From: Candidatus Krumholzibacteriia bacterium
GTDB lineage: Bacteria; Krumholzibacteriota; Krumholzibacteriia; JAJRXK01
Reading direction: 5' to 3'
DNA length: 64,000 nucleotides
NCBI GenBank assembly: GCA_041484665.1
Contig: JBGPIA010000011.1
Location: 82,091 to 146,090, forward strand
Part shown: positions 1 through 64,000 of the stretch, in pieces
How positions within the stretch are numbered: position 1 is the first letter of the stretch
How the letters are laid out: every line of letters begins with the position of its first letter
Position numbers and translations under genes: made by a program
The notes under the pieces: model-generated
Told to the model about the DNA's origin: nothing
Databases searched by the model: none
The model's input: the letters and a program-made list of their open reading frames with translations, nothing else

Positions 1-1
1 G

Positions 2-562
2 CGGGAGTACGCCCGCCGTGTGGCCGAAGAGGCGGAGCGCCTGGGGCGTGTCGTCACCAATGTGCTCGGCTACACGCGCCTGGAGCGCGGCTCGCTGGGC
101 GTGCGGCCGCAGCAAGGCGACCTGGCGGCGGCGGTCGGTGACAGCGTGCGCCGCATGCAGCCCGCCCTCGAGGCAGCGGGGGCGAGGCTGCGCGTGCAGC
201 TCGCCGACGCTCTGCCGCCTGTGGCATTCGATGTGGACGCCCTCTTCCATATCGTGCAGAACCTCGTGGACAACGCCGAGAAATTCACGCGCGGCGCGGT
301 CGACCGCAGCATCGATGTGGCGCTCACCCACGACGGCGCCAGCGTGCGGCTGTCCGTGCGCGACCATGGCCCAGGCGTGCCGGCGGCGCTGCGGCACCGG
401 TTGTTCCAGCCCTTCGCTCGCACCGAGGATCCCGACGCCCCGCCGGGCCTGGGGCTGGGGCTGACGCTCGTGCAGCGTCTCAGCCGCGCGCAGAACGCCA
501 GTGTGAGCTGCGAGAACGCCCCGGGTGGGGGCGCGCTGTTCGTGGTGACGTTTCCCGTGTAG
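2..562 (+). CDS. Sensor histidine kinase, C-terminal part (runs in from the left edge)
   Basis: HATPase_c boxes NLVDNAEKF, VRDHGPG, LFQPF, GLGLGL; frame is open upstream of the listed start. Confidence 0.93.
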   Translation, partial: REYARRVAEEAERLGRVVTNVLGYTRLERGSLGVRPQQGDLAAAVGDSVRRMQPALEAAGARLRVQLADALPPVAFDVDALFHIVQNLVDNAEKFTRGAVDRSIDVALTHDGASVRLSVRDHGPGVPAALRHRLFQPFARTEDPDAPPGLGLGLTLVQRLSRAQNASVSCENAPGGGALFVVTFPV

Positions 563-594
563 GGGTGCCCGGCGCGCAGCGCCGCAATCGCCCT

Positions 595-700
595 GTGCCG
601 CCCCGTCGCCCCGTGCCGCACCCTCGGTCCGCGCCGTCGCGCCGTGCCGCCCCGTCGCCCCGTGCCGCACCCTCGGCCCGCGCCGTCGCGCCGTGCCGCC
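595..700. repeat. Intergenic GC-rich tandem repeat, 49-bp unit, about 2.2 copies
   Basis: gtgccgccccgtcgccccgtgccgcaccctcgg(t/c)ccgcgccgtcgcgcc at 595 and 644, partial copy at 693. Confidence 0.85.
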
Positions 701-750
701 GGTCCGTTCACTCGGTCAGTCCTGTCGCGCTGCGCTCTCGCTCCATCCAG

Positions 751-800
751 TCTTTACCTCCCTTTGACGGCGCGCCACCGTCTTTACCGCCATTTGACGG
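751..800. promoter_or_regulatory. Two 20-bp direct-repeat boxes, candidate response-regulator operator
   Basis: tctttacctccctttgacgg (751) and tctttaccgccatttgacgg (781); AT-richer than the surroundings; upstream of the 928 start. Confidence 0.5.
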
Positions 801-927
801 CAGATCGCCGCGATCCGTCCGATGCTCTCTGTGCGCCCGCCCCACGGCGGAACACGCGCATGCGAGGCGCGCACTCCACGATGGAGGGCGTGCACTCCAG
901 AGGTCCCATCGAACAGGAGAGTGCTTC

Positions 928-1974
928 ATGGACAAGGTCATGGTTTCCAGAATGCGCGGGGGTCTCGTACGGCCTCTGGCGCTCGCGATCGCGGCCGGCG
1001 CGGCGCTGGCGGTTTGCGGGGTGCTGACGGTCGCAGTGACGCTGGCCGCGGACGGAGCAGCCGCCGCGCAATCCCCGTGCGGCGAGGGCTCCACAGACCC
1101 GGCAGCGCAGACCCGGACTCTGACGCTGCTCTTCCACGGCGGCGTACAGGGCAAGATTCTCGATTGCGGCTGCAAGGCCAAGCCGCTGGGCGGGCTGGCC
1201 CGCCGCGCGGCACTGATCGAGAAGGTGCGCGGCGCCAGCAAAGAGAACAGCGTCGTGTTGGTGGACGCGGGCGGCCTGTTCGGCGAGGACTCGCCCCAGA
1301 TGCGGGCACAGACGGACCTCCTCATCCACGAGACCGCGAAGCTGGGCTACCAGGCGATCGGCGTGGGCGCATCCGACCTCGGACTGGGAGTCGACTACCT
1401 GGAGCGGGCACGCGCGGTCGGCGGGCTGCCGTTCACCAGCGCCAATCTCACCCGGGGAGGGCAGCCCTTGCTCGCCCCCTACCTCGTGCTCCAGAGCGGG
1501 GGGACGCGCGTCGGTGTCATCTGCGTGCTCGGCACCTCCGCGCGGCCCGCGCCGGGGCAGGCCGCCGGCGAGGCCGTGGCGATCGGGGACCCGGCGGAGG
1601 CGTTGCAGCGTTACCTGCCCGAGCTGCGCGCGAAGTCCGACCTGATCGTGCTGCTCTCCCAGCTGCCGGCCGAGGGGCTGACGAGGCTGCTCACGACACT
1701 TGGATCGCAGTCGGGGATCGCGGTGGCCGTGGACGGGACCTCGTACCAACCGACCCGCACGCCCCGTCAGGTCGCTTGCACGACCGTGCTGAGCGCCAAC
1801 AGCCAGGGGAAGTATCTCGGGGAGGCCACGCTGACCTTGGCCGGCGCCGCGCTCGCGGGCACGCCTTCGACCACCGTGCACGAGCTGACGCTCGACCTGC
1901 CCGAGAACCCGCAGATCGCCAGCCGGGTCCACGCATTCGTCGAGCAGCAGAAGGTTGTGGCCGCCAGCCACTGA
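928..1974 (+). CDS. Exported 5'-nucleotidase (UshA) N-terminal-like metallophosphoesterase-fold protein with CGC motif
   Basis: RBS aggaga before ATG 928; hydrophobic signal segment; DCGCKAKPLGGLARR, VDAG, FTSANL, LIVLLS motifs; no C-terminal nucleotidase domain. Confidence 0.75.
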   Translation: MDKVMVSRMRGGLVRPLALAIAAGAALAVCGVLTVAVTLAADGAAAAQSPCGEGSTDPAAQTRTLTLLFHGGVQGKILDCGCKAKPLGGLARRAALIEKVRGASKENSVVLVDAGGLFGEDSPQMRAQTDLLIHETAKLGYQAIGVGASDLGLGVDYLERARAVGGLPFTSANLTRGGQPLLAPYLVLQSGGTRVGVICVLGTSARPAPGQAAGEAVAIGDPAEALQRYLPELRAKSDLIVLLSQLPAEGLTRLLTTLGSQSGIAVAVDGTSYQPTRTPRQVACTTVLSANSQGKYLGEATLTLAGAALAGTPSTTVHELTLDLPENPQIASRVHAFVEQQKVVAASH

Positions 1975-2292
1975 GACCTGCCGAGCGGGCGCGCGTCGTC
2001 GGCCGGCGCCCCGGCCTCAGCCGCAAGACGGGCGCCGGAGGTGGACCCGGCGCAGGGGCCTGGAGCGGGCAGCTCCAGGCCTCGCTGCGCTCGCGCAACG
2101 TCACATTTTCAGTGTGCACAACCCCCTTGACCTGGGAGCGCCGCCGCACCTTCGTTCACGCGCCGGCCCGGCCCGCCTGCCTTTCCGGGGGGCCGACGCG
2201 CTGACCGTTCGAGCGGCGTAGCGCGCGGGGGGCGAGGCGGGGGCTTGGCGCGGGCGCAGACGCGCGGGCGGCTTCCCGGGCCGTGCGCCGGA

Positions 2293-3141
2293 TCAGCGGC
2301 GAACGGCGATGATCTCCAGCACGCCGGGTGTGATCATGAGCGTATGCGGCGCGGCCTCCGCGGCGGCGATCGCCCGCGCGATCCCAGCGGCGCGGTCGCG
2401 GCCCAGCTGGCCCAGGTCGACCAGCCGTTGCAGACCCACCTCAATGAATGCCTTGGGCCACTGCCACACGAAGCTCGAAGCCGGCACGATGTCGATGAGT
2501 GGGCGCAACTCCCGCAGCGTAAACCCGAGCTCTGCTAGCCACACCGGCAGATCCAGCGCGATGTCGGGCTCGCCGCCGCTGGCGCGCCAGCTCTCCATGA
2601 CGACCGCCACGAACTCCTCCAGCTCCGGGGACCGGGGCGCCATCCGCCACGTGCGGTAATCGAAGTACTCGTGGACGACGAGCACGCCGCCGCGTCTCAG
2701 TGTGCCGCCGACCCGCGCGAGCAGGTGGCGCGGATGCTTGACGAAGGCAAACACCCAGCGCGACCACGCGCCGTCAGCGCTCGCGGCGGGCAGCTCCGCC
2801 TCGTCCAGATCGAGCTCACAGGTTTCGATCGTGTCGATGCCGCGCTGCTTGCACGTGGCATCGAGCGTGTCGAGAAAGCGTCGGGATCGGTCGATGGCCA
2901 CGATCCGCCCTGACGGTCCGACGATTTCCGCCAGGTCGAGGGACGCGTACCCCGGGCCGCATCCGATGTCGAGCAGGGTCTGGCCCGCCGTGAAGCCCGC
3001 GCGCCGCCACGCGTCCAGCGCGCGCGGCCTCCAGACACGGTGCTGCAGGCCCAGACGCGCGATCTCGTCATCGTGCGTGCCCAGGACGTAGTCCTTCTCT
3101 TCGCTTTTCGTGTCGCTCATGGCTTTGGCCGGCTTGTTCAC
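2293..3141 (-). CDS. Class I SAM-dependent methyltransferase
   Basis: LDIGCGPG motif I; N-terminal YVLG..EIARL; start may be the ATG at 3120. Confidence 0.9.
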   Translation of the reverse strand: MNKPAKAMSDTKSEEKDYVLGTHDDEIARLGLQHRVWRPRALDAWRRAGFTAGQTLLDIGCGPGYASLDLAEIVGPSGRIVAIDRSRRFLDTLDATCKQRGIDTIETCELDLDEAELPAASADGAWSRWVFAFVKHPRHLLARVGGTLRRGGVLVVHEYFDYRTWRMAPRSPELEEFVAVVMESWRASGGEPDIALDLPVWLAELGFTLRELRPLIDIVPASSFVWQWPKAFIEVGLQRLVDLGQLGRDRAAGIARAIAAAEAAPHTLMITPGVLEIIAVRR

Positions 3142-3402
3142 GGTGCTGGTGGCGATGGGGCGGCGGTCGCGGTAGCCGCAGCCTTCGGACCCGCCGCAGC
3201 GGTCGCGATGGCCGCGCTAGCCGCCATGGTGCACGCCCAGCGACCGGACGCCCCATCTGCCAGCAGAATGCGCTCCCCGCGACAGTGTACTCCGTCCGGG
3301 TGGCGGCTCCCTGGCCGTTTGCGGACGTCGCAGTCACGCCCACCGACAGGCGCCCCAGCTGCAGCTTGACGGGGGCGCCGGTGCTCAGGCAGCCTGTCCG
3401 CC

Positions 3403-3735
3403 ATGACGCGAACCGACGTTCTTGGGGCCCGCACTGAAGCCACGATCTGGCTTTCGGCCATCGGTATCGTGGGCGCGATCAGCGCGACGCTGCTGCCCGG
3501 CTGCGGCGGCAAGCTGCCCGAGCCAGAGAGCCGCCCCGCCCAGCTCTACGTGCAGTACTGCTCCGGACGCGGCTGCCACAGCCCGATCCCGCCCCAGAGC
3601 GATGTCGCCAACAAGTGGAAGCTGCAGACCGACCGCATGCTCGCTCTCATGCGCGAGCGCGGTGCCCCGCTGCCGTCTCCGGAGGAGGAGCAGGAGATCC
3701 GGGAGTACCTGCGCAAGCACGCGTTGAAGCCCTGA
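3403..3735 (+). CDS. Small lipoprotein monoheme cytochrome c with CX4CH motif
   Basis: Lipobox LLPGC; LYVQYCSGRGCHSP; W..RM candidate Met ligand; C-terminal EIREYL helix. Confidence 0.7.
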   Translation: MTRTDVLGARTEATIWLSAIGIVGAISATLLPGCGGKLPEPESRPAQLYVQYCSGRGCHSPIPPQSDVANKWKLQTDRMLALMRERGAPLPSPEEEQEIREYLRKHALKP

Positions 3736-3824
3736 GGGTCGGGCGCCGCGGGCCGCCTTCGGTCGCGATCCCGCCGGCGAAGACGCAGACGCGGGGCCAC
3801 AGGCGGCGATGGGGCCGAGCTGGA

Positions 3825-4262
3825 TTACGAGAGGGAGGGCAGCCCAGCGACCGGAAAGCCTTCCCGTGTGGCCGCCTCTGCCAGTCGTTCATCGAGGGTG
3901 ACGAACGGCAGATCCGGTGGCCGTTCGCGGGAGGCGACGAGCGCTGCGGCAAGCTGAAGCGCATCTGCCGCACGCAGGGCGTGAAGGCCCAAGACGCGCA
4001 GCGCGCGATCAGCGACCAGGTCCAGCGTGATGACCTGACTCATGCTCGAGAACAGCAGGGATGCACGATTGCGCGCCGCGGACAGGTCCGCCGTCCCCAG
4101 GCGTCCCGCGCGATGGCTGCGCGCGAGGGCAGAATGGACTTCGACACGTGACAGCTCCCAGGTGATGCCCACGGAATCGCTGCGCAGGAGGTCCAGGGCC
4201 CAGGTCGTCTGCGCCTCGAGGACCAGCAGCGGAACGATCGCGGAGCTGTCCCAATACCTCAT
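3825..4262 (-). CDS. vapC: Type II TA toxin, PIN domain (VapC)
   Basis: YWDSSA, LRAADALQLAAA, FVTLDERL PIN motifs; overlaps the antitoxin by 4 bp. Confidence 0.92.
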   Translation of the reverse strand: MRYWDSSAIVPLLVLEAQTTWALDLLRSDSVGITWELSRVEVHSALARSHRAGRLGTADLSAARNRASLLFSSMSQVITLDLVADRALRVLGLHALRAADALQLAAALVASRERPPDLPFVTLDERLAEAATREGFPVAGLPSLS

Positions 4263-4561
4263 CGTCCCGACTCCCGCTCCTGCAGCAGCGCGGCGAGCAC
4301 CCCTGCCCCCTGACCGGGTGGCGGCTCGTCACGCAGCTCGCGCGGGAGGCGACCGGTTCCTGGACGGACCAAGCCGTCACGCTCGAGCACGACGAGTCGC
4401 TCCGCATCGGTTGCTGTGAACCCACCGGCGCGGCTGCCGATCGGAACAATCTCCGCGATGGGTTTGTCGCGGTCGAAGATGAGAACGCGACCGCCGGACC
4501 GGACGTGGTCGAGGTACTGGCTCAAGCGGTCCCGCAACTCGGATATATTGGCTCTTTTCAT
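4259..4561 (-). CDS. Type II TA antitoxin, Phd/YefM family
   Basis: ISELRDRLSQYLDHVRSG..VLIFDRDKPIAEIVP; directly upstream of the PIN toxin. Confidence 0.9.
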   Translation of the reverse strand: MKRANISELRDRLSQYLDHVRSGGRVLIFDRDKPIAEIVPIGSRAGGFTATDAERLVVLERDGLVRPGTGRLPRELRDEPPPGQGAGVLAALLQERESGR

Positions 4562-4628
4562 GACGCCATTATAGCCATATCCAGTCCGGCCCGCAAGGGT
4601 TGGAGGCCGGAGCCCGCGGTCCGCGTCC

Positions 4629-5573
4629 CTAGCGGCGATTGCCTGCCCGCTGCACCATCGCCACCCCCGTCAGGACCAACATGCCGCCCGCCACGATCGC
4701 GCCGCGGACTGCCTCGCCCAGCACGACGGCCGCCGCCGCCACCGTCACCAGCGGCTCGATGTACAGGAAGGCGGCCACGCGTGAGGCCTCGATGCGCTCC
4801 AGCGCACCGTACCAGAAGAGATAGCCGAGCCCGGAGCAGCCAATGCCCAGGAACAGTAGCGCCGCGATCCCGCCACCGGTGAGCCCGCCGTACTCCTGCC
4901 AGCCCCGGCGCCACACGAACAGCGGAACGAGCATGAGCCAGCCCAGCAGCATTGCCCCCGCAGTGGCGCGGCGGCTCCCGAGCTTGCGCAGCGTGGGATG
5001 GCCAAGCGTAGTGTAGATGGCCCAGTTGACGTTGCTGGCCATGACCAGCAGGTCGCCACGCGTGGACGGCAGGGCGAGCACGCCCTGGCCCACACGCCCC
5101 TGCGTGACGACCAGGATAGCGCCCGCGCAGCCGACCACCAGGCCCGCGGCCTTGGCGCGACCGAAGCGCTCGCGGAGGAAGAGACCCGCCAGCAAGGCCG
5201 TCCAGATCGGCGTCAGCCCGACCAACCAGCCGGCATGCACCGCGCTGGTGAGCGTCAGGCCGTGGACCTGGAGCATCTGGTGGGCGAACACGCCCACCAG
5301 GCCCATGAGCGCCAGCGCGCCCCAGTCGGCGCGTGGCGGCAGCGCCGGCTCGCCGCGCAGCGCGAGCATGAGCTGCAGGAGCAGCGTTCCCAGCGCGAAG
5401 CGCGAAAAGATCAACGTCACCGGCGAAAGCTCACGCAGGACGACCTTGGTCGCCACGAACGAGATCCCCCACATGAGGATTGCGATGAGAGCGCCGGCGC
5501 GCGGCGCGAGCCACGACCGACCCCGACCGTTGCGCATCGCGTCCGCGGGCGATTGGGCAGTGGGCGCGGTCAC
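4629..5573 (-). CDS. EamA/DMT family transporter
   Basis: WGISFVATK, two EamA halves, about 10 hydrophobic segments, FLYIEP. Confidence 0.92.
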   Translation of the reverse strand: MTAPTAQSPADAMRNGRGRSWLAPRAGALIAILMWGISFVATKVVLRELSPVTLIFSRFALGTLLLQLMLALRGEPALPPRADWGALALMGLVGVFAHQMLQVHGLTLTSAVHAGWLVGLTPIWTALLAGLFLRERFGRAKAAGLVVGCAGAILVVTQGRVGQGVLALPSTRGDLLVMASNVNWAIYTTLGHPTLRKLGSRRATAGAMLLGWLMLVPLFVWRRGWQEYGGLTGGGIAALLFLGIGCSGLGYLFWYGALERIEASRVAAFLYIEPLVTVAAAAVVLGEAVRGAIVAGGMLVLTGVAMVQRAGNRR

Positions 5574-6406
5574 CGGGCGCGGCGACGCGCCGCGGTGCCG
5601 GGGCCGTCTGCCTGCGCGCGCGGAACGTCGACCTCGATCTCACCCCGCAGGTACTCGACCGCGCGTCCGCTGATCGTTACCCGGTCACCGCGGTCCTCGC
5701 AGAACAGCTCGCCGCCGCGCGCGGAGATCTGCAAGCCACGCAGCGTCTTGCGCGAGAGCCGCGCCGACCAGAACGGGATGAGCGTGCAGTGTGCAGCTCC
5801 GGTCACCGGGTCCTCGTTGATTCCGGCCTTGGGGGCGAAGAAGCGCGATACGAAGTCGGCGTCCTTGCCCGGCGCGGTGGCGATCACGGCAAACGCATCC
5901 AGCGCCAGCATCCGGTCGAAGCGCGGCCGCAGCGCGGCGATCTGCTCCTGCGTGTCGAACAAGACCAGCAGATCGCGCGCCGCGTGCACCTCGCGCGGCC
6001 GGGCGCCGAGTGCTTCCACGAGCTCCTCGCTGCCGGCGGCCGGCTGCGGCGGACGTGCGGGGAAATCCATGCGCAGTAGCTCTGCGTCGCGCTCGACGAG
6101 CAGCGGACCGCTGAGCGTCTCGAAGCGGGCGCGATCGCCGCGCACGCGGCCCTCGCGGAACAGGACGAAGGCCGTGGCCAGTGTCGCATGGCCGCAGAGG
6201 TCGACTTCCATCGTCGGCGTAAACCAGCGCAGTCCGAAGCCATCCTTGCCGGGCAGCACGAACGCGGTCTCCGAGAGGTTGTTCTCTGCGGCGATGGCCT
6301 GCATGACGTCCTCGGGCAGCGGCTGTTCGAGCAGCACGACCGCGGCCGGATTGCCGCCGAACACGCGGCTGGTGAAGGCATCGACCTGGTAGAGCGGCAG
6401 TTTCAT
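5570..6406 (-). CDS. PhzF family (DAP-epimerase fold) protein
   Basis: QVDAF..GGNPAAV, NLSETAF, DLCGHATLA, EDPVTGAAH; ATG 6406 with RBS ggaagga. Confidence 0.95.
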   Translation of the reverse strand: MKLPLYQVDAFTSRVFGGNPAAVVLLEQPLPEDVMQAIAAENNLSETAFVLPGKDGFGLRWFTPTMEVDLCGHATLATAFVLFREGRVRGDRARFETLSGPLLVERDAELLRMDFPARPPQPAAGSEELVEALGARPREVHAARDLLVLFDTQEQIAALRPRFDRMLALDAFAVIATAPGKDADFVSRFFAPKAGINEDPVTGAAHCTLIPFWSARLSRKTLRGLQISARGGELFCEDRGDRVTISGRAVEYLRGEIEVDVPRAQADGPGTAARRRAR

Positions 6407-7121
6407 CTCGGTCCTTCCTGGGGCGCCGAACAAGCCTCGACGACCAGCGGCTGTGCCGCGGGAGGCTTCGTCTTCCGCGGCGGCTTCAAGGTGGCCAGCA
6501 CGCCCCCGCCGAGCTCCTCCAGACGCCAGTGGATCTGCGAGTCGCGTGTGTCCCGCGCGAGCGACGTAATGGCATCGAGCAGATCGAGCACCGACTGGTC
6601 GGCTGTCAGTTCGAATCGCCGGGCAATCTCGGAAACCAGTCCGGACTGCCCCATGGCGCTCCGCCGCACCTCGAGCTCGAGCGTCTGGATTTGTGGAGGG
6701 GAGAGTGTGTGGCTGCCGTCTGCATCTGCTCCGGGCCGCGCGCGAACGTCTCGTGCTCGGCGCACGTGCTGATGGACTCGCGCAGGCGCCTACGAATCTC
6801 GGCGACCTCGCCTGGGGCAATCCCGCCAGCGGAGGGCGCGATGCGCTCCCTCCGGATGTGGCGTGTCGCCAGCAAACCATCCGCGCACTCTTGACGAAGG
6901 ATGTACGGGCAAACGAAAACCCATCTGCCAATGGCTGTCAGCGCGACACCGCCGCGGATGATCTTGCCCGGCCGCACTTGCGCGAACCATGTCAGGGTCG
7001 AACGCAGGTACAGGTGCTCGCCGTCATCGTAGCGATCGTAGATCGTGCCTCCGAGCGCTGCCATCTCGCGGGTGAACAGCCCCGTGATCTCCCCATTCGT
7101 CGGAATGGATTCGACGCACAT
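6403..7121 (-). pseudogene. Probable single gene split by a frameshift near 6700 (DUF932-like hypothetical)
   Basis: ORF 6606..7121 reads as protein up to EQMQTAA, and ORF 6403..6765 takes over in another frame (LLDAITSLARDTRD..WRLEELGGG); together they resemble one DUF932-like protein, by recall. Confidence 0.55.
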
Positions 7122-7252
7122 GCGACCTCCCCTCTCAAGTGTGGGCTGCCTCGCACGCCGCCCCCGTGGAGCCGTTGCCCAAAGTGGGGGGAGTGTAGCG
7201 CGGATCGCATGCGCCGTGCGCGGGCCACCGCGGGCGCGCCGTAAAGGGAGTC

Positions 7253-7951
7253 TCAGACGAGCGGGAGCGCGAGCCGGTCGAGCACGCGCGTCATCAGCCC
7301 GGCGCTGGCCGAGAACCGATCCGGCCGGGCGAGCATCTCATCAGCGGGCTGCACCCATGGGCCGGAGGCGAGATCGTCCTGCCCGTGCTCGAGCATGGCC
7401 CGCACACCGTCCGCGGTCGTCTCGAGGTGGAACTGCAGCCCAACGACGCGGTCTGCGAGCGCGAACGCCTGATGGGCGCAGGCAGCGCTGCTCGCCAGAT
7501 GCACGGCGCCCACGGGCAGCTCGAACGTCTCGCCGTGCCAGTGGAACGGCTCGAACCGGGGTGGCAGCACCCCGGCGAGGGGATGGCGGTCCGGATTGGC
7601 CGCGCGTTCGGCCGCAAACCAGCCGATCTCGCGCTCGCCGTTACGGAAGACGCGCGCGCCCGCGGTCGCGGCCAACAGTTGAGCGCCGAGGCAGATCCCC
7701 AGGACAGTCTTGCCGCGCTCGACGGCCTGGGCGATGAAGCGCTTCTCGCCGCGCAGCCAGGGCAGCGTCGTTTCGTCGTTGGCGCTCATCGGTCCGCCCA
7801 TGATGATCAGCCAGTCCACTGCGGCGGGATCGGTCAGGCGGACATCGCGCCAGAAATCGGTCGTTGTGACCCGGGCGCCGCGGGCGGCGAGCCAATCCCC
7901 GATGCTTCCGGGCCCTTCGAAGGGGACGTGCTGCAGGATGTTGACGTGCAT
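7253..7951 (-). CDS. Class I glutamine amidotransferase (GMP-synthase-like)
   Basis: QHVPFEGPG, MGGPMS, LGICLGAQL (Cys nucleophile), QFHLE; ATG overlaps the upstream TGA. Confidence 0.93.
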   Translation of the reverse strand: MHVNILQHVPFEGPGSIGDWLAARGARVTTTDFWRDVRLTDPAAVDWLIIMGGPMSANDETTLPWLRGEKRFIAQAVERGKTVLGICLGAQLLAATAGARVFRNGEREIGWFAAERAANPDRHPLAGVLPPRFEPFHWHGETFELPVGAVHLASSAACAHQAFALADRVVGLQFHLETTADGVRAMLEHGQDDLASGPWVQPADEMLARPDRFSASAGLMTRVLDRLALPLV

Positions 7952-9447
7952 CAGTCCACCGTGCGGTTCGACCGGTCCGAGCGAGTCGACCGGTCCGCTG
8001 GGTCCGCCGGGCGCGAGGGGCCGCCGGGACGTCCCGTGGAGCGCCTCGTCCCGCCAGCGCCCTGCGCCCAGCGCACCAGCAGCAGCAACGGCCAGCCTGC
8101 CAGGAGCAACGCCATGCCGATCAGCGCGAGCCGCGTCTCGTGCACGAGCACGTGCAGCGCGACTGCCAGCAGGCAGGCCATGAACAGGAGCGGCAGCACC
8201 GGAAAGCCGGGCATGCGAAAGACGGTCCCGCCGCCCGTGTCTGGGTGCGGATCGCCGCCCGCGGTGTCCCCACGCTCCGCCCGCCGCCGCAACACGAACA
8301 CCGTCGAGGCCACCACGACCAGCGTGAGCGCGTCGGTGAACATGACGTAGCTCAGCAGCTTCTCGAACGACCCGATCATCAGGGCCGGCAAGAGCATCGT
8401 GGCTCCGAAGAACACCAGGCCGAACTCCTGCACCTGCGTGCGCGGATTGACCCGCTGGAAGATCCCGGGCACGGCCCGGTCCCGCGCCATGGCGTAGTAG
8501 CTGCGCGGCACCTGCAGGATCGTGGCGTTCACGAAGCCGGCGGCCGAGACGAAGATCGCCAGCGAGACGATCGCCCCCCCGGCTTGTCCCAGGCAGGCGC
8601 GCGCGAGCTCGGCCGCCACGAGGTCGGAGCGCGCCACGCCACCCGTGCCGAGCACGCGCTGATAGGCCGTATTGATGAAGAGATAGAGGGCCGTGACGAT
8701 GAGCATTCCAGCGGCGACGGCCAGCGGCAGGTTGCGCCGCGCGCGGCGCACGTCGCCGCCGATGTTCATGGCGTTCTGGTAGCCGCCGTACGCGTAGAAG
8801 ACCGCGACGGCCGCTGCAGTGAGAGCGGCCCACGAGTTCCCTCCGGTCGCGGTCGACGACCCGGCGATGGCGGGGGGCGCTCCCACGCGGCGGCCCAGCA
8901 GCAGCGCCGCGGCGCCCAGCGCCAGCAGCATGGCGATCTTCAGCAGCGAGAGGACATTCTGCGTGCGAGCCCCGGCGCGGATCCCCAGCAGGTTGAGCAC
9001 GAGCAGGATCACCATCAGCCCCACCGCGCACGCGACCACACCGCTGTGGGAATGCTGCGCCGAGGGCGCCAGCAGGGGCGTGAGGTACTCCGCTCCGATG
9101 AACGCCACTCCGGCCGCTCCTGCGCCCTGCATGAGCGCCTGTGCCCAGTTGAGCATGAAGGCCAGCACGGGGTGATAGCAGTCGGCGACCACCTTGTAGT
9201 AGCCGCCGGGACGGGGAAAGCGCGAGCCGATTTCCATGAAGGTCAACGCGCCGATCAGGCTGATCAGCCCGCCTGCGGTCCAGGCGGCGAAGAAGAGGAA
9301 CGTCGTGCCCGTGCGCGCGGCGACGATGGCGGGAGTGCGAAAGATACCGATCCCGATGACCAGGCTCACGACGACCATCGAGGTGTCGAAGGCGGAGAGT
9401 GTGGGCTCGATGCGGCCGCCGGGCGGCACAGGATCGCTTGCCGTCAT
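7951..9447 (-). CDS. APC family amino acid permease
   Basis: IGIGIFRTP, EIGSRFPRPGGYY, FYAYGGY, PRSYYAMARD; about 12 TM segments. Confidence 0.93.
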   Translation of the reverse strand: MTASDPVPPGGRIEPTLSAFDTSMVVVSLVIGIGIFRTPAIVAARTGTTFLFFAAWTAGGLISLIGALTFMEIGSRFPRPGGYYKVVADCYHPVLAFMLNWAQALMQGAGAAGVAFIGAEYLTPLLAPSAQHSHSGVVACAVGLMVILLVLNLLGIRAGARTQNVLSLLKIAMLLALGAAALLLGRRVGAPPAIAGSSTATGGNSWAALTAAAVAVFYAYGGYQNAMNIGGDVRRARRNLPLAVAAGMLIVTALYLFINTAYQRVLGTGGVARSDLVAAELARACLGQAGGAIVSLAIFVSAAGFVNATILQVPRSYYAMARDRAVPGIFQRVNPRTQVQEFGLVFFGATMLLPALMIGSFEKLLSYVMFTDALTLVVVASTVFVLRRRAERGDTAGGDPHPDTGGGTVFRMPGFPVLPLLFMACLLAVALHVLVHETRLALIGMALLLAGWPLLLLVRWAQGAGGTRRSTGRPGGPSRPADPADRSTRSDRSNRTVD

Positions 9448-9547
9448 GGCGCAGGTTACCCTAGCGCAAGCCCCGGGCGCAGGCCAGCGCCGGAGCGTGG
9501 GCGGCGGTTCGCGGTGCGTCAGAAGGCCGGTGGTGGCGTGCGGACGA

Positions 9548-10720
9548 TCAGAACGCGGCCGTGGCTCCCGCCGTGGCGTCGAGGCGGATTCCGGAGAATC
9601 CCACGAGCTTGCGCCGCTGCTCGTCCCACAGCGCCAGCGGGATGGTCCGCAGCGCGCCGCGCAGGCTCAGCACGGCTCCGGGCCGCAGCTGTGGGTTCTC
9701 GCGATGGCAGCGTGGGAGGTTGTAGTTGGCGATCCGGGAGTCGAGGTGGTGGATGTGATGGAACCCGATGTTCCCTGTGAACCACCGCAGGATCGGGGGC
9801 AGATCGTAGTAGGCGCTGCCCTCCAGCGCGGCCACTGTCGGATTCCATTCCTCGCCGCGTGCCCAATAGACGTTCTCGAACTGGTGCTGGATGTAGAAGA
9901 GCCACGTGCCCAGGCTCGCCGCCAGGATCGTGATCGGCGCCTGGATCATCAGGAAATGACGCAGCCCGATCAGGAGCGCCATCGCCGCGCCCGTGGCGAG
10001 GATCGCGGCGTCGGTCCAATAGACCGACGCGCGCTCGCGTTTCCAGGTGCTGGAGTACGCCTGCGGAAAGCGGTACAGCACCACGAACAGGAGCGTCGGT
10101 CCCAGGAAGAACATCACGGCGGGGTGGCGGTAGAGCCGGTAGCGGAGGCGTCCCCAGCGGCCGAGCTGGAGATACTCGGCCACCGTGAGGGTCCAGATGT
10201 CGCCGATGCCACGCTGCGCGAGATTCCCAGCCGAGGCGTGGTGGACGGCGTGGGAACGCCGCCAATAGAGGTAGGGCGTGAGCGCGAGCACTCCGCACAA
10301 GAAGCCCAGCGCGTCGTTGGCCCGGCGTGATCGGAAGAACGATCCGTGCCCGCAGTCATGCTGGATGATGAACACGCGCACGAGCATTCCCGCCGCCACC
10401 GGCGCGAGCAGCAGCGTCAGCCAGTAGCCGACGTGCAGGCTGAGCACCATCAGGCACCAGACGGCCGCCAGCGGGAGGAAGGACGTGCAGATCTGCCAGA
10501 TGCTCTTGCGCAGATCGGGGGTCCGATAGCTGGCGAGCGGCACGGAGGCGGACGCGGCCCTGGGCACGCGCTGGCGATGGGCGATGGTCAGGATGTCGAG
10601 GCTCCCGGCAGAAATGGATCGCCCGGCGCTGGTCCCCCCGGGAGCCACCCTCGCGCAGGGGAGCGGGAGGGCCGGAAAGCCGGGGAGCAGCGGCAAGCAG
10701 CAGGCTCTGAGCGCGGGCAA
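9548..10720 (-). CDS. Membrane fatty acid desaturase (Bacillus Des-like); true start uncertain
   Basis: His boxes HDCGH, HAVHH, HHIHH; WLFYIQHQFE. Confidence 0.92.
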   Translation of the reverse strand: MPALRACCLPLLPGFPALPLPCARVAPGGTSAGRSISAGSLDILTIAHRQRVPRAASASVPLASYRTPDLRKSIWQICTSFLPLAAVWCLMVLSLHVGYWLTLLLAPVAAGMLVRVFIIQHDCGHGSFFRSRRANDALGFLCGVLALTPYLYWRRSHAVHHASAGNLAQRGIGDIWTLTVAEYLQLGRWGRLRYRLYRHPAVMFFLGPTLLFVVLYRFPQAYSSTWKRERASVYWTDAAILATGAAMALLIGLRHFLMIQAPITILAASLGTWLFYIQHQFENVYWARGEEWNPTVAALEGSAYYDLPPILRWFTGNIGFHHIHHLDSRIANYNLPRCHRENPQLRPGAVLSLRGALRTIPLALWDEQRRKLVGFSGIRLDATAGATAAF

Positions 10721-10903
10721 GATAACCTAGAATGACAGAAACTGCACGAAATTGGACCCCCGCCCGCGCCGGCCGAAGCGGCGTGCTGCGGACGGTCGCG
10801 CCTGCCCGTGGGGCCGCGCGCTCGAGCGGGCCAGTCTCGCCGGCCTGTTGGGCCGGGCCATCCCCTCGATCGCACGGTTCGTGTGTGGCTGGGCATTCCC
10901 CGC

Positions 10904-11120
10904 TCAATGCACAGGGCGTACCACCCGGCAGGGGTTCCCCACGGCCAGCACGCCCGCTGGGATGTCCTGCACGACCACGCTGACTGCACCGATCGTCGTG
11001 CCCGAGCCGATCGTAATGCCGGGTCAGACGATAACCCCACCGCCGATCCAGACGTCGTCTCCGATCGTCACCGGCGAGACCGGCTCGCGGCCGCTGGCAC
11101 GCTCGCGCGGCGAAGCGGAC
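10904..11120 (-). pseudogene. Remnant of a sugar O-acetyltransferase (Maa/LacA family) C-terminus
   Basis: Hand translation: [62 protein letters not shown]; internal TGA at 11024-11026; N-terminal part absent. Confidence 0.85.
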
Positions 11121-11230
11121 CGTGGTTCCCCCACCGACGATCAGCGCGAGCGCGCCGCGCCGCACGCGGCTCAAGCGGGCCGCCCCGCGCATTGACCCTC
11201 CGCTGTGGATGCGGCAAGCTCGGGTGCGTC

Positions 11231-12460
11231 ATGGAGTTCGACATCTTCTTCTCGATCAGCCAGACGCCCGTCAGGGGATTCACGCCCGACGAAGCCACCA
11301 TGTTCCGCAATTTTTTCGCGCAGGTCGAGGCTGCGGACGCTCTGGGTTTCGGCGTGGCCTGGATTGCGGAGTCGCATTACTCCAGCGAGGTGCAGAAGCT
11401 GCACCGCAAACCGGTGATCCCCCATTGGCAGGGGGAGGTCGGCCTGAATGTGGATTTCCTGCAGCTTTCCCACCATATCTTCCAGCGCACGCGGCGCATC
11501 GAGACCGGCTCGGCGGTGATGAACATCGTGTGCAACGGCGGCCCGCTGGCCGCGGCCGAGCGCGTAGCGGCATTCCTCGCGCTGCACGGGCTGAATCCGC
11601 AGGAGCACCGGCGTATCCACGTCGGGTTCTCGGCCGGGCGCTTCGACTTCATGAACCGTGTCACCGGCGTCGACGCGCGTGACCGGATCGAGGAGGCCGC
11701 CTGGCCGGTGGTGAAGGGCAGGATCTTCGCCGAGGCGGCTGAGATCTTCGTCCGGCTGCTGCGTGGTGAGACGCTGTCCAGCGACGACGTGCGCGCTCCG
11801 GTGCTGGCGCGCGCCGAGTTCCGCACCGACCCCGACTGGCAGCGCCTGCGCGAGCTGGCGGGCGCGGCCGCGCGCGACAGCATCCCCATGGCGCGGCGCT
11901 GGGTATTCGAGCCCGTGAAGATCGTCCCGCAGCAATGGCGGCGCGATCTGCTGCAGCTGGTCGCTGGCTCGCACGATCCGCAGGTGCAGGAGGACCTCAA
12001 CCAGTTCCTCCCCGTACAGGTCTTCAATCTGTCGATCACCCCTGCGGAGGTGATCGAGGATACACACCGGCGCATGTCCAGGGCCTATCATCTTTCGGGC
12101 GGACCGTGGCGGCGCAGCTACATGCCGCGCACGGTGTTCGTGTTCGTGAACGAGGAAGCGGGGCTGACGCCGCAGGGCCGTCGTGAGGCGGCGCGCGACG
12201 AGGCGCGCGCGGCGCTGGGCGCGTACTGGACGGCGCTGGAGGGGACGCTCGATCCCAAGAAGGTCGAGGGCGCGGCCGACAACGCCCTGATCGGCAACGC
12301 GCAGGACCTCGTCGAGCAGATCGTGGCCCGCTTCCACGCCGAGGATCGTCTCATGCTGTGGTTCGATTTCTTCAACCACGACAACGCGCGCGTGATCCGC
12401 AACATGCAGGTCTTCATGGAGCAGGTGGCCCCCCGCGTCCGGGGCGCGGTGCGGGCGTAG
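11231..12460 (+). CDS. LLM-class (luciferase-like) flavin-dependent oxidoreductase
   Basis: MEFDIFFS, ADALGFGVAWIAESH, TRRIETGSAV, C-terminal FMEQVAP. Confidence 0.9.
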   Translation: MEFDIFFSISQTPVRGFTPDEATMFRNFFAQVEAADALGFGVAWIAESHYSSEVQKLHRKPVIPHWQGEVGLNVDFLQLSHHIFQRTRRIETGSAVMNIVCNGGPLAAAERVAAFLALHGLNPQEHRRIHVGFSAGRFDFMNRVTGVDARDRIEEAAWPVVKGRIFAEAAEIFVRLLRGETLSSDDVRAPVLARAEFRTDPDWQRLRELAGAAARDSIPMARRWVFEPVKIVPQQWRRDLLQLVAGSHDPQVQEDLNQFLPVQVFNLSITPAEVIEDTHRRMSRAYHLSGGPWRRSYMPRTVFVFVNEEAGLTPQGRREAARDEARAALGAYWTALEGTLDPKKVEGAADNALIGNAQDLVEQIVARFHAEDRLMLWFDFFNHDNARVIRNMQVFMEQVAPRVRGAVRA

Positions 12461-12951
12461 GCGACCCGCGCTTCTGGCGCATCGAGTCGCCGACGCCACG
12501 CGACCATATCCATCACTTCAGGCTGACCGATGCCATGCAACTCGATGCGTGGCTGGCGAAGCTCGTGCGGGAGGCCAACGCTGGGGTTGCAACAGGGTCC
12601 TCAGGGAGACGAACTGCGCTCCCCAACACAGAAAGCGCCGGCGGCTCGGCGCGGCCGCCCCAGGCGGTCGTGATCGACCTCGAGCGTATCCCGTCGGCTG
12701 GCCGTGACGTGGCGCTGTGGTTGCGTTATCAGCGGGGCACGCGCTCGGTGCCGATCGTGTTCGTGGACGGCGAGCCCGAAAAGCTGGCGCGGTCGCAGGC
12801 CGACCTGCACCGGCGCTTCGCCGGGGCCGCGCGCTCGCTGGTGGAGGGCGGGGCGCTCTGGATCCCGTGGCGCAAGCAGGCCTCAGGCGCCGGCGCCGAT
12901 CTCACCCAGGCCGCCGTCCGTGCCTTCGGACTGGCGGCCGGACGCGACTGA
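12461..12951 (+). pseudogene. Degraded mosaic of coding fragments (DUF5655-like C-terminus, receiver-like fragment, DUF3052-like fragment)
   Basis: RIESPTPRDHIHHFRL; AVVIDLERIPSAGRDVALWLR..TRSVPIVFVDG; WIPWRKQASG..DLTQAAVRAFGLAAG then an early stop; no good start. Confidence 0.5.
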
Positions 12952-13040
12952 GACCCCCGCCGGCCGCGCAGCGCCCGCTTGTCGCGCTCCCGCGACGGCC
13001 AGGGCGAGCTGGCACAAGCGACCGAGGAGGAACAGCGTCC

Positions 13041-13475
13041 GTGACCGAGCCTGTGGTCTGGACCTTCTTCTATGGGTCCTACATGAACCTGGACGTCCTG
13101 CGGGACACCGGCCTGGTTCCGCAGGAGTGGGAGGTGGCGCAGCTGGGCGGGTTCGACCTGCGCATCGCGCCCCGCGCCAACCTGGTCGCCTCCAACGTGG
13201 GGTGGGTCTTCGGAATCGTTGCCACCGCCACCCACCCCGAGCTGGAGCGCCTCTATGCCCACGCCCGCGACGTCCTGCGCGAGATCTACGTGCCGCATCC
13301 TGTTCTCGTGACCGCCCGTAGTGGGAGGTGGCGGCCGGCTCTGTGCTACATCGCGCCGGCCATGGAGCCCCGGCCTGCCGAGCGCGACTACGTGGAGCGC
13401 ATCCTCCGGCCGGCGCGGGAGCTCGGCTTCCCATGGTGGTATGTGCGGCAGATCGAGGGCTTCATCCCACAGTAG
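13041..13475 (+). CDS. Gamma-glutamylcyclotransferase-fold protein
   Basis: FFYGSYMN motif; RBS gaggagg before GTG 13041. Confidence 0.85.
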   Translation: MTEPVVWTFFYGSYMNLDVLRDTGLVPQEWEVAQLGGFDLRIAPRANLVASNVGWVFGIVATATHPELERLYAHARDVLREIYVPHPVLVTARSGRWRPALCYIAPAMEPRPAERDYVERILRPARELGFPWWYVRQIEGFIPQ

Positions 13476-13579
13476 TCGCGCGGAGGCGGCCTGGGGAGGC
13501 GAGTCGTCGCTGGAAACGGCCGTCCCGGCTGCCTGCACGACTGCCCCGTCCCGAACCGTCCGCGCGAGGAGCGACGACC

Positions 13580-14089
13580 ATGGACCATCAGGAGCAGATC
13601 CAGGCCCTGCAGCGCGGTGGCCAGTCCATTCTCGCGCTGCTCGATGGGCACCCCATCGAGCAGGTGCGCTGGAAGCCAGCGCCACAGAAGTGGTCGTTGC
13701 TGGAGATCCTCAATCATTTGTGCGACGAGGAGCGCGACGACTTCCGCAAGCGGATCGCGCTCGTGCTCGAGGATCCCGCGCAGCCGTGGCCGCCCATCGA
13801 TCCGGAAGGCTGGGCCCGCGACCGCGACTACAACAGCCGCGACCTGCAAGCGTCGCTCGCGGGCTTCCGCCGGGAGCGCGCGGCGTCGCTGCAGTGGCTC
13901 GTGGGGCTGCCGTCGCCGGACTGGACGGCAGAGCACAAGCACCCGAAGCTGGGCGGCCTGCGCGCCGGCGATCTGCTCGCCGCGTGGGTTGCCCACGACC
14001 TGCTGCACATCCGCCAGATCGCCAACACGCGCTTGGCCTGGGTTGCGATGTTCGCCGAGCCGTACTCGACGCGCTACGCGCTCCCGTGA
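13580..14089 (+). CDS. DinB family protein
   Basis: WSLLEILNHLCDEE, AHDLLHIRQI; RBS gaggag. Confidence 0.9.
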   Translation: MDHQEQIQALQRGGQSILALLDGHPIEQVRWKPAPQKWSLLEILNHLCDEERDDFRKRIALVLEDPAQPWPPIDPEGWARDRDYNSRDLQASLAGFRRERAASLQWLVGLPSPDWTAEHKHPKLGGLRAGDLLAAWVAHDLLHIRQIANTRLAWVAMFAEPYSTRYALP

Positions 14090-14164
14090 GATCGGACGCG
14101 GGGCGCGTGCGGCCCATGGCCCGCGAGTGCCGTGGGCGCACACCACGAGCGAAAGGTCCTGACC

Positions 14165-14674
14165 ATGCTGGCACCCATCCTGGCTGGAATCCTGACCCGC
14201 GATCTGCGAGCACTGCGCCGTGAGGTCGAGGCCTATTCGGACGAAACGGACGTCTGGCGCGTGGCGCCGGGCCTCAGCAACTCTACCGGGACGCTGGTGC
14301 TGCACCTGGCCGGCAACCTCCAGCATTTCGTTGGTGGGCAACTGGGCGGCACGGGCTACGTGCGCGACCGCAACGCGGAGTTCAGCCTCCGCGATCTTCC
14401 GCGGCACGAGCTCCTGGCGCGGATCGACGCGGCGGTTGGCGCCGTGGAGCGCGGGCTCGCCTCCATCTCCGACGCGCAGCTCGCTGCGCCATTCCCGCAG
14501 GCTGTGGGCGGTGTGACGATCACGACCGCCGACTTCCTCGTCCATCTGGCCGCGCACCTGGGCTACCACCTGGGCCAGGTGGACTACCATCGGCGGATCC
14601 TGACTGGCAACGCGTCCAGCGTCGGCGCGTTGTCGGTCGCCGAGCTGCGCACTGCGAAGAAGCTCCAGCCCTGA
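14165..14674 (+). CDS. DinB/DUF1572 family protein
   Basis: NSTGTLVLHLAGNL, YVRDRNAEF, HLGYHLGQV. Confidence 0.9.
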   Translation: MLAPILAGILTRDLRALRREVEAYSDETDVWRVAPGLSNSTGTLVLHLAGNLQHFVGGQLGGTGYVRDRNAEFSLRDLPRHELLARIDAAVGAVERGLASISDAQLAAPFPQAVGGVTITTADFLVHLAAHLGYHLGQVDYHRRILTGNASSVGALSVAELRTAKKLQP

Positions 14675-14854
14675 CCGGCCCGGGCGTGCAAGGAGCCCCA
14701 CTGTGACAGCGCAACGGCCCAGTGCGGTCGTGCTGGCCGCGATCCTCATGCTGGCCCAGACCGAAGGCGCCGCACGGCCTGCCAATGCCCGCCGGCTAGC
14801 TCGCAGGCGGCGCTGGCGGGCATCGGACCCCCCTGATACGCTGCTTGCGGCCGC

Positions 14855-16129
14855 ATGATGCAGCGTCCATCCGCTCGCGCAGTCCGGAGAGCCTCCCGCA
14901 TGACAGCTCGCAAGAACTCCGCGCGACCTCCACGTCCCGCGTCCCCCGCGCGGCTGCGCCCCCCCGCACCCGCCGCGCTTGCGCCTCGCACCGCGACGCC
15001 GCCCCGCGGACCGTCCCGCCCCGGCTCGGACGTCTACCCACGCAGCCCTCTGGGCGAGACCATCGCGGGCCTGCCCACCGGTCGGGATGTCGAGTGGGAG
15101 CCGCTGCTGGACTACCGCCGCAACGGTGTCAGCGAGACGACCATCCACGGCGCTGTGGCCTGGGCGAGCGGCCGGCGGATCGTCCACTCCTTCGGCGGCA
15201 ATGTGCTCTGCTACGGGCGCAGCATGATGAAGCCGCTGATGATCAAGGTGTTCGCCGCGGACCTCGATCCGCTCCTCGCGTGGCCGCAGAAGGCGATCGC
15301 GGTCGCCAGCCACAACGGCAGCGCCGAGCACGTGGCCGCCGCACAGGAGATCCTCCCGTCCCAGGAGTGGGGGCTGATGCAGACGCCCCTCGATGTCCCG
15401 CTCGTGCAGTTCGGCCGGCAGATCCGCCGCCCGCGCCGCTGGTACAACAACAGCTCCGGCCTGCACGCGGCGGTGCTCCTGGGCTGCCGGCTCAAGGGGT
15501 GGAACCGGGCGGGCTACACGCTGCAGCAGCATCCATTTTTCGCCGAGTACCTGGAGCAGGTGCGCCGCTTCCTGGGGCCCGACTGGCGTCCGCTGCGCAT
15601 CGCGCGCGACGGCGACGGATTCCCCACGCTCTCCAACACCGTGAGCGAGCTGGCGATCACGTACGCCGGACTGGCCGCCACACGCGACGAGGACTGGATC
15701 TGGGAATCGATGGTGCGCCATCCCGATCTGGTCGGCGGCTTCAACCGACTGGACTCGACGATCCTCAAGGCGTGCGCCGGCAACGTGATTGCGAAGGAGG
15801 GCGCCGACGGGTTGCTGGGGATGGCGATCGTCCACCCGGACTATCCGGACGGTTTGGGGATCGTGATCAAGATCGCCCACGGCTGGAATCCGCGCGCGAG
15901 CTGGTACGTCGCGCGCGCGTGCCTTGGCGTGCTGGGTTTCGAGCTGCGCAACCCATACCCGCTCTACAAGCAGAAGGCCTTTCTGGTGCCGGGCGTCGTG
16001 CCGCCCGAGCGTCTGGCCCTGCTGGAGTCCATCCTGACCTGGGACGAGTGGGATCCGGACCGCGACCGGTGGTACTACGACTGGGACGCGTACGCCGACG
16101 GCGAAGTCGGCACGCCCACGGACCGCTAG
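14855..16129 (+). CDS. Asparaginase II (Rhizobium AnsA-like) family protein with altered metal site; start uncertain
   Basis: GRSMMKP, ASHNG..EH, NNSSGLH, RDGDGFP, AKEGADG. Confidence 0.8.
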   Translation: MMQRPSARAVRRASRMTARKNSARPPRPASPARLRPPAPAALAPRTATPPRGPSRPGSDVYPRSPLGETIAGLPTGRDVEWEPLLDYRRNGVSETTIHGAVAWASGRRIVHSFGGNVLCYGRSMMKPLMIKVFAADLDPLLAWPQKAIAVASHNGSAEHVAAAQEILPSQEWGLMQTPLDVPLVQFGRQIRRPRRWYNNSSGLHAAVLLGCRLKGWNRAGYTLQQHPFFAEYLEQVRRFLGPDWRPLRIARDGDGFPTLSNTVSELAITYAGLAATRDEDWIWESMVRHPDLVGGFNRLDSTILKACAGNVIAKEGADGLLGMAIVHPDYPDGLGIVIKIAHGWNPRASWYVARACLGVLGFELRNPYPLYKQKAFLVPGVVPPERLALLESILTWDEWDPDRDRWYYDWDAYADGEVGTPTDR

Positions 16130-16295
16130 GGCGGATTCGGGGGCGAGCCCGGCCGCGGCCCAGGCGGGTCCTTGGGCCAGACGCTGTAGCTTGGGCCCAG
16201 GCCGGCACCGTCACCCACGACACCGTGCCGGTTCTTCGGCGCCGCCGTGGGTCCCTGCCCTGGTACTACGTCCCGGCCCCTGCTACCCTCGCGCT

Positions 16296-20406
<4,111 letters not shown>

Positions 20407-20556
20407 GGGAGCGATGGAGGGCGCGAAGGCGAGGAAAGCCGCGGTACCGCTGGGTCTGGCGAGCGGGAATACGTCCCGTACAGACCACTGGCGCGCCGAC
20501 GTCAGCACAATGTATGTCCGGCTTCGCCGGGAACACCGGCCTCCGGGCGCTTCGAG

Positions 20557-21909
20557 ATGACCATGCGCGGGCACGGCCCCACCACTAGCCAGCTGATCGC
20601 TCTGCTGGAGGCCAGCAAGCTGCTCAACAGCACGCTGGACCTCACCACGCTGCTCAATCGCATCCTGCAGTGCGCGCGGGACCTGAGCGGCGCCGACCGC
20701 GCCACGCTCTACCTGGTCGACCACGAGACGAGCGAGCTATGGACTATGACCATGGCGGGCGACAAGATCCAGTCGTTCCGCCTGCCGATGGGCAAGGGGA
20801 TCGCGGGTCGCGCCGCGCAGACTGGCCGGGTGGGCAATATCGCCGACGCCTATCGCTCCCCGCATTTCAACCGCGACCTGGACGCCAAGACCGGGTACCG
20901 CACGCGCTCGATGCTGACCGTGCCGTTCCGCGGGCGCGACCGCCGCGTGCTCGGCGTGATCCAGACCATCAACCACCTGGAGCGCGGCCACTTCGGCCCG
21001 GCGGAGCGCTGGTCGATCGAACGTCTGGGGGACTACGCCGCGCTGGCCATCGAGAACGCGATGTTCGTCAAGGCGCTGCAGGACAAGAAGCGCATGGAGG
21101 AGGACCTGCTGGCGGCGCGCCACATCCAGGGCAGCCTCCTGCCCAAGAGCCTGCCCCGCGTCGCGGGCGTTGACCTGGCCGCCCGCTACACGCCGTGCCT
21201 GGAGGTGGGGGGCGACTGCTTCGATGCCCTGGCGCTGCCCGGCGGCCGCCTGGGCTTCTCCCTGGGCGACATCTCCGGCAAGGGGATCACGGCCGCGCTC
21301 ATGATGGCTAACCTGCAAGCGCTCTTCCGCGTGGAAGCGCGCCGCGACGGCGAGCCGCACGCGGTGCTCTCGACGATGAACCGCCTGTTCCACGAGAGCA
21401 CGCAGGTCGAGCACTTCGCGACCTTCTTCTACGGCATCCTCGATCCGGTCACCGGCTTGCTGCGCTTCTGCTCCGCGGGCCACGAGTCGCCGGTGCTCCT
21501 GCGCGGCGACGGCAGCATCCTGGAGGTGGATCGTGGCGGCGTGCCGCTGGGCATCCTGCCGGACTTTCCGTTCGTGACGCAGGAAGCCGCGCTGCGCCAA
21601 GGCGACCTCTGCCTCATCTACAGCGACGGCATCACCGAGCAGAACGATCCCAAACGCCGGGAGTTCGGTCGCGCGCGGCTGATCTCCATCGTGCGGCAGT
21701 CGCGCCACTTGCCCGCCGAGGCGCTCGCCCAGGCCGTGGAGGTGGCCGTGCGCGAGTTCGCCCGCGGCCAGAAGCAGTGGGACGACCTCACGCTGGTGGT
21801 CTTGCGATTGGCGGTGGGCACGCCAGCGGTGGTGGCGGACGGCGCAGCGCCCGCGGTCACGAGCGGGGAGCGGCCAGGCGCTCCGGCGGAAAGCGCCGGG
21901 GACCATTGA
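20557..21909 (+). CDS. GAF + SpoIIE/PP2C phosphatase (RsbU-like)
   Basis: GAF (ADRATLYLVD, TGYRTRSML); VGGD, GDISGKG, SAGH, YSDGITE, DDLT. Confidence 0.93.
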   Translation: MTMRGHGPTTSQLIALLEASKLLNSTLDLTTLLNRILQCARDLSGADRATLYLVDHETSELWTMTMAGDKIQSFRLPMGKGIAGRAAQTGRVGNIADAYRSPHFNRDLDAKTGYRTRSMLTVPFRGRDRRVLGVIQTINHLERGHFGPAERWSIERLGDYAALAIENAMFVKALQDKKRMEEDLLAARHIQGSLLPKSLPRVAGVDLAARYTPCLEVGGDCFDALALPGGRLGFSLGDISGKGITAALMMANLQALFRVEARRDGEPHAVLSTMNRLFHESTQVEHFATFFYGILDPVTGLLRFCSAGHESPVLLRGDGSILEVDRGGVPLGILPDFPFVTQEAALRQGDLCLIYSDGITEQNDPKRREFGRARLISIVRQSRHLPAEALAQAVEVAVREFARGQKQWDDLTLVVLRLAVGTPAVVADGAAPAVTSGERPGAPAESAGDH

Positions 21910-22046
21910 CAACGCCCCGCGTTGTTCTACCCTGTAGTCCTCCGTATCCCCCAGGCCTCGCCCCGTCCGGACAGAGACCGGCGTCCCCCCGGTGAGGCCT
22001 CGCCCCCTGACAGATTTCCGCTCGGAAACACAAGGAGTTGACGCGT

Positions 22047-22613
22047 ATGAAGAAGTCGTTCCGCACCGTTCTGGCGCTCGCGCTGGCTGTGGCTGTTGTG
22101 ACCGGCCTGTCCGCCCTCGTCTTGGCCGGCGATCCGGCCGCCAAGCCCGCCGCCAAGCCCGCCACGAGCTCGTCGGCGGTCAAGCCTGCCATGAGCGGGG
22201 CGCCCGACATGGCCATGATGAAGGCCGAGATGATGAAGTGCGCGGTCTGCAAGAACATGGCCGCCAAGATGGACCAGTTCGGCACGCTCAAGGCCGAGGT
22301 CGTCCACCTGGGCAACGGCATGGCGATGATCCACATGGTCGCCGATCCCAGCAAGGTCGAGGCCTACCATGTCGCGAGCGCAGCCACGGCCGAAGCCGGC
22401 AAGGCCTGTATGGCGTTTACGGACGACCAGGCGAAGACCGAGCTGTGTCAGTTCTGTCAAGAGATGCGCACGGCCGCCAAGGCCGGCGCGAGCATCAGCT
22501 CGGGCCTGACCAAGACCGGCGACATCCTGGTCATCACCTCCAGCGATCCCATGGTCCAGAAGCAGATCTCTGCGCTGGAGACCAAGTGCCAGATGATGAC
22601 GGCGTCGATGTAG
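22047..22613 (+). CDS. Exported Met/Cys-rich hypothetical protein
   Basis: RBS aaggag; signal peptide; CAVC and CQFC plus two more Cys; many Met; followed by a terminator. Confidence 0.8.
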   Translation: MKKSFRTVLALALAVAVVTGLSALVLAGDPAAKPAAKPATSSSAVKPAMSGAPDMAMMKAEMMKCAVCKNMAAKMDQFGTLKAEVVHLGNGMAMIHMVADPSKVEAYHVASAATAEAGKACMAFTDDQAKTELCQFCQEMRTAAKAGASISSGLTKTGDILVITSSDPMVQKQISALETKCQMMTASM

Positions 22614-22651
22614 ACCACTGCCTGCGCCCTGCGAAGGCGTCGCAACGCACG

Positions 22652-22684
22652 AAGGGCCCCCGCGGCGCGGGGGCCCTTTTTTTT
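22652..22684 (+). terminator. Rho-independent terminator
   Basis: aagggcccccgcg-g-cgcgggggccctt hairpin followed by a T8 tract, between convergent genes. Confidence 0.92.
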
Positions 22685-22709
22685 CATGCGTCGCGATCGC
22701 GTCCAGCCG

Positions 22710-23192
22710 TCAGCTGCGCGTGTACGTGCCCTCCACGAACGGCACCCACTGCTTGCCGTCCTGCGACTGCTCGAGGCGGAACGTGAAGTGCTTGTCGCCT
22801 TCCTTCATTTTGTAGATATAGCGTGCCCACCCCATGGGATGGCGATGCTCATAGGCCAGGGTGTCCCCCTCCCAAGTGCCGCGCACGGCAGCGGGCGAAG
22901 AGGGGCCCATCGAGTCGAACCAGCACATCGTGTATGCGCGCTCCTTGGGGTCGAAGCCGTGGACTCCGTGCCCACGGTAGGTCACCTTCCCCGCGCGCTC
23001 CTGCTCGTAGTCGGTGACGAGGAAGAATCCGTCCAGGTCGATGCGCGCGTGCCATCGGGCCTTGGCCCTCCCACCCTTGGCGTCCCAGGGGGAAGGAAAG
23101 AGGGTCTCTTCTCCCGTCCAGTCTCCGGCCAGGGTCGCGAGCCTGCGGTGCTCGGGACCGGGCCTGGGCATTTCCATCTTGGGCATCTCCAT
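22710..23192 (-). CDS. DUF1579 family protein
   Basis: PGPEHRRLATLAGDWTGEE, GFDPKERAYTMCWFDSMG; RBS aggagg. Confidence 0.85.
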   Translation of the reverse strand: MEMPKMEMPRPGPEHRRLATLAGDWTGEETLFPSPWDAKGGRAKARWHARIDLDGFFLVTDYEQERAGKVTYRGHGVHGFDPKERAYTMCWFDSMGPSSPAAVRGTWEGDTLAYEHRHPMGWARYIYKMKEGDKHFTFRLEQSQDGKQWVPFVEGTYTRS

Positions 23193-23398
23193 GATCGACC
23201 TCCTGTGGTGGGCGGGAGCCCACGCGGGCGCTTCGGTCGGGGGGGACGCTGATTCTACACGAACGGGGCGCCGTGCGCGCAACACGCTGCCCTGGTGCGC
23301 CGGGAGGAAATCGCCCGGCCGCTGTCCCGGCGGCCGGCACGCCCTTTCCCCTTGACCGCCCCAGGGGCGCACGATGGAATCGACGACGCAGATCCGCC

Positions 23399-24621
<1,223 letters not shown>

Positions 24622-24622
<1 letters not shown>

Positions 24623-25440
24623 TGCTCTCGCACGCGACGATGCCCGCAGCGGGCCCCTACGACGATCCAGCCGTCTACGATATCCTCCACACCCCCGGAT
24701 CGGCGGCGGAGCTGGACACGGTGCAGCGCCTCGCGCGCCGCCACCTGGAAGCGCAGGGGCGAGGCCGGCGCCGGTACACGTGGCTCGAGCCGGCGTGCGG
24801 CACCGGGCGCTATCTGCGCCTGCTGGCGCGGCGCGGCGAGCACGCCGTTGGATTCGATCGTGACCCGGCGATGGTGGCGTATGCCCGTCGCGGGATGCGT
24901 GCGCTGGGGCCGCAGCGGCGCGCCCGCGTGCTGGTCGCCGACATGACCCGCTTCGCCGACCGGGTGGGGCCGCGCCGCATCGACATCGCCTTCAACCTCG
25001 TCAACACGATCCGCCACTTGCAGAACGATGCGCAGATGCAGGCGCATCTCATCGAGGTTGCCCGCGTGCTGCGCGCCGGTGGCCTGTACGTGGTGGGCAT
25101 GAGCCTGACGCAGTACGGAGCGGAATTGCCCAGCGAGGATCTCTGGGTGGGAAGGCGCGGCTCCTGCCGGGTGACCCAGCTCGTGCAGTACCTGCCGCCG
25201 GGGAGCCCGGGCCCCCGGGGGCGGATCGAAACTGTGATCAGCCATCTGATGATCGAGCGTCCCCGGGGCGTCGAGCATCGAGATGCGACCTACGACTTGC
25301 GCTGCTACGACGCCGCGCAGTGGCGTAAATTGGTGGAGCGTAGCCCGCTGCGGATCGTCGCGGCGGCCGATGCCCACGGCAACCCGATCGTGGACTGGAA
25401 TACTACCTATGTAGTTTTCTTGATGCGGTCCGCCCCTTGA
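24622..25440 (+). CDS. Class I SAM-dependent methyltransferase
   Basis: LEPACGTGR, ADMT, LRAGGLY; ATG overlaps the upstream TGA. Confidence 0.88.
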
Positions 25441-25511
25441 CAGGTCCGTCCCCGGGGGTGGACCTTGTCCCGGTCGCCCCTGGCTGTCCTGCGTTGTCCC
25501 CACCGGGGCAC

Positions 25512-25527
25512 GGGCATAGAAGCTGCA
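25512..25527 (+). promoter_or_regulatory. Candidate sigma54 (-24/-12) promoter of the porin-cytochrome operon
   Basis: gGGcatagaagctGCa has exact GG-N10-GC spacing, about 93 bp upstream of ATG 25620. Confidence 0.5.
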
Positions 25528-25619
25528 ACCTCAGCAGGGCCTCCGACCCTCGAGCTCGACCGGCGCGACCATTCCGGAGCGGTTTCGGGGCCGTCGGCCA
25601 CTGGCAGGCCAGGCTCAAC

Positions 25620-26546
25620 ATGGCGACGATCCAAGCACCCCGCGTGCCTTCCTCCCGCGCTGGCGCGGCCGAGCGTTCGGGGACCTCCCTCAATCCGCTC
25701 GCCATGCTGCCGAATCTGCTCCTGTTGGCGATCACGCTGGCAGGCCTTCCGTATTACGTGCTCGCGGCAGCCGCGCGACTGCGCAGCCCCTTCCATCCGT
25801 GGTTGAAATCGTCGGGCTACGTAGGACAGACGGCGGGCCTCGTGACGTTCGCTGGTTTCCTGTTCATGTGGCTCTACCCGATGCGCAAGCGGATGCGCCT
25901 GCCGCCCCGCGCCGGGTCGGTCCCGCAGTGGCTCGACGTGCACATCGTCGTAGGGCTCACACTGCCGCTGCTGGGCGCGCTCCACGCCGGCTGGCGCTTC
26001 CGGGGCCTGATCGGCCTGGGCTATCTGGCCATGCTCATCGTGTGCCTGAGCGGAGTGATCGGTCGGTATCTCTACGTCAGGATCCCGCGCAGCCGCGCCG
26101 GAGCCGAGCTGGACCGCGAGGAGGTCGCGGCGCAGCGCCGCCAGCTCCTGGCCGACCTGACGGAGGCCACCGGGCTCACCACCGAGGATCTGGAGCAGAT
26201 GCTGACCGTGCAGACGGTACGGGCGTCTCGCGGCAGGCTGCTGGGGGCGCTCGCGCAAATGGTGGTCGACGATTTCGCGCGCGCGCGCACCCTGCGCGCT
26301 TTGCGCAGGCGCTGGAAGGCGCGCGGGCCCGACGGTGCGACCCTGGACCGCACCGCCCTCAACCGCGGGCTCTCGCTCGCCCGAAGGGAGATGGCCCTCA
26401 GCCAGCAGGTCCGCCTGCTGGAGGCCACGCAGAAGATGTTCCGTTACTGGCATGCGGCGCACAAACCGGTCGCGATCGCGGCATTCGGCGCCGTCACCGT
26501 CCACGTGATCGTCGTGATCGCAGTGGGCTCGACCTGGCTCTGGTAG
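25620..26546 (+). CDS. Inner-membrane protein with conserved His residues (ferric-reductase/cytochrome b-like)
   Basis: About 5 TM segments; WLDVH, LHAG, SGVIGRYLY, WHAAHKP, VHVI. Confidence 0.75.
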   Translation: MATIQAPRVPSSRAGAAERSGTSLNPLAMLPNLLLLAITLAGLPYYVLAAAARLRSPFHPWLKSSGYVGQTAGLVTFAGFLFMWLYPMRKRMRLPPRAGSVPQWLDVHIVVGLTLPLLGALHAGWRFRGLIGLGYLAMLIVCLSGVIGRYLYVRIPRSRAGAELDREEVAAQRRQLLADLTEATGLTTEDLEQMLTVQTVRASRGRLLGALAQMVVDDFARARTLRALRRRWKARGPDGATLDRTALNRGLSLARREMALSQQVRLLEATQKMFRYWHAAHKPVAIAAFGAVTVHVIVVIAVGSTWLW

Positions 26547-26572
26547 GACGAAGTCGAGGCGGGAGCGCTCCG

Positions 26573-28015
26573 ATGGGAATGCTGCTCACCACACTGGCCT
26601 TTGCCGTCCTCACGGCCGCGCTCGTCGCCCACCACGTGCGCCGCGGCGCAGCAGCGCCGGGTCAAGCTTGCGCGCCCGTCGCGGCCTGCCCGCGTTGCAA
26701 GGCGGCCATCGCGCCTGGGACGACCCGCTGCTCGCGCTGTGGCGTTCCGCTGCAGGCCTTCGAAGTCGTGGCCGCCGCCAAGGCCAGCGAGGAGGTCAGC
26801 GAGGGCGGGGACAAGTTGCACGCGGTCGTGCGCGCGGACCTCTGCGTCGGCTGCGGGTCGTGCGTCTCCGTCTGCCCCGAGCCGGGCGCCATCCGGATGG
26901 ACCACAAGCTCGCCGTGGTGGCCAAGGCGCTCTGCGTGGGGCACGGCAAGTGCGCCGAGGCCTGCCCGGTGGGGGCCATCATCATGTCCACCGGCGCCGC
27001 GGTGCACCGCGTCGAGGTGCCGGAGATCGACATCCACTTCGAGAGCAACGTGCCCGGGGTCTACGTCGTCGGCGAGCTGGGCGGGCGTGGACTGATCAAG
27101 AACGCCATCAACGAGGGCAAGATCGCCGTCGAGCACATCGCCGACGAGCTGGGGGGAGGGTCACGCCGCTCACCGGACACAACGGGCGTCCACGATGTGG
27201 TCATTGTCGGATCGGGACCCGCCGGCCTCAGCTCCGGACTGCAGGCCCTCCAGTCGAAGCTGCGGTACGCTGTCCTGGAGCAGGGGACGCTCGCCGACAC
27301 GATCCGCAAGTACCCGCGGGCGAAGCTGCTGCTGGCCGAGCCGGTGACGGTTCCGCTGTACGGCGATCTGTGGGTGGCCGATGCTTCGAAGGAGTCATTG
27401 CTGAAGGTGTGGGAGACGGTCATCGCCAGCACGGGACTGCAGGTGCGCACGGGCCAACGTGTGGTCAACGTGGCACGCCACGGCGATCTGCTCCACGTCG
27501 CGACGCCCGACGCAGTGTTCCGCACGCGGCGCGTGGTGCTGGCCACGGGCCGGCGCGGGACACCGCGGCGCCTGGGGGTACCCGGCGAGGAGCTGGGCAA
27601 GGTCATCTATGACATCGCTGAGATGGAATGCTTCGCCGGCCAGCGGATGCTCGTGGTCGGCGGCGGCGACAGCGCCGTGGAGTCGGCGCTGGGGCTGGCC
27701 CGGCAGCCGGGCACGGTGGTGACGCTCAGCTACCGCGGCGATTCCTTCAGCCGCGCGAAGGAGCGGAACAGGACGAAGCTCGAGACGGCCGTCGCAGAGG
27801 GGAGCGTGCGCGCGCTGCTGCGTAGCGAGGTGCGGGCGGTCCACGAGCAGGAGGTCGAGATCGAGGTGGCGGGCAAGCGCAGCATGCTGCCCAACGACAC
27901 AGTGGTCGTGCGCATCGGCGGCGAGCCGCCCGCCGCATTCCTGAAGCAGATCGGCATCCGCATCGTCAAGAAGGACGTGCCGCTGCCGCAGGGAGAGGAG
28001 GCGATGGTTGGCTAG
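26573..28015 (+). CDS. Membrane-anchored 4Fe-4S ferredoxin / TrxR-fold FAD-NAD(P)H oxidoreductase
   Basis: N-terminal TM; CPRC/CSRC; CVGCGSCVSVCP and CVGHGKCAEACP; GSGPAG, ATG, GGGDSA..SYR. Confidence 0.88.
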   Translation: MGMLLTTLAFAVLTAALVAHHVRRGAAAPGQACAPVAACPRCKAAIAPGTTRCSRCGVPLQAFEVVAAAKASEEVSEGGDKLHAVVRADLCVGCGSCVSVCPEPGAIRMDHKLAVVAKALCVGHGKCAEACPVGAIIMSTGAAVHRVEVPEIDIHFESNVPGVYVVGELGGRGLIKNAINEGKIAVEHIADELGGGSRRSPDTTGVHDVVIVGSGPAGLSSGLQALQSKLRYAVLEQGTLADTIRKYPRAKLLLAEPVTVPLYGDLWVADASKESLLKVWETVIASTGLQVRTGQRVVNVARHGDLLHVATPDAVFRTRRVVLATGRRGTPRRLGVPGEELGKVIYDIAEMECFAGQRMLVVGGGDSAVESALGLARQPGTVVTLSYRGDSFSRAKERNRTKLETAVAEGSVRALLRSEVRAVHEQEVEIEVAGKRSMLPNDTVVVRIGGEPPAAFLKQIGIRIVKKDVPLPQGEEAMVG

Positions 28016-30359
28016 CACGCGCCGGGGAACGCTTGCATGGACGCAGCGTCCACCGACGCCGACCCCGCTGGCCCAGCATCCGTTGGCGCAGCGTCCGGCG
28101 CCGCCGCGCCGCACGCTGTGGCCGCCTCAAGCGGCTAGCGCCGTGCGCACGACGGCCACGGCCCTGGGTGCCGCGCTGGCCCTGACGTGCGTCGTCACCG
28201 CAGCCGCCCGGGCGCAGATCTCGCCGGGCCCGCTGTCGCGCGCCCACGCCAGCCTGGAGGGCAACCTCCACTGCGCGAAGTGCCACGGTGGCGGAGGCGA
28301 GAGCGCGCAGGACCAGCGGTGTCGTGCTTGTCATGAGGAGATCGACTGGCTCATCCGGCAGGAGCGGGGACTCCACGGGCACGAGGTGAAGGGGAACTGT
28401 AAGAGCTGCCATCCGGAGCATGCCGGTGCCGGCTTCCAGCTGATCGTGTGGAAGGAGGGCAGCCCGGAGCGCTTCGACCACACGCGCACGGGCTGGGCGC
28501 TGGAGGGAAAGCATGCGACGGTGCAGTGCAAGGAGTGCCACAAGGCGAGCTTCCAGCAGCCGCAGATCGTGGCGCGGATGCAGCGCAAGGACAAGGCAGC
28601 GAGCTGGCTGGGTCTGGACTCCGGTTGCCGCTCCTGCCACGAGGACGTGCACCGGGGGACGCTTGGAGTGGATTGCATGAAGTGCCACGACACGAAAGCC
28701 TGGAAGCCGGCGCCGCGATTCGACCACGCGCTGTCGGACTTCCCGCTCACCGGCAAGCACGCGGCGAGGGCGTGCGCGAAGTGCCATGCCACGCCCGAGC
28801 TGAAGCTGGTGAAGGATCGGCAGGGGCACGCGATTCCGCTCTTCAAGCCGCTGCCGCACCAGGAGTGCTCCGCGTGCCATAAGGACCCCCATGCCGGCTC
28901 GCTGGGGGCCGCTTGCACCAAGTGCCACACGACCGACGACTTCCATCGCATCGACCACAAGACGTTCAATCACGACCTGACGCGCTACCCGCTGCGGGGC
29001 AAGCACGCGGCGCTGGCGTGCGCGAAGTGCCACGATCCGGCCACTGCGTGGGGTAAGAAGCCGGCGTTCGCTACGTGCGGCTCCTGCCACACGGATCCCC
29101 ACGCTGGCCAGGCTACGAGCGCGGGCAAGCCGGCCGATTGCGCTGCCTGCCACAGCGTCCAGGGCTTCAAGCCGGGCACCTTCACGGTGCAGCAGCACGC
29201 CGCAACGCGCTACCCGCTGGACGGGCGGCACCAGCAGGTGAAGTGCTCCAGCTGCCATGGCCGCAAGCCACCGGGGGATGCGGCCAAGGCCGCGGCCACC
29301 GTCGGCAAGGCTGGCGTGTGGTTTCGTCCGACGCACGACCGCTGCGGTGATTGCCACGCTGAAGTGCACGGCGGCCAGCTCGCACACCGGCCCGACACGG
29401 GGGCCTGCGAAGGCTGTCACACCACGCAGGGCTGGCGCCCCAGCACCTTCACCGTGGCGGCACACGCCGCGCTGCGCCTGTCGCTGGAAGGCCGCCACGG
29501 CGCGATCGCCTGCTCCGCATGCCACGGGCCCGACCGCAGTGGGCTGCCACAGCTGCCAGGGCCCAAGGTCCTGGGCACCGCCCGCGTCGCATTCACGTTC
29601 ACCGACGTCTCCTGCACGGCCTGCCATTTCGATCCCCATCACGGACGATTCAGCGCCGGGGGCGAGCGTGCCCGGTCCAAGGGTTGCCTGGACTGCCACG
29701 ACCCGCGCGCGTTCCGCCCGTCAAAGGTGGACATCGCGGCTCACGCCGCGGCCCGCTTCGCGCTGGACGGCGCCCACCGCGCGGTGCCGTGCTTCGCCTG
29801 CCACCAGGAGCTGGCCGGCGCGGGCGGAGCGGCCAGCGGGGCGGCAAAGGCAGCCGCGAACGGTGCGGCGAACGGAGCGGCGAATGGGGCGGCGAACGGG
29901 ACCGCGAGCGGGACCGTGAATCGGGCAGCGAACGCGGCCCCGATCGTGGCCACGGCGGCTGGTTCCGACACCGCCGCGGCTCGCGGGCGCGCACGCTCGA
30001 CGCTGGTGGCTGCCACCGCCGCGGTGCGCCGCGCGTTGCCGTTCGCGATCGACAAGCGCGCATGCCGCGACTGTCACCGCAGCCCCCACGGCACACAGTT
30101 CGACGCACGGAAGGACCATGGAGCGTGCGAGAGCTGCCACGGTCTGGAGAGCTTCAAGCCCGCTGTGGGCTTCCATCACGCCAAGGACTCGTCGTATCCA
30201 CTCGAGGGGGCGCACACGAAGGTTCCCTGCGCGCGTTGCCATCCCACGAAGACTGGCAGCGACCGACGCCCGCAGGTGATCTACCGTCCACTTTCCACTC
30301 GTTGTGAGAGCTGTCATGGGGCGGCGCCCGTAGCGCCGCTGAAAGGGGAGCTGCGATGA
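28008..30359 (+). CDS. Multiheme cytochrome c (23 CxxCH)
   Basis: Manual count of 23 CxxCH; signal peptide ending AARA-QISPG; repeated FDH..FPL.GKH modules. Confidence 0.95.
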   Translation: MASTRRGTLAWTQRPPTPTPLAQHPLAQRPAPPRRTLWPPQAASAVRTTATALGAALALTCVVTAAARAQISPGPLSRAHASLEGNLHCAKCHGGGGESAQDQRCRACHEEIDWLIRQERGLHGHEVKGNCKSCHPEHAGAGFQLIVWKEGSPERFDHTRTGWALEGKHATVQCKECHKASFQQPQIVARMQRKDKAASWLGLDSGCRSCHEDVHRGTLGVDCMKCHDTKAWKPAPRFDHALSDFPLTGKHAARACAKCHATPELKLVKDRQGHAIPLFKPLPHQECSACHKDPHAGSLGAACTKCHTTDDFHRIDHKTFNHDLTRYPLRGKHAALACAKCHDPATAWGKKPAFATCGSCHTDPHAGQATSAGKPADCAACHSVQGFKPGTFTVQQHAATRYPLDGRHQQVKCSSCHGRKPPGDAAKAAATVGKAGVWFRPTHDRCGDCHAEVHGGQLAHRPDTGACEGCHTTQGWRPSTFTVAAHAALRLSLEGRHGAIACSACHGPDRSGLPQLPGPKVLGTARVAFTFTDVSCTACHFDPHHGRFSAGGERARSKGCLDCHDPRAFRPSKVDIAAHAAARFALDGAHRAVPCFACHQELAGAGGAASGAAKAAANGAANGAANGAANGTASGTVNRAANAAPIVATAAGSDTAAARGRARSTLVAATAAVRRALPFAIDKRACRDCHRSPHGTQFDARKDHGACESCHGLESFKPAVGFHHAKDSSYPLEGAHTKVPCARCHPTKTGSDRRPQVIYRPLSTRCESCHGAAPVAPLKGELR

Positions 30360-32977
30360 GACGCGTACCCGGAGCGGTCTGGCTGGCCTTTCTGCTCGCG
30401 GCCGCCAGCCTCGCTATCGCCGCGGTCGGGGATCAGGTCCCGCCCCAGCAGCAGCAATCGGGGCAGCCCAAGTCCGCGCAGCCGCGGGCCGTGAAGCCAC
30501 TCGCCACACAGTCGCAAACCGCACCATCGCAGTCGACGAGGACGCAGGCATCCAAGCCGCAGGCGACAAAGCCACAGGCCACGCAACCGCAGGCATCAAA
30601 GCAGCAGACGGCGCCGTCGCAGGCCACGAAGGCGCAGGTAGCAAGACCGCAGGCCGCGCAGTCGCCGGCCGCCACGGCCGCTCCCGGCCAGCCGCCCTAT
30701 CCGCACGGAGCCTTCCGTGAGGACTGCGCCCTGTGCCACCGTCCCGACAGCTGGACGCCGGCGCGCATCAGCGTCCGCTTCGACCATTCGCGCTTCGGAT
30801 TCAAGCTCGACGGAGCGCACGCCTCGGCGTCGTGCCGGGGCTGTCACAAGAGTCTGGAGTTCGCCGCTGCTCCGACCGCATGCATCGACTGCCACCGCGA
30901 CGTCCACCAGGGCGAGTTGGGCACCGAATGCTCCGGCTGCCACGGTACGCAGAGCTTCGTCGACCGCGGTGACCAGGTGCGGATGCACCGCCTGACGCGC
31001 TTCCCCCTGGCCGGAGCGCACACCGCACTGGACTGCGCATCGTGCCATCCGCTGGCGGCCCCGGGAGCCCTGACCTACGTCAAGACGCCTACGACGTGCG
31101 AGGCCTGCCACATGAAGGACTTCCGGGCGACCACCAATCCGGACCACCAGGCGGCGGGCTTTACCCACGAGTGCACGACCTGCCACTCGGAGGCCAGCTG
31201 GAGCCGCGCTCGGTTCGACCACGCCGGCACCAACTTCCCGCTCACGGGCGCCCACCAGATCGTGGCCTGCAACAGCTGCCACACCGGAGGGACCTTTGGA
31301 GCGCTGGCGACCACCTGCGTCTCGTGTCACCAGGCCGACTACAACAACACGACGAATCCGAACCATCGCTCAGGCGGCTTCCCCACCGATTGCACCCAGT
31401 GCCATAGCACGGTGAATTGGAGCGGCGCGACCTTCAACCATGCGACGACCGGCTTCGCGCTGACCGGCGCGCACGCCGCGGCGCAGTGCTCGCAGTGCCA
31501 CACGGGGAGCAGCTTCAGCGGGCTCTCGTCCACGTGCGTCTCGTGCCACCAGGGCGATTTCAATGGCACGACGAATCCCGATCACCGCGCCGGAGGCTTC
31601 CCCACGGATTGCACGCAGTGTCACAGCACGGCGACCTGGAGCGGCGCGACCTTCAACCACGCCACGACCGGCTTCGCACTGACCGGCGCGCATGCCGCGG
31701 CACAGTGCGCGACGTGCCACGCGGGGGGCGTTTTCACCGGCCTATCGCCCACATGCGTGTCATGCCATCAGAATGACTACAACGGCACGACCAACCCCAA
31801 TCACCGCACGGCGGGCTTCCCCACCGATTGCACCCAGTGCCACACGACGGCGACGTGGACCGGCGCGACGTTCAACCACGCCACGACGGGCTTCGCGCTG
31901 ACCGGCGCGCACACGGCGCTGCAGTGCGCGCAGTGCCATGTGGGGGGCAATTACAGCATTACGTCGCCCGCGTGCGTGTCGTGCCACCAGAACGACTTCA
32001 ATAGCGCCACGAACCCCGATCACCGGGCGGCTGGCTTCGCCACCGATTGCACCCAGTGCCACAGTACGGCCAGCTGGAGTGGCGCCTCGTTCAACCACGC
32101 GACGACCGGCTTCGCTCTGACCGGCGCGCACACGGGGCTGCAGTGCGCGCAGTGCCACGTGGGGGGCAATTACAACATCACGACGTCTGCGTGCGTGTCG
32201 TGCCATCAGAACGACTTCAACGGCACGACGAACCCCAGTCACCAGACGGCGGGATTCCCCACCGATTGTACGCAGTGCCACACCACGGCCACCTGGCCCG
32301 GCGCGACGTTCAACCACGCGACGACCGGTTTTGCTCTCACCGGCGCGCACACGACGCTGCCGTGCGCACAGTGCCACGTGGGGGGCAACTACAACATCAC
32401 GTCGCCCGCCTGCGTGTCGTGCCACCAGACTGACTTCAACGGCACTACCAATCCCGATCACCGCGCGGCGGGCTTCCCCACCGATTGTAGCCAGTGCCAC
32501 AGCACGGTGAATTGGAGCGGCGCTAGCTTCAACCATGCGACGACCGGCTTCGCGCTGACCGGCGCGCACGCCGCGGCGCAGTGCGCGCAGTGCCACGTGG
32601 GGGGCAACTATACGAATGTGTCGCCCGCGTGCGTGTCGTGCCACCAGACCGACTACAATGGCACGACCGATCCTCCGCATGCGACGGCGGGCTTTCCCAC
32701 CGATTGTTCACAGTGCCACAGCACGGCGACGTGGGCAGGAGCGACGTTCGACCACGATGCGGCCTACTTCCCCATCTACTCGGGAAGGCACAAAGGCAAG
32801 TGGGACGCCTGCAGCACGTGCCACACGAACTCTGCGAACTACACCGTGTTCAGTTGCTTCGGCTGCCATCCGCACGACGACCAGGCGGGGACCGATAGCC
32901 ACCACCAAGGGCAGAGTGGCTACCGGTACGAGAGCACGTCCTGCTACCGCTGCCATCCCCGGGGGAACGCAGGATGA
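30356..32977 (+). CDS. Multiheme cytochrome c (31 CxxCH) with tandem triheme repeats
   Basis: Manual count of 31 CxxCH; signal peptide; Gln/Pro-rich spacer; 73-aa repeats. Confidence 0.95.
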   Translation: MRRVPGAVWLAFLLAAASLAIAAVGDQVPPQQQQSGQPKSAQPRAVKPLATQSQTAPSQSTRTQASKPQATKPQATQPQASKQQTAPSQATKAQVARPQAAQSPAATAAPGQPPYPHGAFREDCALCHRPDSWTPARISVRFDHSRFGFKLDGAHASASCRGCHKSLEFAAAPTACIDCHRDVHQGELGTECSGCHGTQSFVDRGDQVRMHRLTRFPLAGAHTALDCASCHPLAAPGALTYVKTPTTCEACHMKDFRATTNPDHQAAGFTHECTTCHSEASWSRARFDHAGTNFPLTGAHQIVACNSCHTGGTFGALATTCVSCHQADYNNTTNPNHRSGGFPTDCTQCHSTVNWSGATFNHATTGFALTGAHAAAQCSQCHTGSSFSGLSSTCVSCHQGDFNGTTNPDHRAGGFPTDCTQCHSTATWSGATFNHATTGFALTGAHAAAQCATCHAGGVFTGLSPTCVSCHQNDYNGTTNPNHRTAGFPTDCTQCHTTATWTGATFNHATTGFALTGAHTALQCAQCHVGGNYSITSPACVSCHQNDFNSATNPDHRAAGFATDCTQCHSTASWSGASFNHATTGFALTGAHTGLQCAQCHVGGNYNITTSACVSCHQNDFNGTTNPSHQTAGFPTDCTQCHTTATWPGATFNHATTGFALTGAHTTLPCAQCHVGGNYNITSPACVSCHQTDFNGTTNPDHRAAGFPTDCSQCHSTVNWSGASFNHATTGFALTGAHAAAQCAQCHVGGNYTNVSPACVSCHQTDYNGTTDPPHATAGFPTDCSQCHSTATWAGATFDHDAAYFPIYSGRHKGKWDACSTCHTNSANYTVFSCFGCHPHDDQAGTDSHHQGQSGYRYESTSCYRCHPRGNAG
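31200..32760 (+). repeat. Coding tandem repeat, 219-bp unit, about 7 copies
   Basis: Unit W.GA.FNHATTGFALTGAH..CxxCH..CVSCH..NP.H..GFPTDCxQCH is 73 aa. Confidence 0.9.
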
Positions 32978-34701
32978 CGCAGTTCCCGCGTCGAAGCGCG
33001 ATTGGCTGGGTCGTCATGGCAGTCGCCGCGCTCGCGCTTCTGGGAGGCGCGCCCTGCGTGGCGTGCGCGGCGCTCGCCGCGACGTCCGCGGCAACGGACA
33101 CGACGCCGTCAGCATCCGGCGCCACGCCGCGCATGATGACCGCGGGCAGGGTCACCTACCTGACCGGCACGACCGCGTACGTCGATCTCGGACGCGACGA
33201 CGGGCTGGGTGAGGGGGACCGTCTGGAGGTCGTTCGCGGTGGCAAGTCCGTGGCGACGCTGCAGGTGAGCTACGTGTCGTCGCACCGCGCTGCCTGTGCG
33301 ATCCAGCCGCCGGAAGCGACGCTCGCGGAGGGCGATCCGGTGCGCGTGGTGGCCCGCGCCACCCGCGCGGACGCGGCGGCGACCGCGCCCGTGGCCACAG
33401 CGTCGACCAACCTCGTGGCCGCGGCGCCGGTGCGCCGGAAGGGCTCCTGGCTCAACGAGATGGGGCTGCGGGGCCGCGTGGGCGGGCGGTTCCTCGGACT
33501 GAAGGACCGCAGCGGCACCGGTGCCAATCTCAAGCAGCCCGGTCTGGAGATGCGCGTCGACGGAACGCGGGTGGGCGGAGCACCCATCGACCTGGCGGTA
33601 GACGTCCGGGCGCGCCAGACATTCCAGACTCTGCCCGACGGGGGATCCCAGCACGCGGGCCAGACGCGCGTATACCGTCTCGCGACGACGTGGCACTTGC
33701 CCGATCCGCACTTCCACGTGAGTGTCGGGCGGCAATTCTCCTCCGCGCTCTCCACCGTCAGTACGTTCGATGGCGTGGAGGCGGAGCTCGATGCCGGACA
33801 GGTCGGCGTGGGCATCTTCACCGGCACCCAGCCCGGGCCCATCGATTACAGCTTCTCCACCGACGTCTGGGAGCACGGACTGTTCTTTCGGGTGCACGGG
33901 CCGGGGCCGACTGCGCAGATGGCGCAGGTGGGTCAGGGAGGGCAGATGGCGGCCCGTTGGGAGGTGGTGACGGCCGCGATCGGCTCGTACCAATCGGGCC
34001 AGATCAACCGTGAGTACCTCACCACCCAGGGCCGGCTCGACGCGCATGGGCTGTCGCTGTCGCTGTCCCAGGACCTCGACCTCAACCGCGGCTGGAAGCG
34101 GGACGCCGGCGAACAGGCCGTCTCGCCGACGAACACCTTCGTGAGCGCGCGTATGCGCGTAGCCCAGCGACTCGACCTGGACGGCGGGTTCGACAACCGG
34201 CGCAACATCCGCCTGTACCGTGACCGGATCACTCCGGAGACGGAGTTCGACGACACGTACCGGCAGGGGATCTGGGGCGGGAGCGGGCTGCGCGTCGGCG
34301 GTCACCTGCGCGTGGGAGCGACCGTCCGCAACAGCAGCGGCGGGGCCGCCGGCGCCTCGACGTCATGGGGTATGACCGCGGCCGCCAGCCGGCTGACCCC
34401 GGCGCAGGTGGATCTCCGGCTGCGGAGCACGCGCTACAACAGCGACCTGACCGAAGGGTGGATGCACACGCTCTCGGGCGGAGTGCGGCCGGGGCAGCGC
34501 CTGGGGCTCGAGCTGTTCGGCGGTGTCCGCACCGACCAGGGGAAGATCCAAGGCACCTCCGACGCGCGCGCCACGTGGTTCGGGGCCGACATGGACCTCG
34601 GCGTGGGCCGTCACTGGTACCTGGCGATCTCCGCAGAGCGGGACGAGCGGGGCCCGGAGCAGTTCGATCAGGTCTACGGCATGCTCAACTATCGCTTCTA
34701 G
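32974..34701 (+). CDS. Outer-membrane beta-barrel (putative porin of a porin-cytochrome complex) with small N-terminal beta domain
   Basis: Signal peptide; alternating amphipathic strands; C-terminal YGMLNYRF aromatic signature; coupled to the cytochrome gene. Confidence 0.8.
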   Translation: MTQFPRRSAIGWVVMAVAALALLGGAPCVACAALAATSAATDTTPSASGATPRMMTAGRVTYLTGTTAYVDLGRDDGLGEGDRLEVVRGGKSVATLQVSYVSSHRAACAIQPPEATLAEGDPVRVVARATRADAAATAPVATASTNLVAAAPVRRKGSWLNEMGLRGRVGGRFLGLKDRSGTGANLKQPGLEMRVDGTRVGGAPIDLAVDVRARQTFQTLPDGGSQHAGQTRVYRLATTWHLPDPHFHVSVGRQFSSALSTVSTFDGVEAELDAGQVGVGIFTGTQPGPIDYSFSTDVWEHGLFFRVHGPGPTAQMAQVGQGGQMAARWEVVTAAIGSYQSGQINREYLTTQGRLDAHGLSLSLSQDLDLNRGWKRDAGEQAVSPTNTFVSARMRVAQRLDLDGGFDNRRNIRLYRDRITPETEFDDTYRQGIWGGSGLRVGGHLRVGATVRNSSGGAAGASTSWGMTAAASRLTPAQVDLRLRSTRYNSDLTEGWMHTLSGGVRPGQRLGLELFGGVRTDQGKIQGTSDARATWFGADMDLGVGRHWYLAISAERDERGPEQFDQVYGMLNYRF

Positions 34702-34789
34702 CCGGGCGGACGGACTGCAGGCGCCACGTCGCCGAACCGTGAGCAGACCGCGGAAGACAGCGGTAGACAGCGGCCGACCGCGGCGCCGA

Positions 34790-35665
34790 TCAGGGGGCGG
34801 ATCGCTCGCGGATCACGGGGGCTGGGCCACTCGACAGCACCGGAAGGGACGCGCCCAGCACCACCCGATTCAGCCCCACCCGGCACCGCCGCGCCAGCAC
34901 CTGCACGCCCGCTGCGCGGGCCTCCTGCAGGGCTTCCGCAAAGCCGGGATCGATGTGCCGCGCGGCGCGCACGCTTTGGGCGTCGGGGCGCTGCACCACG
35001 AACAGCACGGCCGCCACGCACTTTGCATGCCTCGCCAGATCCGCGAGCTCGCGGAGGTGCCGTGCGCCGCGCGCGGTAACGGCGTCGGGAAACAAGCCGA
35101 CTCCGTCCTCGACCAGCGTCACGCTCTTCACCTCCAACAGCATGCGTCCTCGTACCGTACCGTCCGCCGCGATCCGCCGCGCCCTGTGCCGCTGCCCGCC
35201 GTTCGCCGCCGCCCACGGTCCCGCCGCGGCTCCGCGCGCGCCCGGGTCGCACAGCAGGAAGTCGAACCGGCTGTGCCCCACCGTGACCTCCGCCCGCTCC
35301 AGCGTCCAGGCGCCGAGCTCGGGCAGGGCGCCGGCCCGCAGCGCCGCCGCGACCAGGCGATTGGGTAACGTGGTGTCCAACGAGACCAATCCGCGGCCAC
35401 TGGGCGTCTGGACCAGCGCGGCCGACCAACGCGTGCGGCGCGGCGCGCCACCGCCGCGCCGCGCGCCCAACGCATCGCGCAGCCACACACGGCGGCCCGC
35501 GACCAACAGCTCCCGCAACCGTCCCGGATCGGCGAGGTGCGCGGTGACCACTCCGCCCGTCGCCGCCAGGCGGCAGCGCAGCACGAAGCGGTTGGGGCGC
35601 GTCAGGAAGCGCGCCTCGTGGAGAGGCGAGGGCCACGCAATCGAGACCAGCGGCATCGCGGCCAA
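34790..35665 (-). CDS. sfsA: DNA/RNA nuclease SfsA
   Basis: RPNRF, HLADPGRLRELL, SRFDFL, EVKSVTL, FPDAVTARGARHLREL. Confidence 0.93.
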   Translation of the reverse strand: MAAMPLVSIAWPSPLHEARFLTRPNRFVLRCRLAATGGVVTAHLADPGRLRELLVAGRRVWLRDALGARRGGGAPRRTRWSAALVQTPSGRGLVSLDTTLPNRLVAAALRAGALPELGAWTLERAEVTVGHSRFDFLLCDPGARGAAAGPWAAANGGQRHRARRIAADGTVRGRMLLEVKSVTLVEDGVGLFPDAVTARGARHLRELADLARHAKCVAAVLFVVQRPDAQSVRAARHIDPGFAEALQEARAAGVQVLARRCRVGLNRVVLGASLPVLSSGPAPVIRERSAP

Positions 35666-35700
35666 AGGAGAACGCGGCCGCGGTGGCGCGGCCCGTTCGC

Positions 35701-36123
35701 TCAGGCTTCCTCCGACCTCGACGGCTCGCTCTTCGGGGCTGCCTCGGGCCTGCCCTGCGAACCGTAGGGATAGGCGGGAAGCTGTGTGGGGCGGAAGACA
35801 ACCCTCGTAATCCCGTGTTGCGCGAGCTCGGTCAGGAGAGCGTCCGCGCTCTGGACCAGCCAGTTCATGTACTCCCGGGTCGCCTCCAGGCTCTGTCTGA
35901 CCTCCTCGACGGTAAAGGCGCAGGGCCAGGGCGGGTAGCAGGGCGGCCCGCCGGGGTCGACCACTGCGGGTGCATTCGGAACCGTGACGACGACCTGCTT
36001 GCCCCCGTCCTCCACTTGCTGCACCGCCCCGAGGAAGAGATCGCCGTAGAAGCGCATGGCGTTTTCGGTCAAGCGCAGCTCCTTCCAGGCCTGCCGCGCG
36101 TCGAACGGGATGGTCTTGTTCAT
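35701..36123 (-). CDS. Hypothetical protein
   Basis: RBS ggagagga before ATG 36123; protein-like composition; follows the kinase on the same strand. Confidence 0.65.
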   Translation of the reverse strand: MNKTIPFDARQAWKELRLTENAMRFYGDLFLGAVQQVEDGGKQVVVTVPNAPAVVDPGGPPCYPPWPCAFTVEEVRQSLEATREYMNWLVQSADALLTELAQHGITRVVFRPTQLPAYPYGSQGRPEAAPKSEPSRSEEA

Positions 36124-36156
36124 GTCCTCTCCATTTCGGTTGCGGTCCAATTCGGC

Positions 36157-38934
36157 TCAGGGCTTTTCCGCACGCGCGGTTCCCAGCAGCTGGGCGAGCT
36201 CCACGTTACGCACATAGTCGGAGTCGGCGTCAGTCCACAGCGTGCGCAGGCGCTCCAGAGCCGCGCGCGCACCCGCGCGGTCACCCTGGGCCTGGTTGCT
36301 TTGGCCCAGCAGGAGCAACGCGTCCGGGTAATTGGGGTTGAAGGCCAGCACGCCCTGGGCGGCCCCGGCGGCCTCCTGCGGGTCGCCCCCGGCCAGGAGC
36401 GCCTCGCCCAGCGCCGTGCGCAGGAGCGGTTCATCGAGGCGGCCGGAGTAGGTGAGGGCCCGGCGGTGCATGCGCACCGCCCGCGGGAGATCGCGCTCCG
36501 CTTCGGCGAGCTTCCCCTCCAGGTTGTAGTAGTAGCGTTTCGCGGTCAGCGCCTCGGCGGTGGTGGAGTCCTCCAGGCTGCCCGCGAGCTGGTCGGCGAT
36601 GGCGAGCGCGTGCTGCTGCGCCGCCGGCAGGTCGCCCGCGGCGACGGAGAGCAAGCCCGCGATCCAGCGATTGTACCAGTCGTCTTGGATCTGCAGGGCC
36701 TGCGCGGCGCGCTGCTGCCCGCGCGCCGTCTCGCCGCGCACGTAGTCGAGGTAGGCGAGTTGCGCGAGCGGGCGCGAGTGGTCGAAGTACCCGCCGGGGT
36801 TTTCCTGCCAGCGCACGAGCGATTGCTCGGCCGCGCGCATTCGGCCCAGGTGCAGCAGCACGACCGCGCGGTAGGGGAGGTCGGCTCCTGACCGTTTGAG
36901 CGCGAGGGTGTCGCACAGCCCCAGCGCCACGCCATAGTCTCCCACCATCCCCTGCAGCTGAATCGTCCACATGAGCGGAAACGCCTCGTCCGGCAGGCGC
37001 TGGCGCCACTGGCGGCAGAGGCGCAGCGCCTCGCGGGGCCGGCCGATCTCCATGGAGCAGATGGTGAGATCGGCGAAGAACGAGGTGTCGAATGGATTGT
37101 GCTCGCGGACCGCGTTGAACTCGGCGTCGGCCTGCAGCCACTGTCGACGGCGCATGTACACGCGGGCGAGCTTGACGCGCGCGTCGACCTCCTCGGGGTG
37201 CTCCGCCAGGATCTGCTCGTAGCGCCGAGCCGCTTCGTCGTACTGCTGGTGGCCGAGGAACCACTCCGCCTCGACCAGATCGCGCAGCGTCTGGGGAGCG
37301 CCGTGGCGGTACTTCATGGCCAACGTCAGGAATCGTAGCCGCCCCTCCTCGTCCAGAGCCAGCCTGGCCAGGTACAGGTACGCATGTGCGAACGACGAGT
37401 CCGCAGCGACGGCTTCCTGGAAGCTCGCCCTCGCCGCCGGCGTGTCGTGCCGCTGGTAATGCCGCAGGCCCTCTTCGAAGAAACGCATGGCTTCCACGGA
37501 GCTCGTGGAGTGCGCCGGCGACGCGGCGTCCTTGCCCGTGACGCGCTGCAGCGGGGCGCGCAGAGCCTGCGCGATGCTTCCGGCCAGCGTGTCCACGGAG
37601 CCGAAGAACTCCGCGTCGAGGTCGTGCAACTCACGGGGCCAGCTGGCCACCACCGCGCCCCTGTCCAGATCCTGGAGCTCGCAGTTGATGCGGATCCGGC
37701 CGCCGCTGGCGGTGTAGTTTCCGCTCACCAGATACGCGGCCTTCGCCTCGCGCGCTGCCCCGAACAGGTTGCGCACGGGGATCCCGGCGGCCTGGGGCGC
37801 TGCGACCTCCAGCGCGGACATGACCGTGGTGCGGCTGACGACGGTGTAGCCATCCACGCGCCCCAGCGCTCCGATCAGCCCGTCCATGATGCCGCTGGAA
37901 AGCCACTCCAGGTCCGCCACGCCGCGCGTGTTGTCGAACGGGGCCACCATGATGCGGCGCGGCGCAGGAGCCCGGCCCGCCCGCTCGAGCACGCGCGGGC
38001 CCAGCAGCGCGAGCGCGACCAACAAGACGCCCAGTCCTGCCCACTGCGCGCGCCGCCTCGACCGCGTCCAGCGCTGCGCGTACAGCGTCTGGTCCGTCGC
38101 AGGCGCGCTCGCCGCGAGCCGGGCGCGTACGATCTCCAGATCGTGCAGCAGGCTGTTGGCATCGGGGTAGCGATGCTCCGGCTCCTTGGCCAACGCGCGC
38201 GCCACGATCTCGTCGAAGCCGGCGGGCAGTCCGACCGTCAGCGTGGAGAGCCGGGGCGCCTCGACGGTGAGCAGATCGTGCACGAACGAGCCCCGTTCCT
38301 TGGGCTCGAAGGGAAGCCGGCGGGTCAGCATCTCGAACAGGACCACGCCCAGCGAGTAGAGATCGGCCCGGGCGTCCACCGGACGGCCCTGCAGCTGCTC
38401 GGGCGCCATGTAGCAGAGCGTGCCCACGATCTCGCCGGCGCGGGTGATGGTGGTGCTGTCGACCAGATGCGCCACCCCGAAGTCGAGCACCTTGCAGTGC
38501 CCCTCGGGGGTGACCATGACGTTTTCCGGCTTGAGGTCGCGGTGCACCAGCCCGTGGGCGTGGGCCGCGCGCAGCCCGTCGGTGACCTCGCACGCGATGC
38601 GGACGGCCTGGGCGGCATCCACTCCCTCGCCGCCCAAGATGGCCCGCAGCGTGCGCCCGCGCACGTACTGCATGACCAGGTAGAGCCCCTCACCGTCCTG
38701 GAGCGCCTCGAACAGGGTGACGATGTTGGGATGATCGAGATCGGAGATCGCGCGCGCCTCGCGCAGGAAGCGCGCGCGCTCGGTGGGGCCGGCCAGCGCT
38801 GGGTGCTTGAGGGCCTTGACGGCCACCGTGCGCCCGAGCATGAGGTCCTCGGCGCGGTACACGGCACCCATCGACCCCTCCCCGAGCAGCTCGAGGAGGC
38901 GGTAGTGCGAGACGGTGGGGGACACCGGGACCAT
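36157..38934 (-). CDS. Hanks-type Ser/Thr kinase with TM segment, TolB-N/FlgO-like domain and TPRs
   Basis: GEGSMG, VAVK, HRDLKPEN, DFG, YMAPE, DLYSLG; TM; VAPFDN..WLSSGI; TPR-like helices. Confidence 0.95.
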   Translation of the reverse strand: MVPVSPTVSHYRLLELLGEGSMGAVYRAEDLMLGRTVAVKALKHPALAGPTERARFLREARAISDLDHPNIVTLFEALQDGEGLYLVMQYVRGRTLRAILGGEGVDAAQAVRIACEVTDGLRAAHAHGLVHRDLKPENVMVTPEGHCKVLDFGVAHLVDSTTITRAGEIVGTLCYMAPEQLQGRPVDARADLYSLGVVLFEMLTRRLPFEPKERGSFVHDLLTVEAPRLSTLTVGLPAGFDEIVARALAKEPEHRYPDANSLLHDLEIVRARLAASAPATDQTLYAQRWTRSRRRAQWAGLGVLLVALALLGPRVLERAGRAPAPRRIMVAPFDNTRGVADLEWLSSGIMDGLIGALGRVDGYTVVSRTTVMSALEVAAPQAAGIPVRNLFGAAREAKAAYLVSGNYTASGGRIRINCELQDLDRGAVVASWPRELHDLDAEFFGSVDTLAGSIAQALRAPLQRVTGKDAASPAHSTSSVEAMRFFEEGLRHYQRHDTPAARASFQEAVAADSSFAHAYLYLARLALDEEGRLRFLTLAMKYRHGAPQTLRDLVEAEWFLGHQQYDEAARRYEQILAEHPEEVDARVKLARVYMRRRQWLQADAEFNAVREHNPFDTSFFADLTICSMEIGRPREALRLCRQWRQRLPDEAFPLMWTIQLQGMVGDYGVALGLCDTLALKRSGADLPYRAVVLLHLGRMRAAEQSLVRWQENPGGYFDHSRPLAQLAYLDYVRGETARGQQRAAQALQIQDDWYNRWIAGLLSVAAGDLPAAQQHALAIADQLAGSLEDSTTAEALTAKRYYYNLEGKLAEAERDLPRAVRMHRRALTYSGRLDEPLLRTALGEALLAGGDPQEAAGAAQGVLAFNPNYPDALLLLGQSNQAQGDRAGARAALERLRTLWTDADSDYVRNVELAQLLGTARAEKP

Positions 38935-39133
38935 GGGGCGCTCCCGTCGTCGAGGAGGACAGCGGCGTCAGCCCCGGGTCCAGGCTATCCCAATGCAATC
39001 CGGAGGAACAAGTGCGGAACATGCGCGGAACGAGTGACGAGGCGCCGCGCCGCGCCGGGCAGGCGCCCTCCGGCACGCGCGCGACGGTGACCAGGTCGAG
39101 GGCCCACCGCCGGCGGCCCTTCCTGTGGTGCCT

Positions 39134-41149
39134 TTACTGCGCCACCAGCGGCGGCCCCGGCCCCTCCGTCGGGGCGAGGATCTCGAACACCTCGATCGGC
39201 TCGTCGATCCCCTTGAGCTGCCGCGGGCCCAGCGAGCGCGTGGACACGCCGTCGACGGCCAGCGCCGTGCGGCGATCCAGCAGGATCTGCCCGTCGAGGC
39301 TCAGCGCCTGCAGCCGGGCGGCGAGATTGACGGTATTACCGATCACCGTGTATTCGAGCCGCTCGCTGCTGCCGACGTTGCCGGCGACCACCGACCCGGT
39401 GGCGATGGCGATCCCCATCTTGATCGGCGGCTTGCCCTCCGCGCGCCGCGCCTCGTTATGGGCGGCCAGGCGCTCTTGCATGCGCCGGGCGGCCTCGACA
39501 GCTCGCTGCGGATCGTCGGGGCGCTCGATGGGCGCGCCGAACACCGCCAGGATCGCGTCGCCAAGGAACTTGTTGACGGTGCCGTCGAGCGCGAAGATCA
39601 CCTCGACCATCTCGCTCAGGAATCCGTTGAGCTCGTCCACGAGCTGGCCGGGCTCCATGGTACGGGTCCAGGCGGTGAAGCCCCGGATGTCGACGAACAC
39701 CACCGTGGACTGCTTGAGCGAGCCGCCCAGCTGGATGCGGCCGGCATCCGCCAGGATTCCCTCGAGCAGATCCCGCGAGACGTACTTCTGGAAGGTGCTG
39801 CGCAGGATCTGTCGCTCGCTCTCCTGGCCCACGAACGTGAGCGAGGTGACGATCAGGTAGCCCAGCAGGAGCGCCACCGTGGGCGCGACCACCGGCACGA
39901 GCAGCCGTCCCATGGTGAATGCCAGGTGCGCTGTCGCCAGCAGCCCCAGCAACACGGCGAGCCACAGCCAGAACCACCGCGATGACTTCAGCGTCGGGCC
40001 GATGGCGCTGCCGAACAGCAGCACGAGCGCCGCGGCCAGCAGCGGCCATCGCAGCGGCAGACGCGTCAGCCGGCAGCCCTGCAGGAGGTCGTTGAGCAGG
40101 TTGGCGTGCACGTATAGCAGCGGCATCGACGCGCTCACCGGCGTCATGCCGAAATCCAGACTGTAGCTGCCGGCACCCGTCACACCCACCAGCACGATCT
40201 TGCCCTTGAATACGTCGAGCTCGCCCTGGTGGGAAGGATCGGCGGCCGCGCTCTTGATGCGCGTGACGGCCTCGATGAAGCTGATGCGGTTCACGCCGGG
40301 GAGGAACGCGTCGCGATCGCCGACGTAATTGATCTCGTGCAGTCCGTCGCGGGGCAGCCGCAGCACCCGACGCCCGCTGCGCGCCTCGACGATCCAGCCG
40401 GCCAGCGGATCTGCCACCACATCGGGGGGCGCCAGATGCCGTGCCTGCATCCAGCAGACCAACGCCAGCGTGGGGAACAGCCGCCCGCCAGTTTGGATGA
40501 CCAGCGGCACGCGGCGAAAGCTCCCGTCGGCCTCCAGGTCCTGCAGCAGCGTGACCTGGCCCACGCCCACGCCCGCAGGCAGGAAGCTCGCCAGCGGCAT
40601 GTCGAGGCGGCTGCCCGCGTAGGCGAGCGGCATGCTCGTGCCCGGGCGCAACGGAATCGTGTACGGATTCAGAAGGGTGTCGCGCCGCGCCGCGATGGGC
40701 TGCCCGCGGGAAAGCTCGTCGAAGAAGTGCGCGGCCAGCACAGCTCTGCCCGGGCTGCTGCGCAGCTCCACCCAGAGCAGCTGGTCGCGCTCGGCCAGGG
40801 TGGCGGACGTGGTGAACAGCAAATCGAACCCAATCGAGGCGGCTCCCGCCTGCCGCAGCCCGTCCAGCAGCACGCCATGCTGATCGCGCTCGAGGGGAAA
40901 CTGGCCGCCGTAGCGCTGGATCGTTTCGTCGTCGATCTCGACTACGAGCAGATCGGGGTGGACGGCCGGCGGCTGGCGCAGGCGGAAGCGGACGTCCTGC
41001 GTCTTGAGCTCGAGGATGGAAATGAAACGCATTTGCGCCAGCGCGGCGCACAGCAGGGGCAGCAGGATCGCCACGAGCAGCGCGCGCTCCCAGCGCGCGC
41101 GCCGCGTCCTGCCCAGCCAGAAGGGCGTGAGCTGCCAGCCGATCCGCAC
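39134..41149 (-). CDS. CHASE2 domain class III adenylate cyclase
   Basis: VVEIDDET, IGFDLLF, DGSFRR, GKIVLVG, HANLL (CHASE2); three TM; FVDIRGFT, KFLGD, YTVIGNTVNLAARL. Confidence 0.95.
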   Translation of the reverse strand: MRIGWQLTPFWLGRTRRARWERALLVAILLPLLCAALAQMRFISILELKTQDVRFRLRQPPAVHPDLLVVEIDDETIQRYGGQFPLERDQHGVLLDGLRQAGAASIGFDLLFTTSATLAERDQLLWVELRSSPGRAVLAAHFFDELSRGQPIAARRDTLLNPYTIPLRPGTSMPLAYAGSRLDMPLASFLPAGVGVGQVTLLQDLEADGSFRRVPLVIQTGGRLFPTLALVCWMQARHLAPPDVVADPLAGWIVEARSGRRVLRLPRDGLHEINYVGDRDAFLPGVNRISFIEAVTRIKSAAADPSHQGELDVFKGKIVLVGVTGAGSYSLDFGMTPVSASMPLLYVHANLLNDLLQGCRLTRLPLRWPLLAAALVLLFGSAIGPTLKSSRWFWLWLAVLLGLLATAHLAFTMGRLLVPVVAPTVALLLGYLIVTSLTFVGQESERQILRSTFQKYVSRDLLEGILADAGRIQLGGSLKQSTVVFVDIRGFTAWTRTMEPGQLVDELNGFLSEMVEVIFALDGTVNKFLGDAILAVFGAPIERPDDPQRAVEAARRMQERLAAHNEARRAEGKPPIKMGIAIATGSVVAGNVGSSERLEYTVIGNTVNLAARLQALSLDGQILLDRRTALAVDGVSTRSLGPRQLKGIDEPIEVFEILAPTEGPGPPLVAQ

Positions 41150-41152
41150 GCC

Positions 41153-42112
41153 CTAGGGACGCTCCGCAGCAGCCAGGGCCAGCGGCATCCAGTAGAGCCG
41201 CTGCGGCCCGGTCTCGACTTGGTCGGCCTTCGTCCCGGCCGCGCGCGTGGCGACCTTGTTCGCCTCGGCCACCGTGCTGCGCGTCGACAGCGAATCCGCC
41301 CGCGGGATCTTCTGCATGGCGCGCGCGAGCAGGTCCTCGATCTCCACCGTACGCAGGCCGGCCTCGTCGGCGGCCTTCGTCGCAATCGCGCCAGGGGCAC
41401 CCGGCCCGCCGGATGCACCCGCGACGCCCGCTGCGCTCACCGCGCCGGCCGCGCCAGCGACGCCCGTCGACCCGTTGGCAGTGCCCGCGTCGGCGCCGAC
41501 ACCGCTCTCCGGAGCGTCTTGCGTCGAGAGGCCCAGCAGGAAGTACGCGTTCTGCACGTCGCCCACCAGCCGTAGGCCCCGGCGCACGTGGGTCAGGCTC
41601 GCCTCCTCCTCACCCACGGCGTGCAGGAGCACGCCCAGATTCAGGTGCAGGCCGCCCTCGCGGGGCGCGGCCGCGATCGCCCGCTCATACAGCTCGCGGG
41701 CGCGGGGCGTCTGCCCCTGGAGGAAGTAGACGTTCGCCGCGTTGTTGAGCGCGGCAGGTTGCTCAGGCTGCTCGGCCAGCACGAGGCTGAACTGACGCAG
41801 CGCATCCTCCAGATGGCCGCCCTTGGCCTGGACGATCCCCAGCTCATTGCGCAGGCGCAGCTTCTCCCCATCGGCCGTTGTGGCGGGTGCCGCGAGCGCC
41901 TTCGCGGGCGAGGCGAGCGCGCCCGCTGCGCCGCCGGCGCCCGTCGCGCCCGTGGCATGCCCGGCTCGCGCCGCCGAGGAAGCTGGGGAGGCCTGGGCGG
42001 AGAGCGCAGGAACCGCGGCCGCGCACAGCCCCGGCAGCAGGAGCAGGGCCAGCGCTCGCGTCGGACGCAGCGGGCTGGCGGCGAAAGCAGCGGGGCGGCG
42101 GAAGCGCATCAT
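41153..42112 (-). CDS. Exported TPR protein
   Basis: RBS aggag, ATG 42112; signal peptide; RNELGI, ALNNAANVY, LNLGVLL TPR helices; C-terminal LYW. Confidence 0.85.
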   Translation of the reverse strand: MMRFRRPAAFAASPLRPTRALALLLLPGLCAAAVPALSAQASPASSAARAGHATGATGAGGAAGALASPAKALAAPATTADGEKLRLRNELGIVQAKGGHLEDALRQFSLVLAEQPEQPAALNNAANVYFLQGQTPRARELYERAIAAAPREGGLHLNLGVLLHAVGEEEASLTHVRRGLRLVGDVQNAYFLLGLSTQDAPESGVGADAGTANGSTGVAGAAGAVSAAGVAGASGGPGAPGAIATKAADEAGLRTVEIEDLLARAMQKIPRADSLSTRSTVAEANKVATRAAGTKADQVETGPQRLYWMPLALAAAERP

Positions 42113-42140
42113 GATCTGTCTCCTGGCTGTGGGGGGGAGC

Positions 42141-44900
42141 CTACTTCGTACCGGCCGGGGACTTCCAGTACAGCACGTCGTGCAATGTCTCGGCCTCGAT
42201 CTTGGCCCCGCGCGAGCCTCCAGGGACCGTGCGCTGTGGCAGCCCCGCGGCGCCGTTGGCCGCCGTCGAGTCCTGCTTGGTGGTCCGCGCGGTGTCGGGG
42301 GCGCCCGTGGTGGTGGCCTGCGACGCGCCGCCCAGCGCCCGCGCCAGGGAGTCGGGCTGCGCCGCCGCGAGGCCCGGCACGCGCCGGCCATCGCGCGCGC
42401 TGTCGGCGCCTGCCGTGGCGGCCGCGACGGTGTCCTGCTGCGCGAGCAAGGGCTCCGGCACGGCCGACATTGCCTGCTTGAGCAGCTCCTCCACGCGCTG
42501 CAGGCTGAGCTGCTCGAGGGCCACAGCCTCGCCAGCGCGTCCACCCGAAGCTACGGTCGCGTCGGCCTTCACGCCCAGCATCTGCAGGGCGGCCGCCACG
42601 CTGCCGGCCTTGTGCACCGCGCGCGAGAGCTCCTTCTGGCCCTCATCGCTGCGCCCGAGCACGTGCAGGGCCAGCCCGCGGTTGAGCGCGATGCCGGGGT
42701 CATCGCTGTCCATGGCCCGGGCTCGGTCGTAGCTGCGCAGCGCGACCCGGTCGTCACCGCGAGCCAGCTCCGTGTTTCCCAGATTGTTCCACAGCGCCGC
42801 GTCGCGCGCGCCCTCGGACACCGAAACCAGCTCGGTGTAGGCCCGGTCATAGTCGCGGTTGAGGTAGTACACCCGTGCCAGCTTGATGGCGTCCTGCGTC
42901 GGGTTCTCCTGCCCCAGGTGGGCCAGATACGTCTGCTTGAGGAAGTCATCGCGCCAGCCGCCGATCTGCGCCAAGTCCTCGCTGACCGCGCGCGTCACCG
43001 TGCTGGCATCCACCACGGGGGCCTTAGCGCCGGCCGGAATGCGCGCGGCGTAGACGGCCGCCTCGTAGCGGGCGCGGGCCTGCAGCACGTCCACCACGTG
43101 CAGCTTGTCGGAGCCCTCCCAGCGCCGGAAGAGATCGGCGCCCTTGCGCCAGGCCTGATGGAACGGGGCGCCCAGGGCGGTGGTCTCGACCGGGATCCAC
43201 AGCGAGCCCTCGCGCTCGACGAACAGCGCCGGATCCAGCCCCGTGGCGTCGCGCTCGCGGGCGTGGATCCCCGTGTCGAACATCACGTAGATGTGCTCGG
43301 GCACGTCGACCAGCGCGGTGCGGATGCCGACGTTCTCCAGCATCGTGGCGTAGAGCACCGAGCTGTCGTCGCAGTCGCCGCTGCGATGCACGAGCAGCTC
43401 GGCCGGGTACTGGATGTTGTCGACCGCGAACGGCTTGTCGCGCATCGCGCCGTAGGGGTTCAGCGCATCCGGCGTGTAGGTGATCCCGCAGGCCGCCAGC
43501 CCATCGAACAGGCGCGCGGCGAGCGTCGTGGTCCGGTTGAGGACGCCGCGGTCCTGGGCTGCGGTGGCCTTGACGATGTCGCGGGTGAAGTCCGACACCA
43601 GCTCGTTGCTGGGCGTGATGAAAGCCGCCGCGCGCTCCACGCCGTCGCCCCAGGTCAGCACGCCGGGCTCGTACATGAACGTCTGCACCTTGCGGCTCTC
43701 GTTGCGCCGTCGGCCGGCGCTCTGGTAGGTGACCTCCACCGTGAAGGGCATGGGGCGCCCCTCGCGCAGCTCCACCACGCGCGGCGACAGCGGCAGCGTC
43801 ACCGGCACGCGGGTGGCCGCGCCAGGGCGCAGGTAGAGCGTGCGCTCGCTCGGCTCGTCCATGACCTGCTTCTGCATGACGCTCACGCGCACCTCGACGG
43901 GCTGATCCGTGAGGCTGGTGAGGACCACCTCGCCGGTGGGCTCTGTGGCGTAGGTCTTGTAGAAACTGGCGAACAGCGGCTGCAGGCTGGCGTCGCTCAC
44001 GTCGACCAGCTTGGGGGCCAGCGTGAAGTCGACAGCGACGCCGAAGGTGTGCGTCGCGTCGAGCATGGGGTGGCTTTGGAAGCTGTAGCAGATGGTGGCC
44101 GGCCCGTACTGCAGCCCGAAGCCCAGCGACAGGCGGGAGCCGTCCAGGCCGTCGAGGTCCTTCGTCCATCCGCCGCGTACCGCCAGCGCCTGCAGCAGCT
44201 GCCACTCGACGCCAGCGTGGGCATCGCGGTCGACGTCCGCCACGACCAGCACAGTCGGGATGACCTGCCAAGCGCCGCCCGCGGCCAGCACGCCGTCGAA
44301 CGGCCGCGACGTGCTCCCGTCGTCGTAGCGCAGCGTGCTGCCGCCCGCGTCACGCCACGCGACGCCCAGCGAGACGTTGTGCCGCGGCATCACGAGCGCG
44401 CCAAAGTCCATCCCGATGCCCGAACCCGTTCCCTGGTCCACGCTCTGGTAGGTCTGCTTGTACTGCCGGTACTTGGCTGCCGCTCCCAGCGAGACCCTGC
44501 GCACCGGCTGCCAGCCGAGCCCGAAGCTGATGCGATTGAGGCCGTCCTCGAGCCCGCCATCGGAGAATCCGCTGTGGTACCACTCCAGCCCGAACCCCAA
44601 GCCCTGCCACGCGGGGGACGCCAGGGACAGGAGATTGTCGCGGATCCCCAGGCCGAACTGGTTGGCGGTCGTGGCGCGCAGGCTGGAGACACGCAATCGG
44701 CCCAGCCCGGCCGGGTTCCAGTAGAGGGCGTCGGCCCCTTCAGCCACGGCCGTGTAGGCCCCGCCCAGCGCGAGCGGACGCGGTCCCACGGGTACCTGGT
44801 CCTCCCCGGAGCCCGCCAGCGCTGGCGTGGACGCCAGGATCGGCGACAGGGCTAGCCCGGCCGTGAGCGTCCAGGAGAGTGATAACCGATTGCAGTTCAT
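42141..44900 (-). CDS. PorV/PorQ-like beta-barrel + transglutaminase-like domain + TPR fusion protein
   Basis: GPRPLALGGAYTAVAEGADALYWNPAGL (PorV/FadL-type start); QYPAELL..GDCDD, PEHIY, WIPVETT; WNNLGN, LNRGL TPRs. Confidence 0.82.
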   Translation of the reverse strand: MNCNRLSLSWTLTAGLALSPILASTPALAGSGEDQVPVGPRPLALGGAYTAVAEGADALYWNPAGLGRLRVSSLRATTANQFGLGIRDNLLSLASPAWQGLGFGLEWYHSGFSDGGLEDGLNRISFGLGWQPVRRVSLGAAAKYRQYKQTYQSVDQGTGSGIGMDFGALVMPRHNVSLGVAWRDAGGSTLRYDDGSTSRPFDGVLAAGGAWQVIPTVLVVADVDRDAHAGVEWQLLQALAVRGGWTKDLDGLDGSRLSLGFGLQYGPATICYSFQSHPMLDATHTFGVAVDFTLAPKLVDVSDASLQPLFASFYKTYATEPTGEVVLTSLTDQPVEVRVSVMQKQVMDEPSERTLYLRPGAATRVPVTLPLSPRVVELREGRPMPFTVEVTYQSAGRRRNESRKVQTFMYEPGVLTWGDGVERAAAFITPSNELVSDFTRDIVKATAAQDRGVLNRTTTLAARLFDGLAACGITYTPDALNPYGAMRDKPFAVDNIQYPAELLVHRSGDCDDSSVLYATMLENVGIRTALVDVPEHIYVMFDTGIHARERDATGLDPALFVEREGSLWIPVETTALGAPFHQAWRKGADLFRRWEGSDKLHVVDVLQARARYEAAVYAARIPAGAKAPVVDASTVTRAVSEDLAQIGGWRDDFLKQTYLAHLGQENPTQDAIKLARVYYLNRDYDRAYTELVSVSEGARDAALWNNLGNTELARGDDRVALRSYDRARAMDSDDPGIALNRGLALHVLGRSDEGQKELSRAVHKAGSVAAALQMLGVKADATVASGGRAGEAVALEQLSLQRVEELLKQAMSAVPEPLLAQQDTVAAATAGADSARDGRRVPGLAAAQPDSLARALGGASQATTTGAPDTARTTKQDSTAANGAAGLPQRTVPGGSRGAKIEAETLHDVLYWKSPAGTK

Positions 44901-44963
44901 GATTTTATCGGCTTAGAGCCGTCCTTGTGTCAGCGTCCGGCTTCTGGCCTGATCTCTCGTCTG

Positions 44964-44979
44964 TGCAGCCGCCGCGCCA
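44964..44979 (-). promoter_or_regulatory. Candidate sigma54 (-24/-12) promoter
   Basis: Minus strand TGGCGCGgcggCTGCA, GG-N10-GC, about 64 bp upstream of ATG 44900 and just downstream of a sigma54 activator gene. Confidence 0.55.
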
Positions 44980-45113
44980 TGCGCCCGGGCTCGCCTGCCG
45001 TGCCGCGCCCGGGTCTGCCTGGGCCCGCCTGCGCCTGCCACGCGCCGGCGGCGCGCCGGCGGCGCGACTGCGGCGCGCGCGCCGGGCGACGCCGACCTTG
45101 ACGCGGCCGTGGC

Positions 45114-46733
45114 TCACCGGGTCAGACCGTGCTTCTTCATCTTGTAACGGAGGTTGCTTTCGCTGATCCCCAGGCTGCGCGCCGCGGCCATCTGGTTGCC
45201 GTCGACGCCGCGCAGGGCCCGGCGGATCAGAGCCTTCTCGTACTGGTCGAGGGAGTCGCGCAGATCCGGGACGGCGTCCTGCTGCTTGCCCTGGGCCATG
45301 CGCGGCCGTTCCCCGCGGCCGGGCTGGCCGTCGCCACCGGTAGACGGCGGGACCTCCTCGACTGCATCCCTCGCAGGGGCCGACGGGGCGTCGCCGCGGA
45401 TCTCCGCCGGGAGCGCCGAGGGCTCGATCACGTCGCCGCGGCAGAGCACCACCGCCCGCTCGACCACGTTCTCCAGCTCGCGCACATTCCCCGGCCACGT
45501 GTAGGCCAGCAGCAGGTCGAGCGTCTCGCCGGCCAGCCGCAGGCGCGGCTTGCCGTTGCTTTCACCGAAGCTCTTCACGAAGAAGCGCGCGAGGTCGATG
45601 ACATCGGTGCCGCGGTCGCGCAGCGGCGGCAGCCAGATCGTGACCACGTTGAGCCTGTAGTACAGGTCGGCGCGGAATCGCTTGTGGTCCATCAGCGCCT
45701 CGAGATCCTGGTGCGTCGCGGCCACCAGGCGCACGTCGAGCGGGATGGTCACCCGGCCGCCGACGCGCTCCAACTCGCGGTCCTCGATCACGCGCAGGAT
45801 CTTGGTTTGCGCTTGCGCGCTCATGTCCCCGATCTCGTCGAGAAAGCAGGTACCGCTGTTGGCCATCTCCATGCGTCCCTTGCGCGCCTCCACACCGGTG
45901 GCCACGCCACGCTCGATGCCGAACAGCTCGCTCTCGATGAGGTCGTGGGGGATGGCCGAGCAGTTGATCTGGACCAGCGGCCCCCGCATCCGCGGACTCA
46001 GCTGATGGATCAGCTTGGCGAAGATCCCCTTGCCGGTCCCGCTCTCACCACGCAGCAGCACGTTGGCGGTGCTGCCAGCCACAGCGCGTGCGGTCTCCAG
46101 CGCGTCGAGGAACGGCGGACTGCTGCCCACCGGCTCGCTGGGCTTGGCCGAGGCGCGCCGGCGCAAGCGGGAGTTCTCCGCCTGCAGCTCGTTGCGCTCG
46201 CGGGCGAGCTCGGCATAGACGCGGGCGTTCTGGATGGCCACCGCAGCGTGGCTGGCAAGCGTGGCCAGATACGCCACGTCGGCGTCGTCGAAGGTCGCCG
46301 GCTGCTCCGCCCCGCCCTTGTTGAGGGCCTGCAGCACGCCGATCACCTTGCCGCGGCGATCCTTGATCGGCACCGCCAGCAGGCTGCGCGTGCGGTAACC
46401 TGTGCGCTGATCGGTCGCCCGGTCGAAACGGCTGTCCTCGTATGCATCGGGAACGATCAACGGGGCGCCGTGCGCGGCGACGTGGCCGGCGATCCCGACC
46501 CCCAGCTTGACGCGTACGCTGCTGATTCCGTCCCCCTGCGCGATCTCGCTGACCAGCTCCCGGCTGTCGTCGCTCACGAGGTAGAGCGTCGTCCGGTCGG
46601 CGCCGGTGTGCTGCGTCGCGTGGAGACTGAGGGTGTGCAGCACATCGCGGATGCTCAGCGTGCTGTTGAGCAGCAAGGAGGCATTGAGCAGCGACATGAG
46701 CTTCTTATCGTTGGGTGTCGGTTCGGGCTTCAT
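45114..46733 (-). CDS. GAF-domain sigma54-dependent transcriptional activator (AAA+, Fis HTH)
   Basis: GESGTGK, INCSAI, ESELFG..GVATGV, FLDEIG, FRADLYYRL, WPGNVRELEN, GNQMAAARSLGI. Confidence 0.95.
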   Translation of the reverse strand: MKPEPTPNDKKLMSLLNASLLLNSTLSIRDVLHTLSLHATQHTGADRTTLYLVSDDSRELVSEIAQGDGISSVRVKLGVGIAGHVAAHGAPLIVPDAYEDSRFDRATDQRTGYRTRSLLAVPIKDRRGKVIGVLQALNKGGAEQPATFDDADVAYLATLASHAAVAIQNARVYAELARERNELQAENSRLRRRASAKPSEPVGSSPPFLDALETARAVAGSTANVLLRGESGTGKGIFAKLIHQLSPRMRGPLVQINCSAIPHDLIESELFGIERGVATGVEARKGRMEMANSGTCFLDEIGDMSAQAQTKILRVIEDRELERVGGRVTIPLDVRLVAATHQDLEALMDHKRFRADLYYRLNVVTIWLPPLRDRGTDVIDLARFFVKSFGESNGKPRLRLAGETLDLLLAYTWPGNVRELENVVERAVVLCRGDVIEPSALPAEIRGDAPSAPARDAVEEVPPSTGGDGQPGRGERPRMAQGKQQDAVPDLRDSLDQYEKALIRRALRGVDGNQMAAARSLGISESNLRYKMKKHGLTR

Positions 46734-47092
46734 GGCGATCGAGTCGGCCAGCTGGGGAAACGAGTGGAAGCCGTGGATCCAGGACGCGGGCCCTCGGCGC
46801 GGCAGCGCTTGCTGGGCCAAGGCACTGCGGGCCCGCGGGTGCGGCCCAGAGGACTCGGCCCGGTCACCGCAGTCCGGATTTCCCGGTCTGGACTGCGGCC
46901 CGCAGGATCCGCGTGCGCCCTGCGAGCGTACCATTTCGCCAGAATTGGCGAAAGGACTCCCTGAGCGCCGGCGATCCGGACGCGCCGGGGTCGCCAGGGC
47001 GGGCTCAAGCCCCATGCTGGGCGGCCGAAACCCGCAAGGCCAGGCACACGCACCGCTCCCCTCAGCTTCCGCGCCTGCGCGGCTGGAAGGCC

Positions 47093-48562
47093 ATGAGCTC
47101 GACTGAGGTCCTCGAGCAGATCGAAGCGATGGGGGAGCTCCCCGTCCTGCCGCAGACTCTGCTGCAGATCCAGAGCGTCGCCACGGACGACCGCAGCAGC
47201 GCCGAGGATCTCGCCGCCGTGATCCTGCGCGACGAGGCTCTCACCATGAAGGTGCTGAAAGTGGTGAACAGCTCGTTCTACGCGAGCCGGCGGCGCAAGG
47301 ACGAAGTCCGCACGGTCAGCAAGGCAGTGGTGGCGATGGGCTTCGAGCAGGTGCGCCGCATCGCCCTGGGCCTTTCGATGTTCGACATGATGAGCAAGCT
47401 CTCGCGCTCCCCGCACCTGGCGGAGATCGCGCGGCACTCGATTGTGGTGGCCGCTTTCGCTCAGCGCCTCGCTGAAGCCTGCCGGCGCGCGCTGCCGGAG
47501 GAGGCCTTCGTCGCCGGGCTGATCCACGACATCGGCAAGGTGGTGCTCATCGAGTGCTCGCCGCAGCGTTACGAGCAAGTGCTGCTGGACATCGCGGCGG
47601 GGGCCCAGGCGGAGGACGCCGAGCGCGCGCAGTTCGGCATTACCCATCAGCGGGCGGGGCGCAAGCTCGCCGCGCGCTGGGGATTGCCCCACGACCTGCA
47701 GAGCCTGATCGGCGACCACCACGACATCGATCCTCTGCGGCCGCCCCGCGCGCTCGACCCGATGCAGGGAATCCTCGTCTACGCCGACGCCATCGCCCAT
47801 TTCCGCTGCGACGTCGCGCACCGGGACCGGGAGCGCGAGATCCTGCGCGCCGCGGCCCGGGCGCTGGGCATCGGGACCTCCGCCATGGAGGACATCTACG
47901 CCGAGGCGGTCGCGGGTCTCGCCGACCTCGCCGGCCGCCTGAACGTGGGAGGCGGCGACCTCCCCGATTTCCTCGTGCTGTTGAAGGAGGGCGGCACGGC
48001 TCCCAAGCCCGTGGCGCCCGACCCGCAGGAAGCCGTCCGCCGCACCGCCGCGCTGCTAGCGCTGCACCGCGACATCAACAAACGCATGAGCGCGGGCGAG
48101 GATTCCGAGCGGCTGCTCGCCCGTGTCGTCGAGGCGGCTCATCGGATCGTGGGCTTCGAGCGCGTGCTGTTGCTGAAGGTGGAAGTCCGCACCCACGGCC
48201 TGCAAACATGGCTGTGGGCGGGGCCAGGCGCCGCCGAGCTCGCCCCGGCCTTCACGCTGCCGTCGCCCGAGGGGCTGGGCGCCGTCGCCGAGACCGTCAC
48301 GCAAGGCCGCGGCTTCCACGTGCCCTTCGCGCGGAGCGAGGCCTACGGCTCCCACGCCGGGCCGTTGTTGCTGGAGATCACGCGCACCCGCAGCTACGCC
48401 ACGGCGGCGCTCCAGGTGGGTGGGCGTGTGGCCGGCGTGCTCTGGGCCGACCTGGGCGCCGACGGCGACGAGGTGCAGGCCGATCGGGCGCAAGACCTGC
48501 AGGAGCTGGCCGTCCAGGCCGGGCTGCTGCTGGAGCGACCGGTGCTCGCGCGGCGGCAGTGA
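47093..48562 (+). CDS. HDOD domain protein with C-terminal GAF-like domain
   Basis: LPVLP, VLKVVNSSFY, AGLIHDIGK, FGITH..WGLP, HH; C-terminal GFERVLL..AGVLWAD. Confidence 0.9.
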   Translation: MSSTEVLEQIEAMGELPVLPQTLLQIQSVATDDRSSAEDLAAVILRDEALTMKVLKVVNSSFYASRRRKDEVRTVSKAVVAMGFEQVRRIALGLSMFDMMSKLSRSPHLAEIARHSIVVAAFAQRLAEACRRALPEEAFVAGLIHDIGKVVLIECSPQRYEQVLLDIAAGAQAEDAERAQFGITHQRAGRKLAARWGLPHDLQSLIGDHHDIDPLRPPRALDPMQGILVYADAIAHFRCDVAHRDREREILRAAARALGIGTSAMEDIYAEAVAGLADLAGRLNVGGGDLPDFLVLLKEGGTAPKPVAPDPQEAVRRTAALLALHRDINKRMSAGEDSERLLARVVEAAHRIVGFERVLLLKVEVRTHGLQTWLWAGPGAAELAPAFTLPSPEGLGAVAETVTQGRGFHVPFARSEAYGSHAGPLLLEITRTRSYATAALQVGGRVAGVLWADLGADGDEVQADRAQDLQELAVQAGLLLERPVLARRQ

Positions 48563-48866
48563 GCGCCCGCGGCGGGGGCCGTTGACGCGGTCGTGGCCGC
48601 GTGCCCGGAGCACGGACGACGGGCCGGCAGGACTTGCCGCCCGGCAGAGAATGCCGGATCCGCCATCATGCAGGAAACGCTGGTCGCGCAGACGGGCGCC
48701 GGCGGATGGCCTCGCTCAAGTCGTCCAGCGCGCCTGCCGATAAGCCCTCTCGGAGGGGCTGGTGTGCCCGTCCTTCGGGTCACCGCCAAGCCCGGCCGAG
48801 AGACCGCGGCGGCCGCACGGCAATGCACGTCCCGCCTGCCCCACCGGGGGACAGGTTGCAGGAAGC

Positions 48867-49733
48867 ATGTTCGCAATCATCGGGCTTGTCGTCGTCATCG
48901 TCTCCATTCTCGGCGGCTATGCCTTCGCGAAGGGGTCCTTCCTCGTCCTCATCCAGCCCGCGGAGTTCATCATCATCGGTGGAGCGGCGATCGGGATCAT
49001 CCTGCTGGGAACGCCCCGCAAGGTCATCCAGCAGCTGTTGAAGTCCCTGCCGCTCGTGATCAAGGGGTCGCCGTACACCAAGCCGGCGTTCCTCGAGCTG
49101 CTCAAGATGCAATTCGAGGTCTTTTCCAAGATCCGCAAGGATGGGCTGATCGCGCTGGAGGAGGAGGTCGGGGAGCCGCACAACAGCCAGCTCTTCAAGA
49201 AGTACCCGTCGTTCATCACCAACCCGCCGGCGGTAGACTTCTTCTGTGACTCCCTCAAGCTGCTCATCGACGGCACCGACGTGGCCGAGGTCGAGCACAT
49301 CATGCAGTCCGACCTCTCGACGTTGCAGGAGGAGGGCTCGCTCCCGGCGGGCGTCCTGCAGAGAGTCGGCGACTCTCTGCCCGGGCTGGGGATCGTGGCC
49401 GCGGTGCTGGGCATCGTGGTGACGATGCAGAAGCTCGACGGGCCCCCCAACGAGCTCGGCCAACACATCGGCGCGGCGCTGATCGGGACCTTCCTGGGAA
49501 TCCTCCTCTCCTACGGATTCCTGCAGCCGATCGCCAGCGCGGTGGAGGGCATCGCGCGCGATGAGCACAAGTACTTGCAGTGCATGATGGTCGGACTGAT
49601 CAGCTCCACAGGGGGGACCTCCCCCGTGACAGCCGTGGAGCAGGCGCGCCGCGTGATCTTCGCGGCCGACCGGCCAAGCACGGCCGAGCTGGAGGCGGCC
49701 GTGAACGAGCTCAAGGCCGCCAAGCCGGCGTAG
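48867..49733 (+). CDS. motA: Flagellar-type stator protein MotA
   Basis: IQPAEFIIIGG, RKDGLIALE, LPGLGIVAAVLG, GAALIGTFLGILLSYG. Confidence 0.95.
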   Translation: MFAIIGLVVVIVSILGGYAFAKGSFLVLIQPAEFIIIGGAAIGIILLGTPRKVIQQLLKSLPLVIKGSPYTKPAFLELLKMQFEVFSKIRKDGLIALEEEVGEPHNSQLFKKYPSFITNPPAVDFFCDSLKLLIDGTDVAEVEHIMQSDLSTLQEEGSLPAGVLQRVGDSLPGLGIVAAVLGIVVTMQKLDGPPNELGQHIGAALIGTFLGILLSYGFLQPIASAVEGIARDEHKYLQCMMVGLISSTGGTSPVTAVEQARRVIFAADRPSTAELEAAVNELKAAKPA

Positions 49734-49749
49734 CGGCGGGGAGCATCCG

Positions 49750-50580
49750 ATGGCGGGTCAGGACAAGGGCGCGGGCAAGGTCCGGCGCCGGGGCCAGCAT
49801 GTCGCCGGCCACGTGCCGCACGGCCACCACGGCGGCGCGTGGAAGGTGGCCTACGCCGACTTCACCACCGCCATGATGGCGTTCTTCCTGTTGATGTGGA
49901 TCCTGGCGTCGAGCAGCAAGCAGCAGAAGGAGGCCATCGCGCGCTACTTCCGCGCAGACGGCTCCGTGGTCGACGGCGGCTCGCAGGCGGAGGGGACCTT
50001 CGAGGGCGGGCCCGGGTTCATGTACAACCCTCCCAGCAACGGACCGGACCTCGAGGGCAAGGCGCTCGAGGCTGCGGCCCAGGAAGTGCGCGAGGAGCTT
50101 CAGCAGCTCGATCTGGAGAACGTTTCCGACCAGGTCTGGATCTCGCTGGGCCCCGACGGATTGGTGATCGAGATCTCCGACGATCCGAAGGACGAGCTCT
50201 TCACCATCGGCGGCTCGAAGATGAACCCCGAGTTCGAGAAGATCCTCGGTGCGGTCTCCCATAGCCTGGTCAAGCTGCCCAACCGCGTCCGTCTGGAGGG
50301 CTACACCGACGCCCGCCAGTATCCCGCGGGCGCGACCTACACCAACTGGGAGCTTTCGGCCGACCGCGCCAACGCGGCGCGCCGCCGCCTCGAGGGCCAA
50401 GGGCTGGCGCGCGACCGATTCGACAGCGTGGTCGGCTACGGCGACGGCCGGCCGGCCGTGCCCACCGACCGGCTCGCGCCGGCCAATCGCCGCATCACGA
50501 TCACGGTCCTGCGGCAGCATCCACCGACTCCGAAGCAGGGCGACGCACCGCATTCGGGGAACACCAGCGCGCGCGGCTAG
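49750..50580 (+). CDS. motB: Flagellar-type stator protein MotB
   Basis: HHGGAWKVAYADFTTAMMAFFL; OmpA-like GYTD, NWELSADRA, NRRI. Confidence 0.95.
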   Translation: MAGQDKGAGKVRRRGQHVAGHVPHGHHGGAWKVAYADFTTAMMAFFLLMWILASSSKQQKEAIARYFRADGSVVDGGSQAEGTFEGGPGFMYNPPSNGPDLEGKALEAAAQEVREELQQLDLENVSDQVWISLGPDGLVIEISDDPKDELFTIGGSKMNPEFEKILGAVSHSLVKLPNRVRLEGYTDARQYPAGATYTNWELSADRANAARRRLEGQGLARDRFDSVVGYGDGRPAVPTDRLAPANRRITITVLRQHPPTPKQGDAPHSGNTSARG

Positions 50581-50849
50581 ATCGCGTCCGCATTCCCGCC
50601 CGGGACCGCAGTGGACAGGCCGGCGGCGCAGTGCGCCGACTCACCAGTTCTGGCGCAGCTCGCACAGGTAAGGAGGGTTGCGGTCTTGGTCGCCGAAGAA
50701 GGCCAGCCGGATGGGCGCCTGCGCATCGCGCGCGCGGGCATTTCCCCGCTCGCCCGGAAGAGGTATCGTGGGCTCCCGCGCTGCCCAACGGCCGCCCGTT
50801 GCGGCGGCATCCGAGGGCAGCACGGGGACACGGTGGGGGAGGAGCGCGC

Positions 50850-51557
50850 GTGGATTCGCAGGCGATCTACCAGGCCTTCCTCTACTACGCGGTCTTCCTC
50901 TTCTCGACGACGCTGCACGAGGCGGCCCACGCGTGGGCGGCGCTGCGCGGCGGTGACCCGACCGCCTATCTCGGCGGGCAAGTCACCCTGGACCCGCGGC
51001 CCCATATCCGCCGCCAGCCCTTCGGCATGGTGCTGCTGCCCGTGCTGACGGCGCTCACGTCGGGCTGGCCGATGGGCTTTGCCAGCGCCCCTTACGACCC
51101 CATCTGGGCGCAGCGCCACCCCCGGCGCGCGGCCTGGATGGCGCTGGCCGGCCCCGCCGCGAACCTGATGCTGGTGGTCGTGGCCGGGCTGCTCATCCGC
51201 GGTGGGATGCTGGCGGGGGGCTTCCGCGAGCCGACTTCGGTCGGATTCGCGCAGGTCACCATGGCGGCCGGCGGTGGCACCTGGGCTGCGCTGGCCACGA
51301 TCGTGAGCGTCCTCTTCTCGCTGAACCTGGTGCTCCTCGCGCTGAACATCCTGCCGATCCCCCCACTGGACGGCGCGAGCGCGGTTCCGTTGTTCCTCAG
51401 CGCTTCGGCTGCGCAGCGCTACCGGGCGTTCGTGCTGCAGCCGATGTTTGGATGGGTAGGGATCCTGATCGCCTGGCGGCTGTTCGACCGGGTCTTCCAC
51501 CCGGTTTTCCTGGTCGCGGTGAACCTGCTCTATCCGGGAGCCGGGTTTGGCCGTTGA
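50850..51557 (+). CDS. Site-2 protease (peptidase M50)
   Basis: HEAAH, AGPAAN, NILPIPPLDG; RBS ggagga before GTG 50850. Confidence 0.93.
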   Translation: MDSQAIYQAFLYYAVFLFSTTLHEAAHAWAALRGGDPTAYLGGQVTLDPRPHIRRQPFGMVLLPVLTALTSGWPMGFASAPYDPIWAQRHPRRAAWMALAGPAANLMLVVVAGLLIRGGMLAGGFREPTSVGFAQVTMAAGGGTWAALATIVSVLFSLNLVLLALNILPIPPLDGASAVPLFLSASAAQRYRAFVLQPMFGWVGILIAWRLFDRVFHPVFLVAVNLLYPGAGFGR

Positions 51558-51676
51558 GCGCTGAACGCGGGCTGCGTCGTCGCCAACCCGCGCTGATTCA
51601 CGGACGTGGTCAGTCGACCCTCCCCCCGCGTGAACTGGAAGCTCACGGCGGATCTCCTTCTCGTTCGTGATCCGCG

Positions 51677-53869
51677 TCAGCGATCGGTCGGCCGCCGGTC
51701 ACTCTGCCTTGCCGGACGGCCCGCCGGTGCGGCCGACGGATCGCGCTCCAGGAGGACCGCCAACTCCTCCCAGCGGCGCAGCTTCTCGTTGAGCGCAGCC
51801 TGCAGCCGCGCAGCGCGGGTGCTGGCGTCGACCAGCTCGCTTGCGGACAGCGCGCCGCCGCTCAGCTGTCCGCCCAGCGACTCCAGATCCGCCTCGATCA
51901 ACGCGATCTCGTCCTCGAGGTCTCCGACCTCGCGCCGCAGCCGGGCAAGCTCGTTCTTGCCGAGGTCGCGCTTGCGCAGCGGGCCGGCAGCGGGTTGGCC
52001 AGCTCCAGGCTTTCTCCCCCGCGGGCCAAGGGAGCCGGGCGGGGTAGCTCGCGGCCGCGTGGCGCCCGCAGCGCGGGGATCGCTCTGGGCAGCTTCCGGC
52101 GGCGCGGCGTCGGGCTTCGCAGGCTGCGCGGGCGCGCCCTTGGTCGTCCCCGGCGTTCTTGGCGCCGGCGTAGCGGCGCGGGAGCCGCCCGACCCCCAGG
52201 TCGTCTCCGCGAGCGCCTCTCGCTCCGCGAGCACCGCACGGCGATAGTCGTCGTAGTTGCCCAGGACCTGCCGCACGCGCACGGCCGGCTCGCCGCTCTG
52301 CGCAGCGCGGTCTGACGCCGCGGCCGCGCCGGTCTCGAACGCGAACACGCGGTTGACGATCCGATTGAGGAAGTAACGATCGTGGCTGACGCAGATGAGC
52401 GTGCCGCTGAAGGTCGCCAACGCCTCCTCCAGCGCTTCGCGCGCGTCGTAGTCGAGGTGGTTGGTGGGCTCGTCCAGCAGCAGCGTATTGTGACGCTCCA
52501 GGATCAGCCGCAAGAGCGACAGGCGCGCGCGCTCGCCGCCGGACAATGTTCCCACCCGCTGATCGATCATGTCCGCGCCGAATCCGAACGCGCCAAGGAA
52601 CGTGCGCAGCGTTCCGTCGCTGCTTTCGGGGTCGAGCAGGCGGATCTCGCCCAGGACCGTATTGGTATCATTCACCGCGCGCAGGTCCTGATCGTAATAT
52701 CCGAGGTCGACGTTGTGGCCGGCGGCGATCGATCCGTCGATGGGAACCAGCGCCCGCGTGAGCAGCTTGAGCAAGGTCGTCTTGCCCGTGCCGTTGGGGC
52801 CGATGATCCCGATCTTGTCACCGCGGAGGACCTGGCAGTCCAGGTCCTCGAACAGCCGCAGGGACCCGAAGCGGTGCGTGAGCCCGTGCGTTTCGAACAC
52901 CAGGTTTCCGCTGACGCGCGCGGGGGCGAGGTTGAAGCGGTACTGCTTTCCGTCGCTGGGCGGCGCCTCGATGCGGTCCAGCCGCGCGAGCTGCTTGCGG
53001 CGGCTCTTGGCCTGCCCGGTGCGCTGGCCGGCGATGTTCTTGCGGATGAAGGTCTCGGTGCGCTCGATATGCTCCTGCTGGCGGCGATAGCGCTCCTCCC
53101 ACTGCCCCTTCTGCTCGGCCCACAGCCGGTGGAATTTAGTATAGCTGCCGGGGAAGCGGTCCAGCCGCGCGTTGAACAGGTGCAGCGTGAAATCGGTGGC
53201 ATGGTCGAGGAACGCGCGGTCGTGGCTGATGGCGATCATTGCGCCCCTGCGCTGCATGAGGTGCTCCTCGAGCCACTCGCGCGCGTCCAGGTCGAGGTGG
53301 TTCGTGGGCTCGTCCAGCAGCAGCACGTCATGAGGCGCGAGCAGCACCGCCGCCAGCGCCGCGCGCCGGCGCTGCCCCCCGCTCAGGGTATTGAGCGGCT
53401 GGTCGAGGCGGTCCGCCTCGAACCCCAGCCCCAGCATCGCCGCCTCACACCGGGAGTCCATGGTGTAGGCGTCGGCCTGCTCGAAGCGCTCGTGCAGGCT
53501 GCCGTACTCCTCCAACACGCGCGGGTCCTCGTCGCCCGCCCCCAGGCGGTGCGAAAGCTCTTCCAGTTCGGCCTCGATCCGCAGCAGGTCCGCGAACGCC
53601 GCCTGGCGCACCGCTTCCCGCACCGGAAGCGGGCTCTCCAACTCGCTGTCCTGGGGCAGATAGCCGACGGAGACGCGGGCGGCCCGCTGGATCTTGCCGC
53701 GTGGAGGCTCCAACTGGCCCAGGATCAGACGCAGCAGCGTCGTCTTTCCCGCGCCGTTGATGCCGACCAGGCCGTAGCGCTCGCCGGCGTGGATGGTCAG
53801 ATTGGCGCCGTCCAGGATGGTCTGCCGACCATAATCGAAGCCGACGCCCTGCAGCGTGATCAACGACAT
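51677..53869 (-). CDS. ABC-F family ATPase (Uup/YheS-like)
   Basis: Two ABC domains (GINGAGKT, GPNGTGKT; LSGGQ, LSGGE; DEPTNHLD twice), no TM, C-terminal coiled coil. Confidence 0.95.
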   Translation of the reverse strand: MSLITLQGVGFDYGRQTILDGANLTIHAGERYGLVGINGAGKTTLLRLILGQLEPPRGKIQRAARVSVGYLPQDSELESPLPVREAVRQAAFADLLRIEAELEELSHRLGAGDEDPRVLEEYGSLHERFEQADAYTMDSRCEAAMLGLGFEADRLDQPLNTLSGGQRRRAALAAVLLAPHDVLLLDEPTNHLDLDAREWLEEHLMQRRGAMIAISHDRAFLDHATDFTLHLFNARLDRFPGSYTKFHRLWAEQKGQWEERYRRQQEHIERTETFIRKNIAGQRTGQAKSRRKQLARLDRIEAPPSDGKQYRFNLAPARVSGNLVFETHGLTHRFGSLRLFEDLDCQVLRGDKIGIIGPNGTGKTTLLKLLTRALVPIDGSIAAGHNVDLGYYDQDLRAVNDTNTVLGEIRLLDPESSDGTLRTFLGAFGFGADMIDQRVGTLSGGERARLSLLRLILERHNTLLLDEPTNHLDYDAREALEEALATFSGTLICVSHDRYFLNRIVNRVFAFETGAAAASDRAAQSGEPAVRVRQVLGNYDDYRRAVLAEREALAETTWGSGGSRAATPAPRTPGTTKGAPAQPAKPDAAPPEAAQSDPRAAGATRPRATPPGSLGPRGRKPGAGQPAAGPLRKRDLGKNELARLRREVGDLEDEIALIEADLESLGGQLSGGALSASELVDASTRAARLQAALNEKLRRWEELAVLLERDPSAAPAGRPARQSDRRPTDR

Positions 53870-53999
53870 GGCGCTGAGTATAGGCGAAGCCCGCCCGCGG
53901 CGCCGCTCGCGTCGCCGTGGCGAGGGCTGCTCGCAGACCGCTGGCGCACGACGGGCGTGAGTGCAGGGAAGGCCCGGGGGTTCGTGCTATCCTGTTGAC

Positions 54000-54200
54000 A
54001 TGGGAATCCGCAGAATGATCATCCGGAAACGGTCGCTCCACGAGCCCGAGCCGACCTCCGACCTGCAAGACCTGACTCCCGGCGACCGCATGGCTATGGT
54101 GTGGCCGCTGACGCTCGAGGCGTGGGCGTTCAGGGGGGACCTGCGTGCTCAGCCCGGATCATCACGACGTCTTGTCCGAGTTCATCGACGGCCAGGTTGA
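54000..54200 (+). CDS. Small hypothetical protein paired with a nucleotidyltransferase
   Basis: TPGDRMAMVWPLTLEAWAF pattern; overlaps the next gene. Confidence 0.55.
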   Translation: MGIRRMIIRKRSLHEPEPTSDLQDLTPGDRMAMVWPLTLEAWAFRGDLRAQPGSSRRLVRVHRRPG

Positions 54201-54594
54201 ATTCCTGCTGGTGGGCGCGTACGCCCTCGCCGCGCACGGGCTGGTGCGCGCCACCGGGGACCTTGATCTGTGGGTGCGTCCGACCGCTGCGAACGCCGCA
54301 CGGGTGGTCGCGGCCCTCCAGCGCTTCGGCGCGCCCGCGGAGCACTTCAGCGCAGCGGATTTCGTCCGGCCGGACTCTGTGGTCCAGGTGGGCGTCGAGC
54401 CCTTTCGCATCGATGTCCTGACCAGCATCGATGGGGTTGGCTTCGAGCAAGCGTGGGCGCACCGGATCTCGGCCTCGATCGAGGGACTCTCCGTTCCCGT
54501 CATCGGACGCGAGGAGTTGATTGCGAACAAACGGGCCACCGGCCGGCCCCAGGATGCCCTCGATGCGCAGCGGCTGGAGCACCTGCGGCCCTAG
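54145..54594 (+). CDS. Nucleotidyltransferase-fold protein (DUF6036-like)
   Basis: LVGAYALAAHG..RATGDLDLWV; LIANKRATGRPQDALD. Confidence 0.85.
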   Translation: MLSPDHHDVLSEFIDGQVEFLLVGAYALAAHGLVRATGDLDLWVRPTAANAARVVAALQRFGAPAEHFSAADFVRPDSVVQVGVEPFRIDVLTSIDGVGFEQAWAHRISASIEGLSVPVIGREELIANKRATGRPQDALDAQRLEHLRP

Positions 54595-54711
54595 CCTCCC
54601 GCGCAGGGCCGCCCGCGTGCCGCGCTCGGGCGCGGCCCGCCCGCCGCGGGCCGGTCGGGCCGTCCGCCGCATCGTCTCCGGATCTCTGGACCCTCGCCCA
54701 GGTCCGGCTCC

Positions 54712-55851
54712 TCAGGTCATCCGCCGTTGCAGCCAGAGGCCGAAGAAGGGGTCGACGAAGCGGATCGACGCGTCCTCCTTCTTGCGGAGCACCTCCCGCG
54801 CGATCAGGGTGCGCAGGTTCTTGCTCACCGTGCTGGGCGAGCCGAGCCCCAGCCGCGTGACCATGCGCTGGCTGTGCAGGCGCTCGGTCTGCCCCCCGGC
54901 CAGGGCCAGCGCCAGATTGCGCTGGAAGGGCGAGAGCTGGTCCCACTGGATCTTGAAAGCGTACGCCTGGGTCTCAAGCACGTGGGACAGCGCGTTGCGC
55001 AGGTCGCTCTCGGCGAGCGTCCGCCGCTCGCGCCCCGCCTCGAACAGCGCGTGGGCCAGCATCTGGACGTAGTGGGGGATGTGCTCCGCCAACTCCAGGA
55101 GCTGGAACACGAGATCGACCTCGATGGACATCCCCGCGTCGCGGAAGCGCTGCTCGATGCCCAGCGCCATCGCCTGGGGAGACACGGGTGCCAGGCGCAC
55201 CGGCTCGGCCAGCTTGTGGAACAGCCCGCGCGGCTCCTGGAAGAGCGTGCGCACGCTGTCGTCGCGGCGCAGCACGAAGACGTAGCTCACCGAGAGATGG
55301 CGGCGGATGGCCGCGGCGAAGGTCTTGAGCAGGTCCAGGTCGGCGACTGCCACGAAGTCCTCGAAATCGTCCAGCACGACCACCAGGGGCCGGCCGCGCG
55401 TCTGCCGCAGCTGGGCCGGCGCCTCGAGGATCCGCTCCAACAGCACGCGCAGATCGCGGTCACGGTCCCACAGATCCAGTTGCAGGCCGGGCCGGCCACT
55501 GCTGGAGATCGTGACGCGCGGTACGAAGCTGGGGACGAGCTGGCGGACGGCCTCCTGCATGGCCTCCACCGTGCTGGTCGGCTCCAGCGTCAGCGCGGAG
55601 GCGTAGACCTCGGCGAAGCGACGGGTGTTGATCGCCGGCGTGAGGTCGGCGTAGGCAGTGTCGATTCCACCGGCCTTGCACTGGGCCAGCGTCGCGAGCA
55701 ACAGGCTGGTCTTCCCGGTGCCGCGCGGAGCCGTCAGGGCGAGATTGCGCCCATCCTTGAGGATCCTCAGGATCTCGGCCTGCTCTGTCTCGCGGCCGAC
55801 CAACAGCGACTCGCTGACCGGGGTACCGAAACGGAAGGGGTTGGCGGCCAT
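54712..55851 (-). CDS. AAA/STAND-like 'archaeal ATPase' family protein with C-terminal winged helix
   Basis: NPFRFG, VGRE.E, Walker A APRGTGKTS, Walker B VVLDDFE, IPHYVQ, FVDPFFGLW. Confidence 0.88.
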   Translation of the reverse strand: MAANPFRFGTPVSESLLVGRETEQAEILRILKDGRNLALTAPRGTGKTSLLLATLAQCKAGGIDTAYADLTPAINTRRFAEVYASALTLEPTSTVEAMQEAVRQLVPSFVPRVTISSSGRPGLQLDLWDRDRDLRVLLERILEAPAQLRQTRGRPLVVVLDDFEDFVAVADLDLLKTFAAAIRRHLSVSYVFVLRRDDSVRTLFQEPRGLFHKLAEPVRLAPVSPQAMALGIEQRFRDAGMSIEVDLVFQLLELAEHIPHYVQMLAHALFEAGRERRTLAESDLRNALSHVLETQAYAFKIQWDQLSPFQRNLALALAGGQTERLHSQRMVTRLGLGSPSTVSKNLRTLIAREVLRKKEDASIRFVDPFFGLWLQRRMT

Positions 55852-55931
55852 TCAGGACTCCCGGGCGCCCGAGGAACCCTCCGGCCTGCTGCCGGGCGTT
55901 TTACCAGAGGGTGAACTACTACAAATGAAAC

Positions 55932-55960
55932 TTGCGTTACGCCGCCTGGTAAAGTATAAA
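55932..55960 (+). promoter_or_regulatory. Sigma70-type promoter
   Basis: TTGCGT-N17-TATAAA with an A-rich upstream element, in a markedly AT-rich patch. Confidence 0.8.
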
Positions 55961-55966
55961 TTCGTG

Positions 55967-56309
55967 TGGTCCTGGGCGGTGCAAGGGCTTCTCCCTTCGT
56001 GGCAAGGGGTTGCTCCTCGCCTGCCGCTGGCCGGACGGTGTGGGGTAGGGGGCGTGGGGCACCTGCTCCGCGCTGGGCATGCCAAGGTCCCTGGGCAACT
56101 GCCCGCTGGATGGAGCAACGCTCCATCCCCCGTGGCGTGTACGAAGAGTAGGGACCCAGACAGTCGGCCGCTCGGGACCGCTAGGTTCGACCGGGGCCTC
56201 AGGGGTGCCAACCCAGGCTGCTGAGGTCCGACGGGTCAAGACGTTCCCGGTGAACGTGGTTAGCCACCGGATAGAGCGGGAGGATGCGCAAGCTCCTCCC
56301 GTTCTTTTT
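55967..56309 (+). ncRNA. Candidate ~340-nt structured non-coding RNA of unknown family
   Basis: Bounded by a promoter and an intrinsic terminator; many hairpins and nested helices; no convincing ORF. Confidence 0.6.
56274..56309 (+). terminator. Rho-independent terminator
   Basis: gagcgggagga / tcctcccgttc stem followed by ttttt. Confidence 0.85.
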
Positions 56310-56346
56310 GCCGCCATGTGGCGTGGTATGCTCCGTGCGTCCCCCC

Positions 56347-57765
56347 ATGCGCATGCCCTGCACCTTCCTTTTCCTGCTTGGCCGGCGGCGCGCCTGCACG
56401 TCTGGCCTGCCGAGGTCCGGGTTCGGGCCAAGGGCCGGGCGCGAGCCCTGGGCCGCACGCGAGCCTTGGGCCGCGCGCGCGCGCTGGGCCGTCCTCGCGT
56501 GGGTGGCGGCGAGCGTGGCGAGTGCCGCGGGCGCGGCCAGTGCGCTGTCACGAACTGCGCGCGCCGCTGACACGCCGCCGCCCGTGCCTGCTGCGGACTC
56601 CCGCGCGCTGGAGATCTCTCGCTCCGGCAAGAGCTGCGAGGAGTGCCACCGCGACCTCACCCCGGTGCTGTTCGCCGCATGGGAAGGCAGTCGCCACGCG
56701 GCGAAGGGCGTCACCTGCCAGGCCTGCCATGGCCGCGATCACAGCACGATCTTCTCGCACAAGGGTGAGGTGAGCGCGCGCGTCTGCGGCGGCTGCCACG
56801 CCAAGCAGGTCGAGGAGTTCGGCCGCAGCCTTCACGCGCAGGCCGCCGCGCTCATGGAAGCCGACCCGAAGTTCCAGCGCCTCAGCCCGGCCGTGGCCCA
56901 GCTCGGATGTGAGGGATGCCACCAGGTGGGGGAGCGCTGGCCCGATGGCAGCGCAGGCAAGTGCAACACCTGTCACAGTGGACATGCGTTCAGCGTGACC
57001 GAAGCGCGCCAGCCCCAGGCGTGCGCTGCCTGCCACGGCGGCCCGGACCACGCCCAAATGGAGATGTGGCAAGCCAGCAAGCACGGACAGCTCTATGCAT
57101 CCGAGACGACGCGAGCGCAGGCGCCTACCTGCGTCACGTGTCACATGCCAGGCGGCACTCACGACACCGGCCGGGGGCTGACGCTGGGCAACGTGGCGAA
57201 CGGCGCGGTGCTCGTGAGCGACACAGCGCCAGTGCGCATGCGCACGATCGCGCCGCCGGCAGCACGCCAGGAGCGCACGCACATGGTCCAGACGTGCCTG
57301 CCGTGCCATTCCTCGCGCTTCGCGGCCGCCAGCTTGGAGGAGGCGGATCAGGTCAAGCGCGAGGCCGACCGCATCCTGGGCGAGGCCGCTACGCTCGTCA
57401 CCGGCCTCTATGATGACGGCCTGTTGCAGCGCGCGACCACCACGCAGGAGGAGCTCGCGGCCTCCGGGCACGCTGCCGGGCCGGCGTTCGTCCTGGGCGG
57501 CGATCAGGTCTATTCCGGGCTGTCGTCTGCGGAGCAGATCTTCTTCGATCTCTACAAGTTCCACCACGCGACGATGTTCAAGGGGGCCTACCATAGCAGC
57601 CCCGAGTTCACGCACAACAGGGGCTACCTGCCCCTGCAGCAAGGCCTCACCGCGCTGCAGCACGAGGCATCGCAGCTGCGTGAGTCCGCTCGCGCACGCG
57701 GGGCCGCAAGCTCGCGCGAGAAACCACGGCGGCAGGCGGGAACCCCCGGAGAGGGCAAACGATGA
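56347..57765 (+). CDS. Octaheme cytochrome c, hydroxylamine oxidoreductase (HAO)-like; start uncertain
   Basis: 8 CxxCH; FSVTEARQPQACAACHGGPDH..MWQASKHG, APTCVTCHM, M.QTCLPCHS match the HAO layout; possible extended -10 TGGTATGCT at 56324. Confidence 0.88.
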   Translation: MRMPCTFLFLLGRRRACTSGLPRSGFGPRAGREPWAAREPWAARARWAVLAWVAASVASAAGAASALSRTARAADTPPPVPAADSRALEISRSGKSCEECHRDLTPVLFAAWEGSRHAAKGVTCQACHGRDHSTIFSHKGEVSARVCGGCHAKQVEEFGRSLHAQAAALMEADPKFQRLSPAVAQLGCEGCHQVGERWPDGSAGKCNTCHSGHAFSVTEARQPQACAACHGGPDHAQMEMWQASKHGQLYASETTRAQAPTCVTCHMPGGTHDTGRGLTLGNVANGAVLVSDTAPVRMRTIAPPAARQERTHMVQTCLPCHSSRFAAASLEEADQVKREADRILGEAATLVTGLYDDGLLQRATTTQEELAASGHAAGPAFVLGGDQVYSGLSSAEQIFFDLYKFHHATMFKGAYHSSPEFTHNRGYLPLQQGLTALQHEASQLRESARARGAASSREKPRRQAGTPGEGKR

Positions 57766-58997
57766 GCGCGATCACCACCAAGCAGGGAGCACGGGCTGCG
57801 AAGCGGATGCAGGCTTCGCGGGGCGCGCCGGCTCCGCTGGGCACGCAGGCTTCGCGGGGCGCGCCGGCTCCGCTGGGCACGCAGGCTCCCAAGCGCACCC
57901 AGCGCCAGGCGGGCGTGGGGCTCTGGAGCGGGCTGCTCGCGGTGTGCGTGGTGGTTGCCGCCGTGGCGGCTGCCGCCGCCGCGACGACCGCCGCACCGGC
58001 TGCCGCCGTCTCGACCCCCGCTGCAGCAGCCAGCGCCTCGTCGGTTACCCCGGCTCCATCGTCAAGCCGCGTGATCCAGTATCGCGGGCCGATGCCGCTG
58101 CTCCCGGATTCGGCCAACAATGGCGAGGTCAAGCTCACCTTCGAGCTCTACCGATCGCCGACCGGGGGCGTTCCGGTGTGGACCGAGACGCGCACGGTGG
58201 TCGCGCACGATCGCTTTGTCGAGGTGGACCTGGGTCAGGTGGAGCCGCTGCCCGACGAGGCATTCGAGAGCCCCTTCCGCTTCCTGTCGATCTGGCACGC
58301 AGCGGTGGAGTTCAAGCCGCGCAAGCAGGTGGTGAGCGTCGCGTATCTCGCGGCCAAGCCGGAGGAGTACGCGGCGGGGCAGGCTGGTGTCGTGTCGACC
58401 GGACGCCTCACCGCAGCCGCCTATGCCGACGCGGGATCCGGTGGGATGACCGCTGGTGTCGCACCCGCCACGGCGGGGGGCACCACCAGCGGCACAGGCG
58501 GCACCACGGTCGGCGGGGTCGGCGGGGTCGGTGGCGGTCTCGCAGGCGGCTCGATGAGCGGCTCAGTCGGGGACGTCGCTGGCGGCACGGCCGGCACCGC
58601 GGCCTCGGGCGCAATGCTCTCGGGCGCGGACAGCGGGTCGGCGTCGCCGCAACCGCCGCCAGCGCCGCTGGGCAGCACCGTCGACGTGGGCGGTTTCGCC
58701 ATCGAGCGCAATCCGCGGTCCCCGACGACCTGGCTGCAGGCCGAGCGTGCCGCCGCGCAGCTCGGCGCGCGCCTACCCACCTTCCAGGAGTGGTACGCCG
58801 CCGTGGACGGTCCGGCGCGGGCGCAGCTCGAGCAGGTGACGGGGCACTACGAATGGGTCATCCCGTGGGTCTACGACCCGCAGATCCACTCCCGCATGGA
58901 AGAGCTCTACCGCGGGAAGCCGGTGGCCTGCTATTACAACGAGCTCAGCCCCCAGCACGATTATCCATACCGGCTGGTGGCGATCCGGGCGCGCTAG
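57762..58997 (+). CDS. Exported hypothetical protein: N-terminal beta domain, Gly-rich linker, C-terminal FGE/C-type-lectin-like motif
   Basis: LTFELYRSPTGGVPVWTET..VDLG; TWLQAERAAAQLGARLPTFQEW; 4-bp overlap with the cytochrome gene. Confidence 0.7.
   Translation: MSAITTKQGARAAKRMQASRGAPAPLGTQASRGAPAPLGTQAPKRTQRQAGVGLWSGLLAVCVVVAAVAAAAAATTAAPAAAVSTPAAAASASSVTPAPSSSRVIQYRGPMPLLPDSANNGEVKLTFELYRSPTGGVPVWTETRTVVAHDRFVEVDLGQVEPLPDEAFESPFRFLSIWHAAVEFKPRKQVVSVAYLAAKPEEYAAGQAGVVSTGRLTAAAYADAGSGGMTAGVAPATAGGTTSGTGGTTVGGVGGVGGGLAGGSMSGSVGDVAGGTAGTAASGAMLSGADSGSASPQPPPAPLGSTVDVGGFAIERNPRSPTTWLQAERAAAQLGARLPTFQEWYAAVDGPARAQLEQVTGHYEWVIPWVYDPQIHSRMEELYRGKPVACYYNELSPQHDYPYRLVAIRAR
57809..57887 (+). repeat. 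Exact 36-bp coding tandem duplication
   Basis: gcaggcttcgcggggcgcgccggctccgctgggcac twice plus a partial copy (QASRGAPAPLGT). Confidence 0.9.
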
Positions 58998-59015
58998 GCA
59001 GGCGGTGGGGCGGCC

Positions 59016-59711
59016 TCAGTGCGGTCCGTGCCGCAGCGCGTGCACCGCACTGCCGTAATCCTGCGACGAGAAGATCGGGTAGCCAGCCACCAACTCGTCG
59101 GCGCCTGCCGCGACCAGACCGTCGCGCGTCCTCGTCCACACGCCGCCATCGGCCTGCAGGGCGAAGGGCAGCTCCTGCGCGGCGCGCTGCTGCGCGAGCC
59201 AGCGCAGACGGTCGTAGGTGGTCTCCTCGAAAGCTCCTCCCGCGCGCGGGTCGACCCCCAGGGGGTTGACGACATCCACTGCCGCCAGGTGCGGGGCGAG
59301 GGCGTTCAGCGGCGTCGCGGGGAAGCACGCGACCCCGGCCTGCACGTTCAGCGCACGGATCTGCCGCAGGCAGCCGGCCACGTCGGGCGTGGCCTCGACG
59401 TGGATCGTGATCCGATCGGCGCCGGCCTTGGCGTAGGCCTGCAGCAGGCGCTCGGGCTGGTGCGTGAGCTCCACCAGCAAGTGAACGTCGAGCACCCTGC
59501 GCGTGAGCGGGCGCAAGGCGGTCACTACCGAAGGGCCCATGCACAGGTCGGGTACGAGGTGCCCATCCATGACGTCGATGTGGTAGCCATCGGCGCCGGC
59601 GGACTCCAGGCGCTCGAGCTCCTCGGCCAGGCGCAGCGGGTCGGCGGAGCGCAGGGAGACGAGGACGCGGAGCTCGCGCAGCCCGCGCAGCTCGCGCAAC
59701 CCCCCCGCCAT
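59016..59711 (-). CDS. rpe: Ribulose-phosphate 3-epimerase family protein
   Basis: HIDVMDGHLVP, DVHL, ITIHVE, QADGGV. Confidence 0.85.
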   Translation of the reverse strand: MAGGLRELRGLRELRVLVSLRSADPLRLAEELERLESAGADGYHIDVMDGHLVPDLCMGPSVVTALRPLTRRVLDVHLLVELTHQPERLLQAYAKAGADRITIHVEATPDVAGCLRQIRALNVQAGVACFPATPLNALAPHLAAVDVVNPLGVDPRAGGAFEETTYDRLRWLAQQRAAQELPFALQADGGVWTRTRDGLVAAGADELVAGYPIFSSQDYGSAVHALRHGPH

Positions 59712-59713
59712 GC

Positions 59714-60430
59714 TCAGTGTCCTCGCAGCAGCCGGTCACCCAGGTACGCGGGCAGGCCGGCGGCTTTCATCCGCTCGTGAGTCAGCCAGATGTCGTACTC
59801 CACTCGCACCAGCGCCAGCTCGTTCTGCTGCAGGTCGAGGATGGCGTAGGCGGCGCGGGGGTCGCGGTCGCGCGGCTGGCCGACGCTGCCGGGGTTGAAC
59901 AGATAGCGGCACTCCTGGCGCAGCGCGTACGCCGCCAGCGGGCCCGGCTCCACGATCTCCCCGTCGAAGACGTACTGGAAGTGGGTGTGTCCGCAGGCCG
60001 AGATCCACATGGGCTGTGCCGCCACGACTTCCTGCATGCGCTCCTCGGAGAAGACGTACTCGTCGCGGTCGTCGGGAGAGCCGTGGATGAAGAGCGCCTT
60101 GCCCTCGACCTCCACCCGCGTGCGGAAGCCCGCGATGTAGTCGAGGTCGGCGGGGGAGAGGATCGCCCGGTTGTGCTGCAGCGCGAGCAGGGCGAAGGCG
60201 TTGAAGCGCTCGGTGGACAGCTCCCCGAGCAGGCCGGCCTCGTGGTTGCCCTGGACGACCTCGGCGTCGAGGTCGCGCAACGCCTGCAAGCACTCCGCCG
60301 GGTTGGGGCCGTAGCCCACCACGTCGCCCAGGCAGATGTAGCGGTCGGGACGCCGCTTGCGCGCGTCGGCCAGGACGGCCTCCAATGCCGCGAGGTTGGC
60401 GTGGATGTCGGCAAGGATGCAAAGGCGCAT
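59714..60430 (-). CDS. Metallophosphoesterase family protein
   Basis: DIHAN, GDVVGYG, GNHE, HGSP, GHTH, NPGSVGQPRD. Confidence 0.93.
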   Translation of the reverse strand: MRLCILADIHANLAALEAVLADARKRRPDRYICLGDVVGYGPNPAECLQALRDLDAEVVQGNHEAGLLGELSTERFNAFALLALQHNRAILSPADLDYIAGFRTRVEVEGKALFIHGSPDDRDEYVFSEERMQEVVAAQPMWISACGHTHFQYVFDGEIVEPGPLAAYALRQECRYLFNPGSVGQPRDRDPRAAYAILDLQQNELALVRVEYDIWLTHERMKAAGLPAYLGDRLLRGH

Positions 60431-60624
60431 GACGCTCGCCGGCCGGCGCGCTACCGTGCGCTGCGGGCCCGGCCGGGAAAGGGGGAGGCCTGAGGGGACG
60501 TGGGCAGCTTCAGATATCGCGCAACTTTACGCCGGGATGGGCCCGGTTGGCTACCCCGGCCGCCAGCCCCTCCTGGCGTAGGACAGCCGCTCTCCCGGCA
60601 CACCGCTTGCCCGCCACACTGGTC

Positions 60625-61464
60625 ATGACCCCAGGCTCCATCCGCCGGCCGCTCGTGATCGCCCACCGGGGTGACAGCGCCCACGCCCCCGAGAACACCC
60701 TGCCCGCCTTCGAGGCGGCCGTCGCCAAGGGGGCCGACTGCATCGAGCTGGACCTGCTCCTCTCGCACGACGGCGAGGTTGTCGTCTGTCACGACCCGGT
60801 GCTGACGCGCCTGGCCGGGGGCCGCCAGCGCGTACGGGATCTGGATGCGGCGGAGCTGGCGCGGGTGGACGTGGGCGGGCGCCTGTTTCCGCGTTTCGCC
60901 GGGACGGGGATCCCCGCTCTCGCGGTCGTGCTCGAGCGCGTCGGCACGCGTCTGCCCCTCTGCCTGGAGCTCAAGTCCTGCGGCCACGGCCGGCGCGAGG
61001 CGGACAATCGCCGGCTGCTGGCGCGCTGCCTGCAGTTGGTGCCACGCCGCTCTGCCCATGCCCTGGCCAGCTTCGATGCCGGCCTGGTGCGTGGGGTGCT
61101 GGAAGCCGGACGCAAGGCCGTCCTGATCGTCAGCGAAGCTGCGGCGCTGCGCCGGCTCGCACCGCGCGAGCTGAGCGCCCTGCACGCGGTGAGCGCGGCG
61201 CACGATCTGCTCGATGAGGAGTTCGTGCGGCGCGTCGTTCGTGCCGATGTGCCGCTGTGGGTGTGGACCGTCGATGGTGAGCGCGCCGTGCGACGCGCCC
61301 TGGCCTGGGGCGCCAGCGCCATCTGCGGCAACGACGTGGCCGCCAACCGCGCGCTGATCGACCGCCTGTGGCACGTGGGCTCAGGTGCGGAGCGTGCCGG
61401 TGCGGGGCCTGCCGGGACGGGGCGCGCGGGCACGGGGCGTGCCGGAACGAGGCGGTCCCCATGA
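60625..61464 (+). CDS. Glycerophosphodiester phosphodiesterase
   Basis: IAHRG, PENT, ELD, HD, ELK, WTVD. Confidence 0.92.
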   Translation: MTPGSIRRPLVIAHRGDSAHAPENTLPAFEAAVAKGADCIELDLLLSHDGEVVVCHDPVLTRLAGGRQRVRDLDAAELARVDVGGRLFPRFAGTGIPALAVVLERVGTRLPLCLELKSCGHGRREADNRRLLARCLQLVPRRSAHALASFDAGLVRGVLEAGRKAVLIVSEAAALRRLAPRELSALHAVSAAHDLLDEEFVRRVVRADVPLWVWTVDGERAVRRALAWGASAICGNDVAANRALIDRLWHVGSGAERAGAGPAGTGRAGTGRAGTRRSP

Positions 61465-63035
61465 CCATGCAGGCCCCCGGACTGCGCCCCGATCCGCGCG
61501 AGCTGCGCACCCGCCGTTTCGACCTGCTGGTGATCGGCGGGGGGATCCACGGCTGTGGCATCGCGCGCGACGCCGCGCTGCGCGGGCTGCGCGTGGCGCT
61601 GATCGAGCGCGACGACTTCGGCGAGGGCACCAGCAGCCGCAGCAGCAAGCTCGTCCATGGCGGCCTGCGCTACCTCGAGCAGATGCACCTGCGCCTGGTG
61701 CGGGAATCGCTCCGCGAGCGCGCGATCCTCCTGCAGATCGCGCCGCATCTGGTGCGGCGCCTGCCATTCCTGCTGCCCATCTACCAGGGCGCGCGCCACG
61801 GCAAGCTGAAGGTGGCCTTGGGCCTGACGCTCTACGACCTGCTGGCCGGGCGCGGCATGCTGCAGCGGCACCGCGTGCTCTCGGCGCAGCAGGCGCTGGC
61901 GCTGGAGCCGCGCCTCAACCCGCACGGCCTCGCGGGCGCGGCACTCTTCCACGACGCGCAGATGAACGACGCCCGGCTTGTGTTGGAGAACGCGCTGGAC
62001 GCCCGCGCCCACGGCGCGGAGGTGTGGAGTCGGGTGGAGGCCGCCGAGCTCCTGCAGGATCAGGGGCGCGTCGCGGGCGCCGCGCTGCGCGATCGCCTGA
62101 CCGGCGAGCGGTTCGAGCTGTTGGCCACGCTCACCGTGAACGCGGCCGGACCCTGGTATGCCGACGTGCTGGCGCGGCAGCAGCTCACCGCGCACACGCC
62201 GTTGCGTCTGAGCCGCGGGACGCACATCGTCGTCCCTGCGGTGACGCACGGGCACGCGCTGCTCTTGACCGCGCTGCGCGATGGCCGCGTCTTCTTCGTG
62301 CTGCCGTGGAAGGGCAAGTCGTTGGTGGGCACGACCGACGTCGAAGTGGACACGCCCGAGCGCGGCCACGAGCCGAGCGAGGACGAGATCTCGTACCTGC
62401 TCGACGAGCTGCAGCTGGCGCTGGACGGCGACGCGCCGCGACGGGCGGACGTGCTGTGCGCGTTCGCCGGCGTGCGCGCGCTGCCGCCCGGTCCGCAGTC
62501 CGAGGTGGGCGATCTGTCGCGCGCGGCGCTGGTGCGGGAGGAGGCCCCCGGCCTGCTGGGCGTCCTGGGCGGCAAGTACACCACCTACCGCGCGGTGGCG
62601 GAGCGGGCCGTCGACCACGCCGTGCGTCTGCTGGGACTGTCCGGCGGGCGAGTGTGTACCACCGCGCTTCGCCAGCTTCCCGGCGGGCGCATCGCCGACA
62701 TGAACGACTACTTCGCCGTGGCCGAGGAGACGCTCACGCGCGAATACCAGTTGCCGGTGGAGGTCCTGCGCTACCTGGTGGGGACCTACGGCAGCCGCCA
62801 CACCGAGGTGCTGAAGGTGATCCGCGAGGATCCGGCGTATGGCGAGCCGCTGGAGGATGGACTGCCGTTCACGCGCGGCGAGATCATCCACGCGGTGCGC
62901 CACGAGCTGGCGCTGACGCCGGACGACGTGCTGTGGCGCCGCACGTGGCGCGCCCACGTGGGTGACGTCGGCGAGGTGGCGCGGCGGCGGTGGGAGGATG
63001 CGGTGCAGGCGGCGATGGCCGCCGTGCAGCGCTGA
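61461..63035 (+). CDS. glpD: FAD-dependent glycerol-3-phosphate dehydrogenase
   Basis: GGGIHG, GTSSRSSKLVHGGLRYLE, NAAGPW, GTTD, GGKYTTYR. Confidence 0.95.
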   Translation: MTMQAPGLRPDPRELRTRRFDLLVIGGGIHGCGIARDAALRGLRVALIERDDFGEGTSSRSSKLVHGGLRYLEQMHLRLVRESLRERAILLQIAPHLVRRLPFLLPIYQGARHGKLKVALGLTLYDLLAGRGMLQRHRVLSAQQALALEPRLNPHGLAGAALFHDAQMNDARLVLENALDARAHGAEVWSRVEAAELLQDQGRVAGAALRDRLTGERFELLATLTVNAAGPWYADVLARQQLTAHTPLRLSRGTHIVVPAVTHGHALLLTALRDGRVFFVLPWKGKSLVGTTDVEVDTPERGHEPSEDEISYLLDELQLALDGDAPRRADVLCAFAGVRALPPGPQSEVGDLSRAALVREEAPGLLGVLGGKYTTYRAVAERAVDHAVRLLGLSGGRVCTTALRQLPGGRIADMNDYFAVAEETLTREYQLPVEVLRYLVGTYGSRHTEVLKVIREDPAYGEPLEDGLPFTRGEIIHAVRHELALTPDDVLWRRTWRAHVGDVGEVARRRWEDAVQAAMAAVQR

Positions 63036-63860
63036 CTAGGTCCGCGAATCGGGCGCCGGCGACGGCTGGCAGAGATCGCAGGTGCGGCCCAGCCCGCGTA
63101 AAGCGATCAGCTCCACGGCGGGCGACCGGAAGCCCGTACGCACGGGCTCCTCGCGCATGAGGTCGGTGCTCAGGTATTTCTTGTTGCTGTCGGGGAAGAT
63201 CGTCACGACGACCGACGAGCACCCAAGCTCGTCCTGGGCCTTCAGCGCTCCCAGGAAGTTGGCACCCGACGAGATCCCCACGCCATCACCGTGCCGCCCG
63301 TTCCGACGCCGGCAACGAAGGCATTGGGGACCAGCGAGAGCTGCGCCAGCTGCGACCCGATCTCCGGCCCGGTGGTCAGCTCGTGCGCCTCGCTGTTGTC
63401 CTCGTTGGAGCACTGCCGGGGCAGGAATGCCCCAGGCGTGCGTGCCGCCAGCTCCTCGGCCAGTTGGATACTGCCGAGAAAGCCGCCTTGCTCCACGTTC
63501 ACGAGGTGCACCTGCGCGCCGAGGGAGCGGATGAGGTTGATTCGCTCGGGGCTCATCCAGTGGGGCATGAAGACGGCGACCGGGTGCCCGAGCGCCCGCC
63601 CGATGGCGGCGAATGAGAGGCCGGTGTTTCCGCTCGTCGCCTCGACGATCCACGCCCCCGGCACGAGCACGCCCTTCTGGTAGGCGCGCCGCACTTCGTG
63701 CAGGGCCATGCGGTCCTTGACGCTCTCCGTGAGGTTGAGCGTCTCGGCCTTGGTGTACACCGTGCGCCGCTCGCCGCGGAAAACGCAGTCGACGGCGAGC
63801 ATGGGCGTGTTGCCGATCAGGAAGGTGAGGCCGCGTAGACGCTGGGCGAGCTCGGCGGCG
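63036..63860 (-). pseudogene. Cysteine synthase (PLP-dependent) gene with internal deletion and frameshift
   Basis: [25 protein letters not shown] in one frame; [18 protein letters not shown] in another; the region between them is missing; the 5' end may lie beyond the window. Confidence 0.85.
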
Positions 63861-64000
63861 GGCGGCGCGGCGGGCGACGCGGCGGGCGACGCGGCGAGAG
63901 GCGTGGCGGGCGGCGCGGCGGGCGGCGCGGCGGGCGACGCGGCAGGCGGCGCGGCGGGCGACGCGGCGGGCGACGCGGCGAGAGGCGTGGCGGGCGGCGC
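63855..64000. repeat. 12-bp GC-rich tandem repeat running off the right edge
   Basis: Repeated g(g/a)cgcggcgggc units with variants. Confidence 0.9.

Follow-up and report, generated by a model that had tools for sequence, protein, structure and literature searches.

We find that five co-oriented genes in the window, by which we mean the whole 64,000-nucleotide stretch of Krumholzibacteriia DNA analysed here, form a porin-cytochrome cluster of the PCC3 type, as judged by gene content, motifs and heme counts against the published description, and that one of the five, additional to the published parts, encodes an Fe-S flavoprotein. We suggest that this combination could carry electrons from NAD(P)H outward to the cell surface and bypass the quinone pool, a reading to which we give even chances. 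More tentatively, we picture a quinone-independent, NOX-like wire in which the flavoprotein would reduce a di-heme b membrane protein, and this in turn 54 c-type hemes that lead through an outer-membrane barrel to the surface, all built from parts that recur across phyla. An earlier note on this DNA, made from the sequence alone, had likewise seen a conduit with its own NAD(P)H module, and this overall interpretation is supported by the barrel fold of the last gene product, by the co-occurrence of the genes in other genomes and by the domain assignments.

All five genes lie on the forward strand. The first, g1, encodes a membrane protein with paired histidines (25620-26546; 308 aa) and is followed after a gap of 26 nt by g2, the membrane-anchored Fe-S flavoprotein (26573-28015; 480 aa). 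Next come g3, a 23-heme c-type cytochrome (28143-30359), g4, a 31-heme c-type cytochrome (30356-32977), and g5, an outer-membrane protein (32974-34701; 575 aa), with overlaps of 4 nt at g3/g4 and at g4/g5. The earlier note had described this close packing, the total of 54 CxxCH motifs and a beta-barrel as the last product, and all three points stand; its title had, however, placed the flavoprotein before the membrane protein, the reverse of their order on the DNA, and the start it gave, 25512, is a GGG codon. The g1 frame is open from 25437, and we take ATG 25620 as the likely start since it fits the aligned N-termini of 43 orthologues. For g3, whose frame is open from TTG 28008, the start GTG 28143 was chosen from the sequence and gives a normal signal peptide. 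The flanking genes, encoding a Na/Ca exchanger, a methyltransferase and a Ser/Thr kinase (opposite strand), are unrelated to the cluster, which is therefore bounded where it had been drawn before. Promoter and terminator scans of positions 25200-35900 stayed at chance level (1 found against 0.4 expected; 4 against 3.4). The sequencing runs listed for the window DNA are all sediment metagenome DNA (24 of 24).

PCC3 is a predicted system consisting of a porin, very large extracellular and periplasmic multiheme cytochromes and a membrane protein of about 300 aa, the IMP (He et al., 2017, PMC5566968). According to the passages of that paper cited here, the IMPs of PCC3 and PCC4 have five TMs, with SGxxG in TM4 and one WX3HX13H each in TM3 and TM5, the PCC3 cytochromes are of low complexity, rich in T/S/A/G, built of repeats and sparing in residues per heme, and the PCC3 porin has up to 42 predicted transmembrane regions (PMC5566968). 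Heme numbers are given as medians of 34 and 21, with 21-27 for the periplasmic and 10-35 for the extracellular cytochrome (PMC5566968, PMC9900912). The window operon agrees in gene content (g1 as IMP, g3, g4 and g5, co-oriented and overlapping), in its IMP (308 aa, five TMs, SGxxG and two WxxxHx13H) and in its heme-rich repeat cytochromes (31 and 23 CxxCH, a 219-nt repeat in 6.6 copies, 43.9% T+S+A+G), while the roughly 22 strands of g5 come from an AlphaFold2 (AF2) model and the published "up to 42" from a different predictor, with no lower bound in the cited text. The four parts other than the flavoprotein thus match PCC3, as described in these passages, down to the motifs of the IMP, and the Fe-S flavoprotein is an extra part: its gene stands in the operon here, whereas PCC3 is described there without one (PMC5566968, PMC9900912). 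The hosts differ as well, being Alpha-, Beta- and Gammaproteobacteria in the cited descriptions, and here the Krumholzibacteriia/Latescibacteria group, Gemmatimonadota, Acidobacteriota, Eisenbacteria and others. No paper on a flavoprotein that partners PCC3, or on the cluster in these phyla, came up in literature searches.

Because nearly all cysteines of the two cytochromes sit in CxxCH motifs (46 of 47 in g3, which has 23 motifs, and 62 of 62 in g4, which has 31), the number of heme sites is far from chance; no CxxxCH, CxxxxCH or CxxCK variants were found in either protein. g3 is predicted to be a periplasmic cytochrome with a Sec-type signal peptide. It matches the Pfam families Cytochrome_C7 (3e-25) and Cytochrom_c3_2 (1.7e-19), and among 45 complete orthologous ORFs 18 carry 20 motifs and 24 carry 23. 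In g4, a signal peptide is followed by a linker of about 95 aa rich in Q/P/S/T/K and then by repeated tri-heme units, with eight stretches matching Cytochrome_C7 (2.8e-35). Tandem Repeats Finder places an array at 31316-32756 on the forward strand (219-nt unit, 6.6 copies, 79% matches, score 1571), in which every unit codes for 73 aa that include three CxxCH and another three His, and the heme counts of g4 relatives follow 13+3n in 55 of 61 complete ORFs. g4 has 43.9% T+S+A+G and 28 aa per heme, and g3 has 32 aa per heme. By analogy with PCC3, g4 is predicted to be the outer (extracellular) cytochrome; no lipobox Cys and no lipoprotein signal were found in it.

MtrCAB of Shewanella (6R2Q) follows the same logic of a barrel sheath with an inner and an outer cytochrome. 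MtrA and MtrC each carry ten hemes, MtrB forms a 26-strand barrel, and the system is fed from quinol via CymA. The earlier note had proposed a comparison with the Mtr families, and its outcome divides: g4 scores above the cut-off of the Pfam MtrC/MtrF domain II/IV family (59.2 bits against 30), whereas g4 stays far below that of DmsE/MtrA (TIGR03508; 31.7 bits against 192.2) and g3 below that of OmcA/MtrC (TIGR03507; 16.7 bits against 209.3), and g4 further differs from the Mtr system by its missing lipoprotein signal. The AF2 model of g5 (mean pLDDT 81.4) has an N-terminal beta-sandwich, predicted to be periplasmic (about residues 57-126, after a signal peptide), and a barrel of about 22 strands over residues 165-574 (DSSP), and the chain ends in NYRF. 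No match to g5 was found in Pfam or NCBIfam. In Foldseek the top matches of the model are PapC/FimD usher pores and TonB-dependent receptors, and in VIA-align the best is 5t3r_D (Z 16.3), followed by Cir and BtuB at about Z 15, so that 22-strand TonB/SusC-type barrels (Z 15-16) are the best structural matches and MtrB (6r2q_B) lies at Z 12.2. There are 255 homologues, all named "hypothetical" among the best 120 that were listed, and these 120 belong to a single subfamily. The earlier note had let the idea of a conduit hang on a last gene folding as a barrel wide enough for a cytochrome; the model folds as a large barrel, and we predict that g5 forms the porin sheath.

We infer from four histidines that g1, the PCC3-type IMP, is probably a di-heme b carrier. 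H108 and H122 on TM3 and H281 and H295 on TM5 are invariant in an alignment of 44 sequences, the two WxxxHx13H motifs to which they belong (W104...H108-x13-H122 and W277...H281-x13-H295) are invariant or nearly so, and S144-G145-x-x-G148, the SGxxG of TM4, is also invariant. The helices of the AF2 model (pLDDT 87.5) fit five TMs. Searches of Pfam and NCBIfam gave no family match for g1, and a Foldseek search of the model against the PDB gave nothing at E <= 0.001. A wide VIA-align search returned helical bundles at Z 7-9.5, among them the di-heme proteins 4D2 (Z 8.9), CybB (Z 8.1), STEAP1/4 (Z 8.0-8.1) and FdnI (Z 7.2), and as these values lie within the tool's stated noise for such folds, we assign no fold. 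The ESM Atlas shows the protein's own family and its neighbours; two of the three clusters shown are named "hypothetical protein" and the third "Pyridine nucleotide-disulfide oxidoreductase family protein".

The arrangement of g1 and g2 recalls the NOX/FRE/STEAP proteins, in which two b hemes, bound by His pairs on helices 3 and 5, receive electrons from NAD(P)H and flavin on the cytoplasmic side and move them outward. The MsrQ-Fre system of E. coli likewise comes as two components, with the heme protein in the membrane and the flavin reductase apart from it. Here, however, g1 has no significant match to Ferric_reduct (PF01794; E 6.2, 7.4 bits against a cut-off of 28) and has five helices instead of six, g2 has a thioredoxin-reductase fold and two Fe-S clusters instead of an FNR-type domain, and the acceptor is proposed to be a multiheme cytochrome instead of the O2, Fe3+ or MsrP of NOX/FRE/STEAP and MsrQ-Fre. 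A motif parallel between the IMP and proteins with a ferric-reductase domain was drawn by He et al. (PMC5566968). The same authors, in the passages cited here, modelled the IMP as a quinone-active cytochrome b and proposed quinol as its source (PMC5566968). If this applied to the window operon, g1 would trade electrons with the pool of quinones and g2 would serve as a side branch, such as a second input used conditionally or a means of poising or pre-reducing the b hemes, and not the main source. We consider this unlikely for reasons of gene linkage given below, even though g1 has a weak, sub-threshold likeness to quinone-reactive cytochromes b, seen in Ni_hydr_CYTB of Pfam (E 0.095, under the cut-off) and in the FdnI match.

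The product of the second gene is anchored by a TM helix at its N-terminus and further has a Cys4 zinc-ribbon-like motif, a ferredoxin domain that carries two cluster-binding motifs, and an FAD/NAD(P)H domain of the thioredoxin-reductase fold that lacks a redox CxxC (Pfam Pyr_redox_3, 1e-41; Fer4_21, 2.5e-12). Since the N-terminal helix appears uncleaved and is followed by HHVRRG, the protein is probably cytoplasmic. Among its orthologues C91, C94, C97, C101, C121, C127 and C131 are invariant and H124 nearly so, with a His in place of the second Cys in the second cluster motif, and GxGPxG and GGGDxAxE are invariant too. The Fe-S ligands are the only invariant cysteines of g2, and the flavin domain has none. 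Its invariant motifs, its seven Fe-S cysteines and the lack of a disulfide pair make g2 a competent module of NAD(P)H, FAD and Fe-S chemistry. The domain assignments of the earlier note hold: g2 has FAD/NAD(P) Rossmann motifs and a ferredoxin domain with two cluster motifs, and g1 is a membrane protein with two His pairs.

The nearest relatives of the flavin domain are disulfide reductases and ferredoxin:NADP reductases, which do not fix the direction of electron flow. YpdA/Bdr (7a7b) is the closest solved relative (E 1.7e-45), and ferredoxin:NADP reductases of the thioredoxin-reductase type follow at E 2.0e-24 to 1.8e-12; all these relatives (PDB 7a7b, 7a76, 3ab1 and 3lzw) have the two-Rossmann FAD/NAD(P)H fold in common with g2. 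In contrast to them, g2 adds the TM anchor, the zinc-ribbon-like motif and the two-cluster ferredoxin, lacks a conserved active-site Cys, and appears to have the "GD"-type motif of its FAD domain before and not after GxGxxG. We rejected an identity of g2 as a YpdA/Bdr bacillithiol-disulfide reductase (TIGR04018, 169.4 bits against 339.9) and as a thioredoxin reductase (TIGR01292, 74.3 bits against 343.45; no invariant Cys outside the Fe-S motifs).

These relatives raise the question of whether g1 and g2 stand outside the wire and, like DsbD/CcdA or MsrQ, export reducing power to the periplasm so that the 54-heme cytochromes can be matured or repaired. The CxxCH thiols have to be reduced if 54 heme sites are to be made, and the thioredoxin-reductase fold of g2, with a disulfide reductase, YpdA, as its best family match, would suit such a task. 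We nevertheless hold this to be very improbable. The TIGR04018 score of 169 is far under the cut-off of 340, the alignment of 44 g1 sequences contains no invariant Cys, and the operon contains no thioredoxin-like or MsrP-like periplasmic partner; a thiol relay like that of DsbD/CcdA is rejected because g1 and g2 have no conserved Cys available beyond the Fe-S ligands.

The preferred reading, in which g2 supplies the wire itself, draws on the linkage of the genes in other genomes. Among 80 porin-anchored loci from other genomes, we counted the 47 with at least 7 kb upstream and left out the 33 with less. g1 is present in 40 of the 47, in loci of other phyla, and g2 accompanies it in 39 of these 40 (27 in the order of the window, 10 with g2 divergent and two with only one cytochrome called); in the other seven, the porin is accompanied either by a g4-like cytochrome alone or by no cytochrome. 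The membrane protein and the flavoprotein thus occur together with the cytochromes, as the earlier note had supposed. Seen from g2, all 14 close orthologues in the window's phylum adjoin g1, with g3 next in 13, and six sampled members of a distant subfamily keep all motifs in the order g1-g3-g4-g5-g2 (five) or g2-g1-g3-g4-g5 (one), so that g2 stays in the operon across four gene orders. In 208 species genomes of the phylum, both genes were found in 76, g1 only in six, g2 only in four and neither in 122, that is, together in 76 of 86 carriers, although such counts overstate the support because related genomes are not independent. Not counted are ten genomes whose only g2 match is confined to the flavin domain (E 1e-40 to 1e-62, in frames of 534-1068 aa), which we assigned to another family.

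Gene fusions point in the same direction. Of 17 long proteins that match the g1 profile, four (P0244-P0247) combine the TM anchor, Fe-S domain, FAD/NAD(P) domain and IMP in a single chain, and ten more are fusions of a polyferredoxin and an IMP. The order of the domains fits the inferred topology, in which the C-terminus of g2 and the N-terminus of g1 would both be cytoplasmic. The other three (P0241-P0243) were rejected as fusions, since they look like frameshifts or merged gene calls, with R/G/P-rich stretches that seem out of frame, a truncated g1 part and one WxxxHx13H only. The polyferredoxin fusions have a parallel in PCC4 subgroup II, whose IMP carries the same motifs and adjoins a gene for a cytoplasmic Fe-S protein (pfam13247), the two being annotated as one gene in one genome; PCC4 differs by its three small periplasmic cytochromes (4, 5 and 10 hemes), by having no extracellular one and, in the main-text description, by an Fe-S partner without an FAD/NAD(P)H domain (PMC5566968).

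It is against this background that we disfavor quinol as the main source. One full locus, L006, reads g1-g3-g4-g5 and lacks a g2 in the 5 kb upstream and the 10 kb downstream, and the proteobacterial PCC3 is described without a flavoprotein in the passages cited (PMC5566968); the membrane protein, therefore, can apparently work with another electron source. The six genomes of the phylum with g1 and no detected g2 would fit this too, four of them being fragmented or incomplete. On the other hand, the retention of g2 in four gene orders, its fusion to the IMP in four proteins and the ten polyferredoxin-IMP fusions suggest that entry by way of cytoplasmic Fe-S is usual in the family. Taken with the domains, this linkage and these fusions suggest that the operon may couple pyridine nucleotides directly to the conduit.

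A predicted complex weakly favors the pairing of g1 with g2. Its score is 0.34 (runs 0.24, 0.37 and 0.34), with at least 33% of contacts in agreement between the runs and a partner pLDDT of at least 75, and the best of three controls scored 0.00. Of 157 solved complexes, 116 attain the mark for this score, as do two of 215 mismatched pairs; at 0.60 or under, however, only 18 of the 157 attain it, along with both passing mismatches, and these benchmark counts hold only roughly because our own alignments were used.

We therefore propose the following path as a model. NAD(P)H would reduce the FAD of g2 at the cytoplasmic face, and the electrons would then pass through the two Fe-S clusters of g2 to the cytoplasmic-side heme b of g1 (H108/H281) and on to the periplasmic-side heme b (H122/H295). 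The 23-heme g3, taken to span the periplasm, would accept them next and hand them on to the 31-heme g4, either through the 22-strand barrel of g5 or at it, and they would end on an extracellular acceptor such as Fe(III) or Mn(IV) minerals, humics or a partner cell. Together, g1 and g2 would act as a transmembrane NAD(P)H oxidase, NOX-like but split, with the multiheme wire as its acceptor, and such a route would dump reducing power without conserving energy. Outward flow would be favored by the potential of NAD(P)H, about -320 mV and far below those of minerals and c-type hemes, and by the inside-negative membrane. The reverse has to be considered, as Fe(II) oxidisers are where PCC3 was first found and electron uptake is a role discussed for it, both in the original description and in a survey of Gallionellaceae, as far as the cited passages go (PMC5566968, PMC9900912), and as the ferredoxin:NADP reductases to which the flavin domain is related reduce NADP+. 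An extracellular donor, whether a syntrophic partner, Fe(II) minerals or a surface acting like a cathode, would then supply electrons to NAD(P)+ through g1 and g2, giving a direct path to reductant in the cytoplasm. We think this improbable, since reducing NAD(P)+ (about -320 mV) from donors of the Fe(II) type would be strongly uphill and the electrons would move against the inside-negative membrane potential; Pfam and NCBIfam searches found no energy-coupling subunit in the operon, and a search for the RuBisCO large subunit found none in the 93.65%-complete genome.

The known conduits (Mtr, Pcc/Ext and the published PCC3) are drawn as fed from the quinone pool, and a conduit with its own NAD(P)H entry would, if true, be a different bioenergetic design, one that dumps reducing power or balances redox and does not serve quinone-driven respiration. 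Matches to PCC3-type markers of "iron oxidation" or "iron reduction" in metagenomes would then need another reading. The pair of g1 and g2 is small (308 and 480 aa), which brings the nine-year-old prediction for the PCC3 IMP within reach of direct bench work. The same five parts recur, in four orders and with fusions, in Gemmatimonadota, Acidobacteriota, Eisenbacteria and the Latescibacteria/Krumholzibacteriia group, and the carrier phyla are abundant and uncultured in soils and sediments. If our reading is true, this recurrence across phyla would give many uncultured bacteria of soils and sediments an unrecognised means of discharging NAD(P)H, with minerals, humics or partner cells at the receiving end.

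On the plus strand of the window, positions 25620–34701 are filled by five genes, which were called by open reading frame and third-position G+C because the G+C content of the window is about 70%. A histidine-bearing membrane protein (g1, 25620–26546, 308 aa) is followed after 26 nt by an Fe-S flavoprotein (g2, 26573–28015, 480 aa), a 23-heme cytochrome (g3, with a reading frame from 28008 to 30359 and a likely GTG start at 28143), a 31-heme cytochrome (g4, 30356–32977, 873 aa) and a barrel protein (g5, 32974–34701, 575 aa), with 4-nt overlaps at g3/g4 and g4/g5. These calls and the 23 and 31 CxxCH motifs bear out the five co-oriented, close or overlapping genes of the earlier note; its flavoprotein-first order is reversed, as g1 precedes g2, and position 25512, where it began the region, is no start codon. 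The flanking genes are unrelated to the operon: a Na/Ca exchanger and a methyltransferase upstream, and a Ser/Thr kinase and a CHASE2 cyclase on the opposite strand downstream. At the N-terminus of the longest reading frame of the methyltransferase (24160–25440), an extension of 150 Arg/Gly-rich residues resembles out-of-frame translation of high-GC DNA, and the true start of the gene is probably near 24620.

No Pfam or NCBIfam family matched g1. An alignment of 44 orthologues shows no variation at H108, H122, S144, G145, G148, W277, H281 or H295 and almost none at W104, giving W-x3-H-x13-H twice and SGxxG. Five long membrane helices, with a helical insert between helices 4 and 5, make up the AlphaFold2 model (pLDDT 87.5). 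The charge distribution suggests a cytoplasmic N-terminus and insert, in which case the H108/H281 pair would lie toward the cytoplasmic side of the membrane and the H122/H295 pair toward the periplasmic side. One source gives two close homologues of g1 (P0166 and P0167, 300–327 aa) the name "dihydropyrimidine dehydrogenase (NAD+) subunit PreT", which is unfit for a heme-type membrane protein and has probably spilled over from the adjoining flavoprotein gene.

The main text of He et al. (2017; PMC5566968) places SGxxG on helix 4 and a WX3HX13H motif on each of helices 3 and 5 of the inner-membrane protein (IMP) of PCC3 porin-cytochrome clusters, likens this protein to a ferric-reductase domain and proposes quinones as its exchange partner, while that of a Gallionellaceae survey gives 21–27 hemes for the periplasmic partner and 10–35 for the extracellular one (PMC9900912). 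Compared by description with proteobacterial PCC3, g1, g3, g4 and g5 agree on each of these points. The difference lies in g2, which is part of the operon here, whereas the main text of the two papers mentions no flavoprotein; our literature searches likewise returned no account of a flavoprotein partner, nor of this cluster in the phyla that carry it.

The g2 protein begins with a hydrophobic helix and HHVRRG, continues with a zinc-ribbon-like CPRC...CxxC motif (a Pfam DZR match below cut-off) and a ferredoxin domain with two cluster-binding motifs (Fer4_21, 2.5e-12), and ends in a Pyr_redox_3 flavin domain (1e-41). Across 36 orthologues C91, C94, C97, C101, C121, C127 and C131 are invariant, with no further invariant cysteine, and so are GxGPxG and GGGDxAxE. 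Since H124 is nearly invariant, the second cluster motif (residues 121–132, 26933–26968) reads CxxHxxCxxxCP, His replacing the second Cys of ferredoxin, also in a distant g2 subfamily, which suggests that the cluster at the likely exit point is His-ligated or of the 3Fe type. In one distant member (L114), Thr is also found at the matching position of the first Fe-S motif. Among solved structures, g2 is nearest to YpdA/Bdr (7a7b, E 1.7e-45) and to TrxR-type ferredoxin:NADP reductases, and scores against the NCBIfam YpdA and TrxR models fall far under their cut-offs. R388 in "...SYRG" is invariant and reminiscent of NADPH-type enzymes of the TrxR fold, and may bear on the nucleotide preference of g2. 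This thioredoxin-reductase fold may be circularly permuted: a segment at residues ~155–190 (27035–27140), "FESNVPGVYVVGELGG...", precedes the FAD GxGxxG motif, and HMMER aligns it, non-significantly, with chain residues 278–293 of YpdA, where the C-terminal FAD motif lies; the last 50 positions of the YpdA model find no counterpart at the g2 C-terminus. In a genome from the same family as the window's genome (G026:C9:183549-184940) the g2 orthologue lies in three same-strand pieces (56–58% identity) beside an intact g1, possibly a frameshifted or decaying gene, or an assembly error.

A g5 profile searched against contigs of one genome per species gave 146 relatives and 80 retained loci, 47 of which include 7 kb or more of sequence upstream of the porin and were used for synteny. 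The window's order, g1-g2-g3-g4-g5, recurs in 27 of the 47; in ten, all but one titled Gemmatimonadales/Gemmatimonadota, a g2 without the zinc ribbon lies divergently just upstream of g1; two have g1 and g2 with a single cytochrome called; and in seven the porin has only a g4-like gene or nothing. Record titles of carriers include Latescibacteria/Krumholzibacteriia, Gemmatimonadota, Acidobacteriota, Eisenbacteria, Binatia, Polarisedimenticolaceae and Myxococcales. The co-occurrence of flavoprotein and membrane genes with the cytochromes in other genomes, expected in the earlier note, therefore holds, with g2 present in 39 of 40 g1-bearing loci. The remaining locus (L006, g1-g3-g4-g5) favors the main rival reading, in which quinol feeds the conduit as in the published model and g2 adds a side input, as do the flavoprotein-free proteobacterial PCC3 clusters. 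The window's phylum was surveyed through 208 species genomes. Each of the 14 close g2 orthologues there adjoins g1; g3 flanks the other side in 13, and the fourteenth locus stops at a contig edge. Of the 208 genomes, 76 hold both g1 and g2, 6 hold g1 alone, 4 hold g2 alone (these ten mostly fragmented or incomplete assemblies) and 122 hold neither, numbers that we use as counts and not as a test because related genomes are not independent. The distant g2 subfamily (42–47% identity) adjoins distant g1 or g5 relatives, arranged g1-g3-g4-g5-g2 in five of six 20-kb stretches and g2-g1-g3-g4-g5 in the sixth, and the TM anchor, both WxxxHx13H motifs and SGxxG are kept.

Seventeen proteins of at least 589 residues match the g1 profile. 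In four (P0244–P0247, 702–784 aa, one named as from a Planctomycetes MAG) a single chain joins a TM anchor, Fe-S, an FAD/NAD(P) domain and an IMP that has both His motifs. In ten others a polyferredoxin is fused to the IMP, the same kind that He et al. noted for PCC4 (PMC5566968). Three were dropped as looking like frameshifts or gene-call merges. Modeling of the flavoprotein with the membrane protein, a check suggested in the earlier note, scored above controls (score 0.34, best control 0.00) and lends the pairing weak support, passes at or below 0.60 being more often wrong than right unless the pairing is already likely. Because of linkage, fusions and domain content, g2 likely exchanges electrons with g1 at the cytoplasmic face, and the most economical reading of the two is a split NOX-like module. 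A role of g1 and g2 in maturation or repair is less likely, because neither g1 (44 orthologues) nor g2 beyond its Fe-S ligands offers a conserved cysteine to work with. In the split module, electrons would pass from NAD(P)H to the FAD of g2, through its two Fe-S clusters to two predicted b hemes of g1, then to g3 and on to g4, leaving through or at the barrel of g5.

Both cytochromes are of the c7/c3 multiheme type, and g4 additionally matches the MtrC/MtrF domain II/IV family. Variant heme motifs are absent from both, and 46 of 47 cysteines in g3 and 62 of 62 in g4 lie within CxxCH. A 219-nt unit is repeated 6.6 times in g4, each 73-aa unit with three CxxCH and three further His. Heme counts in g4 relatives from the 80 loci run 13, 16, 19, 22, 25, 28 and on to a maximum of 61, and 13+3n fits 55 of 61 complete reading frames, a series that matches gain and loss of this tri-heme unit; g3 in the same loci is nearly fixed at 20 or 23. 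Between heme motifs 19 and 20 of g3, 12-nt and 24-nt tandem repeats (29825–29951) encode an Ala/Asn/Gly-rich insert (…ANGAANGAANGAANG…), a disordered-looking spacer in mid periplasmic cytochrome. From signal peptide to first heme, g4 has a Q/P/S/T/K/A-rich linker of ~95 aa with 45-nt repeats (30543–30670), which, as g4 has no lipobox Cys, may tether or thread the outer cytochrome. A second g4-g5 pair follows the first in tandem in some genomes (L037, L063, L077), and seven porin loci lack a nearby g1-g3 (L012, L015, L016, L022, L042, L051, L069), two of them, by record titles, sharing a genome with a full cluster (L012 with L006, L022 with L039). Duplication and exchange may both be open to the outer module.

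The beta-barrel claimed for the final gene is supported by the AlphaFold2 model of g5 (pLDDT 81.4), which has a small beta-sandwich and about 22 barrel strands, and no Pfam or NCBIfam family matched g5. Structurally g5 is closest to 22-strand TonB/SusC barrels (Z 15–16), the size class that houses TonB-receptor plugs, and to usher pores; MtrB, a larger barrel of 26 strands, matches at Z 12.2. The beta-sandwich (residues 57–126, 32974–33400) weakly matches FlgT_C (E 0.012), and precomputed Pfam annotation places FlgT_C or AMIN domains in longer homologues; it is probably a domain for docking in the periplasm or one on the peptidoglycan side.

A search of the 93.65%-complete genome for the RuBisCO large subunit, the one autotrophy marker covered, gave no hit. 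On thermodynamic grounds we favor outward flow, since NAD(P)H is a strong reductant and an inside-negative membrane aids outward electrons; electron uptake through the conduit is less likely, because it would run uphill against both and the operon encodes no coupling subunit. Judged from its genes, the cluster would be a variant of the known, experimentally still predicted PCC3-type system, with the flavoprotein partner as its new part.

What the first reader, a model, noticed from the sequence alone, without database searches (positions are those of the whole stretch)
55932..56332. Unassigned ~340-nt structured RNA with its own promoter and terminator
Seen: TTGCGT-N17-TATAAA at 55932-55960 and an 11-bp stem plus T5 terminator at 56274-56309. 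Between them lies a series of helices: aaggg/ccctt; gtggca/tgccgc; ggcgtggggc/gctccgcgct; ggtccct/agggacc enclosing gggc/gccc and ggatggagc/gctccatcc; ggcctcag/ctgaggtc enclosing ggg/ccc; gtcgg/ccgac; ccggtg/caccgg. There is no credible ORF. A possible extended -10 (TGGTATGCT, 56324) sits after the terminator, so the downstream cytochrome may have its own promoter. I do not see the hallmark sequences of tmRNA, RNase P, SRP or common riboswitches. Inference: a stand-alone ncRNA of unrecognised class, or a long attenuator leader for the HAO-like gene. High GC makes some pairing expected by chance; the promoter and terminator framing is the stronger evidence.
Basis: partly seen in the sequence, partly recalled or inferred. 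Interest (0 to 1): 0.85.

Follow-up and report, generated by a model that had tools for sequence, protein, structure and literature searches.

The report
New RNA with a distant partner
An uncultured bacterial family carries an uncatalogued folded RNA, one loop of which is exactly complementary to a second, highly conserved small RNA encoded elsewhere in the genome, so the two probably bind and switch each other off.

Summary
The RNA gene is real. Homologues lie at the same place, back to back with an AAA/STAND-wHTH ATPase gene, in 10 of 10 genomes of one Ca. Krumholzibacteriota family and one metagenome contig. One metatranscriptome contig covers only the RNA body. It matches no Rfam family; tmRNA, RNase P, SRP and 6S lie elsewhere; it is no attenuator, because downstream genes are convergent in all ten relatives. 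The scaffold drifts, but two loops are invariant. Loop 2 is the exact complement (14-19 bp) of the loop of a second, unlinked, uncatalogued 77-nt RNA ('RNA-B', G000:C4:77597-77673; own promoter and terminator; 85-99% identical across the family). The 12-mer occurs exactly twice in each of 10 genomes (0.04 expected). Loop 1 is G-rich and may seed C-rich mRNA leaders (weak evidence). Best reading: a two-loop riboregulator and a dedicated trans-antisense partner that neutralise each other without Hfq. It works like RosA/RsaI sponges but is unrelated to them. Binding and its direction are inferred, not shown.

The parts
54712..55851 (-). Divergent AAA/STAND-type ATPase with C-terminal winged helix (379 aa); always back to back with the RNA
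   Evidence: Pfam nSTAND1/AAA_16/ATPase_2; 60-62% identical in 9 of 9 family genomes, 22-30% in 10 of 51 others; best fold match PDB 2qen, TMq 0.67, then Cdc6/Orc1 and 2fna; adjacent to the RNA in 11 of 11 loci
55898..55917 (.). Imperfect palindrome (operator-like), 14 nt upstream of the -35 box in every homologue
   Evidence: Fixed spacing in 11 of 11; 3-7 of 8 positions palindromic. Binding by the ATPase winged helix is inference
55932..55960 (+). Sigma70-like promoter TTGC..-N17-TAT..A with invariant GTAAAG just before the -10 box
   Evidence: Invariant columns in 10 sequences and 11; not scored by the strict scanner; two tRNA promoters of this genome have the same TATnnAT form
55963..56309 (+). 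RNA-A transcript, about 345 nt here, about 270-330 nt in relatives (start inferred)
   Evidence: Strand: G.U 11 vs A.C 0 in P1, 30 vs 2 in P3; metatranscriptome contig 55983-56260 with no cover elsewhere in 54000-58500
55966..55980 (+). P1, 5' strand of the closing helix
   Evidence: Pairs with 56167-56181; inner 9 bp 97 of 99 cells paired in 11 sequences; 6 of 9 pairs with double change; closes a 203-226-nt domain in all
55983..56027 (+). P2, variable hairpins
   Evidence: MFE; sequence and length differ between genera
56028..56084 (+). P3, long hairpin; core stem 56038-56049 with 56062-56073
   Evidence: 7 of 12 pairs with double change, 88.9% paired, 0 of 500 shuffles as high
56050..56061 (+). 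Loop 1, 12-nt G-rich loop with invariant GCGUGGGGCA; candidate seed for C-rich leaders
   Evidence: Invariant in 11 of 11; candidate sites; genome-wide enrichment weak
56086..56156 (+). P4, variable multibranched domain
   Evidence: MFE; partly shared with genus g2, reshaped in g3, g4
56167..56181 (+). P1, 3' strand
   Evidence: a U.G to U-A change at 56180 in the transcript contig keeps the pair
56182..56246 (+). Lineage-specific linker hairpins (20-73 nt in homologues)
56247..56270 (+). P5 hairpin; loop 2 (56252-56265) is the exact complement of the loop of RNA-B at G000:C4:77626-77639
   Evidence: 12-mer exactly twice per genome in 10 of 10; 140 of 140 cells paired over 14 positions; only Watson-Crick complement of 11 nt or more to the RNA-B loop in G000
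56274..56309 (+). Intrinsic terminator
   Evidence: GC stem followed by U-rich run in 11 of 11, sequence freely changed

Best explanation
RNA-A is a stand-alone regulatory RNA built as a stable scaffold that displays two invariant loops, and RNA-B is its dedicated trans-encoded antisense partner. Steps: (1) both are made from their own promoters as discrete terminated RNAs [A: supported by conservation and one transcript contig; B: by conserved promoter and terminator only]; (2) loop 2 of A kisses the apical loop of B and zips to 14-19 bp, extendable by swapping the CCGG-containing stems while the basal stem of B stays shut [complementarity shown, binding inferred]; (3) the duplex sequesters both and is a likely RNase III substrate next to A's terminator, so the pair titrate each other 1:1 without Hfq [inferred]; (4) the G-rich loop 1 is the second binding site, most likely for C-rich 5' leaders such as those of the TPR gene after mglA, scpA and an M23 peptidase [weak]; (5) the divergent ATPase-wHTH sets the level of A through the palindrome [inferred].
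For: Loop-2 12-mer exactly twice per genome in 10 of 10, control pattern 1 hit in total; 0.042 expected per genome. Second copy always lies in the loop of a 74-77-nt hairpin with a TAnnnT box 6-7 nt upstream and a terminator. All variation at the duplex edge keeps pairing on these strands: G-C 5, G.U 4, A-U 1 at one position, A-U 8, G.U 2 at the next. Cofold gains 7.5-14.6 kcal/mol in 10 of 10. B is 85-99% identical across the family while A is 62-72%, so A's loop tracks B. A, B and the close ATPase orthologue share one distribution: family f1 only among 208, 151 and 61 genomes searched. No Hfq or Ro60 found, RNase III present in G000. Loop 1: 7 or more complementary nt in the first 60 nt of the TPR leader in 7 of 10 genomes, background 17 of 143; GCCCCAC upstream of scpA in 6 of 10 family and 0 of 20 outgroup genomes.
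Against: No experiment shows binding, co-expression or any output; B's transcription was not checked in reads. The duplex core is invariant, so there is almost no intermolecular covariation: cognate pairs are no better than non-cognate (permutation p 0.72). The 10 genomes are 4 genera, not independent. GCCCCAC is not specially enriched after promoters in G000 (5 of 141 vs 2.1 expected, rank 777 of 6650, reverse complement also 5); C-rich leaders are general there; the three candidate genes were picked on one genome each and the scpA signal outside G000 is one genus. No conserved mRNA target of B was identified, and B's whole-length invariance asks for a protein partner or job that this model does not name. 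Kissing hairpins can stall near 6 bp (PMC10798244, passages). G000 is 93.65% complete, so Hfq absence is not proven.
Confidence: 0.5

Rival explanations
1. A, B and the ATPase are parts of one stable ribonucleoprotein: B docks permanently on loop 2 (a two-piece RNA), or guides RNase III to cut off A's 3' tail and release the P1-closed 205-225-nt core as the mature RNA, in the manner of tracrRNA-guided maturation.
For: Same distribution of all three; P1 closes a domain of near-constant length while the tail is separate; B conserved at tRNA-like level including stems; the transcript contig ends inside loop 2 at 56260.
Against: A's interior is freely rearranged between genera, unlike catalytic or structural RNAs; contig ends cannot show RNA ends; the ATPase belongs to a widespread family whose distant members have no such RNA upstream; B is unlinked.
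Confidence: 0.17
2. One-way sponge: B is the working sRNA (acting through a protein or many imperfect mRNA targets) and A only soaks up B and other C-rich sRNAs; loop 1 binds RNAs, not mRNA leaders.
For: B far more conserved than A; stand-alone sponges RosA and RsaI use G-rich regions against C-rich sRNAs in organisms without a working Hfq hub (PMC8216469, PMC8383071, passages).
Against: No conserved third RNA complementary to loop 1 was found; no target of B identified (19 sites with G.U allowed in G000, conservation not tested).
Confidence: 0.18
3. The shared 12-mer is not a pairing site: it is a DNA site or a relic of an old inverted duplication of B, and A is an unrelated ncRNA acting through proteins (for example a 6S-like or decoy RNA).
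For: P5 of A resembles the reverse complement of B's whole apical hairpin, and in G008 and G001 the likeness runs on into the terminator, as a duplication would give.
Against: Only the loop is invariant while flanks diverge over 4 genera; every difference between A and the complement of B within the 14 positions is a G.U-compatible or compensated one; both copies sit in loops of transcribed-looking hairpins; 6S lies elsewhere.
Confidence: 0.1
4. B binding antiterminates A, giving read-through (sense into the cytochrome here, antisense to rpe or the phosphoesterase in relatives).
For: Loop 2 is 4-9 nt before the terminator; cofold invades the terminator in G001.
Against: Pairing of B's 5' end with the terminator beats control terminators in only 2 of 10 genomes; downstream genes are convergent and differ.
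Confidence: 0.05

Closest known systems
Stand-alone sponge RNAs RosA (Bacillus subtilis) and RsaI (Staphylococcus aureus)
   Same: Own promoter and terminator, about 200-350 nt, two separate binding regions, G-rich tract, partner sRNA encoded elsewhere, transcription-factor site at the promoter (PMC8216469 and PMC8383071, passages).
   Different: No sequence or Rfam match; here the main contact is a perfect 14-19-bp loop-loop duplex, not G-tract against C-tract; binding sites are loops on a covarying multihelix scaffold; partner is a single near-invariant hairpin.
CopA-CopT plasmid antisense pair
   Same: Two hairpins that can start by loop kissing and extend into the upper stems (PMC10798244, passages).
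   Different: CopA is cis-encoded, fully complementary and targets an mRNA leader on a plasmid; A and B are unlinked chromosomal ncRNAs, complementary only over the apical hairpin, and invariant rather than co-diverging.
6S RNA (RF00013)
   Same: 5' end paired to a strand about 200 nt downstream; long terminal hairpin.
   Different: Multibranched interior instead of a central bubble; extra 3' domain; canonical 6S is elsewhere in 8 of 9 relatives and in G000 at C2:212054-212232.
tracrRNA:crRNA (recalled, no call)
   Same: Trans RNA-RNA duplex as a possible RNase III substrate.
   Different: The complementary 12-mer occurs once, not in an array; no Cas gene beside A or B in the flanks read.

Membership tests
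Any Rfam 15 family | Covariance-model match | tested here: not met
   Window 54500-57500: 2 matches, both E>3 and outside the RNA; 9 homologous loci: 6 matches, best E 0.43, far under gathering; 10 RNA-B loci: only sub-threshold matches, the best on terminators
tmRNA | tRNA-like ends and tag ORF; being the genome's ssrA | tested here: not met
   ARAGORN none in window; ssrA at G000:C23, 163 bits
RNase P RNA | RF00010 match | tested here: not met
   rnpB at G000:C5, 273 bits; no match here
SRP RNA | RF00169 match | tested here: not met
   SRP at G000:C2, 79 bits; no match here
6S RNA | RF00013 match or orthology to family 6S | tested here: not met
   6S elsewhere in 8 of 9 relatives; family profile finds only G000:C2:212054-212232. 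RF00013 missed that true 6S, so the Rfam negative alone is weak
6S RNA | Binds sigma70 holoenzyme, templates pRNA | not testable with these tools
   needs biochemistry
Riboswitch or attenuator leader | Lies 5' of a co-directional, consistently associated gene | tested here: not met
   Downstream gene convergent in 10 of 10 homologous loci; cytochrome only in G000. Minus-strand leader of the ATPase is disfavoured by G.U versus A.C counts
Small-protein mRNA or type I toxin mRNA | Conserved small ORF | tested here: not met
   ORFs of 10 aa or more differ in length and sequence across 11 homologues
RosA/RsaI-type sponge (functional class) | Stand-alone RNA with a site complementary to an sRNA encoded elsewhere | tested here: met
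RosA/RsaI-type sponge (functional class) | G-rich region pairing with C-rich regions of partner sRNAs | tested here: inconclusive
   Loop 1 is G-rich and invariant; no conserved sRNA partner found
RosA/RsaI-type sponge (functional class) | Lowers level or activity of the partner in vivo | not testable with these tools
   uncultured organism; no raw reads
RosA/RsaI (homology) | Sequence or structure homology | tested here: not met
   no Rfam match
CopA/CopT-type antisense | Cis-encoded on the opposite strand of its target | tested here: not met
   A and B are on different contigs in 10 of 10 genomes
Y RNA (RNA-B or RNA-A) | Ro60/TROVE protein in the genome and linkage to it | tested here: not met
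   No PF05731 match in G000, 93.65% complete
tracrRNA | Anti-repeat complementary to a CRISPR repeat array | tested here: not met
   Complement is single-copy

The most novel reading that the evidence does not exclude
RNA-A, RNA-B and the Cdc6/STAND-like ATPase-wHTH form a new family-wide RNA machine: a two-piece RNA in which the near-invariant 77-nt hairpin docks on or matures a 210-nt scaffold whose G-rich loop then addresses C-rich leaders of cell-cycle and polarity genes (scpA, mglA-linked TPR, M23 peptidase), with the ATPase controlling or loading it.
Probability: 0.15. Interest if true: 0.9.

Novelty: new variant of a known kind. Interest (0 to 1): 0.74.

Why it matters
Two uncatalogued RNA families and their interaction fall out of sequence alone in a phylum with no RNA literature that my searches found. 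Unlinked chromosomal ncRNA pairs with a perfect, invariant loop-loop complement kept across a whole family would show how RNA-RNA control is hard-wired in a lineage where Hfq was not found, and RNA-B, conserved like a tRNA but of no known class, is a target in its own right. The pair is directly testable with two in vitro transcripts and one compensatory mutation.

Tried and rejected
Divergent 6S: rejected. tmRNA, RNase P, SRP: elsewhere. Attenuator of the cytochrome: rejected. Loop 2 pairing with 16S helix 18: the genome's own 16S has three mismatches there; no housekeeping RNA pairs with loop 2 nearly as well as RNA-B. Loop 1 as a mimic of the 23S P-loop: recalled resemblance, the 23S piece was not found in the assembly, untested. 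A third RNA complementary to loop 1: 51 exact 11-mer sites in 10 genomes, 30 loci read plus all 11 of G000, no site shared by all; G000:C17:61310 not conserved; the terminator-loop site of G004 and G009 is absent from G006 and G000. Antitermination: 2 of 10 above control. Cognate-specific A-B covariation: none. Folding z-scores do not tell the strand. Two-motif hits L096 and L098 in other phyla lack the promoter, P1 and terminator by eye: chance; 10 of 198 non-family genomes hit only at 2 mismatches, the control pattern hit 9 genomes. Viral contigs: no hit for the A pattern, B pattern or ATPase; B not in the phage collection, A not in the plasmid collection. Syntenic position in other families: phosphoesterase found in 1 of 5, with aconitase-like neighbour and no RNA motif seen. 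Searches used mis-registered structures and are not used. Cloverleaf versus rod fold of RNA-B cannot be told apart: no pair covaries. Uncovered flanks do not show that those genes are silent.

Full report
Observation. The promoter-like site, helices and terminator are at the stated coordinates. The 353-nt stretch folds at -185.5 kcal/mol, z -2.69, 0 of 100 shuffles as good; without the terminator z is only -1.04 here and -1.7 to -3.8 in homologues. The strict scanner found no promoter or terminator. Rfam gave nothing in the RNA at E<=10, ARAGORN nothing in the window.

Conservation. A DNA search of 61 genomes found the stretch in 9 of 9 same-family genomes; 5 of 51 others gave only 23-42-nt pieces. 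A two-motif pattern matched exactly in 10 of 10 family genomes; 10 of 198 others matched only with 2 mismatches, and the control pattern hit 9 genomes. A scan of the GTDB collection gave 9 loci: 5 titled Ca. Krumholzibacteriota or -ia, 2 'uncultured bacterium' with the same RNA, and 2 chance hits. In 11 of 11 loci the RNA is back to back with the ATPase gene; in the 10 other than the window the next gene downstream is rpe or a metallophosphoesterase on the opposite strand, and the cytochrome is absent. That removes the attenuator reading.

Anatomy. P1 (55966-55980 with 56167-56181) closes a 203-226-nt domain; its inner 9 bp are paired in 97 of 99 cells. P3 carries a 12-nt loop (loop 1). On a 10-sequence MAFFT alignment (A5; G006 left out as close to G004 and G009), P1 and P3 give 94% cells paired and 12 of 20 pairs with a double change, 0 of 500 shuffles as high, slid controls 33-48% (the structure came from RNAalifold on the same alignment, and the sequences are related, so this is not a probability). 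G.U outnumbers A.C 11 to 0 in P1 and 30 to 2 in P3, which fixes the plus strand. P2, P4 and the linker after P1 are reshaped between genera. A short hairpin P5 with loop 2 sits just before the terminator. Only the two loops and the promoter are invariant. No small ORF is conserved. Upstream, an imperfect palindrome lies 14 nt before the -35 box in 11 of 11.

Expression. One public run held part of the stretch. Laid on 54000-58500 it gave one 278-nt contig, 55983-56260, about 97% identical, depth 3.7, and nothing in the flanks. Of its 7 listed differences 3 fall in stems and keep pairing (56121, 56131, 56180) and 4 are in unpaired positions of the fold. This is one shallow contig set: it shows presence in an RNA library, not ends, strand or level.

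Not a housekeeping RNA. tmRNA, RNase P and SRP are on other contigs. RF00013 finds 6S elsewhere in 8 of 9 relatives and missed it in G000, but a profile of five family 6S RNAs finds it at C2:212054-212232 in the same gene context.

The partner. Looking for complements of loop 2 in G000 turned up a second copy on contig C4. The 12-mer occurs exactly twice in each of 10 of 10 family genomes, with 1 control hit in all; 0.042 copies are expected per genome. The second copy is always inside a 74-77-nt element with a TAnnnT box 6-7 nt upstream and a terminator downstream, beside the 3' end of a convergent M16-peptidase-like gene, and is oriented so that its transcript is the complement of loop 2. 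This RNA-B (G000:C4:77597-77673) folds as one hairpin with a large apical loop (z -1.6 to -3.6 in 4 tested), has no Rfam family, and is 85-99% identical across the family against 62-72% for RNA-A. Its pairs are almost all invariant, so its fold is not proven by covariation. It was found in family f1 only: 10 full matches and one 27-nt piece among 208 genomes by DNA, 9 of 151 by covariance model, all f1. The cognate duplex is 14-19 contiguous bp, 140 of 140 cells paired over 14 positions with one position running G-C, G.U, A-U. In G000 loop 2 is the only Watson-Crick complement of 11 nt or more to B's loop apart from B's own opposite strand. Against: cognate pairs are no more stable than non-cognate ones (p 0.72), and pairing does not generally reach the terminator (2 of 10 above control).

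Loop 1. No third RNA was found. Three mRNA leaders carry its complement more often than expected: the TPR gene after the mglA-like GTPase (7 or more nt in 7 of 10 genomes, 8 or more in 6; background 17 and 6 of 143 promoter windows; 15 of 16 pairs in G003, 15 in G007), scpA (GCCCCAC in 6 of 10 family, 0 of 20 outgroup genomes, of which only 5 have a promoter there) and an M23 peptidase (4 of 10; 0 of 4 outgroup). Each gene was picked on one genome, and GCCCCAC is not specially enriched after promoters in G000. I put loop 1 targeting leaders at about 0.35. The names scpA, mglA and M23 are from my reading of the proteins (Pfam gave Arf/Ras for the GTPase and TPR).

The ATPase. 379 aa, nSTAND1/ATPase_2-like, model pLDDT 81.9, closest to Pyrococcus PABY2304, Cdc6/Orc1 and SSO1545; a widespread family with no NCBIfam name and no convincing defence-system match. 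Orthologues at 60% identity exist only in the family; 10 distant ones (22-30%) have no such RNA upstream but several have their own palindromes over the start, which suggests autoregulation and, here, control of the RNA promoter. Not tested.

Mechanism. Shown: a conserved, covarying, plus-strand RNA gene; a second conserved RNA gene; exact complementarity of their loops in every genome. Inferred: kissing, extension, mutual inactivation, probably with RNase III (present) and without Hfq (not found). Odds: A is a real ncRNA 0.95; A and B pair in the cell 0.8; the two-loop regulator model 0.5; pure sponge 0.18; stable or maturing two-piece RNP 0.17; no pairing 0.1; antitermination 0.05.

Known systems and novelty. 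It works like the stand-alone sponges RosA and RsaI (PMC8216469 and PMC8383071: I read search passages only) and pairs geometrically like CopA-CopT (PMC10798244, passages), but is homologous to neither. Searches for Krumholzibacteriota with noncoding RNA, Krumholzibacteri with small RNA, and Latescibacter with ncRNA returned 0, 1 and 1 papers, neither about such an RNA by listing; broader searches listed nothing matching. Supplements of RNA-motif surveys were not searched and could hold these motifs; bioRxiv supplements are closed. Earlier scan notes held no look-alike. Verdict: two new RNA families forming a new variant of a known kind of control; interest 0.74.

Noticed in passing
G000:C4:77584-77709 (L115:1459-1584, +): RNA-B: uncatalogued 77-nt hairpin RNA with promoter and terminator, 85-99% identical in 10 of 10 family genomes; deserves its own study whatever RNA-A does.
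   Followed up: yes
G000:C2:212054-212232 (-): The genome's 6S RNA, missed by RF00013 at E<=1 but found with a family profile at E 3e-20; G002 also had no RF00013 match.
   Followed up: partly
window 56284-58997 (+): HAO/hydrazine-dehydrogenase-like multihaem cytochrome and a 411-aa protein with no Pfam or NCBIfam match are inserted between the RNA and rpe only in G000.
   Followed up: partly
window 54145-54594 (+): 149-aa ORF with a weak AbiEii-like match (E 0.007) sits between the ATPase and the ABC-F gene; in 7 relatives ABC-F follows the ATPase directly.
   Followed up: no
window 63036-63802 (-): Cysteine-synthase-like sequence (recalled) spread over two reading frames: frameshifted gene or assembly error.
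   Followed up: no
G000:C6:206198-206213: Second copy of the operator-like palindrome in an AT-rich intergenic stretch.
   Followed up: no
L085-L093, upstream of distant ATPase homologues: Palindromes overlapping the start region of the ATPase-wHTH genes, different between groups: possible autoregulatory operators.
   Followed up: no
L085, about 150-250 nt upstream of the ATPase, opposite strand: Looks like a TPP riboswitch (recalled resemblance, not scanned) before a divergent gene.
   Followed up: no
L133 (G004) and L141 (G009): Terminator after a zinc-ribbon-domain gene whose loop is a 13-nt complement of loop 1; absent in G006 and G000.
   Followed up: yes
L239 (G012) and L252 (G029): scpA matches with one in-frame TGA.
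   Followed up: no
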